IMG/VR virus record: IMGVR_UViG_3300030372_001252 | Span: 1-28,371 of that record | Length of the DNA stretch: 28,371 bases | Direction: 5' to 3' (one strand) | Origin: a virus | Taxonomy: Duplodnaviria; Caudoviricetes | Shown here: in pieces, positions 1 to 28,371 of the stretch | How the letters are laid out: every line of letters begins with the position of its first letter | Numbering within the stretch: the stretch's first letter is position 1 | Translations under genes and position numbers: made by a program | The notes under the pieces: model-generated | Database searches by the model: none | Told to the model about the DNA's origin: nothing | What the model saw: the letters and a program-made list of their open reading frames with translations, nothing else

Positions 1-32
1 TCGTCTTTTAAAGCTAGTAATACGTTATTCAT
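1..32 (-). CDS. terL: Terminase large subunit, 5' end only (runs off the window)
   Basis: ATG at 32 overlaps the TGA of the 624-aa ORF (ATGA) and reads MNNVLLALKD, resembling cyanopodovirus terminase N-termini as I recall them (..L.AL.DDFKLFL). It sits in the expected position downstream of terS. Only 10 codons are visible. Confidence 0.55.
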   Translation of the reverse strand, partial: MNNVLLALKD

Positions 33-1903
33 TCTTTATGATCTATTATATCACTTATTTGGTCAAATAAAGATTTTTGAGTTGAATTATCTTTTAACCG
101 CCTAGTTCCTTTAATTTTTGTAGTTTGTCCTTCTAAAGTTTTTGTAACCTCTTTAAAGGGACCACCACCATACCTTATACCTCTTAATAAAGGTAAACCT
201 TCTCCGTAGAACATTAGCTTTCTTAATTCTTCTAATCTTTTCTTTTCATTCTTTGATAATTTACCAACCTTTTTTTCATATTCTAAATCTTCTATTTCTT
301 TTGCCCACCCTTGTCTTCTTATTTGAGCTGGAGTAGGAGAAGTAGGTTCATTAGAAAAATCACCAACTTTTACTTGTTTTGCATTAAGTTCATCTAACTG
401 AGCAGCAAATAATGGATCATCGTTTATTTCTCTAGATAATCTTTCGTACATAGTTTCTGTAACACCATCTGCCCATGTAACTTCGATTTTTTTAGGTCCA
501 TATCCTTGAGCAAATGCTCTAGCATCTTTACCTGATAAACCTGGCTTAACTAACTGACTATATTCTAATTCAGTGATATTTAATTTCTTTAGTATAACAT
601 CTAGTGCTTCTTCAGTTATTTGAGATTCTGGACCCCATATTTTATAATATGCTTGCATTAATTCAGCAGTTCTTTCAGTAGCTCCGTTGACATAATCAGC
701 ATACTGTTCTACTACTCGTCTGACATCTGGATGATCAATTGGAAGACTTTCCCAGCGTTTTCTTAATGGTGAGTTTAGTTCTCCTATAAGACCAGTTAAG
801 TATTTATTACCTATTCTTTCATTCATCCACTTATGGACGAGACTATGCACTTGTGTAGGGATTAAATTATTATTTAAAGGACTGTTTCCAGAATGCACAC
901 CCTTATTAATTAACCAAGATTCAATAATCATACTTTCAGCTCCAGACCTACCTTCATGTAAGGATACCCCAGATTTAACTATATTATTATGATGAGCATT
1001 CAATTCACCAGTTGTTATATGTCTGTAAGCTTTCTTTAAATCTGCAGTAGCTTCTTCAGTCCATTTATTAAATTCGATCCCAGACATAGTGCCAGTACGT
1101 CTTTGCACTAACGCAGCTGCAACTCTATCTAGTTCTTCAACATTAGTTATAGGAGCACCTTCATATATAGCTTGTTTTTCAGTTAAAGTAGATTTCTTTA
1201 CCTTACCTTGACGAAGTTCATTACCTTGAAAATCATACTTTTTAGCAATATCATAAGTTTCTTCAGTTATAGAGCTACCCTTAACTTCACCGAATGGTAC
1301 ATCTTGACCTTCCCAACTTTTATACGGTCCATCTTGAGCTTTATTAAAAATATACTGATCAAGAATATTCTTATTATTAGTTTGTTTATCAAGCGTAGAA
1401 AACCTAGTAATAGTTTTGTGTCTATTATGAGTTTCTAACATATTTTTACTGTAGACATCCTCAATAATACTTTTATATCGTTTAGCAGTAAAACTCTTAC
1501 TTATCTTTTTACCTTTCGATACCCCTGTTAACGGTATAGCTGGAAGTAGAAAGTCTGCTGCTACTTCACCTGCTTCTATTACACTAGGAGCTAATCCAGT
1601 CTGAATACTTAGTTCTTTTTTAATAGGTTCAGCTACAAAATTATAAGCTTTACCAGCTGCTATAAAAGGATCTAATGGACCAATTCCACCATGATAGTTT
1701 TCTTCTCTTAACTGTTTATTCCACTCTTGTATACCAGTAGCAGCTTCAGATACACCTTGTTCAAATCCTTGTCTTTTATCTTCAGGTATTCGTTCATATT
1801 GGTCCTGTATAAATTCACCAATATTAGACATAGTTTCCTTGCCTATAGTGCCTTCTTTCCTATCTTCAGGTTTAATCTTTAAGAATCTATGTGGAGGTAT
1901 CAT
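29..1903 (-). CDS. Large hypothetical protein with a central HNH/AHH-like nuclease motif
   Basis: 624-aa ORF, tightly packed with its neighbours. Motif NAHH(302-305)...GNSPLNNNLIPTQVHSLVH(357). An alternative start at MSNIGEF follows an AAGGAAA element. Confidence 0.75.
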   Translation of the reverse strand: MIPPHRFLKIKPEDRKEGTIGKETMSNIGEFIQDQYERIPEDKRQGFEQGVSEAATGIQEWNKQLREENYHGGIGPLDPFIAAGKAYNFVAEPIKKELSIQTGLAPSVIEAGEVAADFLLPAIPLTGVSKGKKISKSFTAKRYKSIIEDVYSKNMLETHNRHKTITRFSTLDKQTNNKNILDQYIFNKAQDGPYKSWEGQDVPFGEVKGSSITEETYDIAKKYDFQGNELRQGKVKKSTLTEKQAIYEGAPITNVEELDRVAAALVQRRTGTMSGIEFNKWTEEATADLKKAYRHITTGELNAHHNNIVKSGVSLHEGRSGAESMIIESWLINKGVHSGNSPLNNNLIPTQVHSLVHKWMNERIGNKYLTGLIGELNSPLRKRWESLPIDHPDVRRVVEQYADYVNGATERTAELMQAYYKIWGPESQITEEALDVILKKLNITELEYSQLVKPGLSGKDARAFAQGYGPKKIEVTWADGVTETMYERLSREINDDPLFAAQLDELNAKQVKVGDFSNEPTSPTPAQIRRQGWAKEIEDLEYEKKVGKLSKNEKKRLEELRKLMFYGEGLPLLRGIRYGGGPFKEVTKTLEGQTTKIKGTRRLKDNSTQKSLFDQISDIIDHKE

Positions 1904-1905
1904 TG

Positions 1906-2154
1906 TTACTTCCTCTTAGCTCCACCTCTAGCTCTGTTAGCCTTACGGCTCTCTGCTTTGTACGAACCGTCTGGTTGTTTAGAAGCGTCTACACTAGAGG
2001 ATCTAATCTTTAAACTTGCTCTTGCTTTAGAGTGTTCTCTTTTGTATGCATTAGTATGAGCATACTTACCGCCAGGACTGTTATCTTTAACGTGTTTAGC
2101 CCTTGATCTAGGGTTCTTCTTGTAGTGCCTAGCTGTTTTTCCTAGTTCTGCCAT
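1906..2154 (-). CDS. Small basic hypothetical protein, possibly a degenerate HNH-like protein next to terminase
   Basis: 82 aa, K/R-rich, C-terminal DASKQPDGSYKAESRKANRARGG. Overlaps the end of terS. Confidence 0.7.
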   Translation of the reverse strand: MAELGKTARHYKKNPRSRAKHVKDNSPGGKYAHTNAYKREHSKARASLKIRSSSVDASKQPDGSYKAESRKANRARGGAKRK

Positions 2155-2380
2155 AGAGTCTATGTTGTACGAGTTCTGGGTCTACTTTAGGTATAATTGA
2201 AGCTAACTTATCTAAAGGCGTACCATCATAGGCAATACCAGTAATATCGTTAGTTTTTAGCCAATCACACGCTGCTTTTAAGTCTTGGGTAGTAGCCTCG
2301 CCACTACGAACCCTCTTAAGGAATTCTTCAGTGACGAGGTTATGAAGTTCATCAAACTTCTCTTCTTTGGCTTTAGCCAT
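2129..2380 (-). CDS. terS: Terminase small subunit (T7 gp18-like)
   Basis: 83 aa with FDELHNLVTEEFLKRVRSGEATTQDLKAACDWLKTNDITG, the helical pattern of Autographiviridae small terminases. Synteny fits. Confidence 0.75.
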   Translation of the reverse strand: MAKAKEEKFDELHNLVTEEFLKRVRSGEATTQDLKAACDWLKTNDITGIAYDGTPLDKLASIIPKVDPELVQHRLYGRTRKNS

Positions 2381-2465
2381 TCTTCTTCTCTGCTTTCTTC
2401 TTAGCTTCTTGTCTTTCTCTTATTGAATTGGTTTTTGAACCGTCTTCGTTGTAAGTTGTAGCCAT
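2373..2465 (-). CDS. 30-aa basic micro-ORF (MATTYNEDGSKTNSIRERQEAKKKAEKKNG)
   Basis: Hand-translated. The ATG overlaps the upstream TGA (TGATG) and the ORF fills the gap before terS. Confidence 0.6.
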   Translation of the reverse strand: MATTYNEDGSKTNSIRERQEAKKKAEKKNG

Positions 2466-2620
2466 CAGCTTAATAGTTTAGATTTTACAATTTCTAATGC
2501 TTGGTCATCTAATTTATTGTCAGTTCTAGCAACATATGCTTCTAGTAGATCTACTACAAGCTTCTTTACTGAGTCTGACTTCAAGAAGGCGAAAAGGATG
2601 GGCTTGATAATTAGGATCAT
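2465..2620 (-). CDS. 51-aa hypothetical protein (MILIIKPILFAFLKSDSVKKLVVDLLEAYVARTDNKLDDQALEIVKSKLLS)
   Basis: Hand-translated. TAATG coupling to the upstream gene, hydrophobic N-terminus, TDNKLDD motif seen in cyanophage small proteins. Confidence 0.75.
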   Translation of the reverse strand: MILIIKPILFAFLKSDSVKKLVVDLLEAYVARTDNKLDDQALEIVKSKLLS

Positions 2621-3678
2621 TATTCTTCAGTAGTGGTTTTCTTGGATGTTTTCTTAGCGGGTTTTACTCCGTCTTTTTCAATGATGCGTGAAGTTTTCAC
2701 TTCAGGTAGAAGATCGTTTTGACCATCTAGGTTAGGAGTTGTATCTCCTCTTTGTAGAGTTAATGAACTCATGTTACATGTTTCTTTAGGTTTACTCCAT
2801 GGCTTATACCATGGTGGCGGTGGGGTTTTACATTTAACTACTTTATTAACAGCTTTCTCCCACGTCTTTATAGGTATAACATCACTACACATTTGAGATA
2901 CACGAGTATTAGGCATTAGCATAAATCCTTTCTGTTGCAATTCTGCACACTTTAAAACCCTAACTAATTCATAATCTAATCTCATCTTCTCTTCTTGTCG
3001 AGATGCAATACTACGGCACCGTTTTAAACCTTCACGGTCTAAAGGTACCATAAAGTTGAGTTGACCTCCCCAGTTTTCAGCCATTGTGTAGCTGGAGGGT
3101 CTCATTCCATCTTCATCTATATCCCATGGTTTAGTATGATTTCCCATATAGAATGGAGAGAATGTCATTGTAGCTCCATTGCAGCTTATATGTGGACCGT
3201 AATGCTGTCTAGACGGTGCTCCATTATTCTGGAATTGCACCGCCTGATTAGTTACATTACCTGTCGCAGCTGCAACTGGATTAGACACATTGTTCTCTTC
3301 AGCTCTTACTGGAGCTATTGAGAGAAGACTGATAAGGATACCGTAGTAGCAGTAGTGTCGATTTCTCTTTCTATTTCTGTTACTGATAGTACTTGACTGG
3401 CTGCTCTTGTCACTATTTCTAGCTCGAAGGGATCTCCAGCTGTGTGTAAAGTAAATACCGAATCTGAATCGGCTACACCTCCTGATGAGGCTGATGTATG
3501 GGTTATGTTTTCCCCAGTCCATTTGCTTAATGCAGACCCATAGGTTGTCGTAGTTATTTCTTCTACGATCTCTTGAGTCGTTGTCGTTGTTGAATTCATT
3601 GACCCCTGTGTAAAATTGGGAGTCACTAATTCTGCTCTCACTGCCGTGGGTGATGCCAGTAATAAGAGTACTAGCCAT
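2620..3678 (-). CDS. Putative secreted/periplasmic protein; start uncertain (signal-peptide-like segment begins near 3345)
   Basis: Protein-like region GILISLLSIAPVRA-EENNVSNPVAAATGNVTNQAVQ... with several Cys. The N-terminal part of the frame overlaps the 3315..3686 gene, and there is no ATG near the signal-like segment. Confidence 0.65.
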   Translation of the reverse strand: MASTLITGITHGSESRISDSQFYTGVNEFNNDNDSRDRRRNNYDNLWVCIKQMDWGKHNPYISLIRRCSRFRFGIYFTHSWRSLRARNSDKSSQSSTISNRNRKRNRHYCYYGILISLLSIAPVRAEENNVSNPVAAATGNVTNQAVQFQNNGAPSRQHYGPHISCNGATMTFSPFYMGNHTKPWDIDEDGMRPSSYTMAENWGGQLNFMVPLDREGLKRCRSIASRQEEKMRLDYELVRVLKCAELQQKGFMLMPNTRVSQMCSDVIPIKTWEKAVNKVVKCKTPPPPWYKPWSKPKETCNMSSLTLQRGDTTPNLDGQNDLLPEVKTSRIIEKDGVKPAKKTSKKTTTEE

Positions 3679-3686
3679 TTTTTCAT
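3315..3686 (-). CDS. Secreted Thr/Ser-rich hypothetical protein with a Sec signal peptide
   Basis: MKKWLVLLLLASPTAVRA is a classic SPase I signal. 123 aa, ATGA overlap with the upstream gene. Confidence 0.8.
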   Translation of the reverse strand: MKKWLVLLLLASPTAVRAELVTPNFTQGSMNSTTTTTQEIVEEITTTTYGSALSKWTGENITHTSASSGGVADSDSVFTLHTAGDPFELEIVTRAASQVLSVTEIEREIDTTATTVSLSVFSQ

Positions 3687-3988
3687 TCTTCCTTTTTCTT
3701 AGCCATAGGACAATCGACGGATTTACCACCGCCATTTTTATTACCAGTAGTCAAGCCAAAAGTCGCAAGTGCTCCAGTAAAGACACTGGCAACAAAAGTT
3801 ATATCTGAGTTACCAGCTTTCTTAATCATTGGTATTTCTACATAGTTCATGGTAATTATAAAACCAGACCAAACTACTACGCCAAGCCTGACAAATGTAC
3901 CGAGAACTTCTATTTGGTGTTCTTTATCCTCTGCTACTTCTTTAAGTTTTCCGAGGATTCCTTTTTCTTTTTTCTTTTCTCCTTCCAT
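3683..3988 (-). CDS. Two-TM membrane protein, holin candidate
   Basis: Hydrophobic segments VLGTFVRLGVVVWSGFIITM and ITFVASVFTGALATFGL with charged termini. Located between tail fibre and terminase, like T7 gp17.5. Confidence 0.65.
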   Translation of the reverse strand: MEGEKKKEKGILGKLKEVAEDKEHQIEVLGTFVRLGVVVWSGFIITMNYVEIPMIKKAGNSDITFVASVFTGALATFGLTTGNKNGGGKSVDCPMAKKKEE

Positions 3989-4332
3989 TTATCAATTTTA
4001 CCTTGGATAAATTTCTGTAATTTCTTTTTAATCTGATCAAAGAATGGTGTAGCTAAGGTGGTAGTTGCTACAGCTGCTACAGCTGCATAGGTAGCAGTTG
4101 CTACTACTTCAGCAGTTGGTAACGGCATCTGTATATCTAATACAGGGATTTGTACTTGAGGAGGTGGTGGGGTTTCCTCTTGCGTTTCTTCTTTCTCTAC
4201 CCCTTCAGGAGCCTCCAGATCACTCGGAGGGATTACCATAGGCTTATACCCTGGAATACGAGCTTCAGGCGGCTTAAACTCGATTTGCATCGTAGGTAGA
4301 GGTTTAGGAGTTTTAGGTAGGTTTATTTGCAA
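3934..4332 (-). CDS. Pro-rich protein with a single hydrophobic Ala/Thr segment and a basic C-terminus
   Basis: 132 aa with VVATATYAAVAAVATTTLA followed by a K-rich tail. Confidence 0.75.
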   Translation of the reverse strand: MQINLPKTPKPLPTMQIEFKPPEARIPGYKPMVIPPSDLEAPEGVEKEETQEETPPPPQVQIPVLDIQMPLPTAEVVATATYAAVAAVATTTLATPFFDQIKKKLQKFIQGKIDKWKEKRKKKKESSENLKK

Positions 4333-4594
4333 TTAAATGTGCTTTAAAGTCTGCTTTGACTTGATTTGTCCACGCAGCGTTGCAGATTGCCTGAACATCT
4401 GCATCCTCGCCCGATATGTTTGTATCAACTAGGTTATCACTTGCATCAAGTGTTCCAGGGTTTAATACTTTTCTATGAAAGGAACGGGTAAGTTCTGTAC
4501 CATCTTCTTTGATGACGGTTGCAGTTCTTACCTGTATGTTCCATTTGTTAACGACTTCAATCTTATCGTTGACTAGTTCTTTTGTGATTGCCAT
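4313..4594 (-). CDS. Small tail-fibre-associated protein (possible chaperone/partner)
   Basis: 93 aa with DKIEV...IQVRTATVIKEDG.EL.RSFHR and VQAICNAAWT. Follows a YEEG-type fibre gene. Confidence 0.75.
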   Translation of the reverse strand: MAITKELVNDKIEVVNKWNIQVRTATVIKEDGTELTRSFHRKVLNPGTLDASDNLVDTNISGEDADVQAICNAAWTNQVKADFKAHLIANKPT

Positions 4595-4596
4595 TT

Positions 4597-4656
4597 AAGG
4601 AAGCTCTCCGAGCTAAATAGGTTTATGGCGTAGTTTTGAGACGTGCTAACGGTCTA
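4597..4656 (-). promoter_or_regulatory. Structured intergenic element with a hairpin over the likely RBS
   Basis: Minus strand AGAC-CGTTAGCAC-GTCT stem-loop, then AGCTC-GGA-GAGCT enclosing GGAG just upstream of the ATG at 4594. Confidence 0.4.
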
Positions 4657-4659
4657 TAC

Positions 4660-5724
4660 TTATGAAACGTAGAAAGAAAAAGCACCTGTAATATTCACTG
4701 TTCCACTAGAACATAATTGCGCTCCCGTTAAATAACTTGTACTTGTTGTTCCTTTAACACCTTGCCATATTGAACCTGCACTTCTAAAACGTGCCGTTGT
4801 CTCAGTTATCCCTGCATTATGACCACCATTTACTACAACCCAAGTTGATCTTTGACCATTATCATTTGAATCAGCAGAAGAAAATGGTAATCCATTGAGG
4901 TCTATTGTATTTGATTCGTCTATCCCAGTAGCATCAATGACAACAGTACAAAAAACTTGTCTACCAATTTTTGTATATCTACCAAATTGAGTTTGGTAAG
5001 TCACGCTATCTAATCCACCAAAAGAAGGAGTCCAATCGCCTTCTTCATAATCTGAAAGAGCATTCGCCGCTGCAGAATCGCCGTTAAAAGTAATACCTCC
5101 AGTACTGGGTATTCGGATTTTTTCTGCAACTGTACCTGCATTATTTGTATAAAATGCTAAAAAACTTGCAGCTCCACTGGCACTTGCTGTCCAGTTAGTA
5201 TTGTTTTCTCTTCCAGAGATAATTCTTGTTGATAATCTATAATCTTGCCAAGCGTTTACATCACATGTAGAACTTGCGTTAGAAGTTGCAGCGTTGACTA
5301 TATTCATACTGGTATTACTACCAGTGTTAGTTCCTTGAATTTGAAAAGCTGCTGCTGTTCCTATTGATCCGTAGTTAGCAGAAGAACCGACACCTAGTTG
5401 ACTTCCATCAAAAGTAAGATTTGCCTCACCGTTTAGACCAGATCCTGTACCTGTAACGACTCTATTGTTAGCGTCATTAGCAAATGCAAGTTGAGTGTTT
5501 GTATCTGTTGGAGTAACCCATGAGTTATCTCCTCTTAAGAAGGTGGAACTAGATGCTGTACCAGTGGCTGAGAGTTCAGCAACACCTACAGCATCATCAG
5601 CTAGGTGGGCATTATCTATAGACCCATCATTATAATGTTCTGAGTCTATAGAGTTATCGGCTAGTTTTGTTTCATCTATTAGATCAGCTGTTAAACCATC
5701 AGCTTTTATTTTTGTTAATGCCAT
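4660..5724 (-). CDS. Accessory tail fibre / receptor-binding protein (YEEG-type C-terminal domain)
   Basis: 354 aa. N-terminal LADNSIDSEHY..GSID.AHLADDAV repeats are shared with the main fibre. C-terminal ALSDYEEGDWTP...GRYTKIGRQV...GLPF domain. Confidence 0.75.
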   Translation of the reverse strand: MALTKIKADGLTADLIDETKLADNSIDSEHYNDGSIDNAHLADDAVGVAELSATGTASSSTFLRGDNSWVTPTDTNTQLAFANDANNRVVTGTGSGLNGEANLTFDGSQLGVGSSANYGSIGTAAAFQIQGTNTGSNTSMNIVNAATSNASSTCDVNAWQDYRLSTRIISGRENNTNWTASASGAASFLAFYTNNAGTVAEKIRIPSTGGITFNGDSAAANALSDYEEGDWTPSFGGLDSVTYQTQFGRYTKIGRQVFCTVVIDATGIDESNTIDLNGLPFSSADSNDNGQRSTWVVVNGGHNAGITETTARFRSAGSIWQGVKGTTSTSYLTGAQLCSSGTVNITGAFSFYVS

Positions 5725-5906
5725 TAGTCTGCTGCCTCTGCTGTGTTACCTGCTGCTACCCATTCTAGATACTCTTGGTAGTCTCTGTTTGCTGGATCAA
5801 ATGGAATAGAAAGACACATAGAATTTTTATATGTCATTACTATTCTTGCTTCTGACTTTGTAGGATCTTTTAGTAATTTATATATTGGGTTTGTTGGAAA
5901 TGCCAT
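5724..5906 (-). CDS. Small fibre-partner protein
   Basis: 60 aa with SIPFDPANRDYQEYLEWVAAGNTAEAAD, a motif typical of genes that follow marine phage fibre genes. TAATG coupling. Confidence 0.75.
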   Translation of the reverse strand: MAFPTNPIYKLLKDPTKSEARIVMTYKNSMCLSIPFDPANRDYQEYLEWVAAGNTAEAAD

Positions 5907-5908
5907 AA

Positions 5909-7084
5909 TTAAAGTTCCGCATTAAATCTAAGTTTACAATTAGTTGTTGAAAAAGTACGAAGGATGCCGCAATCTCCAACAGTAACGCTAATTGTACCTA
6001 CCCAGGGATAAATAAAAGCACTTGATGTACCTGCGGAAGAAAGGACGTTTTTGCTAGACGGATGTGAAGTAGCACCTATTAATACATTATGAGAACTTGC
6101 ATTATCATTACTTTCTAATGTTGGTTTCGCTCTCATTTGCACTCTGAAAGGTATATAACTAAATACATAGCCAGAGTTGTAGACACTTCCAACACCATAA
6201 GCAGTGTCATTCTCAGGGAAACCACCTAAATGATCGTAATAATACCTCTGACACCTAGCTAATTCATCACCATACGATCGATGTTCAAAGTCAGTGGCAA
6301 CGTCTCCTACTTCTAACTGAGCACCTGTTAATTCAAATGTTGCGTCATTTGTTGTGTACCATGTTGAAGTGTTATCTGGAGTTCTTACACTGGTATTATA
6401 AGCAGCCCATGTATTCAAAGCTATAGAGGTACCAGTGGTATTTGTTCCTCTAAACAAAAGGACTCTTATCTGCAACCCTGCGTCATTATTATTATCAAAT
6501 TGCAAGTTGGAATTACCTGGAATTTTTTTAGTTATCTTTGTCCAAGTATTAGCAGATAATGAACCAGTTTCCATTGGATAGTTTTGTGTTGTTCCATCTT
6601 TTGTTGTTAGATGAAAATAAAAATTCTGAGCTACACTTGATTTTACCCAAAAGGATAAGGTCACATAACTACTTGTAGAAGTATAGTTCCAACCGCTATT
6701 TGCAATATCTTGGGATTCCCACTTGTAATCATAAGATATATAATCACTAGCACCTGCACCACCTGTTTGATTACCATTAACAGTTTTTAAACTTTTTCTA
6801 AAACCTAATTCATAAGGTGTAGTTCCTGATGCAATGTCAGCTTGTGAAAAAGTTGGTGCTTCATTCACACCAGATCTAAAATGTGACCACCTATCTATAG
6901 TGTGCATACCATGATCCGTTGAAGAAGTTCCTCTTTGAGCAACTTGCATTGCACCATTAATGGTTAAATTTCTGTTACTTAGATTATTAGTAGCCTTAAC
7001 AGTACAAGTTCCATCAGTTGCTAAGGTAACAGCATCGCTTGATGCTCCTGTGTGGCGTATTGTATTTACTTTTAATGTACTCAT
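5909..7084 (-). CDS. Accessory tail fibre protein with a putative carbohydrate-binding-like domain
   Basis: 391 aa with NRNLTINGAMQVAQRG...DRW...VTLSFWVKS...QLEVGDVATDFEHRSYGDELARCQRYY, a motif set common in marine phage fibre proteins. Confidence 0.75.
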   Translation of the reverse strand: MSTLKVNTIRHTGASSDAVTLATDGTCTVKATNNLSNRNLTINGAMQVAQRGTSSTDHGMHTIDRWSHFRSGVNEAPTFSQADIASGTTPYELGFRKSLKTVNGNQTGGAGASDYISYDYKWESQDIANSGWNYTSTSSYVTLSFWVKSSVAQNFYFHLTTKDGTTQNYPMETGSLSANTWTKITKKIPGNSNLQFDNNNDAGLQIRVLLFRGTNTTGTSIALNTWAAYNTSVRTPDNTSTWYTTNDATFELTGAQLEVGDVATDFEHRSYGDELARCQRYYYDHLGGFPENDTAYGVGSVYNSGYVFSYIPFRVQMRAKPTLESNDNASSHNVLIGATSHPSSKNVLSSAGTSSAFIYPWVGTISVTVGDCGILRTFSTTNCKLRFNAEL

Positions 7085-7123
7085 TTTATTGTTATTTGAA
7101 TAATTTTGAAATGTACTAAAGGT

Positions 7124-7972
7124 CTAGACATAATATGTAACATGGAAATAAATATATGATGTACTTCCACAATGATTCCCATTAACAGTATTCCAACCGC
7201 TATCTGTAATATGATATAAACGAAATTCCGCTACACCAGGCTTGACATAAACAACGGTTTCATTACCACCACTTAAATTTACATTTTCACTCATAAATCC
7301 TCCTGCACCACCCATGCCGTGAGCATTAGATGAAGAAGCAAAAGGTAAGCTAATCTCAACTGCACTACCTGACGATGTACTAGATGGGTCTTCTACTGCT
7401 CCCCAAGCATTAACTAATCTTCCTACTTTCACATAATAACCAAAGACAGAAGTTTCTCCACTCCACGCATCAACAGCTGGCGTGTATGAACCTTCTTCAT
7501 ACTCGTCAAGAGCATTCGCTTCTGCTGTATCAGTCCCAAACTTAATACCATGATTATCTAATCTAACTCTTTGTGTATTTGAACTATTTCTTACCTGTAT
7601 TAATCCGTTACTATCCCCATCCATTTCTAAACGAACTACATCTGTATCTGATCCGCCTCCAGTTCTTGATAAATTAAATCCTACTGTACTAGCAGCAGTA
7701 TGTACTTCAATAGCTCCTCGTATTCCACCTGCATTTTTAGCTCCTATTAAAATTCCATTTGATGTTGAACCATCGGCACCTTCTAAAGATAACTTAGTTG
7801 ATGGACTTGCTGTATTAAGACCAACATTTCCAGAACTATTAGCAGTTACAAACGATCCGTCACCTGCGTAGTTGTCGTTTAAATTAATTGTTCTATCAGC
7901 AGCAGGATTTGATTGCGGAGCTGCGATGCTCACGCTATTCCCACTTGCGTGGGGTAATTTTATTTTACTCAT
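7124..7972 (-). CDS. Accessory tail fibre / receptor-binding protein (YEEG-type), paralog of 4660..5724 at the C-terminus
   Basis: 282 aa with GNVGLNTASP fibre motif and GIKFGTDTAEANALDEYEEGSYTP...YVKVGRLV...SLPF. Confidence 0.75.
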   Translation of the reverse strand: MSKIKLPHASGNSVSIAAPQSNPAADRTINLNDNYAGDGSFVTANSSGNVGLNTASPSTKLSLEGADGSTSNGILIGAKNAGGIRGAIEVHTAASTVGFNLSRTGGGSDTDVVRLEMDGDSNGLIQVRNSSNTQRVRLDNHGIKFGTDTAEANALDEYEEGSYTPAVDAWSGETSVFGYYVKVGRLVNAWGAVEDPSSTSSGSAVEISLPFASSSNAHGMGGAGGFMSENVNLSGGNETVVYVKPGVAEFRLYHITDSGWNTVNGNHCGSTSYIYFHVTYYV

Positions 7973-8259
7973 TTAGGGTATTTATCCTTTGTTTCTTTGA
8001 TTTTTGCTTTCCAGGCATCAACACCTGAATGGTAAATTAAATCCAACTGGTCGACCACAGTAGGGTATTCGGCTGCTCTATCTCTTTGATATTTTTTATT
8101 ATCATAAGCTGTTTTTAGTTCTGCTAGTTTTGCATCTATTGCAGAATCAGAAGGCTTTGTATCTCCATTGTCTTTAATAAATTCTAATACATCCCCTTTA
8201 ATAACAAATTCAGCGTTAGGACATAATGCTTTTATAGCAAAAAATTTAGTAGGTTCCAT
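7969..8259 (-). CDS. Small fibre-partner / chaperone-like protein
   Basis: 96 aa with YQRDRAAEYPTVVDQLDLIYH...IKETKDKYPK. Overlaps both neighbours. Confidence 0.75.
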   Translation of the reverse strand: MEPTKFFAIKALCPNAEFVIKGDVLEFIKDNGDTKPSDSAIDAKLAELKTAYDNKKYQRDRAAEYPTVVDQLDLIYHSGVDAWKAKIKETKDKYPK

Positions 8260-8837
8260 TATCCTGCTACCTCCAATAATTGTATAGAAGCTGGATTGCT
8301 ATCAACTTGAAAATAGATGTGTCCGTTATCTCCTGTTGATTCTGGTCTTCCTTGTGTTTTATATGTCACAGCACTTGTTGTACTAGGTGAATCTAAATAA
8401 TTAATACTAATAATACCTCTAATATCCATTCCAGTGGCTCCTATGTTCCCTAGTATGTTCGGCCCCCAAGCCCATGCGTTTGCACAAGATAAAATAGCTG
8501 TACTATCTCTAACAAGTTGCCAAGCGGCTCTTGGTTTGACAGCACCACTAATATCGTCTTTCCATACATAGAAAGGTTGGTGTACTAAAATCAAAATCTT
8601 ATTACTAGAAGAGCTAGGAGTTATAGAAGCTGACAAAGTACTATCTGTCATGCTTGCCGAGTTGACTAATGTTGAAGTTGTTGAAGCTTGAGTTACAACT
8701 TGAAGTATTGCTCCTGCTCCTCTCTTGGGTGCTGTCACTGCATTAGCAGCAATCATATCTGTATCTACTATTCCATCAGGTAAGCCGCCTACAGAGACTC
8801 CTGTGACGGTACCGTTTCCATTAATTGTAATTGCCAT
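8259..8837 (-). CDS. Accessory tail fibre module (192 aa)
   Basis: Start reassigned to MAITINGNG at 8837, a TAATG overlap with the fibre stop. Motifs GAILQVV, SITPSSSSNKILI, YLDSPSTTSAVTYK, IQLLEVAG. Confidence 0.75.
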   Translation of the reverse strand: MAITINGNGTVTGVSVGGLPDGIVDTDMIAANAVTAPKRGAGAILQVVTQASTTSTLVNSASMTDSTLSASITPSSSSNKILILVHQPFYVWKDDISGAVKPRAAWQLVRDSTAILSCANAWAWGPNILGNIGATGMDIRGIISINYLDSPSTTSAVTYKTQGRPESTGDNGHIYFQVDSNPASIQLLEVAG

Positions 8838-11383
8838 TAGATTACCGTCCAAGATTCACCAGCACCAACCGTTACGGTGATACCAGAATTTATAGTTATA
8901 GGTCCAAAGGAACCTGCGTTGTAATTGTTTTGTATAGTGTAGTCATGGGTAACTGTTTGTTGGTTTTCCCAGAAGACACCATTACTATTACTATTACCAC
9001 CTGTTGCTCCAGCTGCAGCTAGTTCCCATGTCATCCCACCTGTATTACCAGATTGAGCTGTTAGGACGTAACCGTTAGTTGGTGCATTAGATATTTGTAG
9101 TCTAGCTTCATCAACAGAAGCATCAGCTATTTTAGCTTGTGTTACTGCATCATCAACCATAGAAGCTGTTACAACAGCATTTGAGGCTAGATGTTCTGCA
9201 GCTACTGCATCGTCAGCTATCTTTGTACCATCTATAGCATCAGCTGCAATCTTAGCAGTTGTAACTGCAAGGTTCTGCAGTTTAGCTGTAGCTACAGTAT
9301 TATCACCTGGAGTAGTAATAGTTAAAGCAGATCCAAACTGTACAATAAATACACTGTCACCACTAGCTAGGTTAGATCCAAATATAATAGTATTAGCGTC
9401 AACAAGTGCGAATCCCTCACTAGGAGCAGATGTACCTGTATTAGCTTTCTGTACTACACCGTTAATACTAACAAGTAGTTGAGCTGCACTAGTTACACTA
9501 GCTGCTGAACCTGAGTTACTAGATTCTCTAAGGTCATATGTAGCAATACTACCATTTAAAGTAGGTGCTCCTGATCCTCCAGCTGGACAAAGGAATAGAT
9601 ATTTAAAATCTCCAGTAGATGTAACTTCTTTAAATGCTGAAGTAGCTGAGTCATAGACTTTCATCTTATCAGCATTTGTGTCGTATATTAGATCACCTTC
9701 ATCATTATTAGATCCAGGTTCTCCAGCTACTACACGGTATCTAGCTGCAAAATCGTTTATATCATTACTTAAGCTAAGTAGATCAGCTTCTTTAAGTGTT
9801 GCTTTGTGGTAGTTATATATCTGACCAGAGCCAGTAGAACTAACCATAAATGCTACTCCATTATCAACAGTAGAACTGTTAAAGTTAGAAGCTATGTTAT
9901 TAATAGTTACTGTTGAACCACCTACAGTTCTACCTGTAGTACTAGTACCAGATCCATTAACAACAAGACCACCAGCATCAGCTATAGAGATAACTACACC
10001 AGCTGCAGGTTGAGTATTAGGGAATGCTGCATCTGTTGCTATAACTTCTAATCCCCCTATTGGAGCAAGTTGAGCAGCAACATAATCGACAACAGCTCCA
10101 CTAGTAGGGTATGCGGCATCAGTATCTGATATAGTAGTTTCAACAGACTTACCATCGACCACCGTATTAATTTCGGCAAGAGTCGCAGTAAGAGTAGTAC
10201 CAGCTGCCAAAATACTTGCAGTACCTGTTTGCATACCAGCAAGCGTTGTGAGTTCAGCATCGGCTATCTCTGAGGTTGTAACGGAGTTAGCTGCTAAATG
10301 TTCAGCACCAATAGCATTGTCTGCTATCTTAGCTCCAGTTACAGCATCAGCTCCTAGTTTAGCTGTAGTTACAGCACCATCAACTAGTTCACTGGTACCT
10401 ACAGAACTATCAGCCATCTTAGCTAATGTGACTGCATTATCTACTATAGAAGCAGTTACAACAGCACTAGAAGCTAGTTCATCAGGTCCAATAGCATCAT
10501 CTGCTACTTTAGCTTGAGTAACTGAGTTAGAAGCTAGAGCTGTAGCATCTACGGACCCTGCTGCATAATGTTCAGAATCTATAGAATCTGCTACTAAATG
10601 TTCTGAATCAATAGAATCATCAGCAATCTTAGCACCAGTTATAGCATCTGCTGCTATCTTAGCTGTAGTAACCTGTAAGTTTGCTATATGAGCTGTATCA
10701 ATAGACCCGTCTACATATTGTTCTGAGTCTATTGCATTATCTGCTATCTTTGCATTAGTAATTGCGTCTGCTGCTATCTTAGCTGTAGTAACTTGAGAAT
10801 CAGCAATGTGTGAAGTATCTATACTACCATCTACTAATTCCGAAGAATCAACAGAGTTAGCAGCAAGCATTGTCGCAGTAACTGTACCAGTATCTCCAGT
10901 CGTTACCACCGTACCTGTTACGTTAGGTAAGGTGATTGTACGATCTGCAGTAGGGTCAGCTACTTTAAGAGTAGTCTCATATGCATCATCTGTAGCACCT
11001 TCAAATATAAGGTCTACGTCTTCTGCTAATGTGAGGTCTCCAGTCATAGTTCCTCCAGTATTCTGGAAGAATCTACCACCTACCTCTTGGGTCTTATATA
11101 AGTTCTGAGTAAAGTTATCATTCAGATCTTCAGATTTAATAGCTGAACCTGGATAGAAGGTAGCTGTTAAATTGTCAACATTCGTTTGTCTAAGTATTTT
11201 GATTTTAGCTCCACTTGCAGGAGCACTATTAAATTGTACCGTGGTAGCATTGGCGAATGACCATGCAGTAGTCACGGCTGCGTCAACCTGAACTTCTACG
11301 TCAGTTGACTTAAGATATGGAAATGTGAATGAGTAATTGGTGGTGGAGCCATTACCTGTATACGATTGTTCTGTAACAGCCAT
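8837..11383 (-). CDS. gp17: Tail fibre protein (T7 gp17-like N-terminus)
   Basis: N-terminal YTGNGSTTNYSFTFPYL...F.PGSAIKSEDLNDNF anchor domain, long A/D/T-rich repeats, position right after gp16. Confidence 0.9.
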   Translation of the reverse strand: MAVTEQSYTGNGSTTNYSFTFPYLKSTDVEVQVDAAVTTAWSFANATTVQFNSAPASGAKIKILRQTNVDNLTATFYPGSAIKSEDLNDNFTQNLYKTQEVGGRFFQNTGGTMTGDLTLAEDVDLIFEGATDDAYETTLKVADPTADRTITLPNVTGTVVTTGDTGTVTATMLAANSVDSSELVDGSIDTSHIADSQVTTAKIAADAITNAKIADNAIDSEQYVDGSIDTAHIANLQVTTAKIAADAITGAKIADDSIDSEHLVADSIDSEHYAAGSVDATALASNSVTQAKVADDAIGPDELASSAVVTASIVDNAVTLAKMADSSVGTSELVDGAVTTAKLGADAVTGAKIADNAIGAEHLAANSVTTSEIADAELTTLAGMQTGTASILAAGTTLTATLAEINTVVDGKSVETTISDTDAAYPTSGAVVDYVAAQLAPIGGLEVIATDAAFPNTQPAAGVVISIADAGGLVVNGSGTSTTGRTVGGSTVTINNIASNFNSSTVDNGVAFMVSSTGSGQIYNYHKATLKEADLLSLSNDINDFAARYRVVAGEPGSNNDEGDLIYDTNADKMKVYDSATSAFKEVTSTGDFKYLFLCPAGGSGAPTLNGSIATYDLRESSNSGSAASVTSAAQLLVSINGVVQKANTGTSAPSEGFALVDANTIIFGSNLASGDSVFIVQFGSALTITTPGDNTVATAKLQNLAVTTAKIAADAIDGTKIADDAVAAEHLASNAVVTASMVDDAVTQAKIADASVDEARLQISNAPTNGYVLTAQSGNTGGMTWELAAAGATGGNSNSNGVFWENQQTVTHDYTIQNNYNAGSFGPITINSGITVTVGAGESWTVI
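10255..10885 (-). repeat. Coding tandem repeat (about 10-aa unit, VTTAKIAADA/IDSEHY type) in the tail fibre
   Basis: The repeats are visible in the translation. An exact 26-bp copy tctgctgctatcttagctgtagtaac lies at 10647-10672 and 10767-10792 (120-nt period). A second block occurs near 9100-9310. Confidence 0.85.
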
Positions 11384-11392
11384 AATGTTTGT

Positions 11393-14300
11393 TTATCTGT
11401 TTCCTCCAAAGTTTAGGAGTTGTTGTGTTTCTAAGTCTCGTTTTTGTATCTGTGCAGCACCTTTTACATTACCTTTCTTCATACTATCATTTATAAGTAT
11501 TTGTTTATTTATAGTCTCAACCATTTCTGGATGCTCTTGGAGTAACTTAAATTCTGCTTTTTTCTGAGCATCTCTTACGATAGCATTAATCTCTACATAA
11601 ACTGGAAGTAGTTGTTTTTTAAGTTTTAAACTATCATTCTTTAAATCTGCATTTGTAGTTCTGTGTGCTCTTAGTTCAGCAATAGAATTGTTAAATTTAG
11701 GATTCTTCATTATTCTCTCTATTTGTTTAGAGAGATTCATTTCACCTATATACTTATAAATCTGTTCTCTTTCAGTAGGTGTGTATTCATAAGATCCAGT
11801 TGAATCTTTTGTTAATCTACTTAATCCATCATACTGAATTTCTTGTAACCATACTCTCCATGGTTCTCTAGTACCACTTATCTTAAGTGGGTTTATAGAA
11901 TTTAATATTCTTAGGAATGGGTTATCAATATCATTAACAGGCTGACCTGTCCAAATATCTATTTGATCTGGTAAGGTATTCTTGAATCCAGGTAGTCTAT
12001 TCTTTATGTAATCCTTGACTTCCCCATCAATATCTTTCTGAGCACTATCTATAGCATTAGCTAAGACACCAGCTCCTCCAGATAGAGGTAAGAATGATCT
12101 TGAAGTATTAGCAATTAGTCTATTCCAACCACTCATATCACCGTTAGTAGCAGCGATTAGTGGTTCAAAACCTTGCAGTGGAGTTTCGTTAAGGAAACTG
12201 GAAGCTAATGTCCAAGCTAGTTTACCTTCCCAATTAGCCATTGCTGGTTCATTTAAGTCTTTAGAGTAATATGCTATATCTCCCATGATACTTAATACCT
12301 GTTCAATACCCCATATACCTTTATAACTAACCCACTTACCACCTATATTAATGGTCTTAGGTTCATAACCAAATTGGTCACGTTCTTTCTTTCTACGTGA
12401 AGCATTGTAGTTCCCATTACCTCTGATATTACCTCCCATAGCATATTGATGTAAGGTACCTACCATAAGAGTACTGAAAGCTAATCTTCCTGTATACTCA
12501 GCTCTAAGGTTTTCAAAGATAACTTGAGCATTAGGTGTAGTAGCCATGTCTATACCATGCTCTGCTAAAGCTTGTGCTATATCATCTTGAGTTCTAGCAT
12601 AGATAGTTTTACTATACTTATTGAATCCAGGTATTAGACTTAATGGAGTCCAAGACGCAGATGCTTTAATGTAGTTACTAGATGTTCTAGGGAACATAGC
12701 TAAGAACTTAGTTACAGGATAAGCGTTTGTACCTTTATTAATCCAGTTAGCTAAACCATCATCTAAGTTAAGTTGAATTTCTCCAGCTACTGATCTTAAG
12801 ACATCATCTTTAATTAGACCATTAGCGTCAAAAAAGTTCTTATAGTGTTTAGCTTCTGCTGCATGGATCTTAGTCCAATCAGCAAATCCAAATTCACTAA
12901 ATACATCATCGTAAGCTCTAACTCTTGAGAGATAATGAGCTAACATAGTAGAAGTATAAGCATCAGGGAATACTAGACCAGTCATGCCATAACGCATAGC
13001 TGGATGTCTTCCTAGATCCTTCAGTAAATTAGCTAAATCATATTGCATGATTTTACCATAGTTACCTTCTACTTCCCAACCTTTCCTCATTTCCTCCATA
13101 ATATCCCACTTCTTATCAGCTTGGAAAGTAAAGTCCTTACGATAAGCTTTGATCATCATGTCTGGATCTTTATGAGCTTTCTTCATCATCTCAAATCCAT
13201 CACTCAAAGCTCTACGATTAGTTTCGTAGATAGATCCATAATGATAGACAGTTCTTTTCAAACCTTCAAAGTCGTCAGCTACACCCCATATACCATGACC
13301 TAATACAGCTGTAATAGGTTTCATGACTAGAGCATATGTGTTACCAACTCCAGCTCTGAATGCTGATAGGCCACTTAAGACGTTGTTCATGACAACACTC
13401 CAAGCACCTTTAGCGAATAGATTCAGTTCTTTAGGATCTGGACTCTTAATCATACCCATAGGTGTGACTTGAGAAGCAGCCCATTTATTTAACTTAGCTA
13501 AAGTATCTACATCTCCGTTAGTATGAGCATAAGCATCAACTAAAGGACGTAAGAAATGAGGTTTTAGTTTCTTTGTTTCTTTTAGAGTCTCAGTAAATCT
13601 TAAGTTTCTAGCATGGATAGCATTTTCTGCATCAGTGAACTCTTTAGTCAACTGTTCTATAACAGTATCTAATTCTTTAGGAGGAACTTGGTCAAACCAG
13701 TTCTTGTTTCTTAAACTCCAACCAGATAGATATTTGTTAAGAGCATACTCATCTAATAGGTATTGCATCTTATCAATAATAAGATCCATTACTCTATTTT
13801 CATCTACATAATCTCCACCTTGTCTGACAGCATCTGCTAGTGTGGAGGATTCTCTCCCCAAGGTGTCCATAACCCTCGCAGATGCCTCTGAAACCTCTCT
13901 TCCGAGGAATCTATCAGTCAAGTCTCTTAGAGCGAATGCAGCGGCTCTCGCTTGCTCTTCGTTCATAACATCAACTTTAAACCTTCCCATCAAGAAGTTC
14001 TTGACATCTCTGTTCTCATAGAATAATGCTCTAACATCATCCATGTTTTCAGCAGCAATGATACTTGTGTATATATCCCAAGCAGCAGCATTCATCTGTT
14101 TAGAGCTGTACCTAATACCATCTACGACAGCATTAAATCGCCCAGCATCTCTAGTCTCTTCAGCAACACCCATAACAGCACTACGAGAAGTATTGCCTAC
14201 CATAAGTCCTTTCTCTCTCATAGCTTCCGTCATGATAGGAGCTGGATCACCTTGAGATGTACCATTCTTAATAGCAGTAGTATCTGCCATATTCCTAGCT

Positions 14301-15613
14301 ACATTAGCTGGAGGTACACTTTGTCTTACTTCTGAAGCTGGATCTAATAAACCAGGAGATATATCACCATCTAATTCTAGTTCTAATTGATCTGGATTAG
14401 ATAACTTACGTCTAGCTGCAGCATCCTGTTCAGCTTGGAACTTAATCTCTTGTCTCTGTAGTCTAGCTTCTAAACCTCTATCCATACCCAGTTTATTTTC
14501 AAGATTCATGATCTCGTCCATAATCTGACGTTCTGTTTGTCTGTTGAGTTTACCAGAACTAACTAAAGTATTAAGTCTTTGTAGTTCAATAAGATCATCA
14601 GCATCAGATTCTTTGAATAGTTCTAGTTGTTTATAAGCTGCAGCCTTCTCATCTAATGGTTCGATGAAATCTACTGCAGTTTTCATACCATTTCTACCAT
14701 CTACAAAGGCACCTATTACTGTACCTATTGTACTTAATGCGGTACTTTCATAGAAGTTCTTCTGCTTTCTAACAGCTGGACTATCAGATTCTAAAGTCAC
14801 AAGTCCACTAGGTAGTGGTACTCTTCCTTTAGGTCCAAATACTCCAGGTAACATATCAGCTACAAATTTAGATGCGTTATGATCCTCACTTGTATCACTC
14901 AGTATAGCAACAGTTCCATCAGCTAATCCAAAAGCACCTAATCTAGTTAGATGCTTCATTAACCATGGATACTGATTTACTCCTCTAGCTGCTAATAATT
15001 GGTTTGTTGCACTTCCAGTATGTATAGCTGGTAAGACAACAGAAAGAACTTTCCTCATGTTTTGATATAGAGGATTATCTAACTTAGTTTTCTCATCCCA
15101 TCTATCATCTAACTTATTATACCCTGGAACTATTGTTCCTAAAGCATCATTAGTAAAGTCAGCATAAGCTAATCCTGGTACTGATAAAGCTTGGAAGTTC
15201 TGATCTAATTGATCAGTCATTCCTTTTAAACCAGGAGAATGTCCATAAATAGTTTTAGCATTATCTTGTCTAGCTTCTTCGTATTCTGCTAGACCCATAC
15301 CATGATATTTCTGGTACCAAGCTTCTTTTAGTTTATTTCTTTCATCTTTGAATTCAGGTCTATTATAAGGAAAGATACCAAATTTTCTATCTCTACCGAG
15401 ATGATACCATTCCTTATACTCCTTCATCATGGTTTCTTCATTATTACCTTGAGCAAGATCAACAGTACTATTACCTATTTCACTACGGAATGGAGCAGCA
15501 AATGAACCTTGTACAACTTCTGGTGTAACAACTTGAGTTTCTTCAGATGGTTGATTATCATACTGATCTAACAAAGACCAATCTTCTTCTTTAGTGTTTA
15601 ATTCCTCTTCCAT
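11393..15613 (-). CDS. gp16: Internal virion (ejection) protein, gp16-like
   Basis: 1406 aa, the largest gene, third of the core trio and directly before the fibre. Assigned mainly by size and synteny. Confidence 0.8.
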   Translation of the reverse strand: MEEELNTKEEDWSLLDQYDNQPSEETQVVTPEVVQGSFAAPFRSEIGNSTVDLAQGNNEETMMKEYKEWYHLGRDRKFGIFPYNRPEFKDERNKLKEAWYQKYHGMGLAEYEEARQDNAKTIYGHSPGLKGMTDQLDQNFQALSVPGLAYADFTNDALGTIVPGYNKLDDRWDEKTKLDNPLYQNMRKVLSVVLPAIHTGSATNQLLAARGVNQYPWLMKHLTRLGAFGLADGTVAILSDTSEDHNASKFVADMLPGVFGPKGRVPLPSGLVTLESDSPAVRKQKNFYESTALSTIGTVIGAFVDGRNGMKTAVDFIEPLDEKAAAYKQLELFKESDADDLIELQRLNTLVSSGKLNRQTERQIMDEIMNLENKLGMDRGLEARLQRQEIKFQAEQDAAARRKLSNPDQLELELDGDISPGLLDPASEVRQSVPPANVARNMADTTAIKNGTSQGDPAPIMTEAMREKGLMVGNTSRSAVMGVAEETRDAGRFNAVVDGIRYSSKQMNAAAWDIYTSIIAAENMDDVRALFYENRDVKNFLMGRFKVDVMNEEQARAAAFALRDLTDRFLGREVSEASARVMDTLGRESSTLADAVRQGGDYVDENRVMDLIIDKMQYLLDEYALNKYLSGWSLRNKNWFDQVPPKELDTVIEQLTKEFTDAENAIHARNLRFTETLKETKKLKPHFLRPLVDAYAHTNGDVDTLAKLNKWAASQVTPMGMIKSPDPKELNLFAKGAWSVVMNNVLSGLSAFRAGVGNTYALVMKPITAVLGHGIWGVADDFEGLKRTVYHYGSIYETNRRALSDGFEMMKKAHKDPDMMIKAYRKDFTFQADKKWDIMEEMRKGWEVEGNYGKIMQYDLANLLKDLGRHPAMRYGMTGLVFPDAYTSTMLAHYLSRVRAYDDVFSEFGFADWTKIHAAEAKHYKNFFDANGLIKDDVLRSVAGEIQLNLDDGLANWINKGTNAYPVTKFLAMFPRTSSNYIKASASWTPLSLIPGFNKYSKTIYARTQDDIAQALAEHGIDMATTPNAQVIFENLRAEYTGRLAFSTLMVGTLHQYAMGGNIRGNGNYNASRRKKERDQFGYEPKTINIGGKWVSYKGIWGIEQVLSIMGDIAYYSKDLNEPAMANWEGKLAWTLASSFLNETPLQGFEPLIAATNGDMSGWNRLIANTSRSFLPLSGGAGVLANAIDSAQKDIDGEVKDYIKNRLPGFKNTLPDQIDIWTGQPVNDIDNPFLRILNSINPLKISGTREPWRVWLQEIQYDGLSRLTKDSTGSYEYTPTEREQIYKYIGEMNLSKQIERIMKNPKFNNSIAELRAHRTTNADLKNDSLKLKKQLLPVYVEINAIVRDAQKKAEFKLLQEHPEMVETINKQILINDSMKKGNVKGAAQIQKRDLETQQLLNFGGNR

Positions 15614-18384
15614 TATCCTCCTTTAGGTAATCTGTATGGTAATTCTACTTTATTCTTTATTTTCTTTAAATCTTGTTTCAGACGTTCTTGATATATTATA
15701 CTCATTAAACCTGAACTTTTTATCAATTCAAAAGGAGTAACCCCTAGTGGCATATCTAAACCACCATTTCTTAAATAACCTGCAGAATCACTATAAACAA
15801 ATCCATTTTCAGTATGCTCTATTTGTACACCAGTGATTTCTGAGAAGATCTGTTCCGTGGTTTTACCTTCTTTTAGTGATGCACGGACTTGTCTTCTCAT
15901 AGGTCTTTCTCCTGTGTTAGCAAACGCTGCATTGAAATAATTAGTACCATTTTCATTTTGAGGAAGGATATTATTATTTGGTTTATTGTATGTATCGTTG
16001 TTCAGAAGAGTAGCTTCAGAACTACCTGATAATAGTTTAGGTGTATCTTTCAAGAAAGTCCATTTATCCTTTTTAGCTTCAATAACAGCATTAACAATCT
16101 GTGTAACTGAATACTTACTGTTTGCAGCTGCTACTAATATTGCTTGAGGTACATCAATATCAATGTTCTCGTAATCATCTAATTGACTCAATCGCTTTAG
16201 TTGATCTGATAATCTTTTAGCTTGTACTGTATTGATAAATCTAGGATGTTTAATTATATCATTTATACTATCATAATTAGATACTAAAGATGGATCACCT
16301 GTAGATATTGAGTCAATAGTATCTTTAGTTAAAGTATCCCAATTACCTTCATTAGCTTCTTCTTCAGTTATAGTTCTTTTACTATAATCAGCCATAACTG
16401 TTGTATCGTGATCTTCAAAGGCAGTGTATATCCATTTATTTTTGAATGTTCCGTCACCCCTTGTTCTCGCTAATGGTCCTTTACCAGGAGTACCATCAGC
16501 AGCTTCAGCTCCTTCATCAAAGACTCTTTTCAGTTCTGTGTTTGCAGCTGCTATAGAATCTCCTACTGATTGCTTTCCACCTACTCTTGCTTTTTTATAA
16601 GCAGCGAGCCATATACTATCTGCTACAAGTGTAGCTTTTTCTGCTGATCTAGATAGTTTTCCTGAAGCTCCAGTTAAAGGATTAGTAGCTTCTATTTCAG
16701 TAAATAGAACTTTATTACCTTTAGACACTCCAAAGATACCAGATTGTCCTGTACCTTCTATCTCTCCATAAGCATTTAATTCATCAAGAAGTTTTATTTC
16801 TTCTTGTATGTTTGTTTTTTGATCACTACCTTCAATACCACGTAGAAGCCTCATAGCTTCTTTTGTATCACCATCAATTAAAGCTCTTTTAATGTCTACA
16901 TAAACTTCTGCTATGTTATGATTAGTAGGATCAAAATCAATAAGGAATAAAGCTTGGTTTCTAGTCTCAGCAGTGTGAGATGAATCTTCCATTATCTCAT
17001 TAATCCATTCTAATCTTTGCTCATTCCAAGGTTTAGTTCCTTTCTCTTGACCTTTTTTAGCTTCGTATGCTTTTACTTTTTCTTTAAAGGTATTTAGTGC
17101 TGTGAGACCTTTTTGTTTTTGTACATTTTGAAGGTTACTATGCTGTTTAGCTTTTGCTTCATCAAAATCATTTAAGATTGATTCTGCTCTAACAGGATGT
17201 TTCTTATCGAATGGTACTATTTTTTCTCCTTTACCAGTATCAGGTATATCTATAGCTAATATATACTGAACATCTTCTCTACTTAAAGTTTTAATGTTAT
17301 GATCAATGTATCCTCTTTTAGCTTTATCTAAAGAATCAGCTACAGTCATAGGATGATCATAAGGGTTTGTTATAGTATTTCCAGATTTATGATAACCATT
17401 TTTATACTGTTGAGCTAATGCATGGATACCTGATTTAAACTGAGCAGCGTCACTAGGTCTATCGTTTAGAGATAATTTATTTCTAATTTCCAAAGAAGAT
17501 AGAGTAGAAATTTGCTTTTCTATTCTTTCATCAGTTAATTTATATTGATGAGAATCCCAAAACTTTTTCTTATCTTCTCTACCCATAGCAGAAGCCATGT
17601 CAAGTATTTCTCTACCACCTTCAGATTTAGGACTCATTCCTAATCTTTCTAATAATAGACGAGCACTTAACTCTTGTACTTCAAGAGCATTATCATACCC
17701 ATACTTAACATCACCTCTAGCTTCCCATGCAGCTATAGCATCAGATCTAACTAAACTTTTATTCTCTTTATACCATTGAGCTACTCTCTTTGCAGCCCAA
17801 TGTGTACTAATTTTAAATGTCTTATCGTGTAATACATTAGCTTGATCTGGATCTAACTCATAGGTATCTTGTTTAACATGTTCCCCTAATTGGAAATTAG
17901 CTAGTGTAGCTTGATCAGTAATCTTATTTAATACACCAGACTTTCTTACTTTATCTAGTTCAGCTTCACCTCTTAGCCTATCCTGACCTGCATATACACC
18001 TTGAGCTAATTTACTTAAATTCTTTGCAAACTTAGGTGCAAAATCTTTCCAGTAATCAGCCTTCTCTTTCAAAGCTTTAGCTTCGCCTTCCATTCTAGCG
18101 ACATCAGTTTCAGCAAACTTTTGGAATGCTTCGTATTTACGTGTTCTAGCTTTGTTTTCTAGTTCTTGCTTTTCACGTAGTACGCCTTCTTCAAAGCGAT
18201 GCTTATTTGATAAACCAGAGATAAACTGATTGTCTATTTCTTTTTGTCTAAGAGCAGCTAATCTCAAAGAATCTATTTGAATCTTTTGCTGCTCTTGTAT
18301 TCTACTTTCAGAGGCTCGTAAGCCTTCGCCTAGACGTTTGAACCCTCTTCGTTCACCGCCAGGCTTGTATCTGCTTTTTGCCAT
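15613..18384 (-). CDS. gp15: Internal virion protein, gp15-like
   Basis: 923 aa, helical and charged, with matching synteny. Confidence 0.7.
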   Translation of the reverse strand: MAKSRYKPGGERRGFKRLGEGLRASESRIQEQQKIQIDSLRLAALRQKEIDNQFISGLSNKHRFEEGVLREKQELENKARTRKYEAFQKFAETDVARMEGEAKALKEKADYWKDFAPKFAKNLSKLAQGVYAGQDRLRGEAELDKVRKSGVLNKITDQATLANFQLGEHVKQDTYELDPDQANVLHDKTFKISTHWAAKRVAQWYKENKSLVRSDAIAAWEARGDVKYGYDNALEVQELSARLLLERLGMSPKSEGGREILDMASAMGREDKKKFWDSHQYKLTDERIEKQISTLSSLEIRNKLSLNDRPSDAAQFKSGIHALAQQYKNGYHKSGNTITNPYDHPMTVADSLDKAKRGYIDHNIKTLSREDVQYILAIDIPDTGKGEKIVPFDKKHPVRAESILNDFDEAKAKQHSNLQNVQKQKGLTALNTFKEKVKAYEAKKGQEKGTKPWNEQRLEWINEIMEDSSHTAETRNQALFLIDFDPTNHNIAEVYVDIKRALIDGDTKEAMRLLRGIEGSDQKTNIQEEIKLLDELNAYGEIEGTGQSGIFGVSKGNKVLFTEIEATNPLTGASGKLSRSAEKATLVADSIWLAAYKKARVGGKQSVGDSIAAANTELKRVFDEGAEAADGTPGKGPLARTRGDGTFKNKWIYTAFEDHDTTVMADYSKRTITEEEANEGNWDTLTKDTIDSISTGDPSLVSNYDSINDIIKHPRFINTVQAKRLSDQLKRLSQLDDYENIDIDVPQAILVAAANSKYSVTQIVNAVIEAKKDKWTFLKDTPKLLSGSSEATLLNNDTYNKPNNNILPQNENGTNYFNAAFANTGERPMRRQVRASLKEGKTTEQIFSEITGVQIEHTENGFVYSDSAGYLRNGGLDMPLGVTPFELIKSSGLMSIIYQERLKQDLKKIKNKVELPYRLPKGG

Positions 18385-18446
18385 TGTTTAATTAACCGTA
18401 TACTTTAAGGCATAGAAGTATCCCAATAATTAGGATTAGAGCTATT

Positions 18447-19385
18447 CTAAACTGTTTCACCGCCACCACCACCTAAACCTGTACCTCCCGTGCTTGCCGT
18501 ACCATACGACATCATAGCACCACCTATAGAACCAGCTACATTAGATATAGTCTGACCCCATACCATATCAGCTGCTGTTCCTGGGCTTGCCATGAAACCT
18601 CTAACTGGTTGTGGTCCAAAGTCTGATTCAACTAATACTCTAGGCAGTGTATATTCTGCTACAGGTATAGGACGTTGTTTGAGTGGTTCTGGTAATACAC
18701 CAGGATCTAACATCTTACTTGCAAACGCTGTTAAATCAGCGGATGATTTGTCTCTTATAATTTCTTGTAAAGCTGAATAAGCATTCCGTTCGTTACTATC
18801 TAAAGATGCATTCAACATTTCCATTTGCCTACCGTAGTCTGCCATGGTTGCTTGCATACCTTTAACAGCACTTCGACCAGAAGCTGATCTAGCTCTTAAT
18901 GCACCTTCAGCTTGAAGCATTTCAAGATAAGTTTCATTACGATCAAATCTTGCTTCAGTTTTTGATTCTTCTAATTTAACTATCTCACTATCCATAGCAG
19001 ATTTAGCTGCCATATTGTTGAGAGTTACTTGGTCTTGGAATATATCATCTGATCTCTTGAATGCCATCTCATTAGATGTTTGTTGTGCATTCCTTATTTT
19101 TAATGCATAGTCATATTGATCTTGAGCTGCTGCATCTTTATATGCTCGTACCTTTCCTTCGTTACGAGCCTCTACCATAATACGATCTACAGCTTCTTGC
19201 CGTTGAGCTTGAAGCTGTTTCTTCTTCATGTCCCATGCATCTAGATCATATTGCCATCTAGCATGGGTTGCGTGTGCCTGTTGTTCTGCTTGGTCGGCAG
19301 CTGCAGAAGCTGCTTTACTACCTCCTATTACATTACCAGCAACTGATACAGCTGCTCCTACAGCAAATGGTACCCATGCTGCCAT
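18447..19385 (-). CDS. gp14: Internal virion protein, gp14-like
   Basis: 312 aa with a hydrophobic G/A-rich N-terminus, Q/A-rich coiled middle and G-rich C-terminus. Synteny fits. Confidence 0.7.
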   Translation of the reverse strand: MAAWVPFAVGAAVSVAGNVIGGSKAASAAADQAEQQAHATHARWQYDLDAWDMKKKQLQAQRQEAVDRIMVEARNEGKVRAYKDAAAQDQYDYALKIRNAQQTSNEMAFKRSDDIFQDQVTLNNMAAKSAMDSEIVKLEESKTEARFDRNETYLEMLQAEGALRARSASGRSAVKGMQATMADYGRQMEMLNASLDSNERNAYSALQEIIRDKSSADLTAFASKMLDPGVLPEPLKQRPIPVAEYTLPRVLVESDFGPQPVRGFMASPGTAADMVWGQTISNVAGSIGGAMMSYGTASTGGTGLGGGGGETV

Positions 19386-21988
19386 TAGAATTTCCTCCTA
19401 TAGAATCTTGGTGAGTAATGACCTTCCCACATCATAGAGTTTAAAGACACTGGAAATGGTGAGTCATTAAATATTCTAAGTTGGAAGTTATCTGTTCTTT
19501 GATGTATTGGTATAGAGAATATATTGCTGCTAGATAGAGCTACATCATTAGCTAGATATGTATCAGCTATAGTTGTTGATTCTATGTTATACCATTCATC
19601 TAGATATATTACAATCTCAGCACCGTTAATTGGAGCTGTATTGAATGTTATTTGTGTATCTCCTGATACCGTGAATGCTGTTACTTCAGCACCGTCTACT
19701 TTAACTTTTATCTGATCGCTATCTGTATAAGATATATCATCTTCTATCCATGAAAATACAGTAGTACTACCGTCACCAGTGTAGGTTTTAGAACCTTGTC
19801 TAACACCTGTAGACTTGAGTTTAAACCCTAGACCACCTGATAGACCAACAGCAAACTTCATTCTATTGATAGTTAAGTTAGCAGTATAGTCAGTTATCTT
19901 CTGCTCGTCATCTGATCTAAAGTATGTCTTAGGTAAGATTACATCTAGATCATATCTCCAACCTACAATTACATCACTAGCTACACTAGTTAAGTTCTTC
20001 TTAGGTACTTTAAAGTATGTACCATTACCATCTGTAGCTACTGTTGGGTTAGTAGAGAATCCAGATTCAACTAGTGCTCCAGATGCAGCTGTACCTTTAA
20101 TAACTAATACAGGTTTTAAACCAGTTACATTATTCCAAGGTATATAGCATTTAGAGAATTCATTAGTAGAATCCCATACTACTGAAGTTGCTGTAGCATA
20201 TAGATCCATACATGGGTTAATTGAAGTACCATCATTATTAACTATAATAGCGTCTGATGGACTCTGACTCATACTAGCTTGAGATAAAGTAAACTGACTA
20301 CCTTGTTTAGTAACAGTGTATAATTCATCTGAATCACTAGCTATAGCTTGTACAGTACCACATGTTTTCCAGTTAAACCAAGACTCAACTAATAATTCTT
20401 TACCATCATGGTATGTTCTAAAGAAATAGATATACCTAGATGATTGACTAGACATAGCTAAGAATTGGTTCTGTGGACTAGCTATTAAAGTATCTATTGT
20501 AGCTGGTACCCACTCATTAACTACTCTACCTATGTCTAATACAGTTGGTGATTCATCTTGTCCTTTAGTTAACATGTAGAATGTTCTAGTATAACTTGGT
20601 GTCTTAGCTATAAAGTGTATGTTTGTACCTATATCAACTGGGTCTACATCTGTAGACATTTCATAGTTAGAAATAGTTCTTACGTTAGCTGTGCTAGGTG
20701 TAAGCACACCATCAGCAGCTGACAGTAGGAACTGTTGATTCTTACTGAATAGGATTAAACCCTGAACAGTAGGTAATACAGCATGTAAAGCTGCAGGTCT
20801 AATAGTAGAACAACTTACATCTACTGGATCAGCATCAGTTACTATCTGTGCTGATGTATGATAAAAGTTATAGAAGTCTTGAGATTGACTCATAGACACA
20901 TTATCTTGAGATAAGAATCCTAACCTATTGTTATAAAAGAAAGATTGTTCTATCTTAGATCCTACAAAACTAGGATGTGAATTAGTTTTATCATCTCCTA
21001 CTATACGATCAATCCATGTAGCTTGTCTAAATGTAAAGTTATTGAGGGATGTATTGACTAACTCATGAGGCATTGTGGCTGAATCTAATCCTGCAGATAC
21101 AGTAGGGTCTCTTGTTTCACCCCAGTAACCTGGACCAGATGTACCATTATCAGCTTCAAACTTAGCAAAGTATGTATCATTAGTAGATGATGTATTCTGT
21201 ACTTTAACTGTATGACCATCAAAAGATTCTAATGGTAATTGAGATACATTATCTACTTGATCTTGAAAGACTCTCATAGATGAACCAGAATCACCACCAC
21301 TAGCTTCAATAGTTATAGTAGAGTTACTGTCTGTTAAATGTAGAGATTCAAGATATTGTGTTGTTGTTAAACCAGATACACCTAAGTTATCTATAGCAGT
21401 TTTAAACGCAGCTAATATACTAACGTAACTTGATCCTGTATTAGATGTATGAGTTATAGTAGTACCATTAAGTATAACTTTATACTCATTACTTAAAGGA
21501 CTACCACTTAATACTATAGTAGCTTTTCTGTTAGCATTGAATGTAGGAGCAGCTTGAGCAGCTACAGTATGTAAATTATTAGTTATAATAGATGTATCCT
21601 GTACAGTTAGTACCTCATAATTAACTCTTGCTCCTGTTAAATAATTAACTGCATTAGTAGATGTAGATGTATCCATATTAACAGTACATGCAGTACCATC
21701 AATATTCCATATATCTATATCACCGAAACCACTATTAGGTTTAGGTTTAATACATCCTATATACTTCTCATCTGCAGTTCTAGCTATGTAGAACCATTTA
21801 GCATTATCATATGTGGTACCAGTACCTAAGTTAGCAATCCATTTTAAGCCTGGTCTTTTAGTTAAACCAAAGGTAGGGTCAGGATACCCATTTAGGCACT
21901 CTGTAACCTGCCCTGGAAGCTTCTTATCATCTGATTGTCTAGATACCCCACCTAGATAATTATCTATTCGTTGGGTTATTGCTGGCAT
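19385..21988 (-). CDS. gp12: Tail tubular protein B (nozzle)
   Basis: 867 aa with I.NYLGGVSRQ.D, GLTKRPG, R.VGDD.TN.HPSFVG, FFYNNRLGFLS and WEGHYSPRFYRR, all gp12 hallmarks. Confidence 0.92.
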   Translation of the reverse strand: MPAITQRIDNYLGGVSRQSDDKKLPGQVTECLNGYPDPTFGLTKRPGLKWIANLGTGTTYDNAKWFYIARTADEKYIGCIKPKPNSGFGDIDIWNIDGTACTVNMDTSTSTNAVNYLTGARVNYEVLTVQDTSIITNNLHTVAAQAAPTFNANRKATIVLSGSPLSNEYKVILNGTTITHTSNTGSSYVSILAAFKTAIDNLGVSGLTTTQYLESLHLTDSNSTITIEASGGDSGSSMRVFQDQVDNVSQLPLESFDGHTVKVQNTSSTNDTYFAKFEADNGTSGPGYWGETRDPTVSAGLDSATMPHELVNTSLNNFTFRQATWIDRIVGDDKTNSHPSFVGSKIEQSFFYNNRLGFLSQDNVSMSQSQDFYNFYHTSAQIVTDADPVDVSCSTIRPAALHAVLPTVQGLILFSKNQQFLLSAADGVLTPSTANVRTISNYEMSTDVDPVDIGTNIHFIAKTPSYTRTFYMLTKGQDESPTVLDIGRVVNEWVPATIDTLIASPQNQFLAMSSQSSRYIYFFRTYHDGKELLVESWFNWKTCGTVQAIASDSDELYTVTKQGSQFTLSQASMSQSPSDAIIVNNDGTSINPCMDLYATATSVVWDSTNEFSKCYIPWNNVTGLKPVLVIKGTAASGALVESGFSTNPTVATDGNGTYFKVPKKNLTSVASDVIVGWRYDLDVILPKTYFRSDDEQKITDYTANLTINRMKFAVGLSGGLGFKLKSTGVRQGSKTYTGDGSTTVFSWIEDDISYTDSDQIKVKVDGAEVTAFTVSGDTQITFNTAPINGAEIVIYLDEWYNIESTTIADTYLANDVALSSSNIFSIPIHQRTDNFQLRIFNDSPFPVSLNSMMWEGHYSPRFYRRKF

Positions 21989-22611
21989 TATCTTCTAAGT
22001 GCATGAAATGGTTGATAAGCTGGGTAGTAATTTGTCTGTTCATTTGGATGACCAAATATAGTGAACTGACCTTGTTGTGTTTCGTACTCTAAAGCAGTCG
22101 CTCTAGCAAATGCTTCTTGTTGTTGTAGCATTTCATATTGATCTGCATCTCCTATTATTCTTTGAGATGTAATAGATGCAGCTCTAGCTACTATAAATTG
22201 TTGTATTGGTTCTGGTATATCTACCCAATCAAATTCCCATACGACATCACACTCTACTTTATCATGGTTAGGCCATGTGTATCTGTGGTTAAACCTATCG
22301 TATAGTTTTCCTTGTCTTCTTATACCATCATAATCCATGTTAGAAGTATTCTTAGTCAACTTCAATTGGAGTACATTATTAGGTATAGGAATCTCATCAT
22401 TAACATCAGGTATAAAATCGTAATGGTTCTCTCTATTGAAAGTCCATCCTTCAGATTGTACTTCCCTTGTTATTTGTAACAACGTATCGTATGCAATCGC
22501 AACGTCAGGGTTGGTAGTGTCCAACGTAGTTACAGGTGCCTGACCACATGACGACAGGATTTGATTTATAGCGGGTAATTCTTGAGCAGCGTTAGTGGTT
22601 GGAAAAGGCAT
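21988..22611 (-). CDS. gp11: Tail tubular protein A (adaptor/gatekeeper)
   Basis: ELPAINQILSSCGQAPVTTL, VQSEGWTFN, KLYDR. Follows the capsid gene. Confidence 0.92.
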   Translation of the reverse strand: MPFPTTNAAQELPAINQILSSCGQAPVTTLDTTNPDVAIAYDTLLQITREVQSEGWTFNRENHYDFIPDVNDEIPIPNNVLQLKLTKNTSNMDYDGIRRQGKLYDRFNHRYTWPNHDKVECDVVWEFDWVDIPEPIQQFIVARAASITSQRIIGDADQYEMLQQQEAFARATALEYETQQGQFTIFGHPNEQTNYYPAYQPFHALRR

Positions 22612-22625
22612 AATATTAATATAAG

Positions 22626-22653
22626 AAAAAAGGAGGACTCCTAAGAATCCTCC
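22626..22653 (-). terminator. Intrinsic terminator after the major capsid gene (T-phi equivalent)
   Basis: GGAGGATTC-TTAG-GAGTCCTCC followed by TTTTTT. Confidence 0.88.
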
Positions 22654-22667
22654 ATATAAACATGTGC

Positions 22668-23813
22668 TTAGAATGCAGCGTTGCCAGAAGATCCGACAGC
22701 AGCACCAGCAACAAGTTCCACAGCAGCAGCTGGGTTTAGATAGTCGGCTCCCATTGCGAGTCTACCGAGTATCACGTCACCTTGGTAAACCACGGAAACG
22801 TCACCAGATGTTACTTGAACTTGTGGTCCGATTGCTTCAACTACACCAGCAGCTTCTTTCTGGAAGATAAGTCCACAAGAGTTAGCGAATTCTGTCTCTT
22901 CACCATACTCGTTGTTGATTCCAGTTACGTCAGCAGCAGCGTCTTCGACAGCTTCACCAACGAATGAACCTACGTTACCAGGAGATGTTACTCCAGGGTT
23001 TGTAGCAGATGCAGAACCGTACTTAGTACCATATGTTGAGAAGAAAGGTATGTTCATAGACTTGTAGATCTTGATACCAGCAATCTCAATGATTCCGTTA
23101 CCAGACTGCAAGGCTGTACCTTGTGCATCTCTGTTTACAAGACCGTTAGATCCTACAGCTTGGATAAGCTCATAGTACTGTCTTGGGTTAAGTACACCTA
23201 CACGACCTTCAGAGCTAACGCCCTTCTCGTCTAGTGCAGCTGCAGCATCGTAGAATGCATTGATTAGTGAAGCAGCAACATAAGCATCGGATGCTTGGTT
23301 GTTGGTACCTACACGAATCTGTGTTCCACCTGGCTCTACGAAACCAGACTTAGTGATAGGTGATGCAGCTCTAGCTCCACGAGCAATAGAACGGAAGATC
23401 AATCTATCATACTTTTGAGCAAGAGCGTATCCAATCTTCTTAGATATTTCTCCCCTCAATTCATAATGAGCCAATGTTTCGTCTAGCTCGTATACGAATG
23501 CTGAACTAATAAGTAGGTCATCTACTGTAATAGTCTTCTCAGCTACAGGAGGTGAACCATCACTGTTACCGAGTATGGACTGGCCTGGTACATGGTACTC
23601 GGCTTTTGTGTGTCCTGTGTAGATGAACTGTAAACTCTTACCATTTTTAAGAGTTCTCTTCATCACAAGATCCCTAGCTATTGCATTGTGCTGGAATCCT
23701 TTAAACATCTCACCTGAAAACAGCTTGAGATATAGTGCTCTTGCGTCACCCGTTGCGTTTGATTGACCTTGACGGGTTAACGAGGCATTACTATGGGTTG
23801 CCTGTTGGGCCAT
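22668..23813 (-). CDS. gp10: Major capsid protein
   Basis: ALYLKLFSGEMFKGF, RTLKNGKSLQF, EKTITVDDLLIS, GYALAQKYDRLI: T7 gp10 family. Confidence 0.96.
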   Translation of the reverse strand: MAQQATHSNASLTRQGQSNATGDARALYLKLFSGEMFKGFQHNAIARDLVMKRTLKNGKSLQFIYTGHTKAEYHVPGQSILGNSDGSPPVAEKTITVDDLLISSAFVYELDETLAHYELRGEISKKIGYALAQKYDRLIFRSIARGARAASPITKSGFVEPGGTQIRVGTNNQASDAYVAASLINAFYDAAAALDEKGVSSEGRVGVLNPRQYYELIQAVGSNGLVNRDAQGTALQSGNGIIEIAGIKIYKSMNIPFFSTYGTKYGSASATNPGVTSPGNVGSFVGEAVEDAAADVTGINNEYGEETEFANSCGLIFQKEAAGVVEAIGPQVQVTSGDVSVVYQGDVILGRLAMGADYLNPAAAVELVAGAAVGSSGNAAF

Positions 23814-23872
23814 TGTTAAATGTTAAATGATATGTACTTTCTTCAGCTGAAATTTTTTTGATCAGTTTTGTT

Positions 23873-23928
23873 GTGGTCTATCCCACCGTCTAGACGGCAT
23901 GAGGGTATCCCCGTGGGGGCCAGATGCC
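23873..23928 (-). promoter_or_regulatory. GC-rich structured leader upstream of the capsid gene
   Basis: GGCAT/ATGCC outer stem enclosing CCCC-CAC-GGGG, then a GTCTA/TAGAC stem. Contains the 12-bp palindrome CCGTCTAGACGG (23886-23897). Confidence 0.5.
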
Positions 23929-23930
23929 AA

Positions 23931-24050
23931 TTAGTTAGAGGTCCGACATTGAGGTGTCTCTAACCTATGATAATTTAAGTGTGCTGTTTCTACAGCAATA
24001 AAAAAGGCTAGTAATCCGAAGACCACTAGCCATAATTCATTGATTTTCAA
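23931..24050 (-). CDS. Possible 39-aa single-TM peptide (TTG start; KINELWLVVFGLLAFFIAVETAHLNYHRLETPQCRTSN)
   Basis: The TTG overlaps the upstream TGA (TTGA) with GAGGAGG upstream. It has a hydrophobic core but overlaps a terminator hairpin. Confidence 0.45.
   Translation of the reverse strand: MKINELWLVVFGLLAFFIAVETAHLNYHRLETPQCRTSN
24000..24031 (-). terminator. Intrinsic terminator closing the psbA/riboswitch cassette
   Basis: GGCTAGTGGTC-TTCG-GATTACTAGCC (cUUCGg tetraloop, 11-bp stem with two G-U pairs) followed by TTTTTT. Confidence 0.85.
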
Positions 24051-24181
24051 AGCGTTGAAAGAGCCTCCTCTAGGGAGATGTCCTCATCGAACTTTTCTTC
24101 TTTCTTTACTTCCTCTTTCACTTCTGGTTCAGGAGAAATCCTTGTTACAAAAGCAGGGGAATGTGTAGCTTGTTGTGCCAT
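24047..24181 (-). CDS. 44-aa acidic peptide with a capsid-like N-terminus (MAQQATHSPAFVTRISPEPEVKEEVKKEEKFDEDISLEEALSTL)
   Basis: Hand-translated. TAATG overlap with the YRG peptide stop. Confidence 0.7.
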   Translation of the reverse strand: MAQQATHSPAFVTRISPEPEVKEEVKKEEKFDEDISLEEALSTL

Positions 24182-24288
24182 TAGCAATAAGTTTTCTTGG
24201 TGTATGATACGCCACGATACTTGAGTTTAGTTAGTCTCTTAAAAGCTTCTTGCTCTTTGATGCGAGCTTGGAGTTCTAGTGCTGACAT
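24181..24288 (-). CDS. DUF4278-type 'downstream peptide' (MSALELQARIKEQEAFKRLTKLKYRGVSYTKKTYC)
   Basis: L.YRGV.Y motif, GAGG RBS 8 nt before the ATG, directly behind the riboswitch. Confidence 0.82.
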   Translation of the reverse strand: MSALELQARIKEQEAFKRLTKLKYRGVSYTKKTYC

Positions 24289-24305
24289 AGTTAATACCTC
24301 TAGTA

Positions 24306-24358
24306 CCTAAGCCCCGTTCCATGCTCAGGTTTCATGCGTCCTATAACAGGATGAACGG
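24306..24358 (-). ncRNA. Glutamine-II riboswitch (Downstream-peptide RNA motif)
   Basis: CCGTTCATCCTGTTATAGGACGCATGAAACCTGAGCATGGAACGGGGCTTAGG. P1 is CCGTTC/GAACGG, P2 is TCCTG/TAGGA, and the pseudoknot is CCTGAGC/GCTTAGG. Conserved CGTTCA, GACGCA and ATGGAACGGGG are present, with a YRG peptide downstream. Confidence 0.88.
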
Positions 24359-24367
24359 ACGTGACGT

Positions 24368-24424
24368 TTATTTCTTAGGGGGTCTCCCTTTCTTGGTACC
24401 GTATGTACCTTTTCCTTTAGGCAT
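24368..24424 (-). CDS. 18-aa basic peptide [18 protein letters not shown] (AT-hook-like GRP)
   Basis: Strong GGAGGT Shine-Dalgarno inside the psbA 3' end. The ATG lies within the last psbA codons. Confidence 0.65.
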
Positions 24425-25478
24425 TTTGAATCACCTCCGATGATGTTGATGCGAGATCAAGTGGAAAATTATGAGCGTTTCTTTCATGCATTACTTCCAT
24501 ACCTAGATTAGCACGGTTTAATACATCTGCCCAAGTAGGGACAACCCTACCTCCTGTGGCTAACACGGACTGGTTGAAGTTGAATCCATTGAGATTAAAA
24601 GCCATAGTGGAGATTCCCATACTGGTAAGCCATATGCAAACGACGGGCCAAGTAGCAAGGAAGAAATGTAGGCTACGACTATTGTTAAAGCTGGCATATT
24701 GGAAGATAAGTCTCCCAAAGTAGCCATGAGCCGCAACAATGTTATACGTCTCCTCCTCTTGACCGAATTTATATCCATAGTTCTGCGAGGTAAGCCCAGT
24801 CGTTTCACGAATGAGCGAAGATGTAACAAGACTTCCGTGCATAGCAGCGAATAAAGCTCCACCGAATACCCCTGCAACACCGAGCATATGGAACGGATGC
24901 ATGAGGATATTATGTTCTGCCTGGAAGACAAACATAAAATTGAAAGTCCCTGCAATACCAAGAGGCATTCCATCACTGAAACTTCCTTGCCCAAATGGGT
25001 ATACAAGGAAGACCGAGAAGGCTGCTGCCACTGGTGCAGAATAAGCGACACATATCCATGGTCGCATTCCTAGTCTATAACTAAGTTCCCATTGTCGTCC
25101 CAGGTATGCTGAGATACCGATAAGAAAGTGGAACACAATAAGTTGATATGGTCCTCCGTTATACAACCACTCGTCGAGGGTTGCAGCTTCCCAGATTGGG
25201 TAGAAGTGAAGACCGATTGCATTGCTTGACGGGACAATGGCACCCGATATGATGTTGTTTCCATAGAGTAAAGAGCCAGCTACGGGTTCACGTATACCAT
25301 CTATGTCAACAGGTGGAGCAGCTATGAAAGCTACTATGAAAGCTGTTGTAGCAGTTAAAAGTGCAGGGATCATTAGCACACCAAACCACCCCACGTAGAG
25401 GCGGTTATCAGTGCTAGTAACCCAGTCACAAAAACTCTGCCAGTTGGTATTTGGTTTTGTTAGTGTGGCTGTAGTCAT
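24417..25478 (-). CDS. psbA: Photosystem II reaction centre D1 protein
   Basis: [50 protein letters not shown] and Mn-cluster ligand motifs are intact and the ORF is uninterrupted. Confidence 0.99.
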
Positions 25479-25482
25479 TTAT

Positions 25483-25839
25483 TTAAAAAGAGAATTTTGC
25501 TCCTAGCTTTGTGCCGTAGGTGTTGTCAGCATCTTCAACTTGGTTGAAAGATACTTCACCATAGACGCCAAGTTTATCTGTAGCAGAGATAGAGCCACCA
25601 AGCTTGCCAGAGAAATTAGACTCTGAATCAACGCCATCAGCAGCATTAATCGTCTTACCACCTTGGACATAATATGCAAGGGAGCCGAGATTGTTTTCAT
25701 AACCTATGTGTAGGTCAGTTGCTCTTGATGTATAATCAGAGCCAGTGTAGTTAGCGTTTGTTTCAACGTTAACATATGGTCCTGCAAGTACAGGACTAGA
25801 GAATAGTGTAGCTGCAACAGCTAATGATAATTTTTTCAT
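25483..25839 (-). CDS. Small outer-membrane beta-barrel-like protein
   Basis: Signal peptide MKKLSLAVAATLFSSPVLA, alternating amphipathic strands, C-terminal YGTKLGAKFSF ending in Phe. Confidence 0.75.
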   Translation of the reverse strand: MKKLSLAVAATLFSSPVLAGPYVNVETNANYTGSDYTSRATDLHIGYENNLGSLAYYVQGGKTINAADGVDSESNFSGKLGGSISATDKLGVYGEVSFNQVEDADNTYGTKLGAKFSF

Positions 25840-25995
25840 TTAGAATATGCCAGGGATAATTTGTCCAGTCGTGGCGTAAGCTCCTAGAGCTGCCATGATA
25901 CCGAGCATAGCCCATCGGCCATTCTGTAGTTCAGCGTTGTCATTCATAGTGTATTCAGTAGGTGCTTGAAGTTGAATTACTTCTGTGTCGTTCAT
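25840..25995 (-). CDS. hli: High-light inducible protein
   Basis: Hand-translated 51 aa: AELQNGRWAMLG (ExxNGRxAMxG) and C-terminal TGQIIPGIF. Alternative start at 25947. Confidence 0.95.
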   Translation of the reverse strand: MNDTEVIQLQAPTEYTMNDNAELQNGRWAMLGIMAALGAYATTGQIIPGIF

Positions 25996-26018
25996 TAAAA
26001 TAAATGAGTATGTTAATG

Positions 26019-26043
26019 GGCGATGATGAAAGTTCAGGTCGCC
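26019..26043 (-). promoter_or_regulatory. Hairpin in the hli-psbA leader
   Basis: GGCGA-CC-TGA-ACTT-TCA-TCA-TCGCC, 23 nt upstream of the hli ATG. Confidence 0.45.
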
Positions 26044-26079
26044 ACGTGTTTCCTGTATAGGTGAGTGATTAACTACGAC

Positions 26080-26232
26080 TTACGCATTTACATCGTTTAC
26101 TTTTTTCTTAGCTGATGCTTTTAACTTTGGATGTAGTTTAACAGCATCTTTTAGTTTTTGTAAGTCACCTGCTGCATCTTTAACAGCTTTGTCAAAGGCT
26201 CCGTGACTTTTTCTTAGAGGATCATATACCAT
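26080..26232 (-). CDS. 50-aa basic micro-ORF (MVYDPLRKSHGAFDKAVKDAAGDLQKLKDAVKLHPKLKASAKKKVNDVNA)
   Basis: Hand-translated. GGAGCATAACTATG junction provides an RBS. Confidence 0.65.
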   Translation of the reverse strand: MVYDPLRKSHGAFDKAVKDAAGDLQKLKDAVKLHPKLKASAKKKVNDVNA

Positions 26233-26234
26233 AG

Positions 26235-26399
26235 TTATGCTCCATAAATATCTTTTGAATCTAGTACAGGCTTCTGTGCTAAACCTTTTCCTTTACCTTT
26301 GTAATTTCTAAAATCTTTATAAGGACTAGTATTAGGTAAAGTTTTCTGCAACAATTTTACTTGAGCAGGTGTGAGTGCATCTTTGTTAGCGTCAGCCAT
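26235..26399 (-). CDS. 54-aa basic micro-ORF (MADANKDALTPAQVKLLQKTLPNTSPYKDFRNYKGKGKGLAQKPVLDSKDIYGA)
   Basis: Hand-translated. GAGGAATAACTATG junction provides an RBS. Confidence 0.65.
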   Translation of the reverse strand: MADANKDALTPAQVKLLQKTLPNTSPYKDFRNYKGKGKGLAQKPVLDSKDIYGA

Positions 26400-26401
26400 A
26401 G

Positions 26402-26536
26402 TTATTCCTCGTTAGGTCCAGTGTTTCTGAGTGTTCCGTCAGGATTATATTTTTTCCTACGTGCTCTTTCTGCAGCTAGTCTTTGTGCTTCTGTTGCAGA
26501 TTTATGTATCTGCTTTGCTTCATCATAGGTTGGCAT
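26402..26536 (-). CDS. 44-aa micro-ORF (MPTYDEAKQIHKSATEAQRLAAERARRKKYNPDGTLRNTGPNEE)
   Basis: Hand-translated. ATG 1 nt after the scaffold stop, with GGAG upstream. Confidence 0.65.
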   Translation of the reverse strand: MPTYDEAKQIHKSATEAQRLAAERARRKKYNPDGTLRNTGPNEE

Positions 26537-26537
26537 A

Positions 26538-27374
26538 TTAAAACTCCAAGTTGTCAGATCGTTCTAGTTTTGCGATAACATCTTGCCTATAAGCAGGGTC
26601 GTTATCATACCTTCTATCACTCATAGCTGCAACTAATTCTGCTTGACTACGGTAGACATCTTTTGTATTAGTGGGTGCTTTACCTGTTAACATTGTACCT
26701 TCATATCCATTTGAGTTTTCATACTGTGCTTTGAGTCCAGAGACTGCTAGTTTGATAGCTTCTACACTACCTGAATTTATTATACTATCAAAAGCTTCAA
26801 TAGAAGTTGTAGGTAAATTCTCACCAGCCCACTGTACCATATTATTATATGCTGTCTCTCCACCAGCAGCATTCTTAACTTCATTTACTACAGCAGTACT
26901 TATATCTGCTACCTCTGCTTCTTGTGAAGCCTGTGGTAGTTGACCTTGTACTTGCATGTAAGCTTCAACCAATTCCTGACTACTCATGCTAGAAAATTTA
27001 GCTATAGTCTCAGGTGTTAGTTCTCCTTTTTCACTAAATTCATTAGATGCTGAAGTTATTAACTCAGCCGCTGCAGAAGGTTGTGAAGTTTCTTCTGTTT
27101 CTTCGCTATCTTCTTTCGACTCAGTAGGTTCGGAGTCCCCAGCTGATTCGCTATCTTCATCACCTTTTTCTCCAAGTTTTTTTTGAAGTTCTCCATAGGC
27201 TTTTTCTAATTCTTGTGCTGACTTATATTTACCAGCAAATAACTGTTCTTGTTCTTGTTGTATACTTTCTCCTACTTGCAGTGAGTCTTGCTCTTCAGCT
27301 GTAAGTTGTACACCTTCAGCTTCTCCAGCTACTTCTGCTTGTGGAGTTCCGTCTACTGTTAATGTTTCTGCCAT
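26538..27374 (-). CDS. gp9: Capsid assembly (scaffolding) protein
   Basis: Acidic, with FAGKYKSAQELEKAYGELQKKLG and YRSQAELVAAMSDRRYDNDPAYRQDV. Follows the portal. Confidence 0.92.
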   Translation of the reverse strand: MAETLTVDGTPQAEVAGEAEGVQLTAEEQDSLQVGESIQQEQEQLFAGKYKSAQELEKAYGELQKKLGEKGDEDSESAGDSEPTESKEDSEETEETSQPSAAAELITSASNEFSEKGELTPETIAKFSSMSSQELVEAYMQVQGQLPQASQEAEVADISTAVVNEVKNAAGGETAYNNMVQWAGENLPTTSIEAFDSIINSGSVEAIKLAVSGLKAQYENSNGYEGTMLTGKAPTNTKDVYRSQAELVAAMSDRRYDNDPAYRQDVIAKLERSDNLEF

Positions 27375-28370
27375 TTATTCTTCAGGTGGTTGTACTGCTT
27401 GTGTTAAATTATTTATTCTTTCTTCAGCTTTAGGATCTTTAGAAGGGTCCATTGCTGGAGAACTTGCTAGTTGACCTGCTTGATCTACTAAGGATTGTTG
27501 AGCTTGCATCTGTTGTGCTTGCTGCATTTCTTGTCCTAACTGCTCTTCAGTTTTAACAAGGTTAAGTACATCTATACCTTGAGAAGCTGCTAATCTTTTG
27601 ATTGCTTCACCAGGATTTACATACTTTATTATAGCTTCAGCTCCTAATGTCTGAGCTATAGTACCCATAAACTGTGTTAATGCTACAGCATCTTGACCTC
27701 TACCTAACTGATTAACACCAGCTACTATACGTGGTCTTACATATTCTTTAGGTAATTTAGGAATCTGATTTGATCTCTGGAGTACTAGCAACGTTCGGTC
27801 TAAATATGGTATTAAGAACTCAACTGTTAGTAGTGAGAATAATCCACCAAGAGATTGTTCTAACTCTAGTTGAGTCATTCGTACTTCTTCCGCTGTAGTA
27901 CGTTCGGAGTCTCTGACATTAAGTATTAAGAAACCTTCTGATATTCTTTTCTCTAAACCTATCATCATCTGTGAAGCTGTAGCAAAGTCAGCAGTCTTAC
28001 CTACTTGTACTACTCCTACATCTTCTGGTCTACCTTGAATAATAGCACCGTTACCAGCTTTAGATAATGTTTGTGGTTTAGTTGTAGCTGAAGGGGATAC
28101 TAAGAATACTACTTTACTAGCTACTGAAGAACCTTCGACAAGAGCTTGTGATAGTCCGTTAAGTGATCTAAGATCTCCTAAGAACTCTTCTACTCTACCT
28201 CGTCCGTAATCTTCTCCATCTACTGTATTGAATCGAAGAACTAACCATGGATTTGCATTTTTTGGTGCTGTACTACGGCTTTCAGGGATGACCATATCAT
28301 CTACTTCCTGATGCCAGATCCAACGACCACTCTTGGGTTCCATCTTAACGCATGTGTATACTTCTGCGTC
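27375..28370 (-). CDS. gp8: Portal (head-to-tail connector), 5'-truncated by the window edge
   Basis: PWLVLRFNTVDGEDYGRGRVEE, VRDSERTTAEEVR. The frame stays open to the window end (DAEVYTCVK before the ORF-track Met). Confidence 0.95.
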   Translation of the reverse strand, partial: DAEVYTCVKMEPKSGRWIWHQEVDDMVIPESRSTAPKNANPWLVLRFNTVDGEDYGRGRVEEFLGDLRSLNGLSQALVEGSSVASKVVFLVSPSATTKPQTLSKAGNGAIIQGRPEDVGVVQVGKTADFATASQMMIGLEKRISEGFLILNVRDSERTTAEEVRMTQLELEQSLGGLFSLLTVEFLIPYLDRTLLVLQRSNQIPKLPKEYVRPRIVAGVNQLGRGQDAVALTQFMGTIAQTLGAEAIIKYVNPGEAIKRLAASQGIDVLNLVKTEEQLGQEMQQAQQMQAQQSLVDQAGQLASSPAMDPSKDPKAEERINNLTQAVQPPEE

Positions 28371-28371
28371 G

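Follow-up and report, generated by a model that had tools for sequence, protein, structure and literature searches.

The 44-aa ORF at 24047–24181 on the minus strand of the window (the whole stretch of 28,371 nt analysed here) encodes a free-standing copy of the N-terminus of the major capsid protein of the same phage. Our family analysis, together with a PHROGs match (phrog_23119), showed that this N-arm mimic gene is a real, selected and widespread accessory gene of marine cyanopodoviruses which is apparently undescribed. It is conserved, selected at the protein level and optional in its presence; it co-varies with the capsid of its own phage, and its tails are exchangeable. These sequence patterns suggest that the peptide probably docks at the N-arm binding site of the capsid. 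More tentatively, we propose that it docks in the N-arm groove of the capsid E-loop, probably at the portal-vertex sites that have no donor arm.

The window was identified as part of a T7-like marine cyanopodovirus by its gene content and its Pfam and PHROGs matches. Its minus-strand order is portal, scaffold, hli, outer-membrane-protein (OMP)-like gene, psbA, capsid and tail genes. The scaffold proper lies at 26538–27374, and psbA (24417–25478, minus strand) belongs to an upstream hli-OMP-psbA accessory block. The major capsid gene (22668–23813, minus strand) is T7 gp10-like (PF21703; phmmer E 1e-170 to the P-SSP7 capsid 2XD8), and its product is 85% identical to the P-GSP1 capsid. Between psbA and the capsid gene there are, all on the minus strand, a glutamine-II (type 2) riboswitch aptamer at 24306–24360 (Rfam RF01704; 49.3 bits against a gathering score of 33), a 35-aa DUF4278 (IF17-like) ORF at 24181–24288 (E 3.6e-5; 24.5 bits, just below the 25.3 cut-off), the 44-aa ORF, whose start overlaps the stop of the 35-aa ORF (TAATG), and a terminator-like hairpin with a T run at 24006–24031, 16 nt past the peptide stop. 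A similar hairpin was found at most 80 nt away in 29 of 204 loci.

Some neighbouring elements were also observed. A TTG-started 39-aa ORF (23931–24050, minus strand), with one hydrophobic stretch and a weak match to phrog_27060, runs through the terminator-like hairpin. In L067, L085 and L438 the hairpin carries compensating changes while the 39-aa reading frame stays similar, which could mean either dual use or an ORF that is the shadow of the hairpin. The capsid leader (about 23850–23970, minus strand) contains conserved non-coding elements at fixed distances before the capsid gene; among 313 loci, CACCTCA..GTCGGAC was found in 163, a GGATACC-like element in 258 and a CCGTC.AGACGG-like element in 284. 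These elements had no Rfam match at the gathering score and are possibly a phage promoter or a structured leader. At 24367–24423 (minus strand), an 18-aa basic micro-ORF overlaps the psbA stop; it recurs in many loci (L005, L009 and L011 among them), often accompanied by further short Lys/Arg-rich ORFs.

The peptide starts MAQQATHSPAFVTR and the capsid protein starts MAQQATHSNASLTR, with 368 nt between the two start codons. Residues 1–8 are identical and 11 of 14 match, and 5 of the 7 codons after the ATG differ, including Ser TCC versus AGT. Over residues 2–14 there were 10 matches out of 13. Both strands of the window were screened for Met-started frames no shorter than 20 aa, and of the 359 obtained the next best, capsid aside, had 5. 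The match is thus far beyond chance, and everything that the earlier note had read from the letters (the 8 identical residues, the 11 of 14 matches, the synonymous codon changes and the TAATG overlap) was confirmed. The mimic motif comprises peptide residues 1–14 (24140–24181, minus strand), of which Q4 and A10 are invariant in 85 aligned members, and the copied segment is capsid N-arm residues 1–14 (23772–23813, minus strand), of which Q4 is invariant in 93 aligned capsids. The rest of the peptide (24050–24139, minus strand) is a variable tail with PEPE, rich in E and K and ending in ISLEEALSTL, which is an exchangeable module among relatives. No locus agrees better with its own capsid than the window, whose 9 of 12 is a value common to 9 of 139 loci. 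Contigs of two RNA libraries cover the ORF (X1 24097–24231 and X2 24041–24308), though contigs prove neither transcription nor its level.

The window peptide matched the phrog_23119 profile over residues 1–41 (E 3.8e-6), and the 9515-10a protein matched it with E 5.6e-30. Members of phrog_23119, such as CYOG_00040 of 9515-10a and CYPG_00031 of NATL2A-133, occupy the same place upstream of the capsid gene, and the group is listed in PHROGs as of unknown function. No phrog_23119 match was obtained in the PHROGs profile search for the four-cysteine-tail form of S-RIP2, and the P-GSP1 member is missing from the annotation of its record. We collected 630 loci through capsid, riboswitch and motif searches; with the window included, 518 of the 631 sequences contained the capsid start, and there were 364 distinct capsid 5′ ends. 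By a position-specific score made from 45 peptide seeds, the upstream ORFs fell into two clear groups; 200 loci were above the cut-off, 5 were added by hand, and L375 was later removed as false. Of the loci from the capsid search, 194 had 600 nt or more of upstream sequence, and 134 of these carried the gene (a count that predates the removal of L375); with 2,400 nt or more, it was 56 of 86. Cultured carriers include P-GSP1, P-SSP10, 9515-10a, NATL2A-133 and S-RIP2.

The gene occurred only alongside capsids with a [Q/H/F]Q extension, in 134 of 185 such loci and in 0 of 9 others, which leaves 51 of the 185 loci with the matching arm type but without the gene. The mimic was present in 0 of 15 P-SSP7-type loci, whose capsid has no xQ extension, and in 0 of 34 distinct Syn5-like loci (50 fetched). 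The complete genomes of S-TIP37, P-SSP7 and Syn5 do not contain the gene, which is therefore dispensable. P-SSP7 (gene 028; L081 3578–3697) and P-SSP2 (L090) have at the same position a 39-aa ORF with a PSY-type tail and without the N-terminal motif, and their capsids carry a different arm.

The N-terminal motif is the only part shared among the family members. The tails of 191 relatives were classified as acidic LEEAL (60), PSY-ending (29), basic four-cysteine (45) and other (57); these figures, like those given below for upstream genes, stop-start overlap, the ribosome-binding motif, codon identity, dN/dS, serine and four-fold codons, the N83/D85 pair, and scaffold, adaptor and portal, include 7 mis-anchored peptides. 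The basic four-cysteine module, which replaces the acidic tail (for example in S-RIP2, L086 3687–3839), had no PHROGs match. The earlier note had described the peptide as acidic like a scaffold; this is true of the window's tail, but it is not a family trait, given the 45 basic tails. A T7-type scaffold (gp9) identity was likewise rejected on these 45 tails and on the lack of a PF05396 or other Pfam match. No folded oligomeric domain was found in the peptide by Pfam or by PDB sequence search, the latter giving only chance matches (E 4.6–9.9). Family members are at most 74 aa long, with tails that are of low complexity or short and four-cysteine, and no long fused form was found among 40,055 frames. 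A 281-aa protein ending in the whole peptide, on one 1.1-kb contig (1 of 7,998 scored candidates), was discarded as a probable chimera. In P-SSP10 (L083 3420–3635) the peptide runs on into the hydrophobic ORF to give a 71-aa product; this may be a sequencing error, because the close relatives 9515-10a and NATL2A-133 have no such read-through.

Co-variation of the peptide with its own capsid arm was analysed in 191 pairs, kept from 205 candidates of which 192 had sufficient capsid sequence. At position 3, capsid and peptide (in this order) agreed as H-H in 78, Q-Q in 69, F-M in 18 and F-F in 2 pairs, and disagreed as Q-H in 21 and H-Q in 3; the F-M pairing is a single clade and counts once. On a tree of the capsid core, with the arm left out, about 11 of 16 independent pairs differed in the same direction and practically none in the opposite one (10.6 and 0.2, with 5.3 lacking a difference; median p 0.002), so the check that the earlier note had named came out in its favour. 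The contrast between own and other similarity over six residues was positive in 34 and negative in 12 of 55 pairs, and remained so without positions 3–4 (31 versus 15 of 53 pairs). Register-shift controls gave 25 versus 18 for one residue, 18 versus 21 for two, and 9 positive versus 25 negative for three. This last control was significantly negative (p 0.009), so the p-values of the pair tests may be too generous; the core tree, too, only approximates independence, because arms and peptides recombine together. Agreement was above expectation at positions 3 and 5–8, which follow the capsid of the same phage, and not at positions 9–15 (139 loci, kinship ignored). No signal came from the N/S state after Q, for which 5 independent pairs were available.

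In the capsid tree, capsid cores that are far apart were seen to share an N-arm type and to come with similar peptides, which suggests that peptide and arm are exchanged as a block by recombination. F-type arms were also seen to accompany a swapped N83/D85 pair in the E-loop. The earlier note's idea of an N-arm mimic held by selection stands, because the ORF is conserved (in the 134 of 194 loci mentioned above), is selected at the protein level, and both resembles and co-varies with the arm of its own capsid.

The strongest link to the capsid core was found at residue 70 (K70; codon 23604–23606, minus strand). When mutual information was corrected for background over 162 variable columns (n = 190), residue 3 of the peptide was coupled to arm residue 3 (z 9.4) and to K70 (z 8.4), with the next best column at 2.6. 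Arm residue 3 was itself coupled to K70 (z 9.7), more strongly than to any other variable capsid-core column. With K70 capsids, 89 of 99 peptides had Q, M or F and 10 had histidine, while with non-K70 capsids the peptide had H in 88 of 91. Of 13 independent pairs for residue 70, 11.4 differed in the same direction and 0 in the opposite one (p 0.001); the within-class pair tests were small (3, 3 and 5 pairs). At first the peptide seemed to track residue 70 better than it tracked the arm (0.126 versus 0.079); this came in part from the 7 mis-anchored peptides, and the difference was gone after they had been re-anchored.

The best couplings elsewhere were z 3.3 for the C-terminal residues 165–272 of the scaffold (51 loci), z 1.6 for the adaptor (154 loci) and z 4.2 for part of the portal (35 loci), and K70 reached 6.9–7.7 in the same comparison. 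Because of the residue 70 coupling, and because the scaffold C-terminal domain, the adaptor and the portal part had no comparable signal, the sequence data point to the capsid itself as the likely partner of the peptide. The earlier note had proposed a mimic that binds scaffold, procapsid or a protease; of these, residue 70 speaks for the capsid, and the scaffold had no comparable coupling. The simplest reading would be a single site used by both arm and peptide. In an AlphaFold2 model of the capsid monomer, residue 70 lies in the segment ahead of the long helix 113–148; pLDDT is below 50 for residues 1–15 and 27–121, which makes the model uninformative on the arm and the E-loop. Residue 70 is placed in the E-loop since we take the segment ahead of the long helix to be the E-loop of the HK97 fold.

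The proposed mechanism is as follows. A groove on the capsid E-loop would normally receive the N-arm of the neighbouring subunit, and the peptide would dock there instead, with residue 70 probably contacting residue 3. A copy of the arm would need an empty site, and in the mature head every arm site should have a donor unless the neighbouring penton has given way to the portal. This would leave five open sites next to the portal, which lack an arm from a penton. In P-SSP7, the N-arm (residues 1–30) of the portal-adjacent subunit is disordered in all five hexons, according to the accessible part of that report (bioRxiv 10.64898/2026.08.19.745834), which indicates that arm pairing is broken at the portal vertex. 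That text concerns a donor arm without an acceptor; by reciprocity, the sites of the penton arms should be empty. The peptide would act as a small plug or cement, with its variable charged tail left on the head surface. Portal-vertex sites, other sites and a transient role all fit the sequence data equally. The P-SSP7 and Syn5 structures could not have shown the peptide, because those phages have no such gene, and for carrier phages the open-access literature yielded neither a structure nor a virion proteome. Nor did we find there, mostly in titles and the beginnings of abstracts and with subscription papers outside the scope, any description of the peptide or of a free N-arm copy; the accessible parts of PMC7885011 and bioRxiv 10.1101/326520 contained nothing relevant to it. 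With the proposed docking, a common and mostly unannotated marine cyanopodovirus gene gains a testable structural role and a named capsid residue. If the arm-less sites at the portal are indeed filled, one more part would be added to the long-studied 12:5 mismatch between portal and capsid.

Alternatively, the peptide might be a transient modulator of assembly, a chaperone or competitive brake that sits in the N-arm sites of capsid subunits or of proheads during expansion until the true arms displace it, so that it would be absent from mature virions. The same co-variation data apply to this role, and the peptide is systematically unlike the arm at positions 9–12. The accessible text of PMC9546572 also describes, for T4 and other phages, how capsid N-termini change their fold and shift outward when the head expands. 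However, heads would presumably be weakened if all 415 sites faced a free competitor, and we regard this role as rather unlikely.

In another reading, which we consider less likely still, peptide and arm would serve as a shared tag or decoy recognised by a third factor, which could be a host protease, an anti-phage sensor or the scaffold within the prohead; their link to residue 70 would then be indirect. The conditional information (0.098 versus 0.108) does not separate direct contact from tracking of the arm and is thus compatible with mere tracking; moreover, the patchy presence of the gene and its location in an accessory-gene block fit a host-facing role. Capsid N-termini are described as binding scaffold in unexpanded T7, P22 and SPP1 heads in the part of PMC9546572 available to us, but scaffold residues 165–272 had no comparable coupling in the window's relatives (z at most 3.3, n = 51). 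On non-K70 capsids, H is kept by the peptide in 88 of 91 cases and by the arm in 76 of 91, as if the peptide followed a capsid site, though the same pattern is equally expected from a lag after a recent change of the arm.

The earlier note had further suggested that the gene could tie the nitrogen status of the host to head assembly, which amounts to a riboswitch-controlled switch that responds to glutamine. The type 2 glutamine riboswitch with its IF17-like DUF4278 gene is a known separate module, and such riboswitches regulate DUF4278 genes in marine picocyanobacteria, as stated in the accessible part of PMC6212724. In the window this module is directly upstream of the peptide and coupled to it. 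Among the 156 members from the capsid search, 21 had too little upstream DNA, leaving 135 assessable loci. The riboswitch unit was somewhere upstream in 97 of these, directly coupled in 44 and further or loosely upstream in 53; it was only downstream in 21, including P-GSP1, and none was seen in 17. It was present in 69 of 76 peptide-bearing and in 20 of 35 peptide-less loci.

However, adjacency of the module to the peptide is not conserved across loci. The gene upstream of 204 members was DUF4278 in 65, OMP-like in 55, psbA in 13 and another in 27, with none found in 38 and too short a sequence in 6. In the 10 loci with the window's arm and enough upstream DNA, which are its closest relatives, 4 had DUF4278 and 6 had the OMP-like gene directly upstream. 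Stop-start overlap was found at 125 of 204 peptide starts, against 24 of 204 capsid starts, so the peptide gene couples to whichever gene precedes it. An effect of glutamine is possible in this genome, but riboswitch control is not the conserved logic of the family. Since the coupling is direct in just 44 of 135 loci and in 4 of the 10 closest relatives, a link between nitrogen and head assembly is not supported as a family trait, and as the role of the peptide it seems quite improbable.

The codons indicated that the match is kept at the level of the protein. For the 13-codon motif, dN/dS was 0.11 among closely related pairs (44) and 0.19 when pairs differing by up to 33% were admitted (72), which means purifying selection by the measure that the earlier note had suggested. 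Codons of the invariant Gln and Ala vary at third positions only; a conserved RNA or DNA motif as the cause of the match was rejected for this reason. At 138 matched serines the codon class was TCN in both genes in 54 cases, AGY in both in 17 and discordant in 67 (Fisher p 0.71), and four-fold residues matched between peptide and capsid had the same codon in 16 of 68. Private matches in differing codons were found across several lineages (L387, L438, L585, L469 and L032); the Ser-Ser of L387, for instance, is written TCA AGT in its capsid gene but AGT TCA in its peptide gene. The DNA upstream of the peptide genes is unlike that upstream of the capsid genes in the 18 loci compared. There is thus no general sign of DNA copying, in keeping with the earlier claim that the ORF is not a recent duplication. 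Rare or old copying may still have occurred, because identical codons were slightly in excess at matched residues (53% versus 48 ± 2% across genomes) and L421 has a 17-nt exact word common to both genes. That the ORF is a functionless relic, or a repeatedly re-copied capsid 5′ end, would fit this excess and this shared word, but is already largely refuted by the unrelated serine and four-fold codons, the low dN/dS and the unlike upstream DNA, and is very improbable. Low expression, argued from the ribosome-binding site, was also dropped, since few genes of either kind are preceded by the motif (13 versus 3 of 204).

By analogy, docking of the peptide at an arm site would likely work most like the cement and linking proteins that are anchored by an N-terminal strand. 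Lambda gpD attaches to the capsid E-loop through its first 14 residues, and gp25 of cyanopodophage A4 has an N-anchor (both in the accessible part of PMC12002296). Milano LP2 is a 38-residue capsid-bound protein that resembles the N-terminal strand of another protein (accessible part of PMC10491603). None of the three is described in these parts as a copy of the capsid's own N-arm, and lambda gpD and A4 gp25 have folded trimeric bodies, whereas the window peptide has none. For an N-terminal segment of the peptide that engages the E-loop, as in gpD, the coupling with residue 70 is indirect evidence. Cement and decoration proteins are optional parts, and the peptide gene is likewise dispensable.

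The most similar layout was found in T4 gp61.1, a hypothetical protein of 54 aa (phrog_1823). Its residues 2–38 align without gaps to gp23 residues 57–93 (score 82), a segment that spans the N-terminus of processed gp23; in gp61.1 the copy is followed by a K/E-rich tail. T4 gp61.1 and the window peptide are thus alike in being a free-standing copy of the N-terminus of their own capsid protein with a charged tail. They differ in that the T4 copy includes the segment before the gp23 cleavage site, which we assume to be targeting-sequence-like, while the window copy begins at Met1, and in that the gp61.1 gene adjoins the primase gene, unlike the window peptide gene. Neither phrog_1823 nor phrog_2086 was matched by the window peptide, even with E values of up to 1 allowed, and no paper on gp61.1 was found in the open-access literature. 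It is conceivable, if somewhat doubtful, that tailed phages with swapped-N-arm shells have repeatedly evolved free arm copies that fill the docking sites emptied by the portal. Present about five times per virion, such an arm copy would close off the symmetry-mismatched vertex and expose an exchangeable tail; the cyanopodovirus family and T4 gp61.1 would be independent cases. The same layout in T4 gp61.1 makes this idea testable in a standard laboratory phage.
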